Assembly: GCA_038226395.1 (NCBI GenBank)
Contig: JBBRQM010000004.1
Span: 5,243 to 69,242 of the forward strand
DNA length: 64,000 nucleotides
Source of the DNA: Pyrinomonadales bacterium
GTDB taxonomy: Bacteria > Acidobacteriota > Blastocatellia > Pyrinomonadales > Pyrinomonadaceae
Direction of reading: 5' to 3'
In this document: positions 1 to 64,000 of the stretch, piece after piece
Numbering within the stretch: position 1 is the stretch's first letter
Layout: each line of letters begins with the position of its first letter
Program-made: the position numbers and the translations under genes
The notes under the pieces: generated by a model
What the model was told of the DNA's origin: nothing
What the model saw: only the letters and a program-made list of their open reading frames with translations
The model's database searches: none

Positions 1-2219
1 CGATCTTTACGGTTAGAAAGCGTGTGGATCGCCCGAGAAACAAGCTCTTTACCCGTACCCGACTCGCCAGTGACGAGAACGGTAACATCAGACGAGCGTA
101 TCTTGTAAACTTCCTCGACCAGAGCGGTCATCGCCGTTGACGAATGGATAAATCCCGGCATCAGGCTGCTCGATGTGTAGGGGCTCGATTCCTGTTCGGC
201 GGGCTGCGACCGGTCGCGTGCGCGGAGCGCGATGACATCCATTCCAAGCTCGACCACGCGAAGCAGCGGAGCGAGCGAGCTGTCATCGCTCAAAACGGCC
301 CCTGACTGCGGGCCGATCAGCAACACGGCGGGCGGAGCCGCTGATCCGCGCAAATTAAAAACGGCTATATTTTTTGTGCGGCAAAATGTCTTTTCATTCG
401 CCCCGGCCTGGGCCTCGTTTAGCCTGGTGACCAGCTCGTTGCTTTCCTGCGGGGAATAACCATGCGTGATGAACGGGTAAAGGCGTTTTTGATCGTTCAT
501 TTGGGCGATGACGATCTTTTTTGCGTTGCTCTCCTGCTGAAGAACGGCTACCAGCTCGCGAAAAAGCAGCTCGCGCGAGGCCGTAGCCTCAGCCAAACGG
601 ACGGTCAGGAGCTGCGAAACTATCGAATTAGAACGGTTGCGGCCCGAACTCGCCGGTGTCTTGCGGGCGTTGCTTTCGACTCGCTTGAGTTCGTGGGCCG
701 CGGTATCGACATATGACTTAATGCCGAGTTTGCCAAACATATCGGCGGCGGATGTCAGGTGTTTCATTGCCCGCGACGATTGGTCCGAACGCAGATTGGC
801 TCCGATCAGATAATTTAAGAGCGCCGTGTGATACATGTCTTCAGCCGCCTCAAAAATGGTCAGCGCCCGGCTGAAATGATGTATTGCCAACTCGGCGTCA
901 TCGTCCTCGATCGCTGCAAGGCCGCGTATCCGCTGGATATTGCCCAAAACAAAAAAATCGGCTGACGGATCGGTCTCCTCGATCCCTCTTAGCGAATTTT
1001 CGCCAGCTTCGATATCGCCCTGCTGCACTAAGCTTTCGGCGAGCACCAGACCGGCCATATTTGCATAATGTTTGTCGCCGATCTCGCCGGAAAGTTTTAT
1101 CGTTTCGCGGGCCTTGTCTATGGCTTTTTTTGTATTCCCCTCTGCCAGATAGCAACGGGCGAGATTACGCATCGACTGCACCGCATACCACTTGCGTTTT
1201 TTCTCATGAGCAATTCCTACTGCCCTTTCCAGAAGCTCCTTTGCTTCATCCAGTTCGCCTCGCAGTATCTTTAGCTCGCCGAGCGAATCAAGAATACCGG
1301 CGATATGTAGATGGTCGTGCTTGACCGCGATATCGAGCGCGCGGCGGATCATTTCCTCGGCTTTTGTCCAGTCGCCGATGAGCATCAGATTGATGCCGAG
1401 ATTGTTATAAGCGACGACGGAATTGAGGACATGCTCGGTCTGGTCAAAAAACTGGATCGATTTTTCGAGACATGCGATGCCTTCCTGCGGCCGCCTCAGG
1501 AACCAATATGCGCCCGACATATCGGTATAGAGCTTGCCGAGCATAAAGGGCGCCGAATTGCCGCCGATGATCTGGATGCCGAGCTCAAAATACTCGAGAG
1601 CCTTTTCGCTGTTGCCCTCCTGATGATAGCTGTTGGCGATCTCGCGATAGGCCTCAGCCATGCCCAGCCAATCGCCGTTTTCACGAAAATGATCGAGCGC
1701 TTTTTCGGCGTAACCGCGGCCGATCGGAAACTCGTTGAGACGCCGATACACTCGCGCAAGGGCGCTATTGACGCTGCCATAGAGAGGGCGAAGATCATTT
1801 TCTTCGGCCTTTTGCAGCGTTTCCTTGAGCAAGGTGACGGCCTTTGGTTGATCGGTCAGATTGTTGTAAGCGATGGCAAGCTGAGTCGTTATGCGTACCT
1901 GAGTTTCGAGCGAGAGCCCGGCGAGATACTCTTCGTCCTCAAACATCTCGACGGCCTCGAGAGATTCCTTAGCACGTCCGGCAGTCTCGAATGTAAATGA
2001 AAGCAGCCGCTTTAAATGGGCAAAATTATCAGGCGTATGCGAATAATCCGCGATCGTTTTTACAAGGATCTTTTCGGCCTCACCCGAGAGACCGTCTCTC
2101 AACTTTTGACCGACGCCCGAAAAGATCATGTCGATCCGCTCTGCCGAGATCGATGGCGCCGCAGGACGAGCCTTTGCCGCCCTCGACGCAGTGTCAGTGG
2201 AACTTTGCTTATTTTTCAT
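1..2219 (-). CDS. sigma-54-dependent transcriptional activator (N-terminal TPR repeats, central GAF-like region, start of AAA+ domain); 3' end runs off the window
   Basis: Absent from the ORF track because it has no stop in the window. My translation of the minus strand from the ATG (complement of 2217-2219) stays open to position 1 (MKNKQSSTD...). The last residues, VLVTGESGTGKELVSRAIH, match the Walker A of NtrC-family sigma-54 activators. About 450 aa upstream look like degenerate TPR repeats. Confidence 0.8.
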   Translation of the reverse strand, partial: MKNKQSSTDTASRAAKARPAAPSISAERIDMIFSGVGQKLRDGLSGEAEKILVKTIADYSHTPDNFAHLKRLLSFTFETAGRAKESLEAVEMFEDEEYLAGLSLETQVRITTQLAIAYNNLTDQPKAVTLLKETLQKAEENDLRPLYGSVNSALARVYRRLNEFPIGRGYAEKALDHFRENGDWLGMAEAYREIANSYHQEGNSEKALEYFELGIQIIGGNSAPFMLGKLYTDMSGAYWFLRRPQEGIACLEKSIQFFDQTEHVLNSVVAYNNLGINLMLIGDWTKAEEMIRRALDIAVKHDHLHIAGILDSLGELKILRGELDEAKELLERAVGIAHEKKRKWYAVQSMRNLARCYLAEGNTKKAIDKARETIKLSGEIGDKHYANMAGLVLAESLVQQGDIEAGENSLRGIEETDPSADFFVLGNIQRIRGLAAIEDDDAELAIHHFSRALTIFEAAEDMYHTALLNYLIGANLRSDQSSRAMKHLTSAADMFGKLGIKSYVDTAAHELKRVESNARKTPASSGRNRSNSIVSQLLTVRLAEATASRELLFRELVAVLQQESNAKKIVIAQMNDQKRLYPFITHGYSPQESNELVTRLNEAQAGANEKTFCRTKNIAVFNLRGSAAPPAVLLIGPQSGAVLSDDSSLAPLLRVVELGMDVIALRARDRSQPAEQESSPYTSSSLMPGFIHSSTAMTALVEEVYKIRSSDVTVLVTGESGTGKELVSRAIHTLSNRKD

Positions 2220-2375
2220 CTTTTCGTAGCAAACAAAACGGCTAATCGATACAGGATTTCAATTCCCGTTTGACCAAAATTTTTTTGATTGCATACTTAG
2301 TAAACAGCGCACTTGAAATTTAGCAGAAAAAAATCTGATCGTCTACAATTATTATGCATTCCACTACAAAAATAA

Positions 2376-2403
2376 TTGACCCATCAACGAAATTGTGTAG
2401 GAT
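2376..2403 (+). promoter_or_regulatory. candidate sigma-70 promoter for the 2509 gene (TTGACC, 16 nt, TAGGAT)
   Basis: Hexamers read directly at 2376-2381 and 2398-2403. There is no other support. Confidence 0.3.
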
Positions 2404-2508
2404 GGCATCAAATGCATTTCCCGCATTGAGAAAGGGCGGGGGCGAATAACGCTTTGTTAACTTAGGCGGGAACGAATAGTAATGTAATATATCCGTTGCC
2501 GATCAAAA

Positions 2509-5500
2509 ATGTCTGACGAGAAACTTAATAAAAAGCCAACTAACCGCAAAGGCCCTGTATTTTTGGATACAAAAGGGCGGCGTGGGTATTTCACTACATA
2601 CGGCGGGATCGCCTTTGCTACCGGCGTGACGGTGCTGCTTGGCCTTTTTGTCGTCAGCGTGTTGATCAATCCGTTTCTGCCGCAGATCAAATTGAAATCC
2701 ATCTCAGTGCCTCCTCAGCAGACTGATCTGCCCGGTCATGTACCCGTTTTGCCAATTCCCGTTTTGCCAACTCTAAAAAAAACCGATCCTATTCTTAAGG
2801 AAACAACCGATAAGGCAAAATCCGAGCAAAAAAAGCGTGAAGATGCCCGCAATCAGGCTCTCATGATCAGAGAATCGAGGATCGGTGCCATTACAGCGCC
2901 GACGCCGACAAACGGGCGACCGTTATCAATCGGTTTTTTTGTTAATTGGGACGATTCGAGCCTGGCCTCGTTAAAACATAATATTCAAGGCATGGACTGG
3001 CTTGTGCCGGAATGGATACGGCTCTCTGGCGACGCCAAAAACCCGCTCGTTTTGGATATTGATGACGACGCGCTGGATCTTATCAGCACGCAAAAGCCAA
3101 CCATGCCGGTGCTGCCTCTGCTGCAAAACTATAAGAATGAAAAGTGGAATTCTGAGATATTAGTTAATTCGATATCGACGCCGGATACCCGACGACAATT
3201 GATCAATTCTCTTTTGGAGACGATCGATAAGTATAAATTTGGCGGCCTCACGATCGATATCGAAGAAGTTCCGGAAAGCTCGCAAATGAACCTGTTAAAG
3301 TTTATGCAGGAGCTGCATGCCGAATTTCAGACCCGCAAACTTGTCCTGGCACAAGCTGTTCCCTTCGATAATCCCGACTGGAACTATGTCGCTTATTCAA
3401 ACGTTACTGATTATTTGATGCTGATGGCCTACGACCAGCACTGGTCAACCGGAGAATCCGGCCCTATCGCCAGCCAGGATTGGTATGACGCGATCCTGAA
3501 AAAGCGGATGGCCGAACTTTCGCCCTCAAAGACCATAATTTGTTTTGGTAATTATGGTTACAATTGGGCCAATGATAAATCGGAGGGCGAAACCGTTACA
3601 TTTCAGGATGCCCTTGTTATTGCCAAGGATTCTCTGGAAAGCCCTGCGGCCATAAAATTTGACCCGGCTTCGAAAAATCCATTTTTCACATACGAGGAGG
3701 ATGATGGCAAAAAGCACTCGGTTTGGTTTCTCGACGCTGTCACGGCCTTTAATCAACTCCAGAGCGCCAAACCATACAATGTTGCCGGGTTTGCGCTATG
3801 GCGTCTTGGCAGCGAAGACCCGTCTTTATGGAGCGTATTCGGCTCTCAGGATCGCTCCGTTTCGGCCGGCGATCTGCAAACTATAAAATACGGTTACGAC
3901 GTAGATTTTGTAGGCACCGGCGAGATATTACAGGTGGTCGCCCAGCCGCAGGACGGAATGCGTGACCTGACACTTGCAGACAATGGCAGCGTCACGGATC
4001 AGGTATATCGTCAAATACCCTCGTCATACGTGATACAGAGAACGGGCGACAAGGTGGGCAAGATAGTGCTGACCTTCGATGACGGCCCCGATCCGGTGTG
4101 GACACCGAAGATTCTCGACATCTTGAAACAAGAGCACGTAAAAGCGGCATTTTTTATAGTCGGAGAAAACGGTCAGGCAAACCCTGAGATCGTTAAACGG
4201 ATTGTTACGGACGGGCATGAGATAGGCAACCACTCGTTTACGCATCCCAATCTCGGGGAAGTGCCCCGCCAGATAACGGACTTGGAGCTGAACGCTACCC
4301 AGCGTCTGATCGAATCGCTCACCGGGCGTTCGACTCGTCTTTTCCGGGCGCCGTATTTTGGTGACGCCGAGCCGCGCACCCCGGACGAAGTAAATCCGAC
4401 CGTGCAGGCACAAAATCTCGGATATATCTCGGTCGGACTGCATCTCGATCCTGACGATTGGAAATTAAAGAACGAGGACGGCTCGCCCCACTCGGCTGAT
4501 CAGATGGTGAGTGACATACTCACACAGGTAGCTATCACGACGCCGGAAGAGCGCGGCAATATCGTGTTGCTGCATGACAGCGGAGGCGATCGCTCGGCGA
4601 CGATTGAGGCATTGCCAAAGATTATTCATGAGTTACGTTCCCGTGGCTACGCATTCACATCAATCGCCGATCTCGCCAATATGACACCCGAACAGGCGAT
4701 GCCGCCGGTGTCCGAGGACCGGTCGTTTTACACGCGGACTGATTCTTGGGTTTTCTACGGTATCTCGATCCTGGGTTGGCTAATGCGCTGGCTTTTTCTG
4801 ATCGGCATTGTTCTGGGACTTGGCCGTATGGCAGTAATCGGCGTTTTGGCATTTACCCAATATGTGCGATCGCGGCGGCGCGAAGAGGAGCATTTTGGCG
4901 AAGGTTTCGAGCCGCTGGTGTCGGTCGTTGTTCCGGCGTTTAACGAGGAACGCGTAATCGTCCGCACGATTGAGAGCCTGCTGGCGTCAGACTATGCCAA
5001 ATTTGAGATCATCGTCGTCGATGACGGCTCAACCGACGACACACTGAACACAATTAAAATGCGATTTGCTGACGAAGAGCGCATATCGATCTACCACAAA
5101 GAAAACGGCGGCAAGGCCGAGGCATTAAATTTGGGCTGCCTAAAGGCGAACGGCTCGATCATCATCGCCCTCGACGCCGATACGATGTTTACCAGGCAGA
5201 CGATCTCGGCGCTTGCTCACCGTTTTGCCGACGAGCATATCGGAGCCATAGCCGGCAACGCCAAAGTCGGTAACCGGATCAATATTGTTACAAAATGGCA
5301 GGCGCTCGAATATGTGACATCGCAAAATTTTGATCGTCGAGCTTTCGCCTCGCTCAACTGCATAACGGTCGTTCCCGGCTCGGTCGGAGCTTGGCGGCGG
5401 TCTGTGCTCGAAGAGGCCGGCGGATTCTCGTCCGATACGCTTGCCGAGGATCAGGATCTGACGATCCAGGTTCGTAAACTTGGCTATAAGATAGGCTATG

Positions 5501-6033
5501 AGGAAGATGCTGTAGGCCTGACCGAGGCCCCTGATAGTCTGCGAAATCTCGCCAAACAGCGTTTCCGATGGTCATACGGCACACTACAGTGCATGTGGAA
5601 GCATAAGAACGCGCTGCTCAACCCTAAATATGGCACCCTCGGCTTTGTCGCTATGCCTAATGTATGGATATTTCAGGTTTTTTTCCCGCTGATCTCGCCG
5701 TTTATGGATCTGATGTTTGTCTGGACGCTCCTTGGTGCACTGATCGGCTATCTCGAACATCAGCAGGAATACGCCCACACGCCAACCAACCTGAACCAGG
5801 TAATTTTTTATTACGCTTTGTTTTTGGCGGTTGACTGGTTCGGTGCATTTGCCGCTTTTATGATGGAAAAAGGCGAGCAAAAGCGGCTGCTTGGCTGGCT
5901 TGTGATCCAACGTTTTGGCTACCGCCAGGTGATGTATTGGGTGATGGTCAAATCGGTCTATACGGCAATCCGTGGAGCGGTCGTCGGCTGGGGCAAACTC
6001 GAACGAAAGGCTACGGTCGTGGCCCGTGTATAA
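2509..6033 (+). CDS. fused GH18-like / CE4 polysaccharide deacetylase / GT2 processive glycan synthase (PNAG- or chitin-like exopolysaccharide machine)
   Basis: 1174-aa ORF with an N-terminal TM helix. GH18-like motifs FGGLTIDIEE and LMLMAYDQHW. NodB/CE4 motifs TFDDGPD, GNHSFTHP and LFRAPYF. GT2 motifs VVVPAFNEE, VDDGSTD, LDADT and QRFRWSYG (QxxRW), followed by C-terminal TM helices. Confidence 0.85.
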   Translation: MSDEKLNKKPTNRKGPVFLDTKGRRGYFTTYGGIAFATGVTVLLGLFVVSVLINPFLPQIKLKSISVPPQQTDLPGHVPVLPIPVLPTLKKTDPILKETTDKAKSEQKKREDARNQALMIRESRIGAITAPTPTNGRPLSIGFFVNWDDSSLASLKHNIQGMDWLVPEWIRLSGDAKNPLVLDIDDDALDLISTQKPTMPVLPLLQNYKNEKWNSEILVNSISTPDTRRQLINSLLETIDKYKFGGLTIDIEEVPESSQMNLLKFMQELHAEFQTRKLVLAQAVPFDNPDWNYVAYSNVTDYLMLMAYDQHWSTGESGPIASQDWYDAILKKRMAELSPSKTIICFGNYGYNWANDKSEGETVTFQDALVIAKDSLESPAAIKFDPASKNPFFTYEEDDGKKHSVWFLDAVTAFNQLQSAKPYNVAGFALWRLGSEDPSLWSVFGSQDRSVSAGDLQTIKYGYDVDFVGTGEILQVVAQPQDGMRDLTLADNGSVTDQVYRQIPSSYVIQRTGDKVGKIVLTFDDGPDPVWTPKILDILKQEHVKAAFFIVGENGQANPEIVKRIVTDGHEIGNHSFTHPNLGEVPRQITDLELNATQRLIESLTGRSTRLFRAPYFGDAEPRTPDEVNPTVQAQNLGYISVGLHLDPDDWKLKNEDGSPHSADQMVSDILTQVAITTPEERGNIVLLHDSGGDRSATIEALPKIIHELRSRGYAFTSIADLANMTPEQAMPPVSEDRSFYTRTDSWVFYGISILGWLMRWLFLIGIVLGLGRMAVIGVLAFTQYVRSRRREEEHFGEGFEPLVSVVVPAFNEERVIVRTIESLLASDYAKFEIIVVDDGSTDDTLNTIKMRFADEERISIYHKENGGKAEALNLGCLKANGSIIIALDADTMFTRQTISALAHRFADEHIGAIAGNAKVGNRINIVTKWQALEYVTSQNFDRRAFASLNCITVVPGSVGAWRRSVLEEAGGFSSDTLAEDQDLTIQVRKLGYKIGYEEDAVGLTEAPDSLRNLAKQRFRWSYGTLQCMWKHKNALLNPKYGTLGFVAMPNVWIFQVFFPLISPFMDLMFVWTLLGALIGYLEHQQEYAHTPTNLNQVIFYYALFLAVDWFGAFAAFMMEKGEQKRLLGWLVIQRFGYRQVMYWVMVKSVYTAIRGAVVGWGKLERKATVVARV

Positions 6034-6065
6034 TTACTTTACTGTAAGATCTAACAGGATTTTTC

Positions 6066-6133
6066 ACCACAGAGAACACAGAGTTAAGAAATATTTGTTT
6101 ATGAATCTCTGTGTTCTCCGTGTCCTCTGTGGT
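6066..6133. repeat. word-hairpin element (arms ACCACAGAGAACACAGAG / CTCTGTGTTCTCCGTGTCCTCTGTGGT)
   Basis: Inverted repeat read directly between the synthase stop (6033) and the clpS start (6145). Each arm is built from CACAGAG-like words. Confidence 0.75.
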
Positions 6134-6144
6134 TAAATTATTCC

Positions 6145-6456
6145 ATGCCCGAATTTCCCGACATAGACGGCGACGTAATGACCGAGAGCGAGACCAAGCT
6201 CGAAAAGCCAAAGCTCTTTAAAGTCCTACTGCACAACGATGATTTTACGACGATGGAATTTGTCGTTTTTGTCCTGCAATACGTCTTTAACCGCGATGAT
6301 GCAGAGGCGTTCACGATTATGCTAAAAGTCCACAACGAGGGCCTCGGCATCGCCGGCATCTACCCATACGAGATCGCCAATATGAAATCCGAAAAGGCAA
6401 TAAACCTCGCCAAAGCAAGCGAATATCCGCTGCTCTGCACGGTGGAGGAGGAATAA
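6145..6456 (+). CDS. clpS: ATP-dependent Clp protease adaptor ClpS
   Basis: 103 aa. KLFKVLLHNDDFTTMEFVVFVLQYVF...EAFTIMLKVHNEG is the conserved ClpS core. No clpA follows. Confidence 0.9.
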   Translation: MPEFPDIDGDVMTESETKLEKPKLFKVLLHNDDFTTMEFVVFVLQYVFNRDDAEAFTIMLKVHNEGLGIAGIYPYEIANMKSEKAINLAKASEYPLLCTVEEE

Positions 6457-6458
6457 TG

Positions 6459-6507
6459 TTGAGATTTGTATTTTAAAGTGGCATAATGTGGTGTGGCATT
6501 TTGCCAC
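6459..6507 (+). promoter_or_regulatory. candidate TA promoter/operator (TTGAGA, 17 nt, CATAAT; three GTGGCA half-sites)
   Basis: TTGAGA at 6459-6464 and CATAAT at 6482-6487. GTGGCA at 6478 and 6493, and TGCCAC at 6502, so GTGGCA-TTT-TGCCAC forms an inverted repeat at 6493-6507, just before the antitoxin start. Confidence 0.45.
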
Positions 6508-6509
6508 GT

Positions 6510-6839
6510 ATGGGTATTATGGCCATCGTAAAAGAAAGAAAAGCAAAAGAACAAGGCCGATTAAATGTCCGGCTTTCACCGGAAATTAAGGCGCGTATCA
6601 CTCGTGCCGCCAAGATCCTTGATCAAGACCTAACCGAATTTGCTGTTGCCGCATTAAACGAAAAAGCAGAAGAGATCATAGAAAAGCACGAACAGGTTGT
6701 CTTATCCCCCGAGGAATATAAGTTCTTTCTCGATGCGTTGGACGAACGGGCACAAGAGCCATCGGATTATTCTTTAAGAGCTCTTGAAAGCTATCGTCGC
6801 GGCGTTCGAAATGGGGTGAGGTATGAATTTACGGATTGA
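6510..6839 (+). CDS. DUF1778 (TacA-like, ribbon-helix-helix) antitoxin
   Basis: RLNVRLSPEIKARITRAAKILDQDLTEFAVAAL is typical of DUF1778 antitoxins. It overlaps the downstream GNAT gene by 17 nt. The start could be 6486, 6510 or 6519; 6486 lies in the operator, so a later ATG is preferred. Confidence 0.8.
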   Translation: MGIMAIVKERKAKEQGRLNVRLSPEIKARITRAAKILDQDLTEFAVAALNEKAEEIIEKHEQVVLSPEEYKFFLDALDERAQEPSDYSLRALESYRRGVRNGVRYEFTD

Positions 6840-7320
6840 GCCGCTTACCCGTGAGCATGACCGTAACGGTTTTGATTGTTCTGACGAAAGCATTAATCTG
6901 TTTTTACGTGAAAAAGCAATGCAGGACCAACGGCTCGATTTGAGCCGGACCATGGTTTTGGTTAAAACTGGAGAAAACGCCCGCCGAGTAATCGGATATC
7001 ACACCATGTTGATCTCACAGGTGCAGCAGGAAGAGATTCCAGATGATCGGCCTAAAATCACTCGCGACATACCTGTTATTATGCTTGGTCAGATCGGCAT
7101 CGATGTGAATTTTCAAGGAAAAGGTTTCGGCGAGCGACTCATGCTTGACGTACAAGAAAGAGTCTCTGAAATTTCACAGATGGTCGGCGTCCGTGCCCTA
7201 ATGCTCGCGGCAAGAACGGAGAGTCTAGCTGGCTGGTACCAAAAGCATGATTTTTTGACATATCCCGGTTCTCTTAGAATGTTTAAGAGTATTCAGACGA
7301 TTAGAAAATTTCTTGGATAA
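6823..7320 (+). CDS. GNAT acetyltransferase toxin (TacT-like)
   Basis: 165 aa. GFDCSDESINLFLREKA and the acetyl-CoA loop QGKGFGERLM are present. It is paired with, and overlaps, a DUF1778 gene. Confidence 0.8.
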   Translation: MNLRIEPLTREHDRNGFDCSDESINLFLREKAMQDQRLDLSRTMVLVKTGENARRVIGYHTMLISQVQQEEIPDDRPKITRDIPVIMLGQIGIDVNFQGKGFGERLMLDVQERVSEISQMVGVRALMLAARTESLAGWYQKHDFLTYPGSLRMFKSIQTIRKFLG

Positions 7321-7376
7321 TCAGTAAACTGTAGAAGGCTTTGCAGGGCCGAGGGTGTGATAGCATCATATTTGGT

Positions 7377-7430
7377 ATGTATTACTATTTCATAATTAGC
7401 ATTATTACCATCAGGGACTTTGCTCCGTAG
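7377..7430 (+). promoter_or_regulatory. candidate Ile-rich leader peptide ORF (MYYYFIISIITIRDFAP*)
   Basis: 17-codon ORF read directly, with 5 Ile codons (ATA ATT, ATT ATT, ATC). It lies between the TA operon and ileS and is followed by a terminator. There is no clear SD and the context is AT-rich. Confidence 0.35.
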
Positions 7431-7464
7431 AGAGCCGAGCCAAAGTAGAACTTTGATTCGAAAC

Positions 7465-7503
7465 AGTCCCAAGCCGAAAACACGAGGCTTGGGGCTTTTT
7501 CTT
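7465..7503 (+). terminator. rho-independent terminator 52 nt upstream of ileS
   Basis: AGTCCCAAGCC (7465-7475) pairs with GGCTTGGGGCT (7486-7496) with one G-U pair, a 10-nt loop, and then TTTTTCTT. Confidence 0.7.
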
Positions 7504-7554
7504 GTTAAGGAAATAAATTTTCCGGCGTGGTAATATCTAATCTTTTATACGGTA

Positions 7555-10413
7555 ATGACAGAAACTATCGATCTTAAGAAAACAGTAAACCTTCCCCGGA
7601 CGGATTTTGCTCAAAAGGCGAATCTGGGGCAGAGCGAACCGGCACGTTTGAAGAAGTGGGGCGGGATGGGGCTTTATGACCAGATCGCCGAGGCGAGGAA
7701 AGGGCGCGACAAATTTATCCTCCACGACGGCCCGCCGTATGCTAACGCTGACATCCACATCGGCACTGCTCTTAATAAAATCCTCAAGGATTTTGTCGTC
7801 AAGACCCGCTCGATGATGGGCTTTGACGCGCCGTATGTGCCCGGTTACGATTGCCACGGTCTGCCGATCGAGACCCATGTCGAGAAAAAGCTGGCTGAAA
7901 AAGGCAAAAACAAGGACGATCTGCCGGTCGCCACATTTCGCCGTATCTGTCGTGAACACGCCGCCAATGCGATGAACGGCCAGACTCGCGATTTTTCACG
8001 GCTCGGCATCCTGGGCGAATGGCGTAACCCATATCTGACGATGTCAGCGGAGTATGAATCTTCGACCGCCCGGCTTTTCGGCAAGTTTGTCGAGCGCGGG
8101 TATGTTTATAAAGGCCTACGTCCGGTCTATTGGTGCATCCACGATCAGACGGCTTTGGCCGAGGCTGAGGTCGAGTATCGACTGCACACATCGCCGTCGG
8201 TTTACGTAAAGTTCCCGCTCAGATCAGATCCGGTTTTGATCGACGCGGCGCTCGAAGGCAAGAATGTCTCGGTTGTTATCTGGACGACGACGCCCTGGAC
8301 GCTGCCCGCAAATCTCGGCATCGCCGTTAATCCCGATTTTGACTATTCGGCGGTCGAGGTCGGCGACGACGTTTATATCGTAGCGTCAGAATTGGCGGCC
8401 GCGTTTGCCGAAACATGCGGTTTTGAAAACACAAAGGAACTCGCCCGTTTCAAAGGCTCTAAGCTCGACCGCCTCGAGGCTCAACATGCATGGCTCGACC
8501 GCGTTTCGTTGATAATGAACGGCGATCATGTGACGCTTGGCGAGGCTGACGCCGAAACGGAACTTGATGTCCGGTTTGAAAATAAATCGGCCGGCAAATC
8601 AGGCACCGGCTGTGTTCACACCGCTCCCGGCCACGGCGCGGACGATTTTGCCATTGCCAAAAAATACGGGCTTGAGGTGTATGCCCCCGTCGATGCTGCG
8701 GGTAATTTTACGGCCGATGTAGAGCATTTTGCGGGCGAAAATATTTTTAAGGCAAACCCTCAGATCGTCGAGTTTTTGCGCGAAAAGGGCGCGTTGCTCC
8801 ATGTCGAGAATTACGATCACCGTTACCCGCATTGCTGGCGCTGCAAAAATCCGGTCATCTTTCGGGCTACGCCGCAGTGGTTCATCTCGATGGATGAAGC
8901 GGCGAGAGGTGAAACCGGAGGCCTTCGTGCGAAGGCTCTCAGCGAGATCGAGACAGTCAAATGGCACCCTACGTGGGGCGAGGACCGGATGCGGAATATG
9001 TTCAAAGGGCGGCCCGACTGGTGCGTTTCGCGGCAGCGTTCGTGGGGCGTGCCGATCCCGGTTTTTTATTGTCAGGCGTGTGACGAAGCGGTCGCGGATC
9101 CCGCGATTATTGACCATGTAGCCGATATCTTCGCGGCCGAGACTGCCGATGCATGGTATAACCGCCCGGAAAGCGAACTGCTCCCCCACGGCTTCACCTG
9201 TCCAAAGTGCAATGGCGGTGATTTTCGCAAAGAGACTGATATTCTCGACGTTTGGTTCGATTCGGGTTCGAGCTGCGTCGCGGTTTTGGAAACGCGGGGC
9301 GACACGCTCCGTTTCCCTGCTGACGTCTATCTCGAGGGCGGCGACCAATTTCGCGGTTGGTTCAATTCGTCTCTGATGTGCGGACTCGCGGCGCACGACA
9401 CGGCACCTTACAAACGTGTAGTAACACACGGCTGGGTGGTTGACGGCGACGGCAAACAGATGCATAAATCGGCCGGCAACGCGATCTCGCCTAACGAGAT
9501 CGTCGAGAAATCGGGAGCCGAGATCGTCCGTCTGTGGGCGGCAGCGGTAGATTACACGCAGGATATGCGGTGCTCGGACGAGATCCTTGCACGTATCGTC
9601 GATGCATATCGCAAATTCCGAAACACGCTGCGGTATGCTCTCGGCAACCTGGCTGAGTTTGATCCCGTAAGTGATTCCGTCAGTGCCAATCACATGCAGG
9701 AGATCGATTTGTGGGCGCTGTCGGGGCTTAACGAGCTTACGGAAAAGGTGCTTACGGCTTATGAAGCGTATGATTTTCAGGCCGCCTACAATGCACTTTA
9801 TAATTTCTGCACGGTGACGCTGTCGGCCCGATATTTTGACATTATCAAAGACCGGCTCTACATTTTTGCACCCAAATCGATCGAGCGTCGCTCGGCGCAG
9901 ACCGCGCTTTACAAAATCGCCGATGCGCTTTGCCGTCTGATGTCGCCGATCCTTGTTTTTACGTCTGACGAAGCGTGGGAAAACCTGCCGGGTCAAACTA
10001 TATCGTCTGTGCATCTCACCGAGTTTCCGGCGGTTACTGATGCCGATAATTCCGGCCTGATGTCGAATTGGGAACGCATATTCGCGATCCGCGACGAGGT
10101 GATGAAGGCTCTTGAAGACGCAAGAAACGAAAAACGCATCGGCTCGCCACTAGAGGCCAAAGTCATATTAACTACTGACGCCGCGACGACACGCCTTTTG
10201 CTCGATTATTACGAGCAATTGCGATACATATTTATTGTCTCGCAAATCGAGGTGCATGAAGGTAATGCACTCAGTGTCGAGATCCAAAAAGCGGACGGCG
10301 AAAAATGCGAACGGTGTTGGAATTATTCTGTGCACGTCGGGGAATTTACCGAGTATCCGACAGTTTGCGAAAGGTGCTTTTCGGCACTCGCAGAAATAAA
10401 AAAAGCATTATGA
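7555..10413 (+). CDS. ileS: isoleucine--tRNA ligase
   Basis: 952 aa. HIGH motif ([12 protein letters not shown]), KMSKS motif (KMHKSAGN) and a C-terminal zinc finger (CERCWNY...CERC). Confidence 0.97.
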
Positions 10414-10428
10414 TTTAGGTGGAGTGAT

Positions 10429-10905
10429 ATGCTAATACCTGTTGAAAAAAAAGTGATACCGAGATATGAATCGGGGGTAAATGAAATGGGATTGGTTTAT
10501 GCGGAAATCGATTTGATCAGTGTCGAGGATACATTTTTGCATCGACGGGGTGACCTGGATGCAAATAAGATAAAACAGGTTCGTGTTAACGCGCATGTTG
10601 ACAGTGGTGCTTACAACCTTTGTATAAACGAAACAGTGCAGACGCAGCTCGATCTGCAGTTTATTGAAAAGCAAATCGTTACACTCGCAGATGAAACCTT
10701 GCTGGAGGTCGATTTTGTAGGCCCCGTCGATATTCGCTTTGAGAACCGCTCGACAACTGTTCGGGCCACCGTTTTGCCGGGTGACGCTGAAGTTTTACTC
10801 GGAGCGATCCCGATGGAAGACATGGATGTCCTGATCGATCCGAGACAGCAAAAGCTTGTGGTCAATCCGAAGCATCCGTATGTTGCAACCAAACATTTGA
10901 AATAG
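10429..10905 (+). CDS. retropepsin-like (clan AA) aspartic protease
   Basis: Catalytic-type motif HVDSGAY and LLGAIPMEDMDVLIDP, typical of small bacterial retropepsin-like proteins. Alternative start at 10486 (MGLVYAEIDL). GGTGGAG SD precedes 10429. Confidence 0.65.
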   Translation: MLIPVEKKVIPRYESGVNEMGLVYAEIDLISVEDTFLHRRGDLDANKIKQVRVNAHVDSGAYNLCINETVQTQLDLQFIEKQIVTLADETLLEVDFVGPVDIRFENRSTTVRATVLPGDAEVLLGAIPMEDMDVLIDPRQQKLVVNPKHPYVATKHLK

Positions 10906-10919
10906 CCGCACCAGATAGT

Positions 10920-11552
10920 ATGGCCGTTGATTTTCAAACATTGATGTCGTCGCCGACCGCAGCGTATTCAGAAGCCTTGCGCTTCTTTAATGGAAACGGA
11001 ATGTTAAATGATGCTTTATTGAGGTTGGTGCGTGATCTTGAACGCCACTCTATCGACTATGCCATTATAGGTGCCGTTGCTTTGAATCAGCACGGATTTC
11101 AACGGCTAACTGTCGATATTGATCTACTTCTTTCGGTAGAAGGCCTTGAACGGTTTAGAGAAAAACTTGTCGGTCTTGGTTACAGGCCGGCATTTGAGGG
11201 AGCAAGAAAAAATTTCAGGACAGCGCAGGAAAATATACCGATTGACATAATCTCGGCTGGTGAATTTCCCGGTGACGGCATGCCAAAGCATGTCGTTTTT
11301 CCCGACCCTGCTGAGACTTCAATAGTCATCGACGGTGTAAAAACGATCTCGCTCGAAAAGTTGATCGAGCTAAAGTTGGCCTCAGGCATGACGGCTGGTG
11401 ATCGTTTGAAAGATCTCGCCGATGTGCAGGAATTGATTAAGTTGAAAAGTTTGGATGAGGGTTTTGCCGGTAAATTGAATGAGTATGTTCGTCCAAAGTA
11501 TTTAGAGTTATATCGTGCGGTGGCGTCGGCAAAAGACCGTATCGAGAATTGA
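10920..11552 (+). CDS. nucleotidyltransferase-fold protein (Pol-beta-like minimal NTase), function unknown
   Basis: IIGAVALNQHGFQRLTVDIDLLL fits the G-x-x-A...h-D-h-D NTase signature. There is no recognisable partner domain. Confidence 0.5.
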   Translation: MAVDFQTLMSSPTAAYSEALRFFNGNGMLNDALLRLVRDLERHSIDYAIIGAVALNQHGFQRLTVDIDLLLSVEGLERFREKLVGLGYRPAFEGARKNFRTAQENIPIDIISAGEFPGDGMPKHVVFPDPAETSIVIDGVKTISLEKLIELKLASGMTAGDRLKDLADVQELIKLKSLDEGFAGKLNEYVRPKYLELYRAVASAKDRIEN

Positions 11553-11561
11553 GGCGTAGAT

Positions 11562-12101
11562 TTGACTAAAAAAGACTTTATCTGGAAACTTGCCTATCTC
11601 GCAATCGCGGGCGGCGTATTTATGATCGACCAGACCTCTAAGGCCTGGGCGACGCGGGTACTGCATTTCGAGGGCGACAGATCGATAATTTCGGGATTTT
11701 TGAATTTTGCATATGCTCAGAATACGGGCGTGGCGTTTTCGATGCTCGATCAGGGCGGCGATACCAGCCGTTGGGGTCTCTCGGCGGTGGCGATCATTGC
11801 GGGGACGCTGGTGCTTTATTTTTTCTGGCGGACGCCGCGAACCGACGACCGCATTTTGGGCTCGCTTGCGTTGCTTCTCGCCGGTATCGCCGGCAACGTA
11901 ACCGACCGGCTCCGGCTCGGATTTGTCGTGGATTTTATCGATATCCGATTCGGCGGCTGGCATTATCCGACATTCAATGTAGCCGATGCCGCGATCTGCA
12001 TTGGCGCGGGACTGCTCATCCTTGATCTCTTTTTTAGTAAGCGTCGTCAGGCGGTGATGAAGGCTGAAACGCGGGCCGCAGGGAGTGTGCCCGAAGCATA
12101 A
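11562..12101 (+). CDS. lspA: lipoprotein signal peptidase II
   Basis: FLNFAYAQNTGVAFSML and FNVADAAICIGAGLLILD are conserved LspA blocks. TTG start as in the ORF track. Confidence 0.9.
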   Translation: MTKKDFIWKLAYLAIAGGVFMIDQTSKAWATRVLHFEGDRSIISGFLNFAYAQNTGVAFSMLDQGGDTSRWGLSAVAIIAGTLVLYFFWRTPRTDDRILGSLALLLAGIAGNVTDRLRLGFVVDFIDIRFGGWHYPTFNVADAAICIGAGLLILDLFFSKRRQAVMKAETRAAGSVPEA

Positions 12102-12170
12102 TACCCCGTCACTAAAGGCACGAACACATTCCCACTGGTCGTGTTTCCGCCTATCTGCATCTAACAACTT

Positions 12171-12992
12171 ATGTATCCTGAGTTATTCCGCATCGGCACG
12201 TTTCCTATTACCACATACGGCATTTTTTTAGCGGTCGGGATGCTGCTAGCTCTTTTTGTCGCCGCCCGGCTCGGCGCCCGCGATGGAATTCCGCGCGAAC
12301 GTATCTACGATCTCGGCCTGTGGACACTGGTCTCGGCGCTCGTCGGCTCCAAGCTGCTAATGCTCGCGGTCGAGGACAACGTCAACGTTTTATCGCTCGA
12401 TTTCCTGCGATCCGGCGGAGTATTTTATGGCGGGCTGATCGGCGGTTTTATCGCGGTCGTCGTGCTGGTTCGGCTTTACAAACTGTCGTTTTGGAAGGTC
12501 GCCGATGCTCTGGTGCCCGGTCTCGCTCTCGGGCAGGCGTTTGGGCGGCAAGGCTGTTTTTCGGCAGGCTGCTGCTGGGGCAAACCGACTACGCTGCCGT
12601 GGGGCGTCCATTTTACCGAATTGGGTCACGAATACACCGGTGTGCCGATCTATGGGCCGAATGGCGGAGCCCTGCATCTGCACCCTACACAGCTTTACGA
12701 GTCATTCATCATGTTCGCCGTTTTTACGTTTTTGTTTTACCTGCACCGGCACAAAAAATTTGACGGCCAGATCCTGATCGCCTACGGCATTATTTACTCA
12801 ATCGTCCGTTTTTTGATCGAGTTTATCCGTGATGATCCGCGTGGCGATCTATTTGGGTTTACAACACTTACAGGGCTTTCGACTTCGCAGGGAATCAGCC
12901 TGATCGTTGCCGCCGGATCTGTCGTTTTTATGACAATGCGGCTCAGAAAAGTTCAAAGTTCCGAGTTTAAAGTTTCGAGTAAGAGTGAGTGA
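12171..12992 (+). CDS. lgt: prolipoprotein diacylglyceryl transferase
   Basis: YGIFLAVGMLLAL, GGLIGG and GRQGCFSAGCCWGKPT are Lgt signatures. The C-terminus (KVQSSEFKVSSKSE) is encoded by a GTTCAAA-type heptamer repeat. Confidence 0.92.
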   Translation: MYPELFRIGTFPITTYGIFLAVGMLLALFVAARLGARDGIPRERIYDLGLWTLVSALVGSKLLMLAVEDNVNVLSLDFLRSGGVFYGGLIGGFIAVVVLVRLYKLSFWKVADALVPGLALGQAFGRQGCFSAGCCWGKPTTLPWGVHFTELGHEYTGVPIYGPNGGALHLHPTQLYESFIMFAVFTFLFYLHRHKKFDGQILIAYGIIYSIVRFLIEFIRDDPRGDLFGFTTLTGLSTSQGISLIVAAGSVVFMTMRLRKVQSSEFKVSSKSE

Positions 12993-13935
12993 AGAAACTA
13001 CATCGCTCATTTTTCACCCGGCGTCCGATGATGCGGGCGAGCGTCTCGACGCATATTTGACTGAAAACATCGATGGCTGGTCACGCTCGCGGCTTCAGCG
13101 GCTGATCGAGAATGAGGATGTTCTGGTCAACGAAAAAAGGGCCAAGCCATCGTATAAACTGCATGAAAATGACGAGATCGAGGTCGATCTGATCGAGGTT
13201 CCTTTTGCACGATTCGAACCCGAAAACATCCCGCTCGACATTGTTTACGAGGACGAATATCTCGCCGTAATCAACAAACCGGCCGGAATGGTCGTCCATC
13301 CCGGTGCGGGCGTGCAGAGCGGGACGCTGGCAAATGCGATCGCCCATAGGTTCAAAGTTCAAAGTTCAAAGTTCAAAGCTGAAGATCGTGTGGGGATAGT
13401 CCACAGATTAGATAAAGACACTTCGGGCTTGATCGTTGTTGCCAAGACGGACGAGATCCACGAGGCTCTGTCTGAGCAGTTTCGCGAGCGGCAGGTTTAT
13501 AAGTCTTATGTCGCGCTAGTGCATGGCTCGACCGATCAAAACACGGGCAAGATCGAGGCCGCGATCGGTCGCAATAAACATAACCGATTGCGGATGAAAG
13601 TCGCGACGCACGGTCGCTCTGCGCTTTCGCTTTGGAAAGTGCGGCAGCGATACGGCAAATTCACTCTGCTCGACGTCGAGATCAAAACCGGCCGCACGCA
13701 CCAGATTCGCGTCCACATGGGCTATATCAATCACCCGGTCGTCGGCGACGAGATCTACAACGAAGGCCGCGACAACACCGTCGCCGACATCCACGTTCGC
13801 AACGCGATCAACACAATGCGGCGATTTTTCCTCCATGCCGAACGGCTGTCGTTCACCCATCCCAGGACACAGGAACGTATGGAATTCATCCAGGAATTAC
13901 CGCCCGAATTGAATCAGTTTCTGGATTTGTTATGA
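12985..13935 (+). CDS. rluD: 23S rRNA pseudouridine synthase, RluD/RluA family
   Basis: S4-like N-terminus, catalytic motif GIVHRLDKDTSGLIVVAKT, and KTGRTHQIRVH. Confidence 0.9.
   Translation: MSEETTSLIFHPASDDAGERLDAYLTENIDGWSRSRLQRLIENEDVLVNEKRAKPSYKLHENDEIEVDLIEVPFARFEPENIPLDIVYEDEYLAVINKPAGMVVHPGAGVQSGTLANAIAHRFKVQSSKFKAEDRVGIVHRLDKDTSGLIVVAKTDEIHEALSEQFRERQVYKSYVALVHGSTDQNTGKIEAAIGRNKHNRLRMKVATHGRSALSLWKVRQRYGKFTLLDVEIKTGRTHQIRVHMGYINHPVVGDEIYNEGRDNTVADIHVRNAINTMRRFFLHAERLSFTHPRTQERMEFIQELPPELNQFLDLL
13351..13378 (+). repeat. perfect heptanucleotide tandem repeat (TTCAAAG x4) inside rluD
   Basis: Read directly. It is translated as FKVQSSKFK, just upstream of the catalytic HRLDKDTSG motif. 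Confidence 0.95.
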
Positions 13936-13957
13936 TTCAAGCGGAGTGTCGTGGGCA

Positions 13958-14036
13958 GAAACGCGAGTGTAAACGAGCGTGCCTCTTTTAGTTATTTCGC
14001 ACGCTCCTTTACAGTCGCGTTTCCGCCTTTATTTTA
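13958..14036 (+). terminator. nested hairpin element / possible terminator after rluD
   Basis: GAAACGCGA (13958-13966) pairs with TCGCGTTTC (14015-14023). This encloses the GAGCGTGC/GCACGCTC pair and is followed by CGCCTTTATTTTAT. Confidence 0.5.
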
Positions 14037-14038
14037 TA

Positions 14039-16336
14039 ATGAAAATTCTAACCATCGCATTCGCGTTTTGCATCGTCCTGTCGTCAATCAACATGGCTCA
14101 GACTGCTGAGATCAACAGCATTCCCAAGCCTCGCTCAGTGAGGTCCTTCGATGGAGAGAGATTTACTCTAAGTCGTAGAACCAAGATCGTCGCAAGTAGT
14201 AGCGGAGCTCTCAGGATCGCGGGAGTCTTGAACGAATTCCTTCTTAGGAGATATGGTTTTAAGATTAAAATTACTGACAAACCGCAAGGCAATAACGCCG
14301 TCTTGATCGTGATCACACCCGGTGGATGGCCGTATTCGAACCCTGAAGGTTATGGGTTAAGAATCCATGCGAACACGATAGGCCTTATAAACAGTGAGCG
14401 AGGTTCATTCAATGCGCTTCAGACGCTGTTTCAGATCCTCCCTCTCGAATCCAAAAAAGAGATAAGTATTCCCGCTCTCGAGATATTCGATGCACCGCGC
14501 TTCCCATACCGCGGGATGCACCTCGATGTTGGGCGGCATTTTATGCCGGTCGAGTTTGTTAAAAAGTACATCGACCTGATGTCCCAGTACAAATTCAACT
14601 ACTTTCACTGGCACCTGACCGAGGACCAGGGCTGGCGGATCGAGATCAAGAAGTATCCAAAATTGACCGAGATCGGCTCAAAACGGCCCGAGACCGTAAA
14701 GGACAAAAATCTCCAGCCATATATCGGCGACGGAGTGCCGCATGAGGGTTTTTATACGCAGGAACAGATCAGGGATGTCGTTGCTTATGCCAAAGCTCGA
14801 TATATCACCGTGATCCCTGAGATCGAGCTTCCGGGCCATTCATCATCGGCATTGGCCGCTTATCCTGAGCTTGGCTGCAAGGCGGATTACAAATACAAGG
14901 TGCAGACGACGTGGGGCATTTTTAAGGATGTCTATTGCCCGACCGAGAAGACGTTCGGCTTTCTCGAAGACGTTTTGACCGAAGTGATCGGCCTCTTTCC
15001 CGATTCGCCCTACATCCATATCGGCGGCGACGAAGTGCTCAAAGATCAGTGGAAAGAGTCACCCGAAGTTGCCAGCCTAATGGCTCGCGAAAACCTCAAG
15101 GACGTTAACGAGGTCCAAAGCTACTTCGTCCGCCGGATGGAAAAGTTTATTAACTCAAAGGGCAAGAAGATAATCGGATGGGACGAGATACTCGAGGGCG
15201 GCCTCGCTCCAAATGCGACCGTTATGTCTTGGCGCGGCATCAAAGGCGGAATCGCGGCCGCTAAAGAGCATCACGATGTAATAATGACGCCGACCGATTA
15301 CGTCTATTTTGACTACGGCCAGGGCGACCCGGCCACCGAGCCACTGAATATCGGCGGCTATCTCCCGCTCGAAAAAGTTTATTCATTTGACCCGGTTCCG
15401 AAAGAGCTAAACGCGGATGAGGCCAAATATATCATCGGCGGCCAGGGCAACGTCTGGACAGAATATCTGCCGACGCCCGCTTCGGTCGAATACATGGCCT
15501 TCCCGCGAATGCTCGCTTTGTCCGAGGTGCTGTGGTCAACGCCCGAGAATAAGAATTATGCTGATTTTACCCGGCGGCTTGGCCGCCAGTTTGCCCGTCT
15601 CGATCAACAAAATGTTAATTATCGAATACCTGAGCCTATAGGCCTGCGAGATGCCGTCCTTGGCAAAACCGAAGCCCCGATCCTCGCGCTAAATTCCGTC
15701 GTGCCGGACTCAAAAATTTATTTCTCCTACGATGGTCAGATACCTACGACTAAATCGTCTTTGTATGCACGTCCGCTGGGCCTGTTTAGCGAGCCTGCCA
15801 CGCCGAGGATCGATGTAAAAACCATAGTCGTACTGCCAAATGGCCGCACAAGTTCGATCTATACGGCGACCTATTTAAGGCAGCTGTGGCACGGGCCGGA
15901 ACCAGACCTCAAGGAAAAACGAGCCGGCGTTACCTACTCGATTGTCATACCCGCAAGCGGCAATTCACCCGATCCGATCATTACGAGTGGCGAGACAAAA
16001 TCGATGGGGCTTGCTCAATTTGCCAAAACAACCGATCTGAAAAAACCTTTCGGAGCGAGTTTCGATGGGTATTTCAACGCCCCGGTCGATGCGATCTATG
16101 AGTTTCAGATCGAATCGACCTGGGACGCTGATCTCTTTATTGGCGGTGAAAAATTGGTCGGCCAACTCGGCACCAAAGACCGTGCGATCCACTCTGAGGT
16201 TTTGCCGCTCAGGGCCGGGTTGCACAAGATCGGTATGCGATACAATAATCAGGGCGGCGAGCCGTTTTTCCGCGTCCGCTGGGCGATCAAGGGGCAGAAT
16301 TGGCACAATATCGGCGGCGGCGAGCTGATGCATTGA
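14039..16336 (+). CDS. GH20 beta-N-acetylhexosaminidase with C-terminal PA14-like domain
   Basis: HWHLTEDQGWRIEIKKYP and IHIGGDE are GH20 catalytic blocks. Signal peptide runs from MKILTIAF. The C-terminal segment YFNAPVDAIYEFQIESTWDADLFIGGEKL resembles PA14. The upstream in-frame start at 13979 lies in the hairpin and is less likely. Confidence 0.85.
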   Translation: MKILTIAFAFCIVLSSINMAQTAEINSIPKPRSVRSFDGERFTLSRRTKIVASSSGALRIAGVLNEFLLRRYGFKIKITDKPQGNNAVLIVITPGGWPYSNPEGYGLRIHANTIGLINSERGSFNALQTLFQILPLESKKEISIPALEIFDAPRFPYRGMHLDVGRHFMPVEFVKKYIDLMSQYKFNYFHWHLTEDQGWRIEIKKYPKLTEIGSKRPETVKDKNLQPYIGDGVPHEGFYTQEQIRDVVAYAKARYITVIPEIELPGHSSSALAAYPELGCKADYKYKVQTTWGIFKDVYCPTEKTFGFLEDVLTEVIGLFPDSPYIHIGGDEVLKDQWKESPEVASLMARENLKDVNEVQSYFVRRMEKFINSKGKKIIGWDEILEGGLAPNATVMSWRGIKGGIAAAKEHHDVIMTPTDYVYFDYGQGDPATEPLNIGGYLPLEKVYSFDPVPKELNADEAKYIIGGQGNVWTEYLPTPASVEYMAFPRMLALSEVLWSTPENKNYADFTRRLGRQFARLDQQNVNYRIPEPIGLRDAVLGKTEAPILALNSVVPDSKIYFSYDGQIPTTKSSLYARPLGLFSEPATPRIDVKTIVVLPNGRTSSIYTATYLRQLWHGPEPDLKEKRAGVTYSIVIPASGNSPDPIITSGETKSMGLAQFAKTTDLKKPFGASFDGYFNAPVDAIYEFQIESTWDADLFIGGEKLVGQLGTKDRAIHSEVLPLRAGLHKIGMRYNNQGGEPFFRVRWAIKGQNWHNIGGGELMH

Positions 16337-16403
16337 ATTAATTAGGTTGATTAGCAAAAAACAGGTCCATGCTGTAATAGTTTGTATTACAACCATTCCG
16401 TTC

Positions 16404-16433
16404 TTGACCTACTGACTGTCGGCGAATTATCAT
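16404..16433 (+). promoter_or_regulatory. candidate tRNA promoter (TTGACC, 18 nt, TATCAT)
   Basis: Hexamers at 16404-16409 and 16428-16433, about 12 nt before the tRNA 5' end. Confidence 0.5.
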
Positions 16434-16445
16434 CATAAATTCGCT

Positions 16446-16533
16446 GCCGGAGTGGCGAAATTGGTATACGCACCAGACTCAAAATCTGGCGGGCTTAACG
16501 CTCATGTCGGTTCGAGTCCGACCTCCGGTACCA
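16446..16533 (+). tRNA. tRNA-Leu (anticodon CAA), CCA encoded
   Basis: Hand-folded. Acceptor GCCGGAG/CTCCGGT, 3-bp D stem, anticodon stem CCAGA/TCTGG with loop CTCAAAA, long variable arm, T arm GTCGG-TTCGAGT-CCGAC, discriminator A, then CCA. Confidence 0.9.
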
Positions 16534-16542
16534 AAAATAATA

Positions 16543-16585
16543 GCGGCTTAGGATCAATGATGACCCCGAGCCGCATTTTTGTTTT
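16543..16585 (+). terminator. possible terminator after the tRNA
   Basis: GCGGCT (16543-16548) pairs with AGCCGC (16569-16574), followed by ATTTTTGTTTT. The loop is long (about 20 nt), so confidence is moderate. Confidence 0.45.
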
Positions 16586-16600
16586 AGTTGAACCGGGCGT

Positions 16601-17824
16601 TTACTGACGCCGGTATGTGATGCTCTGGCCATTGTCGGTGCGGACGGTGCGAATGCCATTTCCGCTGCGGATAACATTAGCCGTGGCGCCGGCAATCGTC
16701 AGAGTCGTCCCATACAGTGTTCCATAGACGGGGCCGCCGCCCATATCAACGGTTACCTGGCCGTCATTGGCGACGGTAAGATAGATCGTGCCGCCATTCT
16801 CCGGATTATTAGCTGCAAACGATCCGACCGCCCAATTGACGGGCACGCCTCCGTTACGGCCGCCATTCCCGCCGCCGTTATTGTTATTCCAAACGGTGCG
16901 TGAGTAATTGATAACCTCTCCGTTATCGTTGCGAGTGGTGCGGATGCCGTTGCCATAGCGGGTAATGCGCGAAGATGCACCATTGAGTTGGATCGAATTG
17001 CGGTAATACGTGCCGTAGTTGCTGTTGCCATTGATTAGCGCCGTCACCTGGCCGTTTGACTCGAGTGACAGAGTGATCTGCGACCCGTCCTGCGCGGTGC
17101 CGTAAAATGTGCCCTGTGCCCAGCTTGGCGGCGAGCTCATATTTCCGCTGCCGTTCCAGCCGCCTCCGCCGTTGCCGCCGCCGGAATTGACGCGTAAATA
17201 GTCTGTCGTCTGGCCGCTGTTTCGGTTATAAATCCGAATTCCGTTACCGTTTCTGGTTAAGGTCGAGGTTTCGCCGTTTAGATTGATCGATCCGCGATTA
17301 TACGTCCCGTAATTTGTCAGGCCAAAGTTGTGAAACGTCACCTGTCCGTTTGAGGCGATCGTCATCCTGACATATGACTCGTTGGACGAGTAAAATGAGC
17401 CGACAGCCCAACTCGGCGGTGAGCTCATATTGCCGTTGCCGTTCCAGCCGCCATCGTTGCCGTTGTTATTGTTATTCCATCCATTTCGCGTATAGTTGAT
17501 GACCTCGCCGTTATCGTTGCGGGTCGTGCGTATGCCGTTGCCGTTACGGGTAACGCGTGAATACGCTCCGTTGAGTTGAATCGAATTGCGATAATATGTG
17601 CCGTAGTTGCTGTTGCCATTGATCAGCGCTGTCACCTCGCCGTTTGAATCGAGTGTCAGAGTGATCTGCGAACCGTCCGGCGCGGTGCCGTAAAACGTGC
17701 CTTGGGCCCAACTCGGCGGCGAGCTTCTTCGTCCCTGTGCGTGTGTGGCTATCGGAATCGCGACAACCATCATCGCGAGGCAAAATACCGTCAAAATACC
17801 TACATAAAATTTTTTGTTTTTCAT
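16601..17824 (-). CDS. secreted repeat protein, four ~95-aa modules in A-B-A-B order, unknown function
   Basis: Signal peptide MKNKKFYVGILTVFCLAMMVVAIPIATHAQ. Each module starts SSPPSWA[QV]G[TS]FY and ends NGNGIR...Y. Modules are separated by Asn/Gly-rich linkers. GGGGGA SD before the ATG. Confidence 0.75.
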   Translation of the reverse strand: MKNKKFYVGILTVFCLAMMVVAIPIATHAQGRRSSPPSWAQGTFYGTAPDGSQITLTLDSNGEVTALINGNSNYGTYYRNSIQLNGAYSRVTRNGNGIRTTRNDNGEVINYTRNGWNNNNNGNDGGWNGNGNMSSPPSWAVGSFYSSNESYVRMTIASNGQVTFHNFGLTNYGTYNRGSINLNGETSTLTRNGNGIRIYNRNSGQTTDYLRVNSGGGNGGGGWNGSGNMSSPPSWAQGTFYGTAQDGSQITLSLESNGQVTALINGNSNYGTYYRNSIQLNGASSRITRYGNGIRTTRNDNGEVINYSRTVWNNNNGGGNGGRNGGVPVNWAVGSFAANNPENGGTIYLTVANDGQVTVDMGGGPVYGTLYGTTLTIAGATANVIRSGNGIRTVRTDNGQSITYRRQ

Positions 17825-18078
17825 ATCGTCCCCCTGTTGATTTTAATGGCTCTAGGCCACTTGCAACTTTTGATGAAAATTTACCGTCCGGGTCTGCCTG
17901 TAATCTATTGATCAGAAATCTTGGCCGGTCCTATTCGAATAAGGTCTTGTCGGTCTGATTATATTGCACAGCCCGTATTGTAACAACCGCTTTTACAAAC
18001 CATTATTGAAAATGAGCAAGAAATTACTGGCAATTTTATAATATTTTGTGGCATACTGCCTCTACAGGGGGTGATATT

Positions 18079-18114
18079 ATGATAAATAATTCAAACGAGG
18101 TAATCAGAAACTAG
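18079..18114 (+). promoter_or_regulatory. candidate leader mini-ORF (MINNSNEVIRN*) with strong SD
   Basis: GGGGGTGA at 18067-18074 and ATG at 18079. Of 11 codons, 4 are Asn. TATAAT at 18037-18042 lies upstream and a terminator lies downstream. Confidence 0.35.
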
Positions 18115-18152
18115 ACGGATCGTTTTTAACAGAATACGAACCGCTATTAACA

Positions 18153-18187
18153 AACGGCGCACTTTTTCGAGTGCGCCGTTTTATTTT
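18153..18187 (+). terminator. rho-independent terminator 28 nt upstream of queA
   Basis: AACGGCGCAC (18153-18162) pairs perfectly with GTGCGCCGTT (18171-18180), with an 8-nt loop and then TTATTTT. Confidence 0.75.
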
Positions 18188-18214
18188 ACGCTGCAAAATC
18201 TTCAAAATAACGAC

Positions 18215-19243
18215 ATGCTGATCTCCGATTTTGATTACAATCTGCCTGACGAACTTATAGCTCAAACGCCGCTGGCGAGCCGGGATGCTTCACGAATGCT
18301 GGTTGTCGATCGTGGCACAGGAGCTTTTAAAGACGAGGTATTTCTTAATCTTCCACATTTCCTTCGTCCGGATGATGTCATCGTCCTGAATAACACAAAG
18401 GTCTTTCCGGCACGGCTTTTTGGCAATGTGGAAACCGGTGCGAATGTTGAGATCTTTCTAATACGGGAAACAATGGAAAGCGTTTGGGAAGCACTCGCCC
18501 GTCCCATGAAACGTTTGAAACCCGGCAAGAAGATACTTTTTGGGGATAAATTGGCGGCGACAGTTATCGAAATACGAGATGGGAAAGTATTTTTGCGTTT
18601 TGAAACTACAGATGATCTGGATCAAATTCTTGATAAGATCGGACGGACTCCGCTGCCGCCATATATAAAAAGGATAACCACAGAGATCGACGCCGACCGC
18701 GAGCGTTACCAAACCATCTTTGCAAAAAACCGCGGAGCAATAGCGGCGCCGACCGCAGGGTTGCATTTTACACCAGAGATTATCGAAGCGATCAAAAACA
18801 TCGCTGTTATCGTCACCGAAATTACACTTCACGTGGGTTACGGAACATTTGAGCCAATCCGCGTCGATGACCTTGCAAATCATACAGTCTCGGCGGAAAG
18901 TTATGAGATCAGCGCCGAAACCGCCCTGATCCTCAATGACGCCAAAGCCGCCGGCCGCCGAATCGTCGCCATCGGTACGACTACCACCAGAGCATTGGAG
19001 GCCACGGTCTCAAAATTTGGGCGTTTTGTCGCGGGTTCTTATTCGGCTGACCTGACCATAATTCCAGGTTATACATTCAAGGGTGTCGATGCGCTGCTGA
19101 CAAATTTTCATCTACCACAAAGTTCTCTGCTTGTTTTGACTTCCGTCTTTGGCGGCCACCAACTTATAATGAGAGCTTACCAACACGCTGTAGAAGCTAA
19201 ATACCGTTTTTACAGTTACGGCGATTGTATGTTGATAGTTTAG
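18215..19243 (+). CDS. queA: S-adenosylmethionine:tRNA ribosyltransferase-isomerase
   Basis: 342 aa. FDYNLPDELIAQTPL, GRTPLPPYIKR and SYGDCMLI are QueA hallmarks. Confidence 0.95.
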   Translation: MLISDFDYNLPDELIAQTPLASRDASRMLVVDRGTGAFKDEVFLNLPHFLRPDDVIVLNNTKVFPARLFGNVETGANVEIFLIRETMESVWEALARPMKRLKPGKKILFGDKLAATVIEIRDGKVFLRFETTDDLDQILDKIGRTPLPPYIKRITTEIDADRERYQTIFAKNRGAIAAPTAGLHFTPEIIEAIKNIAVIVTEITLHVGYGTFEPIRVDDLANHTVSAESYEISAETALILNDAKAAGRRIVAIGTTTTRALEATVSKFGRFVAGSYSADLTIIPGYTFKGVDALLTNFHLPQSSLLVLTSVFGGHQLIMRAYQHAVEAKYRFYSYGDCMLIV

Positions 19244-19244
19244 C

Positions 19245-19318
19245 GAGTTAACAGAGTTGCTGAGTTAGCTGAGTTGTGGTTTTCCTCAACTCTGAAAACT
19301 CCGCAACTCGGCAAACTC
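19245..19318. repeat. word-hairpin element (GAGTTnnn words / CAACTC words)
   Basis: GAGTTAACAGAGTTGCTGAGTTAGCTGAGTTG faces CAACTCTGAAAACTCCGCAACTCGGCAAACTC, directly after the queA stop. Confidence 0.7.
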
Positions 19319-19327
19319 AAAACTTTT

Positions 19328-19861
19328 ATGGCTGTTTTAGAAACAATTCGTAATTTTTTTGTTCCGGCTTTTCCAGTCGAGCCTGAGGTGATCGTCCCGG
19401 CGCCGCCGTGTGTTTACGATATTCGTTTGTTGACAAGCGATCATTTGGCCGACGTCCTGCAGCTAAATGTCAGATGTTTTCGCAATGGGGATAACTATAC
19501 AAAACATACTTTTTCTTATCTTTTGAACGAGCCTCTAACGCTCAGCTATCGCGTCGTCACTCAAAAGGACGAGATCGTCGGATTTGCCTTTGTAATGGCT
19601 AATGAAAAAAACTCCGCTCATTTGACGACTATCGGCGTCGCCCCCGAGCACCGGCGTCGCGGAATCGCCGTACGGCTGCTCGACCACATCGAGCAGGCGT
19701 TGATGAACCGGAAGATTGGAACTGTGCTTCTCGAGGTCCGTGTAGGCAACACCGAGGCTCAAACGCTTTACCGCAAGTCCGGTTATACGGTGGTTCAACG
19801 GATTGGCAAGTATTACACCAATGGCGAAGACTGTTTTCTGATGATGAAGGCTCTTAATTAG
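19328..19861 (+). CDS. GNAT N-acetyltransferase, RimI-like
   Basis: LTTIGVAPEHRRRGIAVRLL is the acetyl-CoA-binding motif. ATG at 19328 is preferred over the GTG at 19274, which lies inside the hairpin. Confidence 0.75.
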   Translation: MAVLETIRNFFVPAFPVEPEVIVPAPPCVYDIRLLTSDHLADVLQLNVRCFRNGDNYTKHTFSYLLNEPLTLSYRVVTQKDEIVGFAFVMANEKNSAHLTTIGVAPEHRRRGIAVRLLDHIEQALMNRKIGTVLLEVRVGNTEAQTLYRKSGYTVVQRIGKYYTNGEDCFLMMKALN

Positions 19862-19936
19862 TTCAAAGTCCAAGGTTCAAAGTTCAAGGTTGGGCGTTTG
19901 AACCAGACTTTGAACTTTGAACATTAAACTTTGAAC
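19862..19936. repeat. word-hairpin element (GTTCAAAG words / CTTTGAAC words)
   Basis: TTCAAAGTCCAAGGTTCAAAGTTCAAGGT faces ACTTTGAACTTTGAACATTAAACTTTGAAC, between the rimI-like stop and the thiE start. Confidence 0.75.
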
Positions 19937-20557
19937 TATTCACTTCCCAAAATCTATCCGATCACTGACTCCAGTATTTCCGGTATTTCACACGTCGCGC
20001 AGGTAGAGCGGCTCATTGCGGGTGGCGCTCGTTTAATCCAGCTTCGCGAAAAACACGCGCCGTCAGATGCATTTTATAAATCCGCTCAAGCTGCAATGCT
20101 CATCACCCGTGAAAATGGCGTCAGGATTATCATCAATGACCGGGTGGACATCGCCTTGGCAGTCAAAGCCGACGGCATTCACCTCGGACAAGACGACCTT
20201 CCTCCCGAAAATGCACGCAGGATCCTCGGCGACGATGCTGTCATTGGATTTTCGACCCATTCAATCGAACAGGCCCGGCATGCGATATCTATGCCGGTCA
20301 ATTACATCGCCATCGGCCCCCTATTCCCGACAAAAACAAAGGAAAATCCAGACGAAACTATTGGCATCGAGGGGCTGCGGCGGGTGCGTGATTCGATAGG
20401 AGATTTTCCGCTTGTTGCCATCGGCGGCATTACTATCGACAACATCGCTTCAGTTTTTGAGGCAGGCGCAGGTTGCGCCGCGATGATTGGAGAGTTGCTT
20501 TCAGAGCCAGATGCGATCAGCGAAAAGACAAGAGAGTTTCTAACATTCTGTCAATGA
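19931..20557 (+). CDS. thiE: thiamine-phosphate synthase
   Basis: IYPITDS, LIQLREK and IINDRVDIALAVKADGIHLGQDDL are ThiE blocks. TTG start per the ORF track. Confidence 0.9.
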   Translation: MNYSLPKIYPITDSSISGISHVAQVERLIAGGARLIQLREKHAPSDAFYKSAQAAMLITRENGVRIIINDRVDIALAVKADGIHLGQDDLPPENARRILGDDAVIGFSTHSIEQARHAISMPVNYIAIGPLFPTKTKENPDETIGIEGLRRVRDSIGDFPLVAIGGITIDNIASVFEAGAGCAAMIGELLSEPDAISEKTREFLTFCQ

Positions 20558-20714
20558 AACGCCAAACATTGTTAAATATTTATAAAAACCCTTGCTATTT
20601 ATCCACACAATAAGCAATAATAATGAATGACGATGAGGGTCATTATCCTACCGACCTGATCGTATCCTTATCTTTCCTGCTTCGCCCGATCTCTTTTAGG
20701 AGTAAATCCAACCA

Positions 20715-21917
20715 ATGAGTTTGCTTGATGTAGCACCCATTATTGAGCAGATGCTGCTCGTTTCCGAAAATGTCAGCGACCTTAATTTTTCCTGTGGACA
20801 AAAACCACAGGTCGAGATCAGCGGCGTGCTGTATTCGGCGGCGCCGATGGGTCTCGGCAAATTATCGGCGTTTCAGACAGAGATGATCGCAATGTCGATC
20901 CTTCGTGATAATCCCGACGCTGCGCTGCAGTTGGCAAAATTTCGGACGGCTGATCTTAGTTACGCTCTGCCTGGAAAATGCCGTTTCCGCGTTAATATCT
21001 TCCAACAACGCAATTCGTTCTCGATCGTGATGCGCGTCATTCCACACGATATACCGACTTTTGACTCGCTTCACTTGCCTCTGCAGCTCGCGGATATTGC
21101 CGAGATTCGGAATGGCGTAGTTTTGCTTACGGGTCCGACAGGTTCCGGCAAAAGCTCGACACTCGCCGCCATAATCGACCGGATCAACGAGACCAAGGCG
21201 TATCATATTGTGACAATTGAGGATCCGATCGAATTTCTTCACAATCACAAAAAATCTACGATCAATCAGCGCGAGATCGGTGCAGATACAAAGGATTTTG
21301 CCTCTGCCCTGCGAGCTGCACTTCGCCAGGCCCCGAAAGTGATTCTCGTCGGCGAAATGAGAGATCTCGAAACGGCCGAGATTGCGCTCGAAGCTGCCGA
21401 AACGGGTCATTTGGTGCTCTCGACGCTGCACACGATCGATGCGTCAAAGACCATCGACCGCGTCATCGGCCTCTATCCCAAAAACGAGGAACGCATCATC
21501 CGCACGCGGCTCGCCCAAACGTTTCGTTATATCGTCTCCCAGCGTCTGATCCCGCGTTCCGATGGCAAGGGACGAATGGCTGCCGTCGAAATACTGAAAT
21601 CCAACCCGCGAACCCGCGAATATATCGAAAAGGGTGAGACTGAGGGCAAAACTCTACTCGACGCCATTCGTGACGGTGAAATCGATGGTATGCAGGATTT
21701 TGACGGGGTGATTCGCGGCATGATCGAACGCAATGAGATCACGATGGAGGACGGTCTCTCGTTTGCCACAAACCAGAATAATCTCCTGCTGCAACTCAAG
21801 GGCCTATCCTCGACCGAGGATTATGTCAAAACTCATCAGCCCAAACCCATGCCCAAACAGGCCGTTCCGCCGCCGCCGCCGGAAAATCCCGATTCGGTGT
21901 TAAACATGATCGAATAG
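20715..21917 (+). CDS. pilT: PilT/PilU-family type IV pilus retraction ATPase with Pro-rich C-terminal extension
   Basis: Walker A LLTGPTGSGKSST. Asp box / Walker B VILVGEMRDLET. His box ETGHLVLSTLHT. There are about 50 extra C-terminal residues, including PPPPPENP. Confidence 0.88.
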   Translation: MSLLDVAPIIEQMLLVSENVSDLNFSCGQKPQVEISGVLYSAAPMGLGKLSAFQTEMIAMSILRDNPDAALQLAKFRTADLSYALPGKCRFRVNIFQQRNSFSIVMRVIPHDIPTFDSLHLPLQLADIAEIRNGVVLLTGPTGSGKSSTLAAIIDRINETKAYHIVTIEDPIEFLHNHKKSTINQREIGADTKDFASALRAALRQAPKVILVGEMRDLETAEIALEAAETGHLVLSTLHTIDASKTIDRVIGLYPKNEERIIRTRLAQTFRYIVSQRLIPRSDGKGRMAAVEILKSNPRTREYIEKGETEGKTLLDAIRDGEIDGMQDFDGVIRGMIERNEITMEDGLSFATNQNNLLLQLKGLSSTEDYVKTHQPKPMPKQAVPPPPPENPDSVLNMIE

Positions 21918-21951
21918 ATAGCCCAAAAATGACCACTGACAACCGACAACT

Positions 21952-22683
21952 ATGATTATAAGATGCGACAATTGCTCTGTTTCCTTACAGCTGGATGAGT
22001 CCAAGATCCCGAGCGGAAACTTTACCGTTCGCTGTCCGCGTTGCCAAAATATGCTGCGTGTGCAAAAAGATGCGACCGGCAAGGGACTCTCTTCGGTTCA
22101 GCAGCTCGAGGCTAATCAGCCGGCTCCCGCGACGGCCGACGGCGCCCAGGATTTCGCCGCCAAGGAAGCCGACGCCCAGATCAATAATGCGTTGCGGTCG
22201 CTGATGACGGCTCTGCAAACAGAAAAGACGGTTCTCGAAACCAATGACGATGAGGCTGTAAAACCCCGCCGGATTCTGCTATGCGTAGGGCAAAAATGCG
22301 ACGAAACCGCAAGGATCCTAGCACAGGCCGGTTACAAGGTATATGTCGCAAAGACGCCGGCCCAGGCAAACGAGCGGCTTAGAGAGGGCAAAACCGAACT
22401 GCTCATTTTTTCATCTGATTTTGCACCTGAGCTTGGCGGAGCGGCTGTAATCCAGCAAAAAGCGAATGCGATGTATTCATCAGAGCGCCGCCGCCTGTTT
22501 CTCATATCTCTCGAAGAGGACGGCACCACGATGAACGCTCACGACGCCTTTCTGCGCAATCTGAATCTCATCGTAAACAGCAATGATCTGGCGCAGCTTC
22601 CGCTCGTTCTAAACCGTTCCATCAACGACTACAACGACTTTTACAATTACTTCAATAAAGCATCCGGCTTGCAGCCAATTTAA
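21952..22683 (+). CDS. MJ0042-type zinc-ribbon protein with C-terminal receiver-like domain
   Basis: N-terminus MIIRCDNCSVSLQ...VRCPRCQNMLRV (CxxC...CxxC). The C-terminal ~120 aa show a beta-alpha pattern reminiscent of CheY-like folds (RRILLCVG...ELLIFSSDF). Confidence 0.55.
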   Translation: MIIRCDNCSVSLQLDESKIPSGNFTVRCPRCQNMLRVQKDATGKGLSSVQQLEANQPAPATADGAQDFAAKEADAQINNALRSLMTALQTEKTVLETNDDEAVKPRRILLCVGQKCDETARILAQAGYKVYVAKTPAQANERLREGKTELLIFSSDFAPELGGAAVIQQKANAMYSSERRRLFLISLEEDGTTMNAHDAFLRNLNLIVNSNDLAQLPLVLNRSINDYNDFYNYFNKASGLQPI

Positions 22684-22695
22684 AACGAGCGCGGC

Positions 22696-23754
22696 CTAAA
22701 GCATGGCAAGCTCACAAACCAGCATTTCGATCTGCATTCTGGCAGCTGCGGGGCCGCCGCCACCCATTGAGGTTTTAATGGCGAGATCGGTCTTTGCCAG
22801 CCGCTGAATTGCGGCTGTGAGCTTACGTGTATCGGCATGACGAGCGGCGGTTAGGAACGGTTCCTGATCGTTATATCTTAGCCTGACGGCATTGGCGACC
22901 TCGCGCCGATTGACGCCGCGCTCCATCAAGCCCTTTGCGATCAACAGATTTCGATAGTTGTATGCGATCAGGCCGAGAAACTGTAGCGGTTCGGCCCCGT
23001 CATCGAGTATCTTTTTCAACGCTGCGAGAGCCTGCGTGCCTTTCCGAGCGACCAGATAACGGGTTACCTCAAAGTGATCCTGTCCGCGTGTGCGGGCGAC
23101 GAGCGATTCGACCAGATCGCCGGTGATCTGTGTGCCCGGCAGAGCGGCGGCGGTAAGTTTGCCTATTTCGTTTGTTAGACGCCGGACATCAGGGCCGACG
23201 CGCCCGATCAGCAGATGCAGCGTCGCCCCATCCATAATGGCACCGGCCTTTTTAACCTCATTTCCGGCCCAGTCCGTCAATTCCCCGTCGCTCAGGCTTT
23301 TGAATTCGACGGCAACCATCTTTTCCCGCAGGAATTTGCCCATCTTACGCACGCCGTTCAGTTCGTCGGCGACAAAAATTAAGACCGATGTTGGCGACGG
23401 GTTTGCGAGATAGGCCGAGATTATCTTTTCATGTTCTTCAGTAATAGTGTCGCGATGTCCGCTAGCCGAGACCCGAATATCTGTTACACGCACGACCCGG
23501 CGGGTCGCCATCATCGGCAATTGCTGCGCGGCGGCCAGCGCCCGCTTTAAATTATCTTCAGTATTCAGGCTAAAACTGGTTTCGTTAAAATCGCGGAAAT
23601 CACCCTCGGCAAACGAAAGGTCAGTGATAGTTTTGGCCGCGACATCGCGAAGATAAGTCTCCGGCCCAAACAGCAAATAGACAGGCACGATCTCACGCCG
23701 TTTCAACTGATTCCGTAGATCTTCCCTTGAAAAAACCATAAGATTTTTAGCCAC
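22696..23754 (-). CDS. holA: DNA polymerase III subunit delta
   Basis: 352 aa. The N-terminus VYLLFGPETYL is typical of HolA. Synteny with lptE upstream matches many bacteria. Confidence 0.85.
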   Translation of the reverse strand: MAKNLMVFSREDLRNQLKRREIVPVYLLFGPETYLRDVAAKTITDLSFAEGDFRDFNETSFSLNTEDNLKRALAAAQQLPMMATRRVVRVTDIRVSASGHRDTITEEHEKIISAYLANPSPTSVLIFVADELNGVRKMGKFLREKMVAVEFKSLSDGELTDWAGNEVKKAGAIMDGATLHLLIGRVGPDVRRLTNEIGKLTAAALPGTQITGDLVESLVARTRGQDHFEVTRYLVARKGTQALAALKKILDDGAEPLQFLGLIAYNYRNLLIAKGLMERGVNRREVANAVRLRYNDQEPFLTAARHADTRKLTAAIQRLAKTDLAIKTSMGGGGPAAARMQIEMLVCELAML

Positions 23755-23776
23755 AAAAAGCCAAGAAAAAATTAGT

Positions 23777-23861
23777 CGCAGATGAACGCAGATAAATACA
23801 GATCAGAAATGTTTGATTTAATCCTTCTGGTTTTATCTGCGCATATCTGCGTTCATCTGCG
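23777..23861. repeat. word-hairpin element (perfect 17-bp arms CGCAGATGAACGCAGAT / ATCTGCGTTCATCTGCG)
   Basis: Arms at 23777-23793 and 23845-23861, read directly, between lptE and holA. Confidence 0.8.
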
Positions 23862-23872
23862 GCTAAAAATTC

Positions 23873-24427
23873 CTAATGTTTTTCTTCCTTTACACCGATG
23901 CCGTTGACGAATGCGGATACGACAGATTCTGCAAAAGCCCGGGCTATTCGTTCGACAGCAGGGTCTTCTTCGTTAAAGAACGATCGGGGATCGGACGAAA
24001 ATTCAAATGAATCGCGGAATATAAAATTCTGATTATCGTAAAGGATCGTATTGTCCTTTAGATCGCGGATGGTTACGGCTGTTACGATCGTAACCTCATA
24101 AACGCGAGCGCGGCCCTGGCTGTCGAGCAGTACGCCGGAAAATGCAAAATCGCGAATTGTGCCCTCGACAACGGCGTCAGCACCGGTACGCGAGCCCTGA
24201 ACCTTAAGCCCGTTGCCTCTAAGGATGATCTCCTTTGTCACCGCTGTCGTAAAACGCGATTCGAGCCGATAACGCAAAGCCTTTGCCTCAAACTGAAAAG
24301 CAGGGACGGCGACGGTTTTGATGTTCTTCGGCAGGCCCGAATTCGTCACCGGTTTGTAGCAATCCGTAAACCCAAAGCCTGAAATGGCAATGGCAAAAAA
24401 AACAATACTTCGTATAATTCTTATCAT
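23873..24427 (-). CDS. lptE: LptE-like outer-membrane lipoprotein
   Basis: 184 aa with an N-terminal hydrophobic signal containing Cys (GFGFTDC). Position immediately upstream of holA matches the conserved lptE-holA arrangement. Sequence evidence alone is weak. Confidence 0.55.
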   Translation of the reverse strand: MIRIIRSIVFFAIAISGFGFTDCYKPVTNSGLPKNIKTVAVPAFQFEAKALRYRLESRFTTAVTKEIILRGNGLKVQGSRTGADAVVEGTIRDFAFSGVLLDSQGRARVYEVTIVTAVTIRDLKDNTILYDNQNFIFRDSFEFSSDPRSFFNEEDPAVERIARAFAESVVSAFVNGIGVKEEKH

Positions 24428-25059
24428 TTAGACCTTTTGTTCGACTTTAGAAAAAAGAATAAACCGGTGATGATGATAACCATCCCCACCAAAATCCCGG
24501 CTATAATATTTATCTTGCCCGACTCCGTCTGTGACCGGACGGGCGGCGTTTTATCTGGTGTCGCATCACTAATGAAGCCCGGAGCATTGGCCTTTGGCTC
24601 AGCAACCAGAGAGCCGTTACGCCGTATGACACCATAACGATTTTGCCTCAATTCATCCCCATCAGCGGGTTGAGAGTCAAAAAATCGGTGCTTGAATAAG
24701 GTGACCATTCCCGATATTCGTCCCGAGGCAATATCCGCTTGTATCTTTGCCGGATATTTCCCGGCATTGTCCGTAGGCTGTGACTGCAGTGCAACTCTCG
24801 GCACGGCTACGACAGTTCCCAAACTGAATCCAGGTGCTGTATCAAGCGGCCAGATCGGCTCTTCTATTCCCTCCATAACTGGGATTTCCTTAACACGCGT
24901 CCCTGAGATCAGAAAGAAGCTGTAATCCTTAAGATCCTCGGTTGTCTCGATCGAGATCTGTGAATTCGGGCCTCGATACTGAGGAGCGGGAGCGTTTGGC
25001 CAGACGGTCGTTAAAGGCAAGATGAGGATTCCGACCAGAAATATTATCGTTCTAAACAT
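24424..25059 (-). CDS. hypothetical membrane-anchored protein
   Basis: 211 aa with an N-terminal signal/anchor and a C-terminal TM helix (IIAGILVGMVIIITGLFFFL). Translationally coupled to folP and lptE by overlaps. Confidence 0.55.
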   Translation of the reverse strand: MFRTIIFLVGILILPLTTVWPNAPAPQYRGPNSQISIETTEDLKDYSFFLISGTRVKEIPVMEGIEEPIWPLDTAPGFSLGTVVAVPRVALQSQPTDNAGKYPAKIQADIASGRISGMVTLFKHRFFDSQPADGDELRQNRYGVIRRNGSLVAEPKANAPGFISDATPDKTPPVRSQTESGKINIIAGILVGMVIIITGLFFFLKSNKRSK

Positions 25060-25909
25060 TTATCCCTTTATTAATTGCTTCAAAGACATTCATCGCATCC
25101 CGAGTCTCTCGAACGTCGTGAACCCTTACGATCTTTGCCCCATTCCCAACGGCGGCCAGAGCCGCTGCGACACTACCGCCAAGCCTTTCCTTCGGCGAAA
25201 CACCGTCAAGGACCCGTCCAATGAACGATTTTCGCGATGCGCCGACGAGCATTGGATACAATTTGAATTCGCTTATGATAATATCAAGTTTTGCAAGCAA
25301 TTCTAAGTTCTGCTCTTGAGTCTTGCCAAAACCAAGGCCGATGTCGAGGGCGATCTGCTCATCTTTCACGCCATAACCTTTGGCAGTCACTATCGAGCGA
25401 TGAAGACCTATCTTGACCTCCGTCATAATATCGTCAACAGGCGGCTGCGAATGCAGCGTTTCAAACGTGCCGCGCGAATGCATCAGCACGAGGCCGGCAC
25501 CCGTTGCAGCCGCAACTTCCGCGATTCGCTCGTCAAATCGCAAGCCAAAAATATCGTTTATTATTTCGGCACCTGCATCGACAGCAACTCTGGCAACCTC
25601 AGATTTTATCGTATCGATCGATATCGGTGTGTCAAACCGTTTCGAGATCGCCTCGATGACGTGGACGACCCGTCTGATCTCTTCATCTGCCTCAACACGC
25701 CCACTGCCAGGACGCGTCGATTCGCCGCCGACATCGATAATATCGGCACCCTCGGCCACCATTTTTTCGGCTTTACGAATCGCATCATCGACAGACAAAC
25801 ACTCGCCGCCGTCGGAAAAACTGTCCGGCGTGACGTTCAGAATAGCCATCACAAGAGGACTGTCACAATATTCAAGTTCGCGTTTTGAAGTTCTCCAAAT
25901 GGCCGCCAT
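25052..25909 (-). CDS. folP: dihydropteroate synthase
   Basis: ILNVTPDSFSDGG, DIIDVGGESTRPG and GFGKT motifs. Confidence 0.93.
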   Translation of the reverse strand: MAAIWRTSKRELEYCDSPLVMAILNVTPDSFSDGGECLSVDDAIRKAEKMVAEGADIIDVGGESTRPGSGRVEADEEIRRVVHVIEAISKRFDTPISIDTIKSEVARVAVDAGAEIINDIFGLRFDERIAEVAAATGAGLVLMHSRGTFETLHSQPPVDDIMTEVKIGLHRSIVTAKGYGVKDEQIALDIGLGFGKTQEQNLELLAKLDIIISEFKLYPMLVGASRKSFIGRVLDGVSPKERLGGSVAAALAAVGNGAKIVRVHDVRETRDAMNVFEAINKGINV

Positions 25910-25914
25910 TGCAA

Positions 25915-26727
25915 TTAGAATAGCTCATCAAGCTTTCGATAAAAATCCATCTTGTCCCGATCCAGACCCTCGATTCCATATCCACGGCAAAAAGCCGAAG
26001 TAATATCTAGAACGATAGGGCAGTTGTAATGGAAACTGCGTAAAAAGAGTGCTATGTCCTGATAGCGATCCGCAACTCCTCCCTTGTCAAGATCAATAAA
26101 TCCTGCCACGTCCGTCTTGTCAACGATGATATTGGGCAAGCAAAGATCACCGTGTGTGAACACAAGATCTTCGTCGGGAAGCGGCGAAGACATAAGTTCA
26201 TCAAATACTTGCCGCCCCGTTTTGCCCAGGTTTTCTTTGTCAAAATCGGACTCAAGGACAAATCCGCCCTTTATGTTATCCTCGGCCATTTTGATTTTTG
26301 CCTTGAGACGCTGGTCGAGATCACAGTCGTCGATGGCAAGATCGTGAATCTCGCGGATACGAGCCGCAACTAATTCAATAAAGTTTTCGATGTCACTGCT
26401 TCTGTCAGAGGCGGCAAGTTCGTCCGAATAGGTTTGACCGCGAATCTCTGAGATCAAGATATATTCGCGCCCGTCTGCAATCTCAAAACCAAGAACACTA
26501 GGTGCGTGTATCTTGCCCGAAAGCCACTCTAATACCCCGCGCTCCCATCGCAGATTTGAGTTCTTATTAATTACGCCGATTTTCAGATAAGCGGAAAGCT
26601 CCGGCAAAAAATAGACCTCAAGGCCCGAGTACTCGCGATGGATTTGTCTGTGAACTTGGGTATGTAATAAGTCTACGAGATTATCCGGCATTGCTAATAA
26701 AAATAGGGATGAAGATACATACTTCAT
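25915..26727 (-). CDS. aph(3'): aminoglycoside 3'-phosphotransferase family kinase
   Basis: FTHGDLCLPNIIVD...GFIDLDKGGVADRYQDIALFLRS and the C-terminal FYRKLDELF closely parallel the APH(3')-II blocks THGDACLPNIMV, GVADRYQDIAL and FYRLLDEFF. Confidence 0.85.
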   Translation of the reverse strand: MKYVSSSLFLLAMPDNLVDLLHTQVHRQIHREYSGLEVYFLPELSAYLKIGVINKNSNLRWERGVLEWLSGKIHAPSVLGFEIADGREYILISEIRGQTYSDELAASDRSSDIENFIELVAARIREIHDLAIDDCDLDQRLKAKIKMAEDNIKGGFVLESDFDKENLGKTGRQVFDELMSSPLPDEDLVFTHGDLCLPNIIVDKTDVAGFIDLDKGGVADRYQDIALFLRSFHYNCPIVLDITSAFCRGYGIEGLDRDKMDFYRKLDELF

Positions 26728-26754
26728 CCCTGCTTAAACATGCTGAAAATAGTC

Positions 26755-28695
26755 CTACGCCGTTGCCGGATTATTTCCCGTGATCGGTGGCAGGATCGGC
26801 TTTTTGAACGGATTCTTTGACGTTTCCTCGGTTTCCGGCGTTCCGTCATCGGACGGCGACGGCGAACTGTCGCTGTCGAGTGGCAGGCCGGCAACGACGC
26901 GGCGGATCATCACGGCGTCGAGTGTTTCAAATTCGAGCAGCGCCTCGGCAAGCCGGATCAAAGCGTCCCGGTTATCCTTAAGTATCTTCTCGGCCCGCGA
27001 GTATTGCTCCGAAATGATTTTTTGAACTTCCTGATCTATCCTGATAGCCGTGTCTTCAGAATAATCCCGATGCTGCGATATCTCGCGGCCGAGGAATATC
27101 TGCTCTTCCTTCTTGCCATAAGCCAGCGGCCCGAGACTGCTCATTCCATATTCACATACCATCGAGCGAGCGATTTCAGTTGCCTTTTCGATGTCATTGG
27201 CCGCGCCGGTCGTAATGCTGCCGATAAATATATCTTCGGCGATCCGGCCGCCCATAGACATTGCGATGTTGCCAAGCAAATACTCCTTGGTAGCAGACAG
27301 ACGGTCTTTTTCCGGCAGATACATCGTTACGCCCAAGGCCATTCCACGCGGAATGATCGTAACTTTGTGAACCGGATCGACATGCGGAACCTTGAGACCG
27401 ACCATTGTATGACCGGCCTCATGATAGGCCGTAATCTTTTTCTCCTCGTCCGAGATGACCATGCTCTTACGCTCGGCGCCCATCATCACCTTATCTTTGG
27501 CGATCTCAAAATCGTTCATCGAAACGACTTTTTTGTTATAACGGGCAGCGTTGAGAGCAGCTTCGTTAACGATGTTCGCGAGGTCAGCACCGGTAAATCC
27601 GGGCGTTCCGCGAGCAATAACGTTGATATCGACAGCTTCGTCAAGCGGGATCTTACGGGTATGAACCTTGAGAATGCCCTCGCGTCCGCGAACATCCGGC
27701 CGTCCGACAACCACGCGTCGGTCAAAACGTCCCGGACGTAGAAGCGCCGGGTCGAGCACGTCAGGGCGGTTTGTCGATGCAACGAGAATAACGCCATCAT
27801 TAGACTCAAAACCGTCCATTTCGACGAGCAATTGGTTAAGCGTCTGTTCCCGTTCGTCGTGACCGCCGCCAAGACCTGCCCCTCGGTGACGACCGACGGC
27901 GTCGATCTCGTCAATAAAGATGATGCACGGCGCATTTTTCTTGCCCTGTTCAAAGAGGTCCCGAACACGCGAAGCTCCAACGCCTACAAACATCTCGACA
28001 AAATCGGAACCAGAGATCGAGAAGAACGGCACGTTTGCCTCGCCAGCGACGGCCTTTGCGAGCAAAGTTTTACCGGTTCCCGGAGGGCCCACCATCAAAA
28101 CACCTTTTGGAATTTTGCCGCCGAGCTTTTGAAATTTTTGCGGATCTTTTAGAAACTCGATGATCTCCTGTAGCTCTTCCTTGGCTTCGTCAACGCCGGC
28201 GACATCTTTAAATGTCACGCGTTTTTGCTGATTATTCAGCAACTTTGCTTTCGATTTGCCAAAGCTAAGGGCCTTATTTCCGCCAGCCTGCATTTGCCGC
28301 AGCGTAAAAGCCAAAAAGCCCATAAGCAGCAGAAATGGCAATGCATTTACCAGGACAAGCCAGCCGAGACCGCTCGAAACCTGTTCCTCACTCGTCTTTA
28401 TCTGGCTGGAGGGATTAGCATCGTTAAATTCACCAACCTTTTTTAGCAGCAATGTCCGCATGGGGTCGCTCCCCAACGACGTAACCCATTTATTACCGCT
28501 TGTATCGACAAATTCTACTTGTGATTGTTTAAAAGCGGCCTCCTTCATCTCCTTATTCGCGATACGCGTCACGGCCATATCGACGGATAATTCTTTGGGT
28601 GGGGTGGTTTGCTTCGTCTGCAAATAATAGACGAAAACGAGCGCGCTCGAAATAATCATCAACCACAATAGAACTTGTTTTGCCTTAGAACTCAA
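26755..28695 (-). CDS. ftsH: ATP-dependent zinc metalloprotease FtsH
   Basis: Walker [17 protein letters not shown] region, and zinc motif HEAGHT. Confidence 0.97.
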
Positions 28696-28830
28696 TTTAT
28701 AGCCTCCGGATCAACTCTATCAAAGAGTTTCTCAATGGTGTTTTGATGAGGACGGGCGTCATCGCGTTGTGCCAATTTCACGCTTTGCCCCATCTCACAA
28801 TGCCAACGTTAGATTTTAGTTTGCCCAGCG

Positions 28831-29886
28831 TCAATTTTCAACCTTATTTTCCTCATAAAGCAGTTTGCCGGATGTTTTTATCACTCTACCGCCTGGCAAT
28901 TCGGCTATCCGGCCGCTCTTTGGACTCATTACCAAACGTTCGATTGCCTGGATATGTTTCAATTGCAGTTGCCGGGTAGATCCGCGATGCAGCCGAAGCC
29001 ATGAGCGTATGCGAGTGTAAAGCTCCGGTTGCGAAAGCGTTTTTATCTCACTCAATTTCAATTCGTCTGCCGCCGACAAATGGTTTCCAGTTTGGGTTGT
29101 ATCCGACAAGTTTTGCATCAGCAATGCTGTATTTGCGAGTGTTTCAATGATTTTCGGATTAAAGTCTTCGAGCATCGGCACCAGCACCTTTCTGATACGG
29201 ACGCGTTTGAATGCGGTGTCCTCGTTCATCGTGTCGTAACGATATTCGACGCCCAGATGGTGGCAATACTCCTCGGTGTTGATTCGCTTCGCCCATGTCA
29301 ATAGCGGACGGATAAGAAGTGGGTGAGAAGGTGAGTCAGTGAGGTGGTGAGATTTATCGGCTTCATCAATTGTCTTTTTCTCACCTTCTCCCTTTATCAT
29401 TTTCTCACTTTCCAGAGGTCTGACAACCCTCATCCCGCGCAAACCGTCCATGCCGCTGCCGCGAATAAGGTTCATTAGAAATGTCTCAGCCTGATCGTTG
29501 ACGGTATGCCCGGTGAGAATCGCAAAGGCGTGAAGATTCCCGGCGGCCTCGGCGAGAAATGCGTAACGGGCATCTCGGGCATTTTGCTCGAGATTTCCCT
29601 CGGTTGAGATATGTTCGCGGTGAAGCACGAGACCGATCCCCAATTCGGTCGTCAGATTTACAACAAATTCTTCGTCAGCGTCGCTCTCGGCTCCGCGTAG
29701 TAAATGATTAAAGTGGGCGGCAACGATCTTATGCCCCAATTTAGAATTTTTCTGCAATTCGTGAAGAGCCAGCAACAGACTGACCGAGTCCGCTCCGCCT
29801 GAAACGCCGACGATGACCGTCTCGCCCGCGAGCGGCAGTTTGAGCCGACGCCATTCGGTGATGAGATTTCGAACGAACTTGTGCAT
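28831..29886 (-). CDS. tilS: tRNA(Ile)-lysidine synthase
   Basis: PP-loop VGVSGGADSVSLL. ATG at 29886 is preferred over the TTG at 29892. It carries an in-frame hairpin insertion (listed separately). Confidence 0.9.
   Translation of the reverse strand: MHKFVRNLITEWRRLKLPLAGETVIVGVSGGADSVSLLLALHELQKNSKLGHKIVAAHFNHLLRGAESDADEEFVVNLTTELGIGLVLHREHISTEGNLEQNARDARYAFLAEAAGNLHAFAILTGHTVNDQAETFLMNLIRGSGMDGLRGMRVVRPLESEKMIKGEGEKKTIDEADKSHHLTDSPSHPLLIRPLLTWAKRINTEEYCHHLGVEYRYDTMNEDTAFKRVRIRKVLVPMLEDFNPKIIETLANTALLMQNLSDTTQTGNHLSAADELKLSEIKTLSQPELYTRIRSWLRLHRGSTRQLQLKHIQAIERLVMSPKSGRIAELPGGRVIKTSGKLLYEENKVEN
29321..29408. repeat. in-frame word-hairpin inside tilS (GGTGAGA words / TCTCACC words)
   Basis: The plus strand reads GGGTGAGAAGGTGAGTCAGTGAGGTGGTGAGA ... 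TTTTTCTCACCTTCTCCCTTTATCATTTTCTCAC. It is translated as ESEKMIKGEGEKKTIDEADKSHHLTDSPSHP, just before the conserved LIRPLL motif. Confidence 0.75.
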
Positions 29887-29907
29887 TAACAAATTATAGG
29901 AGGATTA

Positions 29908-29993
29908 GCCGCAAAAAGGCACAGAAGACACAAAAAAGATTAATGAAAGAGATCAGGAAAGTTTTTTTTGTGTTTTTTGCTCCTTTTCGCGGC
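29908..29993. repeat. word-hairpin element (GCCGCAAAAAGGCACAGAAGACACAAAAAA / TTTTTTGTGTTTTTTGCTCCTTTTCGCGGC)
   Basis: Read directly between the thioesterase stop (30003) and the tilS start (29886). Confidence 0.75.
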
Positions 29994-30002
29994 CAACAAT
30001 TC

Positions 30003-30425
30003 TTATCCCGGTGGATAGGCAACGCGTTTTTGGAGCAGCAGCGTGCAGCGTGAGGTGCAAATAAGCTTGCCCTTGTCATTGGTGATCTCGATGTTCCAAA
30101 CATTCATTGTGCGGCCGGGATACAGTCGCCTGGCCTCGACCGTAATCACGCCGCGGCTTACCGCACGCAGATGATTGGCATTGATCTCGATGCCGACCGG
30201 CGTAACTTGTGTCAGATCTGCGCTGGCAACGGTTCCGATTGATGCCGCAGTTTCACAAAGGTAAAGCGAAACTCCGCCGTGCATAATGCCGACGTATTGA
30301 TGCACCTTTGGCGTGACCTCCATCGTTAAAACCACGCGATTTTCGGTCACTGACTCGATCTTTACACCGAGAAATTTGAGCAATTCGTTTTCGCCGGTTT
30401 GTTCGATTAGTGTAGATTTGTCCAT
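30003..30425 (-). CDS. PaaI-family hotdog-fold thioesterase
   Basis: 140 aa. GIMHGGVSLYLCETAASIG is typical of the PaaI/YigI group. Its start overlaps the argH stop by 1 nt (TAATG). Confidence 0.8.
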   Translation of the reverse strand: MDKSTLIEQTGENELLKFLGVKIESVTENRVVLTMEVTPKVHQYVGIMHGGVSLYLCETAASIGTVASADLTQVTPVGIEINANHLRAVSRGVITVEARRLYPGRTMNVWNIEITNDKGKLICTSRCTLLLQKRVAYPPG

Positions 30426-31813
30426 TAGTTTTCTAGATATTTTTTTGCAGCGGCGAGAGCCTCGGCGACGCGTGTCGGCGACGTCCCGCCGATTGTATCC
30501 TTTGCGGCAAGTGTTGCATCAAGACTGAGTGCTGCCATGACATCCGATTCAATCCCGGGCGAGAATTTACGCAATTCGGCGATGCTCAGTTCGTTTAGCT
30601 CCTTGCCTTCGCCGATTGCATAAAGAACCGCTTTTCCGACCGATTCATGAGCCGAGCGGAATGGGACGCCTTTTTTGACGAGATAATCGGCAAGCTCGGT
30701 CGCGTTTTGATAACCTTTTGTCGCCGCTTCTCGTGTTCGTGCTTCGTTGACTGTGAGATTTTTTATGACGATCCCGGCGGCCCTCAGGCATATTCCGACA
30801 GTGTCAACTGTGTCAAAAACCGCCTCCTTGTCCTCCTGCATGTCCTTGTTATATGCGAGGGGCAGGCCCTTGAGCATTGTGAGCAAAGCCATCTGATGGC
30901 CGAAAACGCGTCCCGCTTTGCCGCGAAGCAGTTCGAGCGCGTCAGGATTTTTCTTTTGCGGCATCAGGCTTGACCCGCTTGATACAGAATCGCTCAAAGT
31001 CACAAAACCAAACTCGGCCGAGCAATAAATGATCAAGTCCTCGGCCAAACGCGACAGATGAACCATAATCAGCGAACACGCTCCGGCAAACTCGACCGCA
31101 AAATCTCGATCTGAAACTGCATCGAGGCTGTTCGCCGAAACACCATCAAACCCAAGTTCGCCTGCGACCGCTTCGCGATCAACCGGAAAACCGGATCCTG
31201 CCAGAGCGGCTGATCCGAGCGGCAAAACATTGACTCGTTTCCTCGCGTCAGCCAACCGCTCGCGGTCGCGCTTTAACATTTCGAAATAAGCCAGACACCA
31301 ATGTGCCCACATCACCGGCTGCGCCCGCTGAAGATGCGTGTAACCAGGCAAAACGGCGTCGGCGAGCCGCTCGGCCAGATCAATCAGAGCGATCTGCAAC
31401 TCGCGAATATGCATGGAGACAGCGTCGATCTCGTAGCGGATCCATAGTCTAAATGCAGTCGCCACCTGATCGTTGCGGCTGCGGCCGGTATGGAGCTTTT
31501 GTCCGGCATCGCCTATCGCCTTTATAAGTTTGCCTTCGATAAAAGAATGCACGTCCTCTGCGTCCGAGCCGTCAAAATACGCCGCATCTTCCGCCGCATC
31601 TTCGAGCAATCTGGTCAAACCGCCGACTATTGCAACGGCTTCGTCCTCCGTCAAAACCCCAATCTTTGCAAGCCCATTCGCGTGCGCAATGCTCGCGCTT
31701 ACGTCCGCCACAAAGAGCCGCCGATCAAAACGAAACGAGTCGTTAAACTCGGCAAAGGTCTCGTCCGGTTCACCCGTAAATCTCCCGCCCCAAAGTTTGC
31801 CCGATTTGGTCAT
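30425..31813 (-). CDS. argH: argininosuccinate lyase
   Basis: KLWGGRF N-terminus and fumarate-lyase signature GSSLMPQKKNPD. Start taken at MTKSGKLWGG (31813), not the upstream in-frame start at 31861. Confidence 0.95.
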   Translation of the reverse strand: MTKSGKLWGGRFTGEPDETFAEFNDSFRFDRRLFVADVSASIAHANGLAKIGVLTEDEAVAIVGGLTRLLEDAAEDAAYFDGSDAEDVHSFIEGKLIKAIGDAGQKLHTGRSRNDQVATAFRLWIRYEIDAVSMHIRELQIALIDLAERLADAVLPGYTHLQRAQPVMWAHWCLAYFEMLKRDRERLADARKRVNVLPLGSAALAGSGFPVDREAVAGELGFDGVSANSLDAVSDRDFAVEFAGACSLIMVHLSRLAEDLIIYCSAEFGFVTLSDSVSSGSSLMPQKKNPDALELLRGKAGRVFGHQMALLTMLKGLPLAYNKDMQEDKEAVFDTVDTVGICLRAAGIVIKNLTVNEARTREAATKGYQNATELADYLVKKGVPFRSAHESVGKAVLYAIGEGKELNELSIAELRKFSPGIESDVMAALSLDATLAAKDTIGGTSPTRVAEALAAAKKYLEN

Positions 31814-31937
31814 TTGTATCTCCGTGCGGGTATAATTGTAGAACACCAAAGGCGGAAACACGACCGGTAGGGAGTGTGTTCTTCATTTGGGCAATTTTAT
31901 AGGGACACCCTTGCTGCCGCGCAGGATTCTGCCATTT

Positions 31938-33137
31938 ATGACTAAGAAAATTAACAAAGTTGTCCTCGCATATTCCGGTGGCCTTGATACATCGGCGATG
32001 CTGCTGTGGATAAAGGAAACATACGGCTGCGAGGTCGTCTGCTACTGCGCCGATGTCGGCCAGGGCGAGGAACTAACCGGCCTCGAAGAAAAAGCTCTTG
32101 CGACCGGCGCGTCAAAGCTGTATGTCGAGGATTTGCGTGAGGAATTTGTAAAAGATTTTGTCTGGATGGCCGTTAAGGCAAATGCTTTGTATGAGGGCGT
32201 TTATCTGCTCGGCACATCGCTCGCCCGCCCCGTGATCGCAAAACGTCAGATAGAGATCGCGCAACTTGAGGGTGCCGATGCCGTGGCTCACGGAGCCACC
32301 GGCAAAGGCAATGATCAGGTACGTTTTGAGCTGACTTATTACGCTCTACAGCCGGACATTACGGTCATAGCGCCGTGGCGCGAATGGGAATTTAAGGGAC
32401 GTGCCGATCTGATCGCGTATTGCTCAAAACACGGCATTCCTGTAACCGCAACCGCAGAAAAACCCTATTCGATGGATCGCAACCTGATGCACATCTCCTA
32501 CGAAGGCGGCATTCTCGAAGACCCGTGGGCCGCGCCGCCGGAAAATATATTTTTGCTGTCGAAATCACCCGAGACGGCGTCGGACATGGCCGAGGAGATC
32601 ACTCTGACTTTCGAGAAAGGTGAGCCGATCGCAATAAACGGTGTAAATCATGGTTCGGTCGATCTGCTCTCACATCTAAATTACCTCGGCGGCGAGCACG
32701 GCATTGGGCGCGTCGATCTGGTCGAGAACCGCTTTGTCGGCATGAAATCACGCGGTGTTTACGAGACGCCCGGCGTCACCATTTTGCAAACCGCCCACCG
32801 CGCGCTCGAATCGATCACAATGGATCGCGAAGTCATGCGCCTGCGTGATTCACTCGGAACAAAGTTCGCCGAATCGGTCTATTACGGCTTTTGGTTCGCA
32901 CCGGAATTTGAAATCTTAAAGTCGATGATCGACCAAACGCAGGAGACCGTCAACGGCGACGTGCGTCTAAAACTCTACAAAGGCAATGTCATCGTCACAG
33001 GCCGTAAATCGCCAAATTCGCTCTACAAAGAGCGTGTCGTCACCTTCGAAGACGACGCCGGAGCCTACGACCAGCACGACGCGGAAGGGTTTATTAAGCT
33101 ACAGGCATTGAGGCTGAGACTGCGAAAAATGGAGTAG
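31938..33137 (+). CDS. argG: argininosuccinate synthase
   Basis: [15 protein letters not shown]-binding motif and [13 protein letters not shown]. Start taken at MTKKINK (31938). Confidence 0.95.
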
Positions 33138-33140
33138 TTT

Positions 33141-33518
33141 ATGGCTACAATTGACCACTTGATACTTAACGTAAATGAGATACCTGCGAGTGTGGATTTC
33201 TACGTTAATGTTTTGGGCTTTGCGCTGGAGGGTGAGGATGGGCCATTTACTGTGATAAGGGTAAGCGAAGACTTCACATTGCAGCTTGCGCCATGGGGCA
33301 CTAAGGGAAATGAACATCTTGCGTTCGCTATGTCCCGCAAAGATTTTGATAATGTATTAGCGCGGATCAAGGAAAAAGGTGTCCCCTACGGCAACTCGTT
33401 CCACACTGTTGGTAATAACCTGGGCCCCGGTATTGAGACAGGTGCCAGAGGGCCGGCTTCAACCGTTTATATGAACGATACAAATAAGCACCTGATAGAA
33501 ATTCGCACTTATGATTAA
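33141..33518 (+). CDS. VOC (glyoxalase/bleomycin-resistance) family protein
   Basis: 125 aa. IDHLILNV...FYVNVLGF is a typical VOC beta-alpha-beta-beta-beta start. Confidence 0.78.
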   Translation: MATIDHLILNVNEIPASVDFYVNVLGFALEGEDGPFTVIRVSEDFTLQLAPWGTKGNEHLAFAMSRKDFDNVLARIKEKGVPYGNSFHTVGNNLGPGIETGARGPASTVYMNDTNKHLIEIRTYD

Positions 33519-33552
33519 TCCCGCCGAGCCAGCCATTTCCTAAGGACGCCAC

Positions 33553-33588
33553 CAAAAAAAACCGCCTCCAAACTAGTCGAAGGCGGTA
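33553..33588 (-). terminator. rho-independent terminator of the DUF1501 gene
   Basis: On the minus strand, ACCGCCT (loop) AGGCGGT is followed by TTTTTTTT. On the plus strand this is A8 at 33553-33560 and the stem at 33561-33587. Confidence 0.75.
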
Positions 33589-33608
33589 TCAAGTGCAAAG
33601 GAGACAAC

Positions 33609-34868
33609 TTAAGCCAAATATCCTCTGAATTTTTCCTTGCTGGCTGTGTAATTCGGGAATATCTTTGCCAGATCCGTGCTGCTCATGTGTTTGTAAGCGG
33701 CCTCGGCAAAAACGTCGCGAAAATCGGTCGTCACGTCGAGATCGCGGCCCTCGTAAAGTTTATCGTTTTTCAGGCCTTTGAAATCGCCATAAACCTTTCC
33801 GCCCTTTACCGAATTACCAAGTATGAACATCGTGTTTGCGTGGCCGTGATCGGTTCCACCTGTGCCGTTTTGACGCGCTGTGCGGCCAAATTCAGACATT
33901 GTCATCAGCACGACGTCATCCATCTGTTTGCCTAGATCGGTGCCAAAAGCGGCTATCGCAGCCCCAAAATCGCGAAGCAAATTTGCAAGCTGACCGCGTG
34001 CATTGCCCTCATTGATGTGAGTGTCCCAGCCGCCAACCTCGGTAAAAGCGACTTCGAGGCCGACGCCAGCCTTGATCAACTGCGCGATCTGCTGGAGCGA
34101 ACGTCCAAGCTGTGACTGAGGATAGACTGCCCCGTTTTCAGGCTTGTACTGCGCCGGATTTGCTTGTTTGAGGAAATTCACAGCCTCAAAAGTCTCTTTG
34201 CCGGTTACAGACAGGCTGTCCTTGGCGTTTTGCTGCCAGACGCCCTCAAATCCGCCGGCCATATTCTGAGTGTACATTCCGGCCTTAATCGAAAAATCGG
34301 CTAGATTCGACATTGCCACCGACGGAGCCCGCCCGTAAAGCGAACGCGGCAGTTGCTGCGTCAGCGAAACGGCGCGAAATGGCGAGGCGTCCTTTTCCGC
34401 GTTGCATTGCATTACGCGGTTGAGCCAACCGTCGCGCGTGCCCTTGTTGCCGGGCGTGCCGGATTCCATATAATCCTGTGCGTCAAAGTGCGAACGCGTA
34501 TTGTCGGGCGAGCCGGCCGCCGTAACGACCGCGAGCTTTTTATCTTTCCAGAAAGTTTCGAGCGGTTTCAGATTAGGGTGCAGGCCGAAATGGCCATCGA
34601 GATCGATCGCTCCGTCGGTTTTGCCGGGCTGCGGGATGCCTATCGTTGGTCTAAGATTGTAATACTCACCCTCGCCGTGAGGCACGAGCATATTCAGGCC
34701 ATCGACCGCGCCGCGTTGAAATATCGTCACCAAAACCTTCTTTTTGCCATAACTGCTGCCGAGTGTCGCCGCATTTGCAAACTGATGCAAAAAATTTGGC
34801 GCAGCAGCCATAAAACCAAAACTTGCGAGGCCTATGCCGCTTGTCTTTAGAAAATATCGTCTATCCAT
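33609..34868 (-). CDS. DUF1501 domain protein (sulfatase-fold, Tat signal)
   Basis: Twin-arginine N-terminus MDRRYFLKTSGIGLASFG. The C-terminal block EFGRT...NGTGGTDHGH is typical of DUF1501. Confidence 0.85.
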   Translation of the reverse strand: MDRRYFLKTSGIGLASFGFMAAAPNFLHQFANAATLGSSYGKKKVLVTIFQRGAVDGLNMLVPHGEGEYYNLRPTIGIPQPGKTDGAIDLDGHFGLHPNLKPLETFWKDKKLAVVTAAGSPDNTRSHFDAQDYMESGTPGNKGTRDGWLNRVMQCNAEKDASPFRAVSLTQQLPRSLYGRAPSVAMSNLADFSIKAGMYTQNMAGGFEGVWQQNAKDSLSVTGKETFEAVNFLKQANPAQYKPENGAVYPQSQLGRSLQQIAQLIKAGVGLEVAFTEVGGWDTHINEGNARGQLANLLRDFGAAIAAFGTDLGKQMDDVVLMTMSEFGRTARQNGTGGTDHGHANTMFILGNSVKGGKVYGDFKGLKNDKLYEGRDLDVTTDFRDVFAEAAYKHMSSTDLAKIFPNYTASKEKFRGYLA

Positions 34869-34994
34869 AATTGCTTACCTCAGATGAAAAAACCTTTCAG
34901 CCAATTTATTAGACGCCTCAGCACCGCAAATGGTCATTTTTTTATTTTTTTGCATTTATCCTGTGTAAATAATAAATTAAATCCAGCGAAATAT

Positions 34995-35813
34995 ATGCGC
35001 GAAGAGCTTGTAAATCTTATTCTTGAGCGATTGACCCGCGACGCGGAAAAGATTGCCACCGATTTTTCGACCATAAAAATTTTGGCAACCCGGTTTTGTG
35101 CAATCGACGATCTGCTGCCATTAGAAATTGCCCGTAAGATCGCGGCCGCTTTCCCGCCGGTCGATGAAATGCGTCTGCTCAACAGTTTTCGCGAGCGAAA
35201 ATATACTTCAAAGTCGCTCGACAAATTTGATCCGCTGATCGCCGACATTACTTTTGCATTTCAGGACGAACGCGTGATCAATTTAGTCGCCGAGATTACC
35301 GGGATCAAAGACGCAATTGGTGATCCGCACCTTTACGCCGGCGGAGTGAGCGCAATGGAACGCGGGCATTTTCTAAATCCGCACATCGATAATTCGCACG
35401 ACGGCTCGCGACAGAATTACCGCGTGCTCAATCTGCTCTACTACATCACGCCCGATTGGCGAGCCGAAAACGGCGGAAATCTCGAGCTGTGGGACGAAAA
35501 GGTGATCAATCCGGTCGAAATCCCGAGCCTCTTTAACCGCCTCGTGCTGATGTCAACAAACGACAAATCATGGCACTCGGTTAATGAGGTCAAATCGGAA
35601 GGCCTTCGCCGCTGCATCTCAAATTATTACTTCTCGCCACACTCGCCAAACGGTTATGAAACCTCGCACGTGACATACTTCATGGCCCGGCCCGAACAGA
35701 AAATCAGGCGGCTGGTGACCCGAGTTGACAGCGACCTGCGCACCATCCTCCGCAAAATAAAAAGAAGCGGTTTCGGTAAAAAAGACGTTTTCGAAGGCAC
35801 GGGCAAGAAATAG
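34995..35813 (+). CDS. 2OG-Fe(II) oxygenase (prolyl 4-hydroxylase-like)
   Basis: HIDNSHD (HxD), GGNLELWD and SWHSV fit the 2OG-oxygenase facial triad pattern. ATG at 34995 is preferred over 34884. Confidence 0.72.
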   Translation: MREELVNLILERLTRDAEKIATDFSTIKILATRFCAIDDLLPLEIARKIAAAFPPVDEMRLLNSFRERKYTSKSLDKFDPLIADITFAFQDERVINLVAEITGIKDAIGDPHLYAGGVSAMERGHFLNPHIDNSHDGSRQNYRVLNLLYYITPDWRAENGGNLELWDEKVINPVEIPSLFNRLVLMSTNDKSWHSVNEVKSEGLRRCISNYYFSPHSPNGYETSHVTYFMARPEQKIRRLVTRVDSDLRTILRKIKRSGFGKKDVFEGTGKK

Positions 35814-35853
35814 TGTCAGTTGACAAAATCATCGTTTGGCGTAGAGTAAATCT

Positions 35854-36630
35854 ATGCAAGCAATAGCACCTTTATTTGGCGTTTTAATCGCTCTGGTCGT
35901 CATTATCGCGTCTGGCATACGTATCGCACAGGAATACGAGCGGGCGGTAGTTTTTCGCCTTGGACGCTATACCGGGATAAAGGGGCCGGGCATCTATTAT
36001 CTGATCCCGCTGATTGACCGCCAGCAAAAGGTTGACACCCGAACGGCGACCGTCAATCTCGAACAGCAAGAGACGATAACCAAAGACAGCGTCACGATCA
36101 AGGTCAACGCCGTACTTTGGTTTCGGATCGTCGAAGCGTCAAAAGCTATTTTAGAAGTCGTCGATTACAAGCAGGCAGTTTATCAGTTTTCTGTTACCGC
36201 CCTAAGAAATATCATTGGCCAGCACTCGCTTGACGAAGTTTTGAAAGGCCGTGAGCAGATCAATCAAACTCTCCAAACAATCGTTGACGCGACGACCGAG
36301 CCGTGGGGCATCAAGATCGAAATGGTCGAGATGAAGGATGTGGAGATACCAGAATCGATGCAGCGTGCGATGGCCCGAGAGGCCGAAGCTATCCGCGAAA
36401 AACGCGCCCGCATCGTCAAAGCCGAAGCCGAGCTCGAAGCTTCGATCAAGCTAACTCAGGGTGCAACCCAGATGGAGGCGAGCCCGATAGCTCTGGAGCT
36501 AAGGCGTTTTCAGATGCTCTCCGAGATCGGCATCGACAACAATACGACCACGATCGTGCTGATACCCTCGGAATTTTCCGAAGCCGCACGCGGTGTCGCG
36601 ATGATGGGTAAGCTCAAAAAGACGGAGTGA
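35854..36630 (+). CDS. SPFH/band-7 (stomatin-like) protein
   Basis: N-terminal TM helix, then IRIAQEYERAVVFRLGRY and EAEAIREKRARIVKAEAE, typical of stomatin/slipin. Confidence 0.88.
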   Translation: MQAIAPLFGVLIALVVIIASGIRIAQEYERAVVFRLGRYTGIKGPGIYYLIPLIDRQQKVDTRTATVNLEQQETITKDSVTIKVNAVLWFRIVEASKAILEVVDYKQAVYQFSVTALRNIIGQHSLDEVLKGREQINQTLQTIVDATTEPWGIKIEMVEMKDVEIPESMQRAMAREAEAIREKRARIVKAEAELEASIKLTQGATQMEASPIALELRRFQMLSEIGIDNNTTTIVLIPSEFSEAARGVAMMGKLKKTE

Positions 36631-36640
36631 TTCCCTTCGT

Positions 36641-39600
36641 CTATTCGATAATTATCTCATCGACAAAAATAAATGCCTCATCGCCGGCACCCGGATGCCA
36701 CGAAGGTATCTTGCCGAGATTATAGGCATGGACGCGGACGTAACGGGCGGTGACAGGCGTGATCTTTTTTGTGTAGTCGCGAATAGTGTCTTTCATATCA
36801 TCAACAGCGACATCGGTTTTGACGTCGGCGACCTGCGTAAAATTCACGCCATCCTGCGACGTCTCAAACTCGACATGCGTCGGCATCCATATCCACGAAC
36901 GGGCATTTTGCAAAAATCCGCCTCCTAGCCGTTTGATCTCGGTCTCTTTTTGCAGATCGACCGTCGCTACAAAATCCTGTCCCTGATAACCCTGCCACTC
37001 GCCCGAAGCAAAATTGACCATCCCGCGAATTCCGTCGATCAACCCTTCGTCCCCACCGCCCGTGTATTGCCGATTGTATTTGCCTTCGATCTTGACCGTC
37101 CAGTCGTTGGGTTTCTTGATGAACTTCGCTTCAACTACAGGGCTTTGGTTTCCGGGAGAAAAGTACGCAAATGCCTTAACAACGGTGGTTGAGTTCAGTA
37201 CGATGGGATTGTTATAGACTTTTGACAATTGAGTGGGCATTGTTCCATCAGTCGTATAAAAAACAAGATTGTCCTTGCCTATTTTATCAATTGTTATCAA
37301 AGTTTTTTCTGTGAACATGCGTTCACCACCCATAACCGGAACTGCAACGGATACACCTTGAATTGACGAGACCGGGAATTCGCTAAACGCCGTCATGACC
37401 GGCTGATCGGTCATCGTAAATTCGATCACGTCGCCTTTCATCAGGTCTTCGTGCGAGATGAATGCTTTTTTATACCGAGCGCCGTTGAGCTTTGCGTTGA
37501 GAATGTATTTATTCGTCGCCGAGACATTCTTTGCTCTTACCGTGAAGGTCTTGCCGTTCTCAAGCCGATATGTCATTACGGGAAACAGCGGCGTACCAAA
37601 AGCGTAAATGGCCGATCCGGGAGTGACCTCGTAAAAACCGCTCGCGCTCATAATGTACCACGCCGACATCTGTCCGCAGTCCTCGTTTCCGATCAATCCG
37701 TCGGGCGCCGGTTTGTAGAATTCATCCATGATCTTGCGGACAAAATTCTGCGTTTTCCATGGCTGGCCAGCGTAGTCGTAGAGGTAAGCGATATGATGCG
37801 AAGGCTCATTGCCGTGTGCGTATTGGCCGATCAAGCCGGTGATATCTGGCTGTTCGCGGCCCTCGAGTTTGTCCTTTGTGTTAAAAAGCTCATCGAGTTT
37901 CGCGGCAAATTTCTCGCGTCCGCCCTGTAGCTCCAATAGCCGCGTGATATCCTGCGGGACAAAGAACGAGTACACCCAACTATTCCCTTCAGTGAAATTG
38001 AAAGTCACTTCGTTCGGTGCAAACGGCGTAACAAAACCGCCGTTCTTCCTGGGGCGCATAAAGCCGGTTGTGGGGTCGAAGAGGTTTTCGAACGACCGGG
38101 CACGCTTTGAGTATTTTTCATAGTCGGCGGCGTATTGCTTTTCGGGCAGATCGCTCTGGAGAGCTTTGTTCGTGGTAAGCAGCCAGGCCTCGTATCGCTG
38201 GCCCATGATCCTTGCCATTTGCGCTATACACCAGTCGTCGTAGGCGTATTCAAGGGTTTTTGAGACCGATTCGTTCTCGTCCTCCATCGAGATGTAGCCC
38301 CGGCGTTTGTAGGCGGCCAGCCCAAAATGGTCGAGTTCGGCGGAGTGCTTTGCAGCTTCGTAGGCCTTTTCGTAATCGAATCCCTTGATCCCCTTCACCA
38401 TCGCGTCGGCGATGACCGAGACGGCGTGGTAGCCGATCATTGTGTCTGTCTCGTTGCCGGCAAGTTCCCATACGGGCAACCGTCCACTCTGTTCATACTG
38501 GCGGATAAATGTGTTGATAAAATCAACCGTGCGTTTCTGGTCGATAATCGTATAAAGCGGATGCGCCGCACGGAAGGTGTCCCATAAACTGAAGACCGTA
38601 TATTCATCTGAATGACGCGGAGAGGGTGAGACGCCGGGACGCGGAGATTTGCTGGTTGAGAGGTCGCCGCGTCGCCACGTCCCCGTGTCGCCGCGTCTTT
38701 CCTCATCGGCGATGTTATGCACCTTCCCATCATGCCCGCGATAATTACCGTCAACATCATTAAAAATATTCGGCTGGATCATTGTATGATACAGCGCAGT
38801 GTAAAATGTGCGTGTCTGGGCATCAGTTCCGCCCGACACCTCGATCTTCGACAGCTCTTTGTTCCACGCCGCTTTTGCATCGGCATGCACCTTGTCAAAA
38901 TCCCAGCCCGGCATCTCAGCCGCGAGATTCTTGCGGGCTCCTTCGATAGAAACCGGTGAGAGAGCGACTTTAAGTAGGATAGGCTCGTTAGTTTGGCCGA
39001 AATCGAACGCGACTTTTACATCCTTGCCTCTGCGATAGACATGTTCCGATGTTATGGATTTGTCGACTGTTGGACGATTTGCTTTGACTGAGCGCCAAGG
39101 CTTTGAAAACTCCGCGACAAAAAATACCGTCTGATTCTTGGCCCATGAACTTGAAATTCGGTAGCCTTCGATACGATTCTCGCCGACCCTTGAAAATTCG
39201 GATTCCACAACTTTATCTCGCCAAGTCAGATCAAGAATTATGCTAGCTTTGTTTGATTTGGGGAACGTATATCGATGTAATCCAACCCGAGTCGTCGACG
39301 TCAATTCGGCGAGAATGTCGTCATCTTCTAGTTTCACGGAATAATATCCCGGCTCGGCTTTTTCATTAGCATGTGAGAATTTCGACGCATAACCGTTTAC
39401 AGACTTGTCTCCTTCCTTTGCAAAAAACTGAGGCTCGCCGACCGTCGGCATAAACAAAATGTCGCAATAATCCGGAATGCCCGTGCCGCTCAAGTGCGTA
39501 TGCGAAAATCCGTAGATGACGTCGTCGGAGTAGTGATAGCCCGAGCTGCCGTCCCAGTTGTCGGTGCGGGTGTCAGGCGATAGTTGGACCATGCCGAACG

Positions 39601-39790
39601 GCATCGTCGCACCGGGAAACGTATGCCCGTGCCCGCCCGTGCCGATGAATGGGTTTACCCATTTCGTGAAGTCGCGCGTTTGTGCAGTGAGCGGTAAGCA
39701 GTAAGCGGCGAGCAGCAAAAGCAAACCGCAGAGACGCGGAAAAAACTGATTTCCTTTTTTTGCCTTTTGCCTTTTTACTTTTGCCTTCAT
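36641..39790 (-). CDS. GH92 alpha-mannosidase with C-terminal CHB_HEX_C-like and F5/8 type C (discoidin) domains
   Basis: GTGGHGHTFPGATMPFGMVQLSPDT, FSLWDTFRAAHPL and GNEPSHHIAYLY are GH92 blocks. The C-terminal part with FYTTDGTMPT and WHPGAGDEAFIFVDEI looks carbohydrate-binding. Confidence 0.85.
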   Translation of the reverse strand: MKAKVKRQKAKKGNQFFPRLCGLLLLLAAYCLPLTAQTRDFTKWVNPFIGTGGHGHTFPGATMPFGMVQLSPDTRTDNWDGSSGYHYSDDVIYGFSHTHLSGTGIPDYCDILFMPTVGEPQFFAKEGDKSVNGYASKFSHANEKAEPGYYSVKLEDDDILAELTSTTRVGLHRYTFPKSNKASIILDLTWRDKVVESEFSRVGENRIEGYRISSSWAKNQTVFFVAEFSKPWRSVKANRPTVDKSITSEHVYRRGKDVKVAFDFGQTNEPILLKVALSPVSIEGARKNLAAEMPGWDFDKVHADAKAAWNKELSKIEVSGGTDAQTRTFYTALYHTMIQPNIFNDVDGNYRGHDGKVHNIADEERRGDTGTWRRGDLSTSKSPRPGVSPSPRHSDEYTVFSLWDTFRAAHPLYTIIDQKRTVDFINTFIRQYEQSGRLPVWELAGNETDTMIGYHAVSVIADAMVKGIKGFDYEKAYEAAKHSAELDHFGLAAYKRRGYISMEDENESVSKTLEYAYDDWCIAQMARIMGQRYEAWLLTTNKALQSDLPEKQYAADYEKYSKRARSFENLFDPTTGFMRPRKNGGFVTPFAPNEVTFNFTEGNSWVYSFFVPQDITRLLELQGGREKFAAKLDELFNTKDKLEGREQPDITGLIGQYAHGNEPSHHIAYLYDYAGQPWKTQNFVRKIMDEFYKPAPDGLIGNEDCGQMSAWYIMSASGFYEVTPGSAIYAFGTPLFPVMTYRLENGKTFTVRAKNVSATNKYILNAKLNGARYKKAFISHEDLMKGDVIEFTMTDQPVMTAFSEFPVSSIQGVSVAVPVMGGERMFTEKTLITIDKIGKDNLVFYTTDGTMPTQLSKVYNNPIVLNSTTVVKAFAYFSPGNQSPVVEAKFIKKPNDWTVKIEGKYNRQYTGGGDEGLIDGIRGMVNFASGEWQGYQGQDFVATVDLQKETEIKRLGGGFLQNARSWIWMPTHVEFETSQDGVNFTQVADVKTDVAVDDMKDTIRDYTKKITPVTARYVRVHAYNLGKIPSWHPGAGDEAFIFVDEIIIE
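38614..38697. repeat. in-frame GC-rich word-hairpin inside the GH92 gene
   Basis: The plus strand reads GACGCGGAGAGGGTGAGACGCCGGGACGCGGAGA ... GTCGCCGCGTCGCCACGTCCCCGTGTCGCCGCGTC. It is translated (minus strand) as EERRGDTGTWRRGDLSTSKSPRPGVSPSPRHS, just before the conserved YTVFSLWDTF. Confidence 0.7.
39691..39787. repeat. GCAAAAG-word hairpin that encodes the GH92 signal peptide
   Basis: The coding-strand arm AAGGCAAAAGTAAAAAGGCAAAAGGCAAAAAAAGG encodes KAKVKRQKAKKG. The complementary arm TTGCTTTTGCTGCTCGCC encodes LLLLLA. Confidence 0.6.
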
Positions 39791-39957
39791 TTCTTAGCCC
39801 ATGTCCCAAACTTGTCCCTTATCTTATGAGGACACCCAACTCACGACTCATTACGCACATCAGGCGGCGTAGTAAAGGCAATGAATAGGCAAGAAGAAAC
39901 GATCTTGACGCCTTTTTCTAAAGCTGATAATAACTGAAGTGTGCTAATTGATGGCTG

Positions 39958-40497
39958 CTAACCGATGAACATCTCTTCGTCCTCGTAAACGCGGTCGATC
40001 TGTTTTGGGGTGGGGGCGAAGAGAACCTCGAGTCCCTTTTTAACACCGGCCATGATGGCGGCGATCTCGCGGGCCGGAACGACGATCTTTGCGTTAACAA
40101 AGTCGGTCGTATTTGTGACCTGTAGATGCGTCCGGTCGATGGTGCGGCTGACCATTTCAACCTTGTCCCTGGCGGTAATTGCCGTTTCGCCCACGAGTAT
40201 CTTTAGCTCGGCGACCTCCTGCTTGATAAGCTGGGTCGATTCGGCAAGGTATTTTGTGGTCAACGACAAATTGGCCGAAATTTCGTTAAAATGCACCGAT
40301 ATCTCGCGGCCCTGAGCGCTGATCGCATCGACTTTTACGATCAGCGGCTCGACCCGCTCCTCGATGTTATGGACCGTTTTTACAACGCGTTTGACCGTGA
40401 TCGCGATCCACAACAGAGCGATCGCCATAAAGACAAAACTGACCGCAATAACGATCGACGAAATCATCTGCCAGAATTGGGGGTCGCTTGTATTCAT
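39958..40497 (-). CDS. DUF948-like membrane-anchored coiled-coil protein
   Basis: N-terminal TM helix (ISSIVIAVSFVFMAIALLWIAI) followed by coiled-coil-like sequence. Adjacent to a YtxH gene, as is commonly seen. Confidence 0.55.
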   Translation of the reverse strand: MNTSDPQFWQMISSIVIAVSFVFMAIALLWIAITVKRVVKTVHNIEERVEPLIVKVDAISAQGREISVHFNEISANLSLTTKYLAESTQLIKQEVAELKILVGETAITARDKVEMVSRTIDRTHLQVTNTTDFVNAKIVVPAREIAAIMAGVKKGLEVLFAPTPKQIDRVYEDEEMFIG

Positions 40498-40500
40498 CGT

Positions 40501-40941
40501 CTATTTGTTTTCTTTATTGTCGTCCGCGACCGGATAGCTCGCCCGGCCCTCGGTGATCGCTTTTGCCTCGTTCTTGCGCTTTTCGGTAGTGTAGGCGTCC
40601 TTGCCGGCCTCGATCGCAGCTGAAAAAGGATTTGCAGTATTTGCTGCGACCGATTTAGCTTTTTCGGTCAATTCACCGGCCTTTTCGGCTGCGGTCTGGT
40701 AAAGCTCGCTCGCCTTATCACGCGAAACTTCGTAATAATCGCCTGCTTTTTCCTGTATCTGAGCCGCGGCTTCCTTGCTTTTTTCGATGCCCTTGCGCGT
40801 AACATCGGCGATGTCACCGCGAAGCTCTTCGCCCGATTTTGGGGCAAAAAGCAATGCCAAAATGGCACCTATTCCGCCGCCAACGATCAAATATGTCAGC
40901 TTGGTAGCTGCATTTGTTTCTTCTCTCTCATTACGTCCCAT
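40501..40941 (-). CDS. YtxH domain protein
   Basis: LIVGGGIGAILALLFAPKSGEELRGDI is the YtxH signature. Confidence 0.75.
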   Translation of the reverse strand: MGRNEREETNAATKLTYLIVGGGIGAILALLFAPKSGEELRGDIADVTRKGIEKSKEAAAQIQEKAGDYYEVSRDKASELYQTAAEKAGELTEKAKSVAANTANPFSAAIEAGKDAYTTEKRKNEAKAITEGRASYPVADDNKENK

Positions 40942-41070
40942 GATAGTTCCTCCCTTGCATTATAAATGCGTCATATACAACAAATTTCTGCTATGCCACA
41001 ACTATAACAAAAAGTTGGCGTTTGGGGCAAAGAAAAATTTGCAGTTCGTAAAACCTGTCGGTAGGAGAAA

Positions 41071-41115
41071 ATGCAGACGGGCATTCGATTTGTTACAATT
41101 TTTGTTTGCTCGTAG
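41071..41115 (+). promoter_or_regulatory. candidate upstream ORF (MQTGIRFVTIFVCS*) ending 3 nt before lepA
   Basis: AGGAG SD at 41063-41067 and ATG at 41071. The TAG at 41113-41115 is followed by CTT and then the lepA ATG. lepA has no SD of its own. Confidence 0.3.
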
Positions 41116-41118
41116 CTT

Positions 41119-42921
41119 ATGGATCCGAACCTGATACGAAATTTTTCGATAATTGCCCACATCGATCACGGCAAATCGACGCTCGCCGACCGTCTGCTGC
41201 AAATTACAGGAGCTGTTGCGGAGCGTGATATGGAGGCACAGCTGCTCGACGATATGGATCTCGAGCGCGAACGCGGCATCACGATCAAGGCTCATGCCGT
41301 AAGGCTCGATTACAAAGCAAATGATGGCAAGCAATACGTCCTGAACCTGATCGACACGCCGGGACATGTCGATTTTTCATACGAGGTTTCGCGGTCTCTA
41401 TCCGCCTGTGAGGGCGCTTTGCTTGTGGTGGATGCGTCGCAGGGCGTCGAGGCTCAGACGCTGGCCAACACGTATTTAGCTATCGAAAATGACCTCGAAT
41501 TAATTCCGGTGCTAAACAAAATCGATCTGCCCTCGGCTGAGCCTGAGCGAATTCGCGAGCAGATCGAGAACATCATAGGTATTGACGCCAGCGAGGCTGT
41601 TTTGGCATCGGCAAAATCGGGCATCGGCATCGAAGAAATTCTCGAAACGATAGTCGCCAAGGTTCCGCCGCCAAAAGGTGACCGCAGCGCGCCGCTAAAG
41701 GCTCTCATTTTTGATAGTTGGTATGACAGCTATCGAGGCGTCATCGTGCTGTTTCGCATAATCGACGGCTCGCTCAAAAAAGGCACAAAGATCAAGTTTT
41801 TCAACACCGGTCGTGAATATCTGGTCGAGACCATAGGCGTGAACCGCCCGCGGCCGACGCTGATTGGCGAGCTTGGGGCGGGCGAGGTCGGCTTTCTAAC
41901 TGCTTCGATCAAGACCGTTGCGGATGTGCAGATCGGCGACACGATCACCGATGCGGCGAGACCAGTGGCCGAGCCGTTACCCGGTTTTCAGGAAGTAAAA
42001 CCGATGGTTTTTGCCGGGCTTTATCCGATAGATTCGGCGCAGTACGAGGACCTTCGCGATGCGATGGAAAAGCTGCGGCTCAACGACGCCTCGTTTTTCT
42101 TTGAGCCTGAATCGTCAACTGCTCTCGGCTTCGGCTTTCGCTGCGGTTTTCTCGGTTTGCTCCACATGGAGATCATCCAGGAGCGGCTGGAGCGCGAATT
42201 CGATCTTGAATTGATCACCACCGCGCCGGGCGTGCGTTACCGAGTGACGACGACCGACGGCGTGGTCGCCGAGATCGACAGCCCATCAAAAATGCCAGAT
42301 GTGGGCCGGATCACAAAGATCGAAGAGCCGTTTATCGAGGCTACGATACTGACAAACGATACTTTTCTCGGCGGGATATTGCCACTGCTCGACGAAAAAC
42401 GCGGCGTCCAGAAAAAATTTGAGTATGTTACAACCGATCGCGTGATGCTTGTTTACGAGCTGCCGCTAAACGAGATCGTACTGGATTTTTACGACCGATT
42501 GAAATCTGTTTCAAAGGGTTACGCCTCGCTCGATTATCATCTGTCGGGGTACAAAGAGAGTAAACTGGTCAAGCTCGACGTCCTCGTATCGGGCGAGCCG
42601 GTCGACGCACTTTCGCTGATAATGCATTCCGACACCGCGACCGCTAAGGGCCGCATTCTTGTCGCCAAGATGAAGGAACTAATCCCACGACAAATGTTCG
42701 AGGTCGCCATCCAGGCCGCCATCGGCAACAAAGTCATCGCCCGCGAAACCGTCAAAGCCATGGGCAAAAACGTCATCGCCAAATGCTACGGCGGCGACAT
42801 CTCCAGGAAGCGCAAGTTGCTCGAAAAGCAAAAAGAAGGTAAAAAACGCATGAAAAAAGTCGGCCGCGTCGAGATCCCGCAAGAAGCGTTTTTGGCGGTT
42901 TTGAAAGTCAACGAAAGTTAG
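41119..42921 (+). CDS. lepA: elongation factor 4
   Basis: [30 protein letters not shown] and the LepA-specific C-terminal domain. Confidence 0.97.
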
Positions 42922-42944
42922 TTGCTGGAAGTAAGCCTTAGCAT

Positions 42945-43661
42945 TTGTCGAACCTTTGCGACAACATTGTGGAAAATAATATCAAATGTACTTTTTGTGA
43001 AAAGTTAGCAGATTCGAAAGATCATATTCCGTCTAGGAATCTACTTGAGAAACCATTTCCAAAGAATTTACTGACTGTTCCTTCTTGTAGAGAATGCAAT
43101 CAATCATTCTCTTTAGATGAAGAGTATTTTTTGAACGTGCTAGTTGAAATCTCTAATAATCCGAAGCTTGTTGCCCGAAAATCACTTGGAGGAAATGTCT
43201 ACAAAGCGAGACAGCGTTCGCCAAAGTTAAAAGCCAAAATTGAAAAATCTTATTTCCAAAATGAAAATGGAAAGTATTACTTTAAGACAGAGTACGACAG
43301 AATTAAAAGGGTAATAGAAAAGAACGCCTTAGGCTTGTATTATTTTAAATATAAGAAAAGAATGAGTTTAGGTTCCTTTAATTGCACCGGCTTTTATCCG
43401 TTCGAAGTTGAAGAAAATAGGCCGGCGGAAATATTTATGTTGACTTACTCTGAAAAATTCAAAATCAAGAAGTGGATTCACATTCAACCAAATGTATTTT
43501 CTTTTATAGTCGTAAGAGACTGGACAAGAAACAACAGATTTACAATGATATTTCATGTCCATAACACGGTTTGGTGCATTATTGAAATACCTCATCCGGC
43601 CTCGAACAAATCTGGCTCTAATAAAAGATATAAAACCAACCAACCAACATTATTTTCGTAA
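42945..43661 (+). CDS. HNH-type endonuclease-like protein on an AT-rich insert
   Basis: [20 protein letters not shown]...SCRECNQSF has a CxxC...DH...CxxCN layout like HNH_5-type nucleases. The gene is visibly more AT-rich than lepA and manB. The exact start is uncertain (TTG 42945 or GTG 42969). Confidence 0.55.
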
Positions 43662-43725
43662 AAAATGTCAGTATCACTCACTATTTTAACTTTAGACGTA
43701 GACTAAAAAACGTTGAGGTTCAGCC

Positions 43726-45144
43726 TTACCCAATAGTGTTTTCGATAAGGTCATTAACCCTTGATTCGACTATTTGTCGGATAGGGCTGAGATTGGCTTG
43801 TGAATCCGCCTCGAAACGAAGCACGAGCAGCGCTTGAGTGTTTGACGCTCGCACCAATCCCCAGCCGTGCTCAAAAATGATTCGTGCGCCGTCTATGGTG
43901 ATGACCTCGTGATCGTGGGCAAAGTATTCTGCGATCCTGGTGACAACATCGAATTTTGTTTCATCGGGGCAATCGACGCGGAGTTCCGGAGTGGAAAACG
44001 TTTTTGGCAGATCGGCGAGCAACGCGGATAGCGGTTTGTCCGTTTTTGAGAGAATTTCGAGCAGACGAGCACCGGCATAGGTGGCATCGTCAAAGCCGTA
44101 AAAGCGGTCGGCAAAGAAGATATGCCCGCTCATCTCACCGGCGAGAGCGGCTCCGGTCTCCTTAATCTTAGCCTTTATGATCGAGTGCCCGGCCTTCCAC
44201 ATTATGGGTATGCCCCCGCGTTTTTCGATGTCGTCAAAGAGGGTCTGCGAGCATTTGACCTCGGCAATGATCGTCGAACCTGGTCGTTTCGCAAGGATTT
44301 CGCGTGAAAACAAGATCATCAATTCGTCGCCCCAGATGATTCGGCCATTTTCGTCCGTTATGCCGATGCGGTCGCCGTCGCCGTCAAACGCGATGCCGAG
44401 ATCGGCGTGTGTTTCCCGCACGGCGGCGATCATATCCTGTAAATTTTCCGTTATCGTCGGGTCTGGGTGATGGTTTGGAAATGTCGAGTCGGGTTTGGTA
44501 AAAAGCTCAACCATCTCGATGCCGAGTTCGCGGTAAACCGGCACGGCAGTGACGCCGCCCATGCCGTTGCCGGCGTCGATGACAACTTTTAGCCGCCGGC
44601 TGCCTAGATCGATACGCGAGACAATGTCGCGGCAATAATCGTTCAGAACATCAAGTGATTCAACAGAACCGTGAGACTGGCCGCCCGCTGCTCCCACCAC
44701 CCCGGCCTTCGGCCACCCCTCCTCAGGCAGGAGGGGAGCAGGCGGTCCTGACAAGGCTATCTCCTTTATTTCCTGTATTTGCGAGCCAAAAAGCGTCGAT
44801 TTGCCGAGACATATCTTAAAACCATTGTGATCGGGCGGATTATGCGAGCCGGTGATCATCACGCCGCCGTCAACCGGCATTGTGAAAACCGCGTGATACA
44901 AAACAGGCGTCGGCACCATTCCAATCAATACTACATCACAGCCGGTTTCGTTCAATCCGTGCATCAGCAGCTCGCAAAATCGCGGACTGCTCGCGCGGGC
45001 GTCATATCCGATGGCGATCCTTTTCGCGTTGTTTTGCCGAAAAAAAGTGCCTATCGCTCGTCCCAATACATCGACTGTTTCATCGGTGAGTTGCCGACCG
45101 ACAATGCCGCGAATATCGTATTCCCTGAAAATATTTGAATCCAT
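43726..45144 (-). CDS. phosphomannomutase/phosphoglucomutase
   Basis: Active-site loop TGSHNPPDHNGFK, metal-binding FDGDGDR and GEMSGH. It carries an in-frame repeat insertion (listed separately). Confidence 0.9.
   Translation of the reverse strand: MDSNIFREYDIRGIVGRQLTDETVDVLGRAIGTFFRQNNAKRIAIGYDARASSPRFCELLMHGLNETGCDVVLIGMVPTPVLYHAVFTMPVDGGVMITGSHNPPDHNGFKICLGKSTLFGSQIQEIKEIALSGPPAPLLPEEGWPKAGVVGAAGGQSHGSVESLDVLNDYCRDIVSRIDLGSRRLKVVIDAGNGMGGVTAVPVYRELGIEMVELFTKPDSTFPNHHPDPTITENLQDMIAAVRETHADLGIAFDGDGDRIGITDENGRIIWGDELMILFSREILAKRPGSTIIAEVKCSQTLFDDIEKRGGIPIMWKAGHSIIKAKIKETGAALAGEMSGHIFFADRFYGFDDATYAGARLLEILSKTDKPLSALLADLPKTFSTPELRVDCPDETKFDVVTRIAEYFAHDHEVITIDGARIIFEHGWGLVRASNTQALLVLRFEADSQANLSPIRQIVESRVNDLIENTIG
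44681..44745. repeat. in-frame multi-stem GC-rich element inside the PMM/PGM gene
   Basis: CCGCC..TGCTCC pairs with GGAGCAGGCGG as an outer stem. Inner hairpins are GGCC-TTC-GGCC and CCCCTCCT-CAGGC-AGGAGGGG (44716-44736). It is translated as PPAPLLPEEGWPKAGVVGAAGG. Confidence 0.7.
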
Positions 45145-45318
45145 ATGCTCTGAGATTAGTTAATCTTACGCACGGCCAACGCGCGGCGTAAAGCGAGAAC
45201 CCACGATTAAATGTGTAAAACTGCGATTTTTGCTATACTTTCGATTGCCGTCGGACAACAGCCGGCCCTCGGCTGGCATCGAAAATATGCGTTCATTTTG
45301 CTCCACTAATTTGCGTTT

Positions 45319-46293
45319 ATGAAGAGATCGTTTAGTATCAATTTCCTCTTGTTTTTTCTATTGTCGTTTGCTTTTGCAGCGGCCGTTTCGGCGCAAAAGC
45401 CGACGCCGACGCCTGACGATACCGGGCCGACCAAGGTCTTTGAGGTCCGCCTGCCTGTCACGGTTACGCTCAAAAATCAACTCGTTCCGGGAATGCAGCG
45501 TGGTGATTTTCAGATTTTTGAGGACGGTGTCCAGCAGGAGGTGACATTCTTTTCGGATGAAAAGACAAATCCGGCCGTTTATGTCGGTGTGCTGATGGAT
45601 ACATCGCCATCGACAGTTGGGCAGCTAGGTTTTTCAAAGGAAGCGGCAAAGAATTTTATCGCTACCGTGACCAGGCTCCGCAAGGACAAAGCCGCATTTA
45701 TGACGTTTGATCACGAGATCCTGTTGCGACAGGATTTCACGGATAAGCTCGATCTGCTGAATCGGGCAGTGGACAGTGTCAAAAAGACCGGCTCACAGAC
45801 GGCTCTTTACGACGCGGTCTGGCAATTTTCTGACGAAAAGCTCCGCAGCGTGCCGGGACGCCGCGTGATCGTCGTAATTACGGACGGCGACGATACATTT
45901 AGCCGCGCCGATCTTAAAGATGCGATCGACATAGCCCAGCGAACCGAAACCACCATTTTTGGCATCTCTACAAAGGCCGGTTTTTTGGGAACCGTACCGG
46001 GGGTCGCGGCCGGAACCGTCAAGGATAAAGGCGACAAACTTCTCACCCAATTGTGCGAGGATACCGGCGGCGAGGTGTTTTTTACCGGCGATATGCTGGC
46101 ACTCGAAAGGTCTTTCAAACGAATATCGGATGAGTTGCGGTCGCAATATATTATCACTTACAAGCCTGCTAACCAGAACTACGATGGCAAGACCCGCAAA
46201 ATCGAGGTCCGATTTACCGATGGTGACAAGACAAAGAAATATAAGATCCGCACGAAAACAAGCTATCGTCAGATCCGCGATAATTTGAAATAG
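45319..46293 (+). CDS. VWA domain protein (acidobacterial VWFA-related type), secreted
   Basis: Signal peptide. F.V.E.G..Q.I..F N-terminal block. VWA MIDAS-like segment VLMDTSPS. Confidence 0.8.
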   Translation: MKRSFSINFLLFFLLSFAFAAAVSAQKPTPTPDDTGPTKVFEVRLPVTVTLKNQLVPGMQRGDFQIFEDGVQQEVTFFSDEKTNPAVYVGVLMDTSPSTVGQLGFSKEAAKNFIATVTRLRKDKAAFMTFDHEILLRQDFTDKLDLLNRAVDSVKKTGSQTALYDAVWQFSDEKLRSVPGRRVIVVITDGDDTFSRADLKDAIDIAQRTETTIFGISTKAGFLGTVPGVAAGTVKDKGDKLLTQLCEDTGGEVFFTGDMLALERSFKRISDELRSQYIITYKPANQNYDGKTRKIEVRFTDGDKTKKYKIRTKTSYRQIRDNLK

Positions 46294-46300
46294 GAATTTT

Positions 46301-47374
46301 ATGAAGTTTTTGAGGTATAAAATCTTATTTTTGATTACGGCAGTCGCGACAGCCGGTGTGTTGTTGTTTGGCTATTCGCATTCTAGAGCACAGCAAACGA
46401 CATCGAACACGACCACGGCTACACCAACACCGACGCCTAAAGACGAAGACGAGGTAATAAAGGTCGATACTGAGGTCGTCAATGTCCTCTTTACCGCGCA
46501 GGATGCGCGCCGCCGTCTGCTGACCGATCTAAAACAGGGAGACATCAGCATTCTCGAAGACGGCAAGCCGCAGACGATAACGGCATTCTCACGACAGGTC
46601 GATCTGCCGCTCAGCCTTGCCATTTTGATAGATGTGAGCGCGTCGCAGGAACGGACTCTGCCCGAGGAAAAGGCCGCCGCGATCTCGTTTATCGAAACTG
46701 TCGTCCGCCCATCAAAAGATGAGGTTTCGGTCATCTCTTTTACAGGTGAATCAACCCTCGAACAAGGTATGACAAATAATCTGCCGCGGCTCCGCCGTTC
46801 GATCGAACGCATTCGTTTTGTCGCTCCGTCAGGCTATATCGGGGGTGGCGTTATTGTCGGCACACCGCCCGCATCGGGTGACAATCAGGCCGTCAGTGGT
46901 TCGACCGCGATTTGGGACGCGATCTGGGTGACATCTGACGAGATTCTCGGCCCCGCACCCGAAAAGACACGGCGGGCGATCATTTTGCTTTCGGACGGAG
47001 TTAACACTTTTGGCAAGAAAAAGCTCGATGATGCCGTGCGGGCCGCGCTCAAATCCGAGGCGATCATCTACTCGGTCGGGATCGGCGACAATTTTTACAG
47101 CGGCGTTGATAAAGGCACGATGACAAAGATCGCCGAGCGCACCGGCGGCCGGGCCTATTTTCCGCGTGATGAAAAAGACCTGCGCGATGCATTCGCGCAG
47201 ATCCAGGAAGAGATGCGTTCGCAATACCTGCTCGCCTACGAACCCTCAAATCAGACCCGCGACGGTTCGTACCGGACAATCGATATCCAACTAACAAATC
47301 CGCAATCGCAAAAAGACAAAGTCAAACTAACCCACCGCCAGGGATATTTCGCCAAAACCTCACAAAAAAAATAA
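46301..47374 (+). CDS. VWA domain protein (acidobacterial VWFA-related type), paralogue of the preceding gene
   Basis: Same architecture (ILIDVSASQ; ILLSDGVNT). In tandem, 7 nt after the previous stop. Confidence 0.8.
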   Translation: MKFLRYKILFLITAVATAGVLLFGYSHSRAQQTTSNTTTATPTPTPKDEDEVIKVDTEVVNVLFTAQDARRRLLTDLKQGDISILEDGKPQTITAFSRQVDLPLSLAILIDVSASQERTLPEEKAAAISFIETVVRPSKDEVSVISFTGESTLEQGMTNNLPRLRRSIERIRFVAPSGYIGGGVIVGTPPASGDNQAVSGSTAIWDAIWVTSDEILGPAPEKTRRAIILLSDGVNTFGKKKLDDAVRAALKSEAIIYSVGIGDNFYSGVDKGTMTKIAERTGGRAYFPRDEKDLRDAFAQIQEEMRSQYLLAYEPSNQTRDGSYRTIDIQLTNPQSQKDKVKLTHRQGYFAKTSQKK

Positions 47375-47382
47375 TCATTCAG

Positions 47383-47457
47383 GTCCCGCCTTTAGTCCGC
47401 CTTTCTTAAACAACCTGCTCAAGCATGGACCCAAAACTAGCCTATTAAAGAAAGGCG
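47383..47457. repeat. word-hairpin element between convergent genes (GTCC(C)GCCTTT x2 ... TTAAAGAAAGGCG)
   Basis: CGCCTTTCTTAA (47398-47409) faces TTAAAGAAAGGCG (47445-47457) with a loop of about 35 nt. Confidence 0.5.
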
Positions 47458-47460
47458 ATG

Positions 47461-49044
47461 TCACCGCGGCGTAAAATTCAAATCGGTCAACTCATTGTTG
47501 ACGCTGACGGTTTGCGGCAAGAATTTGTAACGCTTAGAAGTGATGGAAATGGTCACCGTCTGCCCAGACTCCACGCTGTAGAAACGAAAATAGCCGAACG
47601 GGTTTGTCACCGCCATTCTGATTTCGCCATTCTGAATGGCCATGCTGACCACGACATTCCCCTGCCCCCTGCCGTTTGCGTCCGATACGCGCCCGCCGAT
47701 GAAAACCGATGCTTGCAGCTCAAAGGCGCCGATATCTACTGCGTTGCCGGCTTTGCGCGCGAAGGGCACTCCGCGCTGATCAGTTGTCAAAGCAGCAGCC
47801 AACGCTTGCGAGCATGAATTGTCAAAGACGCAGTTGTCGCCGGCATCTATCGCCGCGCTGCCTGGGGCGAGAGCCATTGTCTGTGTCAGCCCGCCGTTAT
47901 TAGCAAGCGACTGAAGGTTGATCTGCTCAAACGACTTTTGGGTTGCTGAACTGCACGTATTGTCGTCCGCTAGACTGTCTGCTAAGGCTGAAAGCGAGTT
48001 ACTAATGCAATTCCCTCCGGTGTTGCCCGCAACAATCGTGTTTTTAAGGATCGTCGTGCCACCGCCGCCGCTATTGTTGCTTACGCCGCCGCCTCCGTTG
48101 GTGATGAAGAAACCGCCGCTGACGGCCGAATTACCCGAGATCGTGCCGTTAGTGATCCTCATCGTGCCGATCGTGTTATATATGCCGCCGCCTTCATTGT
48201 GGCTGCCGCTGCCGCTTGCGGAATTGCCAAAGAGCGTGCTGTTAACAAGTGTCACGGTTCCACCGTTATTGAAAATGGCTCCGCCGTAATTCTGACCGTT
48301 GTTGTCACCGCTGGCAGTATTCCCGATAAAGGTGCTGCTCGTGATCGTCACGCTGCTGTTGCCAAAATTGTAAATGCCGCCGCCTCGCGCAAATGCGTTG
48401 TTACCACCGCTGACGGAATTGCCGATGAAGGTGCTGCCTGTAATCGTCAGCGAGCCGACATTGAAAATGCCGCCGCCCCAGTTGTCGCCGGTGCTGCCGG
48501 TAGCGGAATTGCCTACGAGCCTGCTATTCGTAATCGTCACTGTGCCATGGTTGTTGTAAATGCCGCCGCCAATGCTGCCGCCGGAGCCGCCGTTGAAATA
48601 CCCATTGGCAATCGTCAAACTGTCAAGCGTCACCGTCGCATTGGTTATAAAAAAAACGCGGCTAGCGCCCGCGCCTGAGATCGTGAGGTTGTTCCTGACT
48701 GGCCCCGTGATGGTCAGATTTTTTGTTATTGATAGCTCACCCAATGTTAAGGTAATTGTCTGTGCGGAATTGAAGAGCGATGAGAACGCTATCGAGTCGC
48801 CAATGTTCGCCGCCGCGATAGCTTCGCGTAAAGAACAATCCACACCCGAATTGCATGTCCCGTTCGTATCCGTCGTTTTTGTCACGGTCAGCACCGCCTC
48901 CGTGTTAAGCTTCGCTGCCGAATCATAAATGCGAATTTTGCCAAATGCCCGGGAGGGCACAAACGCCGTAACGAGCAAAATCAGCGCAACCCAGTTAATC
49001 CCTCTCGCCATGATGTCGCTAATAAAAGCCGACTTATTCCTCAT
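47461..49044 (-). CDS. secreted right-handed beta-helix protein (CSLREAI motif) with C-terminal carboxypeptidase-regulatory-like domain
   Basis: Signal/anchor. DCSLREAIAAAN. Many GGGI[YF]N...T[IV]..S.F.GN repeats. C-terminal IGGRVSDANGRG...FGYFRF. Confidence 0.7.
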   Translation of the reverse strand: MRNKSAFISDIMARGINWVALILLVTAFVPSRAFGKIRIYDSAAKLNTEAVLTVTKTTDTNGTCNSGVDCSLREAIAAANIGDSIAFSSLFNSAQTITLTLGELSITKNLTITGPVRNNLTISGAGASRVFFITNATVTLDSLTIANGYFNGGSGGSIGGGIYNNHGTVTITNSRLVGNSATGSTGDNWGGGIFNVGSLTITGSTFIGNSVSGGNNAFARGGGIYNFGNSSVTITSSTFIGNTASGDNNGQNYGGAIFNNGGTVTLVNSTLFGNSASGSGSHNEGGGIYNTIGTMRITNGTISGNSAVSGGFFITNGGGGVSNNSGGGGTTILKNTIVAGNTGGNCISNSLSALADSLADDNTCSSATQKSFEQINLQSLANNGGLTQTMALAPGSAAIDAGDNCVFDNSCSQALAAALTTDQRGVPFARKAGNAVDIGAFELQASVFIGGRVSDANGRGQGNVVVSMAIQNGEIRMAVTNPFGYFRFYSVESGQTVTISITSKRYKFLPQTVSVNNELTDLNFTPR

Positions 49045-49117
49045 TTTTCACTTTCCCACTTAGCTCAGGCCTGTGCCGGTGAAGCTGATGTTTTCGCTCA
49101 ATGACACTTATGCGCAA

Positions 49118-49465
49118 TTAGCTTTTAACGTTTGCTGCGATAATAATAAGCACAACAAACAATGCGATAAAACCAAGCGTAATAATAGTTCCTCTGGAAA
49201 GATTATTTCCTTTTACTTGTTTTACCTGTGGATATAGAACAGGAATAGGTTGGCCCGTTTTTGAATCCATAATGACAAACTGATCGGAGCTGATTTCTGT
49301 TACATAACCCTTAAGTTTTGTCCCGTCTTTTAGTTTGATCTCTATTTTTGCATCTGGGCCAGTGCCGAGCTTGGCTATGCCGGCTTTGACCTTTTCTGCA
49401 AATTTTGCTTCATTTTCATTGTTTCCCGAAGCAAAAGCGGAAGGAGCTATAGATAAATTTAACAA
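49118..49465 (-). CDS. small secreted/membrane-anchored protein, paralogue 1 (start uncertain)
   Basis: Shares ASGNNE[NK]EAKFAEKVK...LYPQVKQVKGNNLS plus a C-terminal TM helix with the upstream gene. The ORF-track TTG start would truncate the signal peptide. The in-frame sequence back to the upstream stop has no ATG/GTG. Confidence 0.6.
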   Translation of the reverse strand: MLNLSIAPSAFASGNNENEAKFAEKVKAGIAKLGTGPDAKIEIKLKDGTKLKGYVTEISSDQFVIMDSKTGQPIPVLYPQVKQVKGNNLSRGTIITLGFIALFVVLIIIAANVKS

Positions 49466-49501
49466 AAGAGCGAATACTGTCAGTAAGTTGCGGATATTAG
49501 A

Positions 49502-49885
49502 TTACTTAAGGCTATTACCGGCAATTACAATAAGTAAAATTAACACTCCTAAACCTATCAAAATCGCTACACCTGTCGAGAGATTATTTCCTTTTACTTG
49601 TTTTACCTGTGGATATAGAACAGAAACTGTTTGACCCGTCTTTGAATTCATCATGACAAATTGATCTGCTTCGATATCCTTGATATAACCTTCGATGTTT
49701 GTTCCGTCTTTTAGTTTGAGTTTAACTTTGGCCTCCGGGCCTGTGCCAAGTTTGGTTATCTCGGTTTTAACCTTTTCTGCAAACTTCGCTTCTTTTTCAT
49801 TGTTTCCAGAAGCAAGAGCGAACGGAGATATTGCTATATTTAATAACAGAGTTGATAAACCCATTAAAATGACTTTCTTTAACAT
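49502..49885 (-). CDS. small secreted/membrane-anchored protein, paralogue 2
   Basis: ATG at 49885 is preceded by AGGAG. Signal peptide MLKKVILMGLSTLLLNIAISPFALA and a C-terminal TM helix. Confidence 0.7.
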   Translation of the reverse strand: MLKKVILMGLSTLLLNIAISPFALASGNNEKEAKFAEKVKTEITKLGTGPEAKVKLKLKDGTNIEGYIKDIEADQFVMMNSKTGQTVSVLYPQVKQVKGNNLSTGVAILIGLGVLILLIVIAGNSLK

Positions 49886-49904
49886 TTTTTCTCCTTGTGA
49901 TTTT

Positions 49905-51176
49905 TTAGAAATGGAAGTTGAATTTATCAGAAATGGCTGGATCCCGGATAAATCCTGCATTATTGATCGGATTGTTTGCTTCACCGATATTTATGCGGGT
50001 ATTTGCGTATGTTCCGCCCTGATCTTGAAATTTTTCAATAACACATTCATAAAATAATTGATCTGCTAGAAGCAGATAACTAAGATAAGTCAAATAACTT
50101 ATTCGATGATAATAATAGTAATCAAGATAAATGCTAGAATAAGTCGCATTTATTACATACTGAGGGAATAAAGGGTGATTATTTGGATTATAAACGTATG
50201 TTGAGTGCTTTGAGCGTGACAACCCAAGTAGAATATGATTATTAAAATCACGAGCGGGTATTATGTTGAAAAAATAGCTGTGGTCAAAAAACGTATCTTC
50301 ATGAGCGGCAGTATAAAGGTTATAGACTTTATACGCCTGAGGATTCAGATCGTATGTGCCATTTACAATCGGGGCCGCCACCAATATTGCCGAGCGCTCA
50401 TTATCAAGCGGGTGACTTCCCAGCTGATTGACAATAAATGGAACTATACAAAGACCGCCGCTGACCAGCCCGTCATCTCTATTCCACAAAGTAAAATAAT
50501 CGATTTGAATCAAACCATATGGAATGCCGTCATTTCCATATTGCAGCCGCAAAGGGGTGACACGAAAATAGCTGATCGGCGGCGTTGCTCCGAATACCTG
50601 ATTGACCGTTTCCGGGACGGAATTGTTAAATGTCGCAAAACCCGTCCCTTCCTGCTCTCCGCCTGAAACGTGATAAGAGGGCGTAAATCCATCAGCCAGA
50701 TTAGTTTCAAAACTATCGGGCAATCCGTCGATATCCGCGTCAACCGGAGGCGGTGGCGAATCCTCATTACAGCTATTACAAGGCTGCGCTGGGCTAACCG
50801 AGCGATCCGGTCCAAATGAGACTGTGTAAATTCTGGTTGCATTTGCACTCCCGTCTGCAAAATATCCCGCTCCGTTTACAAAGGATAAGTTTGTATTTAC
50901 CGGCGAGCTGCCTGGCGGTGTTTGTGCCATCGCATCATTTAATATTGACTGGAACTGATCGTTGGTATCCGATTTTTCTGCTTCTGAAAGACTATTCCAG
51001 GCATTTCTTCTTTCATCGGTTGACCCGACAACAGCATCTGAAGGAATCGGATACAATTCGGCTCCTCCGGAATTAAAAGCGTTGTTTGACTGAGCCAATA
51101 TTAATCGGGGGGGGGGGGTAAGTATTGTAAATAGGAGGCTTAGCGTAATACTGATTTTCAAAATATAGTGTTTCAT
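49905..51176 (-). CDS. secreted hypothetical protein (424 aa) with poly-C tract in the signal-peptide region
   Basis: Start taken at MKHYILKISITLSLLF (51176). The longer 521-aa ORF overlaps the neighbouring gene. Contains the acidic motif DADIDGLPDSFE. The C-terminal half is Tyr/Asn-rich. The gene is AT-rich. Confidence 0.65.
   Translation of the reverse strand: MKHYILKISITLSLLFTILTPPPRLILAQSNNAFNSGGAELYPIPSDAVVGSTDERRNAWNSLSEAEKSDTNDQFQSILNDAMAQTPPGSSPVNTNLSFVNGAGYFADGSANATRIYTVSFGPDRSVSPAQPCNSCNEDSPPPPVDADIDGLPDSFETNLADGFTPSYHVSGGEQEGTGFATFNNSVPETVNQVFGATPPISYFRVTPLRLQYGNDGIPYGLIQIDYFTLWNRDDGLVSGGLCIVPFIVNQLGSHPLDNERSAILVAAPIVNGTYDLNPQAYKVYNLYTAAHEDTFFDHSYFFNIIPARDFNNHILLGLSRSKHSTYVYNPNNHPLFPQYVINATYSSIYLDYYYYHRISYLTYLSYLLLADQLFYECVIEKFQDQGGTYANTRINIGEANNPINNAGFIRDPAISDKFNFHF
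51107..51118 (-). repeat. homopolymeric tract, G12 on plus strand (C12 on the coding strand)
   Basis: Counted directly from the sequence. It encodes T-P-P-P-R within the signal peptide. Confidence 0.95.
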
Positions 51177-51337
51177 TTTTTGTTGGAAGTCTAGATTTTG
51201 TTTTCGAATGTCAATTGTATAGGAGTGGTCAAAAAAAGTCAATTCAGCGAAATGTAATGTTATAGTGAGTTGGCTAGTTGAGCCGCACTGATTGATTATC
51301 AAATTAATAAAACGGGGAGCAAATAATGATTTCCAAT

Positions 51338-51856
51338 CTATTTTTGGTTTCCTCTTTGTTTTGCGAGAAGACTGGTTTTTTTTCCGCGCCGGTATTTTTG
51401 GGGGTCGAGGTTCGGCTCCATTTTCCAATCCGTGTCGGCAAAATGATCGTCGGCCTTGATCAGGAGCCAATTTTTTTCTTCCCGGTGGATCTTGACGAGA
51501 GCAAATTCGCCGCGAAGTTTTAGGCCAAAAAATGTGATGGCAAGTTTGCCTTTTTCAAACTGTTTTTCGGGATCGCTCTTAGTTTCATAATGGCCGTCAT
51601 CCCAGATGCGGACCTCTCCCGCGCCGTAATTTCCCTCGGCAATAGTGCCCTCGAAACTTCCATAAGCTATCGAGTGATCGCCGACGGCAACTGCTAATCG
51701 CTTGTCGTGAGGATTTAGCGACGGCCCTTTGGGCACCGCCCACGACTTAAAAACGCTGCCCATCTCGAGCCGCATATCCCAATGCAGCCGCGTCGCATGA
51801 TGCTCGTGAATCACAAAACGCTTTCGTATAATTCGATCCGAATACACGGCCATCAC
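51338..51856 (-). CDS. stand-alone LigD-type 3'-phosphoesterase domain protein
   Basis: FVIHEHHATRLHWDMRLE...WAVPKGPS...GEVRIWD is the LigD PE domain signature. No ligase, polymerase or Ku gene is adjacent. Confidence 0.85.
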   Translation of the reverse strand: MMAVYSDRIIRKRFVIHEHHATRLHWDMRLEMGSVFKSWAVPKGPSLNPHDKRLAVAVGDHSIAYGSFEGTIAEGNYGAGEVRIWDDGHYETKSDPEKQFEKGKLAITFFGLKLRGEFALVKIHREEKNWLLIKADDHFADTDWKMEPNLDPQKYRRGKKTSLLAKQRGNQK

Positions 51857-51861
51857 AACTA

Positions 51862-52185
51862 TTACTTGATTTCCAAAACACCAGAAACCGTACCTTTCTC
51901 GATGATATTTAGCAAACCTGGGATAAGTGCTTCAAGGGTTTCCAGCTTATTGTTAAACCCGCGAAGAATGAAGATCGTGACCGCTGATTTATCCAGATTT
52001 TGCTGTTTTGGCAGGTTTCTGTCCATGGTGACAAATCCCTCAAAACCCGCAAGCGTCATCAATCCAAGCAATTCACCGTTCTTCTTACCTTGCCAGTTCA
52101 TTTCTCGTGCAGAGGAGACGTCGTGACTAGGACCAAAACTTTCTTTGAGCTTGAGAGGCAGGTTTTCGTCAATTAAGATTTTCAT
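51862..52185 (-). CDS. DUF5615 (PIN-like / Mut7-C-like) putative toxin
   Basis: MKILIDENLPLKL N-terminus. It overlaps the upstream DUF433 gene by 17 nt. Confidence 0.7.
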   Translation of the reverse strand: MKILIDENLPLKLKESFGPSHDVSSAREMNWQGKKNGELLGLMTLAGFEGFVTMDRNLPKQQNLDKSAVTIFILRGFNNKLETLEALIPGLLNIIEKGTVSGVLEIK

Positions 52186-52393
52186 TCACGATCTGCCCGT
52201 TGCTAAAGAGCTTAGCCGCAAACTTGATAACCTCGGCAACCTGCTCTTTTGACACGGTTGGGTAGTTTTCCAAAAACGAATCAATTTTTCCGTCTTCAAG
52301 GTAATCAAACAGGATCGAGATCGGAACTCTCGTACCCATAAATACAGGCGTGCCGCTCATTATTTCTTTGTCAATATTTATCGCGTTAATCAT
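52169..52393 (-). CDS. DUF433 putative antitoxin
   Basis: IMSGTPVFMGTRVPISILFDYLEDG is the DUF433 core. Confidence 0.8.
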   Translation of the reverse strand: MINAINIDKEIMSGTPVFMGTRVPISILFDYLEDGKIDSFLENYPTVSKEQVAEVIKFAAKLFSNGQIVNENLN

Positions 52394-52419
52394 AAGGAAA
52401 TTCTAGCACTAATTCGAGA

Positions 52420-53844
52420 CTACACAAACATCTTACCTGGATTCAAAATCCCGTTAGGATCAAAGACTTTTTTGATGCCTTTCATGACTTCGAGGGTTGG
52501 TTTATCGATGGCATAGCTGAGATATGGGGCTTTGACATAGCCGATGCCGTGCTCGCCGGAGATGGTGCCGCCGAGAGCGACGGAGAGAGCAAATGTCTCG
52601 GCGACGCACTGGCGGGCGCGGGCAATCGCGGCAGCGTCATCTCGGTCAACCACGAAATTGACATGAATATTGCCGTCACCGGCGTGGCCAAAATTAGCTA
52701 CAAAGATATTATGCCGTTTACCGATCTCCTCGATCTTAGCGACAAGCTCAGGCACTTTGGAACGCGGGACGACTACATCCTCGTTGATCTTAAGCGTGCC
52801 GTATTTCATCAGGCTGGGCGAGATCGCACGGCGGACGTCCCAGAGTTTGTCTTCGTCTTCTTTTGACGCTGCCCGGAGGATGTCAAAACCACCGTTTTCT
52901 CCGATGATGCGCTCGATGGTTTGTGTATTTTTCGCAACTTCTTCGCGAGAGCCATCGACCGCTATGAGCAGGATGGCCTCGGCGTCTTTTGACAAACCGA
53001 AAGCAAAATTCTCTTCCACCGCCGCGACACAGAACTTGTCGATGACCTCCATCGCCATTGGCAAGAGGCCCTCAGGCGTGAATTTGGTCAGCACCTTGCA
53101 CGCCGCCTCCATTGAGCGGAAATTTGCCCGCACGGTCGAGGTCGCCTCGGGGATCGGGAGCAATTTAAGCGTCGCCTCAGTTATGATGCCGAGCATACCT
53201 TCCGATCCGCACATCAGACCTGTCAGGTCGAAACCGACGACATTTTTTACCGTCTTGCCGCCGGTGTGAATGACCTCGCCGGTCGCAGTTACGACTTCGA
53301 GCCCTAACACATGATGCTTTGTAACGCCGTATTTTGGCGTGCGCATCCCGCCGGCATTTTCGGCGATGTTCCCGCCGATGAACGAATCTTTATACGAAGC
53401 CGGGTCGGGCGCAAACATCAGCCCCTGCTTTTCCACGGCCTGCTGTAGTTCAAATGTCCGGATACCGGGCTGAGAGACAGCATATAGATCGTCCACATTG
53501 ATCTCGATTATCCGGTTCATTCGGTCGGTGCCGATGACGATGCCGCCGTCGATCGGGACCGCGCCGCCCGTGTAACCAACACCGCCGCCACGGGCAGTAA
53601 CAGGGAACAAATACTCGTTAGCCAGCTTCAAAATAGCGACCATCTGAGCAGTTGATCCGGGAAAAACGACCGCTTCGGGCGGGAATTTTTCCTTTACGGC
53701 GTCTGCACCATACGGTTCGACCTTGACGGGATCTGCGATGACATTCTCGACGCCGACTATTGCACACAGTTTTTCCAAAACCTCAGGCTTCGACACACTT
53801 GTAGTCGCCCGGCCCTTTGAATTGAAATGAATAGACTCGAACAT
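52420..53844 (-). CDS. FAD-linked oxidase, GlcD-like
   Basis: FAD-binding PCMH-type N-terminal domain (ARGGGVGYTGGAVP). C-terminal GEHGIGYVK and DPNGILNPGK. Confidence 0.88.
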   Translation of the reverse strand: MFESIHFNSKGRATTSVSKPEVLEKLCAIVGVENVIADPVKVEPYGADAVKEKFPPEAVVFPGSTAQMVAILKLANEYLFPVTARGGGVGYTGGAVPIDGGIVIGTDRMNRIIEINVDDLYAVSQPGIRTFELQQAVEKQGLMFAPDPASYKDSFIGGNIAENAGGMRTPKYGVTKHHVLGLEVVTATGEVIHTGGKTVKNVVGFDLTGLMCGSEGMLGIITEATLKLLPIPEATSTVRANFRSMEAACKVLTKFTPEGLLPMAMEVIDKFCVAAVEENFAFGLSKDAEAILLIAVDGSREEVAKNTQTIERIIGENGGFDILRAASKEDEDKLWDVRRAISPSLMKYGTLKINEDVVVPRSKVPELVAKIEEIGKRHNIFVANFGHAGDGNIHVNFVVDRDDAAAIARARQCVAETFALSVALGGTISGEHGIGYVKAPYLSYAIDKPTLEVMKGIKKVFDPNGILNPGKMFV

Positions 53845-53967
53845 CAGTTTCTAATCCTAACAAAAATACCAAATTAGCAACATATCTGCTAAACTCTCAA
53901 AAAATCCGCAAATTTGATTGAAAGCTGTTGTTCCCGAATCGGAAAGTCACAGCGAAAAATACAAATT

Positions 53968-55485
53968 ATGAAACTGCCAAAGATCTCTTTGACCTGGAAG
54001 ATAATGATCGGCCTCGTGCTCGGCATTTTTCTCGGCTGGCTTATTCACAAACTCGATGTCGAATCGGGGAACCACATGGTTTTCGGCATGCAGACACAGA
54101 CGGTTTTGGCATTTGCCCGCTCACTTTCTACACTGTTTCTTAACCTCATTAAATCGATCATTGCTCCGTTGATCTTTGCGACTTTGGTTGTTGGTATATC
54201 GGGGACGGGCGATATAAAGCAAGTCGGAAGGATCGGCATTAAGGCACTCCTTTATTTTGAGATCGTGACGACGATCGCCCTATTTATAGGTCTCGCGGCG
54301 GTCAATATCACGCGACCGGGCGAGGGCGTTTCGCTCGCGGGTGTGTCAAAGAGCGATAACAAGGCGACCCTGGCACAAAAAGCGCAGGACTTTTCAAAAG
54401 AGGCAAACGACGCCGCGAAAAAGGCAGATGAGCTTCGCGCACAAGCAGCGACAAATCCAAATGCGATGGCGGAAGCCAATCAGCAATCGACCATCGCCAC
54501 CCAAAAGGCTGCCGATGCCGCTGACGCAGTCGCCAGAGGCCTGACAGCGGACGACCCGCCGGCCAAACCGCAAACATTTGGCGACATTCTCGCCCATCTT
54601 TCGCCGACCTCGATCATCAAGGCGATGGCCGACGGCGATGTGCTGCAGATCGTCGTCTTTTCGGTCATATTTGCGCTTGCCGTGACGGCAATCGGAAAAA
54701 AGGCAAAACCCGTGGTTGAGTGGTGCCAGTCGCTGGCCGATATTATGTTCCGCTTTACGGAATACGTGATGAAATTTGCCCCAATCGGCGTTGGTGCGGC
54801 AATGGCATTTACCATCGGGCATAACGAAAAAGGGCTCGAAGTATTAAAGAATCTGGGTGCGCTAGTACTGACGCTTTACGGCGCATTGGTCGTTTTCGCG
54901 ACAGTCGTTTTGCTACCGATAGCACTCGCATTTAGGGTTCCGCTCAAGGATTTCTTTAATGCGGTAAAAACCCCGGCGTCGATTGCATTTGCAACGACGT
55001 CGAGCGAATCGGCCTTGCCAAAGGCAATGGAAAATCTCGCCCGGCTCGGTGTTCCGCGGCGAATCGTCGGCTTTGTTTTGCCAACCGGATATAGCTTTAA
55101 CCTTGACGGGACGACGCTCTATTTGGCCCTCGCGTCAGTGTTTGTCGCCCAGGCAGCGGGCGTTCAGATGTCGTGGGGCGATCAGATCCTGATGGTGGCC
55201 GTGCTGATGCTGACGTCGAAGGGCGTTGCGGGTGTTCCGCGAGCGTCGCTCGTCATTCTGCTTGGGACACTCGCCTCGTTCAAATTGCCTGTCGAGGGCG
55301 TGATCCTGATCCTCGGCGTTGACGAGCTGATGGACATGGCCCGCACCGCGATCAACGTGATCGGCAACTGCCTTGCCACGGTCGTAATTGCGAAATGGGA
55401 AAACGCTTTCCGCAACGAAGAATGGCTCAGGGAAGAGGCCGAACTCGAGGCCGTCACTGGCCAGAGCGCGATCGTCACGGCCTAA
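53968..55485 (+). CDS. dicarboxylate/amino acid:cation symporter (DAACS/GltP family)
   Basis: FATTSSESALP, NLDGT and VDELMDMARTAINVIGN are DAACS blocks. Start taken at MKLPKISL. It has a long Ala/Lys/Gln-rich insertion after TM3. Confidence 0.88.
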   Translation: MKLPKISLTWKIMIGLVLGIFLGWLIHKLDVESGNHMVFGMQTQTVLAFARSLSTLFLNLIKSIIAPLIFATLVVGISGTGDIKQVGRIGIKALLYFEIVTTIALFIGLAAVNITRPGEGVSLAGVSKSDNKATLAQKAQDFSKEANDAAKKADELRAQAATNPNAMAEANQQSTIATQKAADAADAVARGLTADDPPAKPQTFGDILAHLSPTSIIKAMADGDVLQIVVFSVIFALAVTAIGKKAKPVVEWCQSLADIMFRFTEYVMKFAPIGVGAAMAFTIGHNEKGLEVLKNLGALVLTLYGALVVFATVVLLPIALAFRVPLKDFFNAVKTPASIAFATTSSESALPKAMENLARLGVPRRIVGFVLPTGYSFNLDGTTLYLALASVFVAQAAGVQMSWGDQILMVAVLMLTSKGVAGVPRASLVILLGTLASFKLPVEGVILILGVDELMDMARTAINVIGNCLATVVIAKWENAFRNEEWLREEAELEAVTGQSAIVTA

Positions 55486-55486
55486 T

Positions 55487-56458
55487 ATGTCTGATCCATG
55501 CCGAATTTGCAGTAACCTAGAGGGCAATCGTGTCCATATCGCCCACGAGATGATGTTTGGCACGCGGGACGAGTTTGAGTATCTCGAATGCGGAAGTTGC
55601 GGTACGCTGCAGATCGCCGTGGTTCCAGATCTGGCGAAATACTATCCATCGACCTATTACTCACTCGATGCCGGAGCCGCCGGTGAAGTTAAACTCCGAC
55701 GCCGGATGGCGATGCCCCTGATTGGCCGGCACATTGTAACCGGACGCGGGCGCATCGGGCAATATCTGGCTAAGATCCGGCCGGCGATCATTGACCTTTT
55801 CCCGCAATCCTTACGCGATCCTATCCTCTCGCTCGACTTCGATACGAAAATTCTGGATTTTGGCTGTGGAAACGGCGAACTCCTGCGACGACTGAGGAAA
55901 TTCGGATTTCTGAAGCTTACCGGCTCGGACGCATTTATTGAAAAAGATATTAATTGCGGAAACGGATTGCGTATCTTAAAACGCAATTTGGACGAGCTCA
56001 ATCCTAGTTACGATTTGATAATGCTCCACCATTCGTTTGAGCATCTGCCTGATCCGCTTGATGCAATGTCGCATCTTCACCGGCTTCTAAAGCCGGGCAA
56101 GATATGCCTGATCCGCATCCCGCTGGTCAATTACGCTTGGGAGAAATACGGCGTCAATTGGGCTCAGTTGGACCCGCCGAGGCATTTATTTCTCTATACT
56201 GAGCGCAGTTTTGCCCGGCTTGCCGAAAATGGCGGATTTATGGTCGAAAAGATCGTTTATGATTCGGAAGCCTTTCAGTTTTTTGGGAGCGAACAATACG
56301 CTCGCGATATTTCACTAAATGATCCGAGGGCCTATCGGGGGATAATTTCAGAGAGTATTTTTACACCTAAGCAGCTCGATGCCTGGGAAAAAGAGGCCGT
56401 AGAATTGAATAAGAATGGCAGAGGCGATCAAGCCTGTTTTTATCTTAGAAAGGTATGA
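55487..56458 (+). CDS. class I SAM-dependent methyltransferase with N-terminal zinc-ribbon
   Basis: CRICSN...CGSCGT. SAM motif I ILDFGCGNGELL. Start taken at MSDPCRIC (55487), 1 nt after the transporter stop. Confidence 0.75.
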   Translation: MSDPCRICSNLEGNRVHIAHEMMFGTRDEFEYLECGSCGTLQIAVVPDLAKYYPSTYYSLDAGAAGEVKLRRRMAMPLIGRHIVTGRGRIGQYLAKIRPAIIDLFPQSLRDPILSLDFDTKILDFGCGNGELLRRLRKFGFLKLTGSDAFIEKDINCGNGLRILKRNLDELNPSYDLIMLHHSFEHLPDPLDAMSHLHRLLKPGKICLIRIPLVNYAWEKYGVNWAQLDPPRHLFLYTERSFARLAENGGFMVEKIVYDSEAFQFFGSEQYARDISLNDPRAYRGIISESIFTPKQLDAWEKEAVELNKNGRGDQACFYLRKV

Positions 56459-56464
56459 CCGGAT

Positions 56465-57706
56465 CTAAATCTTTCGGCTGTCCCACTTTAAAACTGGCCT
56501 GATGACGCCAGGGATAGGCCCGGCAAAATCCCCGCGGGCAGTGTCGCCATCGAGACTATCGACGACATTAAATGTAACAGCATCCCATTCGACAAAGTGA
56601 ACCTCCATCGGCTTATAAGTCGATAAAGCCGCTCCTACAAATACCGTGCCTTCAGATAAAAAGTTACCGGGTATCCAAACCGTGCTTTTGAATTCTCCGG
56701 TGGTGCGTGGCGTATCACGCCATCCGCTGTCCCAATCGTGCGAAACAAATATACAGGTGCCCGATTCGTCAAAGAAGTGCAGATTGGCGACCATCACCTT
56801 GCCGGGCTGCAAAATCTCATAGGTCATCTCAACGCCAACAGGCCGCCCGATGTCGGCAGAATGAATCGTATTGCCGTCCTCATCACAAACCCTGACGCCG
56901 CGAAGCCGGGCATATTCATTGCCCGGTGCATCCTCAGAAATATCCCATCGCTGTTCTGCGCCGGTTTTCGATTGCTCATGCAGATATTCGCCGACGACTT
57001 TTTTTGCCTCACCGTCCGATTGGATGCGGCCGCCGTTTAACCAGATCACCCGCTCGCACAAACGCGTGACGGCGTTCATATCGTGAGAGACAAAAAGAAC
57101 CGTCCTTCCTTTTTCACCGACGGAGCGCATCTTGCCGAGGCATTTTTTTTGAAACGAAACGTCGCCGACCGCGAGCACTTCGTCCACGATCAACACCTCT
57201 GGCTCCAAGTGAGCGGCCACCGAAAATGCGAGCCTCATATACATCCCGCTTGAGTAATGTTTGACTGGCGTATCGAGAAACTGCTCAATCTCTGAGAAGG
57301 CAACGATCTCGTCAAATTTACTCTCGATCTCGGCCCGTTTCATGCCGAGGATGGCCCCATTTAAATAGATATTTTCGCGACCCGTAAGTTCACTGTGAAA
57401 ACCCGTGCCAACCTCGAGCAAACTCCCGACCCGTCCGCGGATCATGGCCGAGCCGCTTGTCGGTTTGGTTATCCGGGACAGTATCTTTAAAAGCGTCGAT
57501 TTTCCGGCCCCGTTGCGCCCGATTATTCCGAGCGTTTCGCCGGCGCCGGTCTCAAAGCTCACGTCACGCAGCGCCCAAAGCTTGTTTTTATCGCCGGCAG
57601 GTCGGCGAACATGGAGTATCTTGACGATCGCATCCCGCAGCGAATTGGGCAGCCGGTCGCCGAGATAAAAGAGCTTTGAAAGATTTTCTACCTGGATGGT
57701 TTTCAT
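56465..57706 (-). CDS. wzt: polysaccharide ABC exporter ATP-binding protein (Wzt/TagH type) with C-terminal glycan-binding-like domain
   Basis: Walker A GRNGAGKSTLLK, signature SSGMYMRL, Walker B LIVDEVL, plus a C-terminal beta-rich extension of about 170 aa. Confidence 0.85.
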   Translation of the reverse strand: MKTIQVENLSKLFYLGDRLPNSLRDAIVKILHVRRPAGDKNKLWALRDVSFETGAGETLGIIGRNGAGKSTLLKILSRITKPTSGSAMIRGRVGSLLEVGTGFHSELTGRENIYLNGAILGMKRAEIESKFDEIVAFSEIEQFLDTPVKHYSSGMYMRLAFSVAAHLEPEVLIVDEVLAVGDVSFQKKCLGKMRSVGEKGRTVLFVSHDMNAVTRLCERVIWLNGGRIQSDGEAKKVVGEYLHEQSKTGAEQRWDISEDAPGNEYARLRGVRVCDEDGNTIHSADIGRPVGVEMTYEILQPGKVMVANLHFFDESGTCIFVSHDWDSGWRDTPRTTGEFKSTVWIPGNFLSEGTVFVGAALSTYKPMEVHFVEWDAVTFNVVDSLDGDTARGDFAGPIPGVIRPVLKWDSRKI

Positions 57707-57723
57707 AAATCGAGCCGGGGACG

Positions 57724-58557
57724 TTATACAATGTCCGCGAAATCGTCCTCCATCCATTTGAATATAAAGATCGAGAAAAGAAATATGACCGCGACGGAGA
57801 TCGAGGATATTCCTATAACCGGCCAGTCAAAACCGGTCCCAAACAACGCTCCGCGAAAGCCTTCGAGAATGCCGGTAAGCGGATTTATCGCAAAGATAAG
57901 CTTCCATTTGTCGGACAGTAGCGAGGCCGGATAGAAAATGGGTGACCCTATCATCCACACCTGCAGCATAAACGGCAACGCAAATTTTACATCGCGAAAA
58001 CGCACGTTCAATGCCGAAAAAAGAATGCCAAACGAGATCGTCAGGATAATCGCGAGAATCACAAATAATGGCGCCAGGGCGATCTGCCATGTCACACCTG
58101 TGCCGTAATAGATCATGAACAAAACCAGGATCGCAAGGCTAATTACAAGATCGACCAGTCCGGCCAAAGCGGCGGCGACCGGAAGGATGATCCGTGGAAA
58201 AAAGACTTTGGTGACCAAATTTGTGTTACCGACAAAGCTGCCGCTCGCCATCGTCACCGATGTATTTACATAGAGCCAGACCAACAGTCCGCTTAGAGCA
58301 AATAGCGGGTAAGCAACATTGCCCGTATCAAATCTGGCAAATTTGCTAAATATAACTGTAAATATCGCCACGGTTAGGACCGGCTGCAGCACCGCCCAAC
58401 TGACACCAATCGCCGTTTGTTTATAGCGGATCTTTACGTCGCGCTGCGTGAGATAATAGAGCAGTTCACGATGCCGCCAGAGGCCGCCGAAATCGAGATT
58501 TATCCACGAACCGCTTGGTTTTATAAATGTTGTTAGAATGGTCTTTTCGGTTTGCAA
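57724..58557 (-). CDS. wzm: ABC-2 type polysaccharide exporter permease (Wzm type)
   Basis: 277 aa. RDVKIRYKQTAIGVSWAVLQP is the ABC-2 motif. Six predicted TM segments. Confidence 0.85.
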   Translation of the reverse strand: MQTEKTILTTFIKPSGSWINLDFGGLWRHRELLYYLTQRDVKIRYKQTAIGVSWAVLQPVLTVAIFTVIFSKFARFDTGNVAYPLFALSGLLVWLYVNTSVTMASGSFVGNTNLVTKVFFPRIILPVAAALAGLVDLVISLAILVLFMIYYGTGVTWQIALAPLFVILAIILTISFGILFSALNVRFRDVKFALPFMLQVWMIGSPIFYPASLLSDKWKLIFAINPLTGILEGFRGALFGTGFDWPVIGISSISVAVIFLFSIFIFKWMEDDFADIV

Positions 58558-58677
58558 TGGTTTGCGCTTTTGCTGTTACGGTAAATTTACCAAAAGCTAT
58601 TTGTAGCACATATTACCAAAACGAAGCACCGGGCGAGAGGCTTTGATCAGGATTACAGCGACAATTTATGATGAAAA

Positions 58678-59700
58678 TTATTTGCCGGTCAGAAGCAGTT
58701 TTAGAAATTCGCGGTCGTCAAATGTCGCGAGGCGCCCCTGGCGGACAATGACCATGTCGAGCGACGGTATAATATACAGCCGTTGATTCGCGGCCCCGGC
58801 GGCCATGTACAAATCGCTGACACCGTATGCAAAACCCAACTCGCCAATATTACCGAAATTCCCGCCAACAGACTGGCCGGTCGGCCCAACGCCGCCTTTT
58901 TTGTTGAGCCAGAACGAAATGCCGTATGCGGGATTGGCTTTTGACCCGATCACAAGTTCGTCGAGAAGCGGTTTTTTGACGATCTGCTTGCCGTTCCACT
59001 TACCGCCGTTCTTGAGAAAAAGGCCAAATTTTACCCATTCGCGTGCCGTCAGATTTGCCCCCTGCGGCAGCAGAGGCTGGCCGTTCTCAATATGCCAGGA
59101 TGCGACGTTTAGCCCGATCGGATTTAGAATGCGCCGCTTTAGATAATCCATCACCGACTCGTTTTTTGGCTTTAATTTGCGTGTCATCATCTCGCCAAAG
59201 ATCTGAAACGGAGCCGGGCCGTATTCAAAATGCGTTCCGGGATCATATTTTGATGAAAACTTAATCGCATCGGCATAAGCCGGAACGCGGCCAATCTGGC
59301 CGGCATCGATTCCGCTCGTCAGCGACAGCAGTTGCCGTATTGTTATCTTTGATTTTTGCCCATCGCTTTTCCATTCAGTGATCGTGTCAGAGACTTTTTC
59401 GTCAAAACCGGAGATCATCTTGTCCTCGATAGCCGCCGCCAGCATGACGCCGGAAAACGATTTTGTGCCACTCGCCAACATCCACGGCGTATCGGCCGTA
59501 AATCCGTTCTCGTAATCCTCGAAAACGACTGCATCGCCCTTCATCACTAAAACTGAGATGCCGCGGTGCTCGGTGGAATATGCCGCCGCTGATTTGTAAC
59601 TCTGCTGATCGGTTTGTGGCTGCGCCGTTTGAGCGGATACATGACAACCGGCACAATATAGGACAAACGACAGAGCGGCTGATTTTGCAAGATGATTCAT
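58678..59700 (-). CDS. serine hydrolase, beta-lactamase/PBP4-like family
   Basis: Signal peptide and SxxK motif (ASGTKSF). Confidence 0.78.
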   Translation of the reverse strand: MNHLAKSAALSFVLYCAGCHVSAQTAQPQTDQQSYKSAAAYSTEHRGISVLVMKGDAVVFEDYENGFTADTPWMLASGTKSFSGVMLAAAIEDKMISGFDEKVSDTITEWKSDGQKSKITIRQLLSLTSGIDAGQIGRVPAYADAIKFSSKYDPGTHFEYGPAPFQIFGEMMTRKLKPKNESVMDYLKRRILNPIGLNVASWHIENGQPLLPQGANLTAREWVKFGLFLKNGGKWNGKQIVKKPLLDELVIGSKANPAYGISFWLNKKGGVGPTGQSVGGNFGNIGELGFAYGVSDLYMAAGAANQRLYIIPSLDMVIVRQGRLATFDDREFLKLLLTGK

Positions 59701-59772
59701 ATTCCAGATAGACCAAGAGCCGGATATCAGTCGAAAACGCTGATTACCGGCCCGTTGGTTTTTCTCCTTGAT

Positions 59773-61794
59773 CTATTGGCGTTGAAACTCAGGCGTCCCA
59801 AGCACCAAACTTACTACCTTAAAGACATCGGGATTGCCGCTCGGCGGCAGCAAACGAGCCTGCCGGTTGCCACGTCCACCCTGTTGACCCGGCCTTAAGT
59901 TTGTCATCGTCAATTCCGCATCTTCTGTTTGATCAGGCGCTTTAACGGCCGGCAGCGGCTGGTCTATTTGTTTCAAGAGCATCGCCCTTGTACTCGGCGA
60001 GATATCGTTATTCAGAACGGTGGCGACTGTTTTATCCAATAACGCCGACTTGTCTTTTCCATCGTAACCCTTAAGATCGACTCGCGTTCCGGGTATCTGA
60101 TTGCCGGCCAGAGCGATGGCATAGTTTAATCTCTCAAGCAGGGCCCCGGTGTTGACCCAGTCCTCAGCCATGTCTGGATAGCCTGTCGGAGCCTGATAAC
60201 CATACGGGACCTCGCCCAGCTTATTGAGCATAGCAAGCATTGGCGGCCCGGCATTGGTATCGGCGCCGATGGCTCGGATTGAGCTGATAGCAAGTTCATA
60301 CGGCGTCTTGATCTTTGCCCGGTAAGTTTCCGGTGCAAAAAATTCCTTGTCAGAGAATATCGCCCGCAGAGTGGTTTTGATGTCGCCGCCCGACTTATGA
60401 AAGGCGTCCGCGACACGCGAGACAAGAGCGTCGCTGGGATTGTCACTGACAAATTTGATTGCGAGTTTGCGGGCGATGAATTTCGCCGTAGCCGGGCTAT
60501 TTACCAGAATATTGAGCACCTTGAGGCCGTCTTTCATCCCGCCATCGTCGATCTTTTGACCGAGCACGGTCTTTGATCCGCCCTCATGCCAGCGCTGGTT
60601 AAAGTAAAACTGGCCGCTGTCAACGTTATCCGGTATTCCCTGTGACCGGGCGAGGCGATCCATCCGCTGGTCCTCGTTACCCTTGATCTCGGCGGCGGCG
60701 GCGCGGCGGTAACCTTGCGGATCGGCGATCGTCCAACCGGTAAAGCACTTTGCGACCTCGATGATGTCTTGTTGCGAATATCCGCCATCAACGCCGAGCG
60801 TATGCAGCTCCATCAATTCGCGGGCATAGTTCTCGTTGATGCCGCGTTTTTGGCGTGGTTTGGCGGCTTGCTGAGGATTGGTTTGCATTTGCTTTAGACG
60901 CTGATCAAGTTGGACGTCATTTACGCCGTATTGCTGTTTTAGACGCTCACGAGCCTGCGGCGGCAGTTGACCTCCGTTCTTGAGCAATTGCTGTAAACCC
61001 TGTCCGTTGCCACGTCCACCGGGCGTGGGTGAATTTGGCGATACGGACTGGAAATTATCCAAATAAAATAGCATCGCCGGATGCTGCGCCGTGCCCACCA
61101 GAAGATCCCTAAAATTACCCAGCGCATTCGGGCGAAGGACGTCGCGCTCGTAGCTCGGGATATACCAACGAACCGCAGCCTTGCCGGCGTAAACGTTGAA
61201 ATGGTTTTGCCAGAAATCGACCATTACCTCCTGAAGCTGGCGCTCAGAATAGACGTCGCGCAAGATGCGGTTTGACGTTATCTGCGGGAGCAGCGTGGCT
61301 GCGGGCCGCAGGTCGTATTTCGCATAGTAATCGCGAAGCTTCTGCTGACGCTCCTGGCGGTCTTTGTCCGTAATTTCCTGATTAGCATTCGCATTAGGGG
61401 TGGCATTTTGGTTTGCGGCGGCCTGTTTTTTTCCAGTTCCGTCAAGCATACGCAAAAGGGCTCCGGGATTCGGGTATTTTGCAAAAAGCTCGGCCGTAGA
61501 TAAATTGAATATCTCGATATTCTTGACCTTTGCATCCGCAATCGAATCGTCGATTGCCGACGGGTTCATCTGCTGATCGATGTATTTTTGCAGGCCGATC
61601 GCCTTTACCTTTTCAAGGTCGCCGGGTCTCGAGCCAAAGCCCAGCCGGTTTAGGACGTGAAGGATCTTTTGATCCTCGGTCAGCGGCTTGGCATTTGGCG
61701 GTTGGGCGCCTCCAAAAGCGAAAATTGGTGCGCAAAGCGAGAGACTCATTATCAAAACCGTTAGTTGCCGAATTGCGAGAATGCTTTTTTTCAT
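59773..61794 (-). CDS. DUF1800 domain protein
   Basis: HVLNRLGFGSRPGDLEKV, HFNVY and ARELMELHTLGVDGGYSQ are DUF1800 blocks. Confidence 0.8.
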   Translation of the reverse strand: MKKSILAIRQLTVLIMSLSLCAPIFAFGGAQPPNAKPLTEDQKILHVLNRLGFGSRPGDLEKVKAIGLQKYIDQQMNPSAIDDSIADAKVKNIEIFNLSTAELFAKYPNPGALLRMLDGTGKKQAAANQNATPNANANQEITDKDRQERQQKLRDYYAKYDLRPAATLLPQITSNRILRDVYSERQLQEVMVDFWQNHFNVYAGKAAVRWYIPSYERDVLRPNALGNFRDLLVGTAQHPAMLFYLDNFQSVSPNSPTPGGRGNGQGLQQLLKNGGQLPPQARERLKQQYGVNDVQLDQRLKQMQTNPQQAAKPRQKRGINENYARELMELHTLGVDGGYSQQDIIEVAKCFTGWTIADPQGYRRAAAAEIKGNEDQRMDRLARSQGIPDNVDSGQFYFNQRWHEGGSKTVLGQKIDDGGMKDGLKVLNILVNSPATAKFIARKLAIKFVSDNPSDALVSRVADAFHKSGGDIKTTLRAIFSDKEFFAPETYRAKIKTPYELAISSIRAIGADTNAGPPMLAMLNKLGEVPYGYQAPTGYPDMAEDWVNTGALLERLNYAIALAGNQIPGTRVDLKGYDGKDKSALLDKTVATVLNNDISPSTRAMLLKQIDQPLPAVKAPDQTEDAELTMTNLRPGQQGGRGNRQARLLPPSGNPDVFKVVSLVLGTPEFQRQ

Positions 61795-62001
61795 AACTTT
61801 TACCTCAAATATGCGATTGCTCAGAATGTTTCCATATGGTTAGACGAACGAAATCCGCCGATAGGCGAAAAAAGTGGCGCTCTGGCATCGAACGGCAAAA
61901 CCGCTGTGGACAACAGCCCACGCCATTGTTACATCAAAACATCGATATTTGCCTCAGATTGCGGTAGAATATGCACGACCGAACACGGTAAATTACAAAA
62001 A

Positions 62002-62520
62002 ATGAAAAGACAAAAACAAGCGTTTCTATTTTCGATTGCGCTCACGCTCGCGTTTGCGGCGGCCCTTTTCGCGCAAGACCAGAAGTTTACCGACCCAAAC
62101 GTCGATTACAGTTTCGATCTGCCGGATGCAAAATGGAAAATGACCGTCAAGCCCTCCGCGACCAGTCCTAATGTCGAATATGTTTATGGTGACCGCTCGC
62201 AGGGCCATCTCGAGATTCGCCGGCTCAACGTTGCCAAGGATGCAATACTGACCGACGTGATCCGTGACGAGGAGCAAAAGCAGCAATTCCGACCCGGTTT
62301 TGTCGCGGGAAAGAAAGAGAGTTTTGCCGGCCATCTACGCGGTGAGATTTTCAACTTTGAATATGTCGCCGCCGGACGGAGCATGAGCGGACGCTTTTAC
62401 TTGCTGCGGGCCAATCCAACGACCGTTTATGTGCTCCGGTTTAACGGGCCAAACAATGCTCTCAGATCGATCCAGAACCAAACCGACTCGATCGCACGGA
62501 CGTTTGCCGTAAAGCCGTAA
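62002..62520 (+). CDS. secreted hypothetical protein
   Basis: Start taken at MKRQKQAFLFSIALTLAFAAALFAQ (signal peptide). The upstream part of the 251-aa ORF overlaps the DUF1800 gene start. Confidence 0.5.
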   Translation: MKRQKQAFLFSIALTLAFAAALFAQDQKFTDPNVDYSFDLPDAKWKMTVKPSATSPNVEYVYGDRSQGHLEIRRLNVAKDAILTDVIRDEEQKQQFRPGFVAGKKESFAGHLRGEIFNFEYVAAGRSMSGRFYLLRANPTTVYVLRFNGPNNALRSIQNQTDSIARTFAVKP

Positions 62521-62521
62521 C

Positions 62522-63778
62522 TCAGCTTTTTATTGAGTACTTAGCTCCATCCGGTAAGATAAATCCCTTTATTTCATGACCTGTTTTTTCAAAGACATCG
62601 TTGATGCTGCCGAGCTTTCTTAACCTCATTGAGTCAATTTCTTTTTCCGTTAACGAGGTAATAATCTTTATTTCAAACCGCTCGGCTTTTTTTAGAAGGC
62701 TCCATGCCGTTTGGCCGTTGACCTGATATTTTTCGCAGAGTCTTTCGGCCAACTCCCGGCTGTTTGCTGTCTCAAACCAATCCAAAAAATCGCTCCTGCC
62801 GGGGCCGTCGGGACATTCGGCCAAAAAAATTATCGTTCCGCCATCATTACACGCGTGTGAAGCCGCCTCGAGAGCCTTGTGAGCCTGGATCATGTTGATG
62901 TCGTGCGGGTATCCGCCACAGCTTACGATCACCAAATCGCGTTTTTCGGCGAGCCTGAGCGTGTGCCCGGCGGCATAGGCGTCGCACGCCGCTCGATGAG
63001 ATGAAATCCAGTCGCCGCAAAAGAGATCGACCGCACGCCCCGCATCATTGACAATAGTGCTGATGGCAAACGAGGGATTTGTCTTCGCAGCGACCTCGAT
63101 AAACGCCTCATGCACGGCGTTTCCGTCCAAAAGGGCGGGATCGACGCCATCGCGCCGCGTTTTCCTTACGCAGTCAAAGGCGAGTTTGTGCGTTTCCGAA
63201 ACTGTCCATGACGAGGCGAGACCGGGACAGACGAGCTTTCGCCCGCCTGTAAATCCGGCGAAATAATGAAACGTGACGCCGCCGATGAGGATCACATGAT
63301 CGTGCTCGGTCAATGCACGGTTAAGCTCGACCGGGATTCCGCCGGATGTGTGCCCTAAACGGACGATCTGCATCAGGTCACGCGGGGCATGATCCAGGGT
63401 CTTTATCCGTTGCGAAATGAACGGTGTTAGAATCTCCTGCTTTTCCGCTTCTGTAACGCGCCGGTGAATGCCGGTCGCAAAGATGATGCGGATGTCGTGT
63501 GGAGCGGTTCCATTAGCGATTAGCCGGCGGACGACGAGATTGACAACTTGTTCGTAAGCAGTTTGACGCGTCGCATCGGGAACGACGATCAGCACTGTTT
63601 GGCCGGGAACGACTATCTCCTCAAGCGGCAGGGAATCAATCGGCTTATCCAGCTTTTCGCCGATCTCGGCATCGGTAAGCGGAGGTCGCTCATTCCTCCG
63701 CCCAAGAATCTCAAACCAGCTCTCGTCATATTCTAATGGGATAGTCGTTTTGCCGTATTTGAGGTCGATAGTGGCCAT
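62522..63778 (-). CDS. LarA-like (DUF2088) nickel-dependent racemase family protein
   Basis: 418 aa. IVVPDATR and GGVTFHYFAGFTGGRK resemble LarA N-terminal domain motifs. No larB/C/E genes are nearby. Confidence 0.75.
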   Translation of the reverse strand: MATIDLKYGKTTIPLEYDESWFEILGRRNERPPLTDAEIGEKLDKPIDSLPLEEIVVPGQTVLIVVPDATRQTAYEQVVNLVVRRLIANGTAPHDIRIIFATGIHRRVTEAEKQEILTPFISQRIKTLDHAPRDLMQIVRLGHTSGGIPVELNRALTEHDHVILIGGVTFHYFAGFTGGRKLVCPGLASSWTVSETHKLAFDCVRKTRRDGVDPALLDGNAVHEAFIEVAAKTNPSFAISTIVNDAGRAVDLFCGDWISSHRAACDAYAAGHTLRLAEKRDLVIVSCGGYPHDINMIQAHKALEAASHACNDGGTIIFLAECPDGPGRSDFLDWFETANSRELAERLCEKYQVNGQTAWSLLKKAERFEIKIITSLTEKEIDSMRLRKLGSINDVFEKTGHEIKGFILPDGAKYSIKS

Positions 63779-63799
63779 TCTCGATGTTTGAAATTAAGG

Positions 63800-64000
63800 C
63801 TAATACCGCCGCACAACTTTTCCGCTTCGCAGTGAAAGAATAAATCTGGCGCGGTTGCCGCGGTCGTCGCCGATCTCGATGGCCGTCTCTATCGACGGCG
63901 AATCGATCTGTAGTTTAAAAGAGCCGTCAGAGCCTGCATAGGTAGCGCGTCCCTCAGACCGGACGGCCATTCCGGGCTGCGTCCGGCCGGTGATAAGATA
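63800..64000 (-). CDS. C-terminal fragment of an unidentified protein (5' part outside the window)
   Basis: My translation of the minus strand gives YLITGRTQPGMAVRSEGRATYAGSDGSFKLQID...SGKVVRRY*, open to the window edge, with the stop at 63800-63802. Confidence 0.45.
   Translation of the reverse strand, partial: YLITGRTQPGMAVRSEGRATYAGSDGSFKLQIDSPSIETAIEIGDDRGNRARFILSLRSGKVVRRY

Follow-up and report, generated by a model that had tools for sequence, protein, structure and literature searches.

Does the stretch directly upstream of the isoleucyl-tRNA synthetase gene (ileS) of a Pyrinomonadales bacterium sense the isoleucine supply of the cell, or is it a chance arrangement of codons and hairpins? 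The regulation of synthetase genes is known from T-boxes in Firmicutes and Actinobacteria, from a leader peptide at pheST and from protein feedback at thrS, which in E. coli is regulated by its own synthetase. A literature search found almost nothing on ileS regulation outside the T-box phyla, and no description of a leader-peptide attenuator for ileS or for Acidobacteriota. At the locus considered here, which lies within a window of 64,000 nucleotides (the whole stretch of DNA that was analysed), a mini-ORF crowded with Ile codons is followed by a terminator and then by ileS (Table 1). An initial annotation had read this layout as leader-peptide attenuation.

Table 1. Features of the predicted ileS leader and its flanks, in window coordinates.
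Feature	Position	Strand	Basis or remark
Weak candidate -35 hexamer TTTGCA, leader promoter	7340..7345	+	16 nt upstream of TAGCAT; GCTTTG common to L083
Extended -10 TGATAGCAT, predicted leader promoter	7359..7367	+	TGnTAnnnT motif
Leader ORF MYYYFIISIITIRDFAP, 17 codons	7377..7430	+	ATG 7377, stop TAG 7428-7430; orthologues in 13 distinct relatives
Putative regulatory Ile codon run ATA ATT agc ATT ATT acc ATC	7392..7412	+	Ile enrichment, shuffle test
GGGACU, predicted 5' strand of the antiterminator closing helix	7414..7419	+	Pairs with 7465-7470; in both leader types
Hairpin P1 (GCUC / GAGC), leader stop UAG in the loop	7422..7435	+	Predicted fold; conserved pairing
Hairpin P2 (CGAG.CAAAGU / ACUUUG.UUCG), second junction branch	7436..7460	+	Predicted fold
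Terminator hairpin	7465..7496	+	-20.4 kcal/mol, z = -4.3 versus shuffles; AGUCCC 7465-7470 doubles as predicted antiterminator 3' strand
U tract TTTTTCTT	7497..7504	+	Sequence; kept across leaders
Proximal extended -10 TGGTAATAT, predicted ileS promoter downstream of the terminator	7528..7536	+	Conserved motif; TAATAT 7531-7536
ileS (isoleucyl-tRNA synthetase, 952 aa), putative regulated gene	7555..10413	+	Pfam tRNA-synt_1, Anticodon_1, zf-FPG_IleRS

The mini-ORF is read from the sequence as it had been described, with Ile at five of seven consecutive codons. This clustering is rare among shuffled sequences (p = 0.005 for the window leader, 1e-4 to 0.05 for the leaders individually) and is specific to Ile, which accounts for 20.4% of the residues in the pooled leaders compared with 5.8% in large proteins, with Leu at 5% and Val at 3%. 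In a six-frame reading of the 64-kb window, at least five Ile in seven codons occur at three places only, the two outside the leader lying within one long ORF on the opposite strand. The terminator stem was also annotated correctly: AGTCCCAAGCC (7465-7475) and GGCTTGGGGCT (7486-7496) form 11 GC-rich pairs, one of them G-U, followed by a T tract. The tract does end near the ileS ATG, at a distance that we count as 50 nt and not the 52 nt originally given.

In 13 distinct Pyrinomonadaceae-like sequences, from related soil Acidobacteria, an element of ∼130 nt with these parts immediately precedes ileS. Most of the leaders were obtained by exact-protein look-ups of IleS homologues; a genome scan added locus L002 and a metagenome scan contributed at least three useful new leaders, L086, L087 (truncated) and L088. 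All 13 have an ORF of 15-19 codons that starts at a conserved ATG and holds two to five in-frame Ile codons clustered in a stretch of 6-7 codons, and an intrinsic terminator stands between this ORF and ileS. The Ile codons interchange between ATT, ATA and ATC and change position from leader to leader, and the ORF of L176 differs from the others by a 6-nt gap that preserves the frame. Type A leaders encode MRRPSPII(I/S/N)..I and share a 22-nt invariant 5' segment, synonymous positions included; type B leaders, among them that of the window, encode ..IISIIT..FAP. A third, diverged leader, L088 (MMMLSELAIIIISIKCR), keeps the Ile cluster as AIIIISI. Five diverged type B leaders retain the ATG, the in-frame Ile run, a stop within P1, GGGAC and the terminator. 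In the decayed copy of L166, promoter motif and Ile run are gone together and the terminator carries a mismatch. A covariance model built from the leaders matched ileS upstream regions only, in a search of the window and 177 loci, and detected L088, which is outside its seed, at 26.9 bits. The initial annotation had made its case depend on the mini-ORF and its alternative pairings being conserved in relatives; the mini-ORF recurs in 13 distinct relatives and the pairing in most of them.

Conservation also bears on the simplest account of the locus, already raised as a caveat, according to which the hairpin does no more than end the toxin-antitoxin (or clpS) operon lying upstream and the mini-ORF arose by chance in AT-rich spacer. 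The window terminator does lie on the same strand as the toxin gene, 145 nt 3' of its stop codon. However, the element keeps its spacing to ileS whether clpS, a toxin-antitoxin pair or another ORF lies upstream, and it has a promoter motif of its own. AT-richness does not explain the ORF either, since the MRRPSPII... leaders are GC-balanced (T 16-26%) and keep the Ile cluster, as does L088. Small upstream ORFs with at least three Ile in six codons occur at 3 of 128 unrelated ileS loci, a background of ∼2%, and the reverse-complement control on these loci likewise gave 3. The comparative data thus already contradict an operon terminator with a chance ORF, an account that we find scarcely credible. 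The idea that Ile-rich leaders are a widespread feature of ileS was rejected on the same survey, since the 128 distant loci carry them at the background rate.

The complementarity of GGGACT (7414-7419) to AGTCCC (7465-7470), pointed out in the initial annotation, corresponds to a conserved helix. In the predicted fold, GGGACU:AGUCCC closes a three-way junction of P1 and P2 that overlaps the terminator, and we refer to this structure as the antiterminator. The domain (7414-7470) folds at -19.1 kcal/mol (z = -3.25 versus shuffles). In an alignment of 12 sequences the terminator is 100% paired, with the top pair C-G exchanged for U-A, P1 is 90% paired, with one pair A-U in five sequences and G-C in five, and the closing helix is 87.5% paired. 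Compensatory changes are found in the terminator, in P1 and beside GGGAC, where U-A, C-G or U-G pairs are found and the helices of L081 and L086 are longer; the terminator of L088 adds three further compensatory pairs. Covariation support for the leader helices is nevertheless thin, the sample being 12-13 closely related sequences in which most paired columns are invariant. The leader stop codon falls within P1 in all leaders. Equivalents of P2 with different sequence are present in L176, L002, L082 and L085, and the other leaders are poorly conserved in this region. Of two pairings suggested earlier for CAAAGT (7441-7446), the one with 7450-7455 is P2; the competing one with 7417-7422 is seen only in the full-length minimum-energy fold of the window and is not conserved. 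GGGAC is kept in types A and B despite their different reading frames and, on this comparison, is retained as RNA, not as codons.

Full-length RNA folded at equilibrium with ribosome masks always gave the terminator (P at least 0.6, usually > 0.9), so that an attenuation model needs kinetic, co-transcriptional competition. These uninformative folds were replaced by folds of transcripts cut before the terminator 3' arm, in which 10 of the 12 leaders have the antiterminator junction as their minimum-energy fold. For the window, the energetic value of sequestering GUCCC is 7.0 kcal/mol (z = 3.2), and z is 4.0 in L176, 2.4 in L002, 2.7 in L081 and 3.5 in L086. Little or no antiterminator is predicted in L083 (GGGAAC) and L169, and folding of L088 found none, giving instead a 15-bp hairpin over its stop codon. 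Masking the ribosome, a check proposed with the initial annotation, let the closing helix survive only with the ribosome on the first Ile codons: as long as the A site has not passed the first Ile run, nine leaders form it with a predicted probability of 0.8-1.0 (lower in L174), and from the next codon through the codon before the stop the probability is 0. A ribosome stalled at the last Ile codon of each leader would cover GGGAC. The free, untranslated leader RNA is also predicted to form the antiterminator, which differs from the classical trp scheme.

A leader that is antiterminated by default might not need translation at all. Its junction and terminator could answer bound IleRS, uncharged tRNA or a small molecule, the Ile ORF being a by-product of an AUUAUUA motif. 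Indeed, AUUAU(U/A)A recurs as nucleotides in most leaders, and the invariance of the 22-nt type A segment at synonymous positions suggests an RNA-level constraint. Such a leader would not, however, account for Ile codons that stay in frame with the conserved ATG in every leader while swapping synonyms, for an ORF held to a narrow length with its stop always in P1, or for an Ile run placed exactly at the last ribosome positions that spare GGGAC. A T-box was sought in the window leader and in a type A leader without an Rfam match even at E up to 10, and at Rfam 15 gathering thresholds the leader matched no family, a tRNA being the only hit to pass in the whole window. We regard a translation-independent leader as very unlikely.

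Three further candidates were set aside. The best leader match in Rfam, NsiR1 (29 bits against a threshold of 39; 14.6 bits in L085), covers little beyond the terminator hairpin. The unrelated L172 ileS leader (UGGUGGUA followed by a terminator) was suspected of being a T-box, without Rfam support. In type A, a classical region 1:2 pairing was considered between GCCAUCGC (invariant, codons 3-6) and GCGAUGGC just 3' of the stop. The two are complementary in L082 and L167, and with one mismatch in L085; the GCGAUGGC partner is degenerate in L086, L173, L081 and L002 without compensation, and the pairing is therefore not claimed.

Twelve of the 13 leaders have a TGnTAnnnT motif 16-26 nt 5' of the ATG (chance ∼1.4% per 25 nt), the exception being the degenerate copy L166. 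Transcription from this motif is predicted to start ∼2-4 nt before the mini-ORF ATG, which would make the mRNA nearly leaderless. The absence of a Shine-Dalgarno (SD) sequence from the mini-ORF had been noted correctly; it carries no weight as an objection, given the upstream extended -10 motifs and an SD-poor organism (core in 8 of 53 long ORFs) in which a missing SD is normal. The gene ileS, whose N-terminus aligns with those of relatives, has no SD either.

The suggestion that TAATAT belongs to an independent ileS promoter gained support from its conservation. Relative to the ileS ATG, the extended -10 TGGTAATAT occupies -19 to -27 in the window and in L083, L176, L174 and L166, and lies at -65 in L169; a proximal extended -10 is likewise present in L001 and L177, both without the leader element. 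Type A leaders, in which only 9-14 nt separate terminator and ATG, lack it. In L081, L082, L085, L086, L167 and L173, no promoter motif lies in the 9-14 nt that remain between terminator and ileS ATG, so ileS there must be read through the terminator. Dependence on read-through, a feature of the attenuator class, is thus seen in six relatives and not in the window, where the conserved second promoter means that attenuation probably governs only part of ileS transcription.

The second promoter raises the question of whether the window (type B) element still regulates ileS. It could be a vestigial attenuator, an independent small transcript (small RNA or micro-mRNA) or an insulating terminator that keeps transcription from upstream away from the ileS promoter, with ileS transcribed from 7528-7536. 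This would fit the proximal extended -10 of all type B loci and of the element-less L001 and L177, the weak antiterminators of the type B members L083 and L169, the decay of L166 within the type B architecture, and a unit bounded by a promoter and terminator of its own, like that of a small RNA gene. It fits less well with the five diverged type B leaders that retain all leader parts, with a window antiterminator signal that is among the strongest of the leaders, and with homologous type A elements that need read-through for ileS expression. A trans-acting small RNA was also looked for, and no second copy, complementary site or target-like match of the element was seen elsewhere within the window. 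We consider the loss of regulation in the window unlikely.

Conservation, Ile enrichment, alternative folds and dependence on ribosome position all support the leader-peptide reading of the initial annotation. We put the probability at roughly 0.7 that ileS is controlled here by ribosome-mediated (leader-peptide) transcription attenuation, with Ile-tRNA(Ile) as the signal sensed by the element. Given the joint conservation of an Ile-rich ORF, a promoter, a switchable fold and a terminator, the element most likely raises synthetase levels when charged tRNA(Ile) is scarce. We infer the transcription starts, the translation of the ORF, termination and the isoleucine response as follows. The extended -10 promoter at 7359-7367 would give a transcript that opens with the 17-codon, five-Ile ORF. 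Just 3' of the Ile run, GGGACU would pair with AGUCCC at the base of the terminator 5' arm, and this closing helix with P1 and P2 would form the three-way junction that acts as antiterminator. When charged tRNA(Ile) is scarce, a ribosome would stall on the first Ile codons with its leading edge short of GGGACU, allowing the junction to form and polymerase to read into ileS. With ample charged tRNA(Ile), the ribosome would pass GGGACU and P1 to the stop codon, block the closing helix and let the terminator fold, ending transcription at 7497-7504. In the window the second promoter probably provides basal ileS transcription, to which the attenuator would add an inducible component.

A TacT-like toxin has repeatedly been inserted just upstream of the element. 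TacT-like toxins acetylate aminoacyl-tRNAs, and a functional link, in which the toxin would cause the stalling sensed by the leader, can be imagined; we judge it highly improbable.

Ribosome-mediated attenuation is a known mechanism, of which the element would be a new member, no published account of it having been found for ileS in Acidobacteriota. The pheST operon is the proteobacterial example (PMC1262725). E. coli pheM-pheST also has a short ORF rich in cognate codons, alternative antiterminator and terminator hairpins and a synthetase gene downstream, and follows the same logic of more synthetase when charged tRNA is scarce. The element described here concerns Ile and ileS and has no sequence similarity to pheM-pheST. 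Its predicted antiterminator is a three-way junction with a 6-bp closing helix, whereas that of pheM-pheST is a single hairpin; it also differs in having no conserved region 1:2 pairing, a near-leaderless mRNA without SD and, in the window, a second promoter after the terminator. The ilvL and ivbL leaders of Enterobacteria (ilvGMEDA, ilvBN) likewise use leader-peptide Ile codons read by the ribosome as an attenuation signal. They mix Ile, Leu and Val codons and serve biosynthetic operons, whereas the present leaders are enriched in Ile only, precede a synthetase gene and match no Rfam leader family. Outside Proteobacteria, comparative genomics has predicted classical attenuators in Streptomyces (for leuS and trpS) and, for hisS paralogues in Bacillus, His leaders (PMC1262725, PMC2965389). 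These too are leader-peptide attenuators of synthetase genes, in other phyla, for other amino acids and with other sequences, and none is for ileS. T-box leaders of ileS occur in Firmicutes, and translational T-boxes in Actinobacteria (PMC1262725). They share the gene and the signal, the charging of tRNA(Ile); however, a T-box binds uncharged tRNA directly, whereas the sensor here would be the translating ribosome. In Caulobacter crescentus, ribosome profiling reported a small CDS upstream of ileS, CCNA_03934 or 'ileS leader CDS', which served as a control and was named only, with no mechanism or Ile-codon content found in that paper (PMC4117421); it can be likened to the window leader by name and position only. 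We think it reasonably likely that the leaders form an undescribed family of Ile-sensing leader-peptide attenuators, with a near-leaderless SD-less mRNA and a three-way-junction antiterminator, which is the main or only route of ileS expression in part of the Pyrinomonadaceae.

The element is thus a concrete and conserved predicted regulator of ileS in Acidobacteriota. According to a 2010 survey, attenuators have been predicted in this phylum, almost none of them with an assigned function (PMC2965389), and the element would, if real, be among the first predicted attenuators with an assignable function in a poorly studied group. The covariance model could be used to annotate ileS leaders in metagenomes, and the element itself could serve as a reporter of Ile-tRNA charging. 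It would also show that a ribosome sensor can control ileS where other phyla use a T-box, and so be an example of convergence in which one sensing system takes the place of another at a single gene. Within the family, the natural variants, which range from obligatory read-through through backup by a second promoter to one decaying copy and element-less loci, could reveal how attenuators arise and disappear.

Conservation in relatives, rather than the neighbouring operon, defines the ileS leader. The mini-ORF, its Ile codons, the terminator stem with its T tract and the ileS ATG were all found where the initial annotation had placed them, and the terminator folds with −20.4 kcal/mol (z = −4.3). 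Over the whole 64-kb window, Rfam gave no family above threshold except one tRNA-Leu; the best match on the leader, NsiR1, was sub-threshold (29 bits vs 39), covered little beyond the terminator hairpin and was rejected.

Features of the window, with toxin-antitoxin insertions in related loci
Feature	Positions	Strand	Basis or remark
clpS	6145-6456	same as ileS	upstream of ileS leader
TacA-like antitoxin	6486-6839	same as ileS	upstream of leader
GNAT toxin	6823-7320	same as ileS	upstream; related to solved TacT, AtaT and KacT structures (E = 1e-15 to 1e-23)
Extended -10 of leader, TGATAGCAT	7359-7367	+	
Mini-ORF, MYYYFIISIITIRDFAP	ATG 7377, stop 7428-7430	+	read from sequence
Ile codons of mini-ORF	7392, 7395, 7401, 7404, 7410	+	read from sequence
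Terminator stem	7465-7475 / 7486-7496	+	sequence; 11 pairs incl. one G-U
T tract, TTTTTCTT	7497-7504	+	after terminator stem
Second extended -10, TGGTAATAT	7528-7536	+	in the spacer before ileS
ileS	ATG at 7555	+	952 aa; Pfam tRNA-synt_1, Anticodon_1, zf-FPG_IleRS
tRNA-Leu, anticodon CAA	16446-16533		Rfam
Toxin-antitoxin insertion, window	6486-7320		
Toxin-antitoxin insertion, L081	2003-2849		
Toxin-antitoxin insertion, L166	890-1691		
Toxin-antitoxin insertion, L086	upstream of 2145		

Upstream regions of ileS (loci L001-L177) came from a scan of species-representative genomes, from a metagenome scan (among the matches listed) and from exact-protein look-ups of 12 IleS homologues spanning sequence clusters at 79-87% identity. 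IleS similarity places the organism as Pyrinomonadaceae-like within the Acidobacteriota. In the window and 12 other distinct sequences from these loci (L002, L081, L082, L083/84, L085, L086, L088, L167/168, L169-171, L173, L174/175 and L176), ileS is immediately preceded by a homologous element with a leader ORF. L087 has a truncated copy and L166 a decayed one. The element is preceded by clpS in L002, L082, L083, L167 and L169, by a TacA/GNAT toxin-antitoxin pair in the window, L081, L166 and L086, and by another ORF in L085, L173 and L176. It is therefore ileS, not the upstream operon, that the element accompanies, which removes the concern that the hairpin merely ends the toxin-antitoxin operon. 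When the window and the 177 loci were searched with a covariance model made from 13 copies, the only matches were these ileS leaders plus the diverged L088, which scored 26.9 bits and was outside the seed. Since the ileS upstream regions of L001, L177, L003-5, L089-91 and L097 do not contain it, the element is limited to one subclade and has been lost several separate times. Two leader versions, type A and type B, both occur among IleS proteins 85-87% identical (cluster P0001-P0012; L081, L082 and L085 vs the window and L083). Leader type thus does not track the IleS tree, which suggests exchange of upstream regions by recombination, or an old polymorphism.

Leader peptides
Type	Locus	Peptide
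B	window	MYYYFIISIITIRDFAP
B	L083	MCSDFKISIITNGNFAP
B	L176	MRGRFIIITYRDCAP
B	L169	MGSQTTICIIAVRKFAP
B	L174	MKRSTQIISISLTGLCST
A	L082	MRRPSPIIIEIKGTVLYAS
A	L085	MRRPSPIIIDIEGTVLNIS
A	L086	MQRPSPIITNIFGTPFDVS
A	L167	MRRPSPIINDIVGTTFNLS
A	L173	MRRPSPIISNTIGTALGLT
A	L081	MRRPSPIISSIEGLVLGVG
A	L002	MRRPSPISTISKGTLPSES
diverged	L088	MMMLSELAIIIISIKCR

Ile is the sole residue type clustered in all 13 leader peptides; it makes up 20.4% of the pooled residues vs 5.8% in two large window proteins, and its clustering has p = 1e-4 to 0.05 in every leader (composition-matched shuffles). The Ile run is conserved in the alignment of the window with the 12 further sequences, with codons that swap among ATT, ATA and ATC and move position, and the remaining peptide varies freely. 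ORF length stays within 15-19 codons, and the L176 ORF differs by an in-frame 6-nt gap. Chance Ile codons in AT-rich DNA had been a worry, which is removed by the GC-balanced type A ORFs (T content 16-26%) that keep the cluster. Only 3 of 128 unrelated loci have, in the 250 nt upstream of ileS, a short ORF in which 6 codons include 3 or more for Ile, and their reverse complements also give 3. The first 22 nt of the type A ORFs (L081, L082, L085, L086, L167, L173, L002) form an invariant segment, AUGCGGAGGCCAUCGCCCAUUA, which contains GGAGG and has a single change, in L086; synonymous positions are kept too, and the rest of the leader diverges. L082 and L167 carry its complement, GCGAUGGC, just past the stop, as does L085 with one mismatch; this complement is absent after the stop in L081, L086, L173 and L002. 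A nascent-peptide effect of RPSP, leaderless-mRNA initiation or RNA pairing are possible reasons for the conservation.

An extended -10 (TGnTAnnnT; chance rate ~1.4% per 25 nt) is located 16-26 nt before the leader ATG in 12/13 leaders and was not found in the decayed L166. The leader mRNA would have a 5' untranslated region of ~0-11 nt, without an SD. The missing SD, raised earlier as a caveat, is real; it carries little weight as an objection, because an SD core precedes only 8/53 long ORFs of this organism, and not ileS, so that an SD-less leader is normal here. In the type A architecture (L081, L082, L085, L086, L167, L173) the spacer between terminator and ileS ATG is 9-14 nt and contains no promoter motif, so ileS transcription must cross the terminator. 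This predicted obligatory read-through is the strongest argument for action of the element on ileS in cis. Type B spacers (window, L083, L176, L174, L169, L166) measure 53-138 nt and hold a second extended -10. Since the proximal motif also occurs in L001 and L177, both without the leader, TAATAT in the window is very probably a genuine ileS promoter, as previously proposed, and attenuation there would be limited to transcripts from the upstream promoter. With the proximal promoter in place, ileS in the window could in principle do without the element, a reading that the loss of the element in L001 and L177 and its decay in L166 fit. The main rival for this window is that ileS is expressed from the proximal promoter and that the upstream unit is a relic or serves some other purpose; we judge it unlikely.

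At equilibrium the terminator dominates the full leader whichever region is masked, as expected because attenuators act kinetically, and folding was redone on transcripts cut right before the terminator 3' arm. The minimum-energy fold is then, in 10/12 leaders, a three-part junction: a closing helix GGGAC(U):(A)GUCCC, whose GUCCC is the base of the terminator 5' arm; a hairpin P1 (GCUC...GAGC), with the leader stop codon inside in all cases; and a variable hairpin P2. The window domain (7414-7470) has −19.1 kcal/mol (z = −3.25). The GGGACT/AGTCCC alternative pairing of the initial annotation is thus the closing helix of this junction, conserved in relatives. Scored against dinucleotide shuffles of the upstream sequence, GUCCC sequestration amounts to 7.0 kcal/mol in the window (z 3.2), with z 4.0 in L176, 3.5 in L086, 2.7 in L081, 2.4 in L002, about 1 in L082, L085, L173 and L174, and 0.5 in L167; L083 and L169 gave no signal. 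L083 (GGGAAC) and L169 have a weak antiterminator, in L169 together with a poor U tract, and folds of the L088 leader contained no recognisable antiterminator pairing. L088 has a 15-bp hairpin at 2400-2436 (GUCGGUAGAAcGGCUU / AAGCCuUCUACCGAC) with the leader stop UAG in its 5' arm, ending one base before the terminator.

GGGAC is kept across reading frames (A-GGG-AC in the window, L176 and L169; GGG-ACN in type A), which argues for conservation as RNA, not as codons. The adjoining pair is U-A, C-G or U-G, and the helix is lengthened differently in L081 (GGACUCG:CGAGUCC) and L086 (GGGACgCCGUU:AACGGGUCCC). Compensatory changes occur in the terminator (pairing 100% on the alignment; one C-G to U-A exchange, three further compensatory pairs in L088) and in P1 (90%; one pair A-U in 5 and G-C in 5 sequences). 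The closing helix is paired at 87.5%, with most of its columns invariant, and covariation support is modest because the sequences are few and closely related.

Closing-helix probability was computed with a 28-nt ribosome mask around each possible A-site codon. In nine leaders it is 0.8-1.0 as long as the ribosome has not moved beyond the first Ile run (codons 6-9 of the window, extending to 6-10 when a shorter footprint is used; codons 7-9 in type A); L174 has only about 0.6-0.75 at its Ile run. One codon further it drops to 0 and stays there up to the last codon ahead of the stop. With the ribosome on the stop itself, it is 0 in type B and about 0.5-1.0 in type A, where GGGAC is outside the masked footprint. 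Aside from this type A recovery, the antiterminator is kept only up to the first Ile run, the last positions where a stalled ribosome leaves GGGAC exposed; the fold coupled to stalling, previously undecided, would be the GGGACU-closed junction. We suggest that an unstalled ribosome would pass GGGAC into P1 as far as the stop codon, leaving no antiterminator while the terminator is made, and that a ribosome stalled at the Ile run would expose GGGAC and allow the closing helix to form. The ribosome-position geometry is that of classical attenuation. It departs from that scheme in one respect: a region 1:2 pairing is not conserved, so that antitermination at plentiful isoleucine would be blocked by the moving ribosome instead of a competing hairpin. 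Weak points are that the last Ile codon of each leader falls where a stalled ribosome covers GGGAC, and that the predicted default of untranslated RNA is the antiterminator.

The surroundings of the leader vary. A TacA-like antitoxin and GNAT toxin lie between clpS and the leader in four separate loci; other relatives have different ORFs or nothing here, which suggests a hot spot for insertions. TacT-family toxins acetylate aminoacyl-tRNAs and would thereby cause stalling of the kind that the leader presumably senses, but any functional connection is purely speculative. The top promoter-scan match at 6459-6520 of the window (TTGAGA-17-CATAAT with upstream TG) ends at 6487, on the annotated antitoxin ATG (6486), so that the antitoxin may start at a later ATG (~6510-6522) or have a leaderless mRNA. 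Aspartyl-protease-like and AbiEii-like nucleotidyltransferase ORFs lie between ileS and lspA (window 10429-11552; similarly in L166; for L172 and L176 the AbiEii-like ORF alone is recorded), and a 144-aa ORF and a lumazine-binding-domain ORF in other relatives; the downstream side of ileS is thus variable as well. L172 (IleS 82% identical) has an unrelated leader at 1838-2000: a promoter-like site ATGTTAAAAT, a long imperfect hairpin GGCGGAAC...GUUUCCGCC, then UUUGUUAU. It contains UGGUGGUA, no Ile-rich ORF and no T-box or other Rfam match. Five relatives lacking the leader (L003 ~2860-2940, L004 ~2850-2922, L005 ~2830-2925, L097, L091) have long near-perfect inverted repeats between the upstream-gene terminator and the ileS promoter, of sequences that differ from genome to genome (e.g. 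GTAAATCGTCAATCGTGAATCGTAAATAG... in L004); these may be REP- or MITE-like elements, or insulators.

E. coli pheST is an established case of synthetase genes under leader-peptide attenuation, as proposed here for ileS; predicted cases are leuS and trpS in Streptomyces (PMC1262725) and hisS paralogues in Bacillus (PMC2965389). T-boxes control ileS in Firmicutes and, at the translation level, in Actinobacteria (PMC1262725). A Caulobacter ribosome-profiling paper names an "ileS leader CDS" with no description (PMC4117421), and according to a 2010 survey (PMC2965389) hardly any attenuator predicted in Acidobacteria had been given a function. No description of an ileS attenuator based on Ile codons turned up in our full-text literature search, nor of any in Acidobacteria, in agreement with the initial annotation. 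The overall reading made there draws support from conservation, Ile enrichment, folds and ribosome masks, and we put the probability that this leader family controls ileS as a ribosome-mediated, Ile-sensing attenuator at roughly 0.7. The mechanism is a textbook one; what is new is the gene, the phylum and some details, namely a nearly leaderless mRNA that lacks an SD, an antiterminator built as a junction, and a second promoter that only some loci have. The ileS leader is a solid, testable new regulatory element, though no new principle.

Follow-up and report, generated by a model that had tools for sequence, protein, structure and literature searches.

Between the genes for tRNA-Leu(CAA) and QueA, the 64-kb stretch of DNA analyzed here (the window) carries a compact unit that recurs with the same layout in about 100 metagenomic loci and three GTDB genomes, all of them Pyrinomonadaceae-like. 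The unit is made up of a predicted promoter with an extended -10 element, a 9-nt Shine-Dalgarno (SD) sequence, an 11-codon open reading frame (ORF) of the form M-I-N-N-x-T-E-V-x-x-x, a hairpin that abuts the stop codon, and a strong terminator with a covarying stem. We put at about one in two the probability that this element is a lineage-specific, self-contained and translated micro-gene, the terminator of which would also act as a fixed leaky gate wherever queA is the adjacent gene. A full-text literature search retrieved no description of such an element, and the conserved micro-gene is apparently undescribed.

Anatomy of the locus

The features of the element and its surroundings in the window are the following.

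16446-16533, + strand: tRNA-Leu(CAA), identified by ARAGORN and Rfam; the conserved upstream partner of the element
16601-17824, - strand: secreted repeat-protein gene (rep), with no confident Pfam match, between tRNA-Leu(CAA) and the element
18008-18063, + strand: putative promoter block, with an A-rich stretch, a -35-like CTGGCAA (18027-18033), TG (18049-18050) and the -10 hexamer CATACT (18052-18057)
18037-18042, + strand: TATAAT seen by sequence inspection, inside the promoter spacer
18064-18078, + strand: predicted transcription start (about 18064-18066, from the position of the -10 hexamer) and 13-15-nt 5' UTR with the SD GGGGGTGAT
18067-18074, + strand: SD GGGGGTGA; the longer form GGGGGTGAT reaches 18075 and offers nine possible anti-SD pairs
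18079-18114, + strand: 11-codon ORF MINNSNEVIRN, from ATG (18079) to TAG (18112-18114), with the Asn codons AAT AAT AAC AAC
18097-18101, + strand: SD-like GAGGT inside the ORF (codons 7-8), 10 nt 5' of the stop codon
18116-18123 / 18136-18143, + strand: hairpin 1, CGGATCGT / ACGAACCG, starting 2 nt past the stop, with 7/8 pairs and an A.A mismatch (18119/18140)
18152-18187, + strand: intrinsic terminator, with a 12-13-bp stem, a 6-nt loop and a TATTTT tail ending at 18187
18215-19243, + strand: queA, S-adenosylmethionine:tRNA ribosyltransferase-isomerase (Pfam PF02547, E = 2.4e-126), with its ATG 27 nt past the T-tract and no SD

Most of this anatomy had been proposed in a first-pass annotation of the 390-nt intergenic region. 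The SD, the ORF with its four Asn codons, the hairpin beyond the stop, the perfect 10-bp stem just before queA and an upstream gene on the opposite strand were all found where that annotation had placed them. The stem (18153-18162 / 18171-18180) forms the core of the terminator and extends to 12-13 pairs (18152-18163 / 18170-18181). The TATAAT noted there is also present, but relatives do not conserve it, and the hexamer that they do conserve is the extended -10 downstream of it. Pfam assigned the neighboring genes to QueA, a GNAT and ThiE. A 133-nt stretch across the element folds with z = -5.96 relative to shuffles, and its terminator is the sole strict intrinsic terminator on the + strand of the window (three on both strands together).

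Recurrence of the unit among relatives

Of 80 related queA loci searched for similarity to the intergenic region, only three gave matches (L002, L010, and L066). When these were aligned with the window, the block from the SD to codon 8 proved invariant, and all four sequences encode an 11-codon ORF that stops at the same place. The nearest GTDB QueA proteins belong to Pyrinomonadaceae (Acidobacteriota, Blastocatellia) MAGs and share at most about 66% identity, while the sequence of the window itself was found in sediment and soil metagenomes. Metagenome contigs were scanned with the pattern GGGGTGATATTATG-N15-GAGGT, in which 19 positions are fixed and the 15 internal ones (codons 2-6) are free. 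In about 100 of the 104 loci retrieved, the ORF reads M-I-N-N-x-T-E-V-x-x-x and stops at codon 12; the SD-ATG stretch and GAGGT of this set are fixed by the pattern, and its members are related, not phylogenetically independent. Conservation of GAGGT in this set is accordingly not an independent measure; the motif is also found in the three GTDB relatives, which were retrieved by similarity.

These comparisons agree with the suggestion of the first-pass annotation that the mini-ORF and terminator form a unit tied to queA, since both the unit and its linkage to queA are conserved among relatives. Divergent or second copies were sought with nhmmer profiles and a peptide regular expression in the 80 GTDB queA loci, all loci of the family and the window, and the same three genomes were the only GTDB carriers obtained. 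The element occurs once per locus, including the window, and a search of viral contigs gave no match. Its absence from 77 of the 80 related GTDB queA loci indicates that it is dispensable.

At the level of strains, purifying selection on positions 18008-18125 is apparent from the sequences: a strain with about 95% identity (run X3) has no changes there, as opposed to 19 substitutions and 3 indels in 17906-18007.

Selection on the 11-codon reading frame

To judge from the family alignment, the reading frame is under selection. Among 74 unique sequences, none has an internal stop in frame 0, whereas 72 and 74 of them do in the other two frames. The same holds within the variable codons 8-11, where stops are absent from frame 0 (0/74) and occur in 46 and 45 of the 74 sequences in the alternative frames. 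The ORF ends at codon 12 in 73/74 sequences with interchangeable stops (TAG in 41, TAA in 27, TGA in 5), and the 9-nt ORF tails come in 54 distinct forms. Codon 6 (ACA/ACT/ACC) and codon 8 (GTA/GTG/GTT) differ among members in their wobble position. The sequences thus combine what is expected of a small protein-coding ORF: an SD at suitable spacing, an initiation codon, and a frame that stays open over a constant length and closes with exchangeable stops. The predicted product is a hydrophilic peptide of 11 residues without obvious activity, and its three C-terminal residues are variable and polar.

The first-pass annotation had listed a chance AT-rich ORF, here lying next to an ordinary terminator, among its alternatives. 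The ORF is indeed short and AT-rich. However, some 100 occurrences with the same frame, length, and stop position, a region that stays unchanged between strains while its flanks change, and a 24-nt core present once in the window and in none of 100 shuffles leave this explanation with a negligible probability, and the recurrence and reading-frame selection refute it.

The 5' part of the ORF behaves differently from its tail. Codon 2 is ATA in 74/78 unique sequences, and codons 3 and 4 are NAU in 76/78 each; these appear as AAT, GAT or CAT and never as AAC, which makes up 45% of Asn codons genome-wide. Changes at codons 3 and 4 are mainly to GAT or CAT. Because the wobble bases of codons 2-4 are frozen, the 5' part is constrained at the nucleotide level as well, and a role of this block in the RNA fits the data equally well as a role of the peptide. 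Inside it, a weak AU hairpin is predicted over the SD and AUG (-4 to -8 kcal/mol), the left arm of which is fixed by the search pattern and hence shows no visible covariation. Such a hairpin around the AUG would explain the frozen wobbles of codons 2-4 equally well as NAU decoding would.

Two further candidates were rejected. An outer 5' stem (CACU/GGUG) has a single variable pair, -16 with +24, which is mismatched in 49/78 sequences. As for stop read-through or frameshifting into the terminator, the zero frame in the window meets a TAA four codons past the stop, and a slippery A-AAA-AAC requires AAA at codon 10, which only a minority of members have.

Promoter, RNA structures, and transcripts

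The conserved -10 element, TG-n-CATACT in the window (18049-18057), takes the forms CATCAT, AATAAT, GATACT, and TACAAT elsewhere in the family. It ends 22-23 nt 5' of the ATG in 71/80 sequences, is TG-extended in 64/80, and is accompanied by an A-rich stretch and a CTGGCAA about 52 nt 5' of the ATG. Positions -15, -14, and -12, which are free in the search pattern, are invariant in 78 unique sequences. At the expected transcription start lies an invariant block, TACAG in the window and CAC(T/A)G in the majority of members, which suggests a 5' UTR of about 15 nt. The earlier argument that an RNA ending at the terminator can start within the intergenic region fits well with a conserved promoter at this place.

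About 90% of the 73 members folded have a hairpin 1 that begins 1-4 nt past the stop; its sequences differ widely (median dG -8.2 kcal/mol, median z -3.3 relative to shuffles). Among close strains, an A>T change at 18140 (run X3) mends its A.A mismatch. An A-rich linker leads from this hairpin to the terminator, whose stem starts 20-45 nt from the end of the ORF. The terminator has the sequence hallmarks of an intrinsic one, with a stem-loop directly followed by a U-tract and compensatory changes in the stem, which affect 12/13 pairs across 56 members. Strain variants at 18161 (A>G, run X3) and 18162 (C>T, run X2) keep G.U pairs. Since an A-run precedes the stem on its 5' side, the terminator looks bidirectional.

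Our search for RNA runs containing the window sequence found none. The runs that do contain relatives were either of unknown type or a shallow soil metatranscriptome. In the latter, contigs with a depth of about 2 cover the element of relatives and reach at least 80-100 nt upstream of the ORF, and none covers queA. These contigs are a weak hint of expression of the element, as they are shallow, extend upstream of the predicted start, leave the ends of the element undefined and could be DNA.

Gene neighborhood and the tRNA-Leu(CAA) transcript

With few exceptions the element has the same neighbors. In 43 unique loci the 3' end of tRNA-Leu(CAA) lies 41-149 nt upstream of the core of the element, and the spacers contain no terminator, so the tRNA transcript must run into the element. 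The window and about 12 other loci differ in that the tRNA is separated from the element, itself unchanged, by a minus-strand rep gene and another terminator. On the downstream side, 86 loci could be classified: queA follows directly in 46 of them (type A, which includes the window), and a convergent rep gene, oriented as in the window, comes first in the other 40 (type B). Different downstream genes occur in a few cases. In a QueA tree, type A, type B and element-free relatives are interleaved over deep branches. Element-free relatives (L007, L020) have either tRNA-Leu, a terminator, and queA in this order, or tRNA-Leu directly followed by queA. The ancestral order therefore looks like tRNA-Leu(CAA) then queA, with the element placed between them in one sub-lineage.

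This arrangement would allow the element to be simply the 3' trailer of tRNA-Leu(CAA). The terminator would end the tRNA transcript, and the ORF would do no more than load ribosomes, for instance to keep Rho off the trailer or to help its stabilization or processing, and the peptide itself would be irrelevant. The terminator-free spacers, the gene order of element-free relatives and the upstream reach of the metatranscriptome contigs all point in this direction. On the other hand, a well-placed internal promoter is conserved, the element is unaltered in those loci where rep and a separate terminator intervene, and neither the conserved residues nor the fixed length of 11 codons would be explained. 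We consider a mere trailer improbable.

A second question concerns how queA is transcribed. In about nine unique type A loci its ATG is only 1-8 nt past the T-tract, which leaves read-through of the terminator as the sole source of queA mRNA. In the window, the 27 nt before queA include a CAAAAT (18203-18208) that may be a weak leaderless promoter. Terminators are weaker in type A than in type B (median -15.3 vs -19.5 kcal/mol, a comparison confounded by phylogeny), which fits a need for leakage into queA. The weaker type A terminators and the short distance to the queA ATG count in favor of a read-through gate, and the stand-alone arrangement in 40 loci over deep QueA branches counts in favor of a self-contained unit.

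Test of the proposed queuosine-sensing leader

The first-pass annotation had speculated that a leader rich in Asn codons reports the queuosine (Q) status of tRNA-Asn to queA. In explicit terms, ribosomes would translate AAU AAU (codons 3-4) and the final NAY codon at a speed that depends on Q in the GUN-anticodon tRNAs, and this speed would set the passage of polymerase past the terminator into queA. The codon content of the family is in line with this: besides the two NAU codons, codon 11 is NAY (Asn, His, Tyr, Asp) in 60/78 sequences, compared with 17% at codons 9-10 and 15.6% genome-wide, and the element adjoins queA in 46 loci, some of which need read-through for queA to be transcribed. 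There is also a precedent, as loss of Q derepresses the his operon via the HisL leader peptide (bioRxiv 10.64898/2026.05.06.723185), which makes a leader peptide of Q-decoded codons sound as a concept.

Folds of 73 members were computed for the free RNA and under a mask that covers the ORF and ends 10, 13 or 16 nt beyond it, which mimics a ribosome at the stop codon. Constrained folding of these members yielded no antiterminator, and the terminator was the minimum-energy fold in 99-100% of them, free or masked. Inspection by eye for pairing of the terminator arms with the 3' arm of hairpin 1 or with the ORF showed nothing consistent; hairpin 1 and the terminator are separate folds that do not compete. 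According to these models, the element lacks the machinery that turns ribosome speed into a termination decision. Moreover, the end of the ORF is too distant from the terminator stem for a ribosome to block it.

Type B loci provide a second test, since the convergent gene in between means that the element is no queA leader in any of the 40. NAU at codon 3, NAU at codon 4, and NAY at codon 11 occur in 100%, 100%, and 79% of type B and in 93%, 95%, and 85% of type A. Being equally strong in type B, these features do not depend on the element being a leader of queA. Nor can NAU decoding be held responsible for the AAT at codons 3-4, given that the same lack of synonymous change is seen at the wobble of codon 2 (ATA) and throughout the 5' block; A>G changes at codons 3-4 also preserve the possible AU hairpin. 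Codon 11 does not obey a strict NAY rule, since its departures from Asn comprise 17 changes in first position and 11 in second position. Taken with the lack of an antiterminator, this makes a leader that senses Q or Asn-tRNA status quite unlikely, and the original proposal is not supported.

In a variant that needs no antiterminator, the mini-ORF would be devoted to sensing how GUN-anticodon tRNAs are modified or charged and would tune queA by other means. Decoding of AAU-AAU and of the stop-adjacent NAY would then set ribosome occupancy and the opening of hairpin 1, and possible routes to queA include how stable the short RNA is, an influence of ribosome-polymerase coupling on termination efficiency, and a trans effect of the RNA or peptide. 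We regard this sensor as highly doubtful; if it were real, it would be the first case of a leader peptide forming the basis of cis- or trans-acting feedback on a tRNA wobble modification. Given the codon content and location, a link between queuosine status and expression is possible, though unlikely.

Small RNA or micro-gene

No relevant match came from Rfam covariance-model searches of 16000-20000 (E-values up to 10), the whole window and 17 related loci (the latter two at the gathering score); all hits of these searches were tRNAs or spurious low-score ones. This includes preQ1 riboswitches, and the first-pass annotation had correctly reported seeing none here.

That annotation had also offered an unrelated sRNA or micro-protein as an alternative, which comes close to the explanation that we now favor. 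Considered separately, a trans-acting small RNA, possibly of dual function, would use its single-stranded 5' block as a seed or protein-binding site and hairpin 1 and the terminator as a scaffold, with translation being secondary. The layout is indeed of the Hfq type: the 5' end is the most conserved part and is followed by a hairpin of variable sequence, an A-rich linker and a terminator with a U-tail, and the element has its own predicted promoter and terminator. In addition, the 5' block is conserved at the nucleotide level, synonymous sites included, the element persists where no cis action on queA is possible, and canonical terminators are otherwise rare in this genome. Against this stands the very strong selection on the reading frame, which is unexpected for a purely non-coding RNA. 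Furthermore, the conserved block is SD-like, not anti-SD-like, and would pair with C/U-rich sequences but not with ribosome-binding sites, and it has no Rfam family. We therefore see a small RNA acting mainly in trans as unlikely.

For the favored translated micro-gene, we propose the following course of events. A sigma-70-type promoter with the extended -10 TG-n-CATACT would start the RNA at about 18064, and in most relatives read-through from the unterminated tRNA-Leu gene may contribute RNA. The leader of 13-15 nt with its 9-nt SD would load ribosomes that make MINNSNEVIRN, a member of the peptide family MINNxTEV plus three variable polar residues, and the ribosome would have to open the stop-abutting hairpin in order to get to the stop codon. 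Polymerase would end at the terminator, with the T-tract to 18187, and leave a short mRNA of about 115-135 nt. Selection would act on the peptide, or on translation over exactly 11 codons as such, and not on a switch between alternative RNA folds. Where queA is adjacent, as in the window, queA and the GNAT gene behind it would be expressed from polymerases that pass the terminator. Where a convergent gene lies in between, the element would be free-standing and its terminator used from both directions.

Four features are left unexplained by this model, namely the frozen wobbles of codons 2-4, the GAGGT 10 nt before the stop, the stop-adjacent hairpin, and the preference for Asn, His or Tyr as the last residue.

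Comparison with known systems

The trpL, hisL, pheL, and thrL attenuators of Enterobacteria resemble the element in their order of parts: a good ribosome-binding site, an ORF of very few codons, an intrinsic terminator and then a same-strand gene (46/86 loci here). They also share an over-representation of codons for a few particular tRNAs, which in our case is confounded by the nucleotide conservation of the 5' block. Unlike them, the element has no mutually exclusive antiterminator and terminator folds, its ORF ends 20-45 nt before the terminator, its two adjacent 'regulatory' codons are near the start of the ORF and not near its end, and it remains intact where no same-strand gene follows.

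The mccA minigene is another tiny ORF (7 codons, 11 here) with a strong ribosome-binding site and a terminator after it, and the peptide of our element, too, often ends in Asn. The mccA terminator produces a short mRNA in abundance but lets the smaller part of the transcripts run on into the enzyme genes behind it. This intergenic terminator of the microcin C operon reportedly folds in a ribosome-dependent manner, in work attributed to Zukher and colleagues (2014, Nucleic Acids Res). Such refolding has no counterpart in our element, which also lacks a nearby MccB-type adenylyltransferase and has a C-terminal Asn in only 43/78 unique sequences, as opposed to the invariant Asn of mccA.

Dual-function sRNAs such as SgrS/SgrT, RNAIII/delta-haemolysin, and SR1/SR1P have ORFs of 26-43 codons and known base-pairing regions. 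The element resembles them as a short RNA with its own promoter and intrinsic terminator that combines a small ORF with conserved RNA sequence, all of it predicted here, but its ORF has 11 codons and fills the conserved region. The preQ1 riboswitches (classes I-III), through which queuosine genes are known to be regulated in cis, often have a terminator behind them. A position upstream of a queuosine-pathway gene is what the element has in common with them; it has no aptamer-like fold, and its conserved region is an ORF. Finally, small ORFs are also found directly downstream of tRNA genes with no terminator between, as in the case of tpr downstream of tyrT in E. coli, which is larger and repeat-derived and is not known to be conserved. 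Our ORF differs from tpr in having its own conserved promoter and a strict length.

To our knowledge, almost no small RNAs or small proteins have been described in Acidobacteriota. With 11 codons, the micro-gene would be close to the smallest size at which conserved free-standing bacterial genes exist, and both gene callers and RNA-family libraries miss it; a raw reading of a soil MAG can thus reveal micro-genes under strong constraint. Roughly one carrier in two appears to depend on read-through of the terminator, downstream of a tRNA gene, for any expression of the tRNA-modification gene queA, which is a simple way to make little enzyme beside much tRNA.

Variable placement of the repeat-protein gene

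Across the window and related loci, the position of the repeat-protein gene varied by genome. In some genomes it preceded the mini-ORF element, in others it followed it, and elsewhere it was missing altogether; its orientation was constant whenever it was present. The interval holding this gene and the mini-ORF element, situated beside a tRNA gene, looks like a rearrangement hot spot. The following features flank or make up the repeat-protein gene in the window:

16541-16585, bidirectional-looking terminator (GCGGCT...AGCCGC, then TTTTTGTTTT) separating tRNA-Leu(CAA) from the 3' end of the repeat-protein gene
16601-17824, minus strand, repeat-protein gene, secreted product with internal repeats (NGNG/SPPSWA units)
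17958-17966, motif GATTATATT, reading TATAAT on the minus strand with TTGTTA 17 nt upstream

Comparison of the repeat protein with Pfam gave no confident match. The motif GATTATATT was found again 35-45 nt upstream of queA, both in type-B loci (those with a convergent repeat-protein gene between the element and queA) and in relatives devoid of the element. This motif probably serves as promoter for the repeat-protein gene on the minus strand and travels with that gene. The start region of the same gene (17824-17845, minus strand), ACAGGGGGACGATATGAAAAAC, is similar to that of the mini-ORF, ACAGGGGGTGATATTATGATAAAT. This likeness may reflect a strong type of ribosome-binding site common in the lineage, or it may be a clue to the origin of the mini-ORF element.

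Terminators and the start of queA

Only three strict intrinsic terminators were present in the whole 64 kb window, counting both strands, and canonical hairpin-plus-U-tract terminators thus seem to be rare in this genome. Among type-A loci, where queA directly follows the terminator of the element, a subgroup shows a CCCnAAAATAnT motif at 6-9 nt ahead of the queA start codon ATG; in the window (region 18194-18214) the motif reads CAAAAT and occupies 18203-18208. A leaderless queA promoter overlapping the terminator tail may have this motif as its -10.

In L066, one of three related GTDB loci carrying the element, queA is fused with the GNAT gene that follows it into a single 530-aa ORF (2980-4572), and the frame shifts near QueA residue 292. 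The locus comes from a long-read MAG, and the fusion probably reflects a misassembly.

Palindromic heptamer repeats

Between the GNAT gene and thiE lies an imperfect palindrome of ~80 nt (19859-19938) made of tandem 7-nt GTTCAAA-like units, from which spurious Rfam matches to plant miRNAs arise. Similar long inverted repeats were found directly upstream of queA in seven related loci (L003, L014, L021, L022, L032, L040, and L044), among which the heptamer unit differs from relative to relative.
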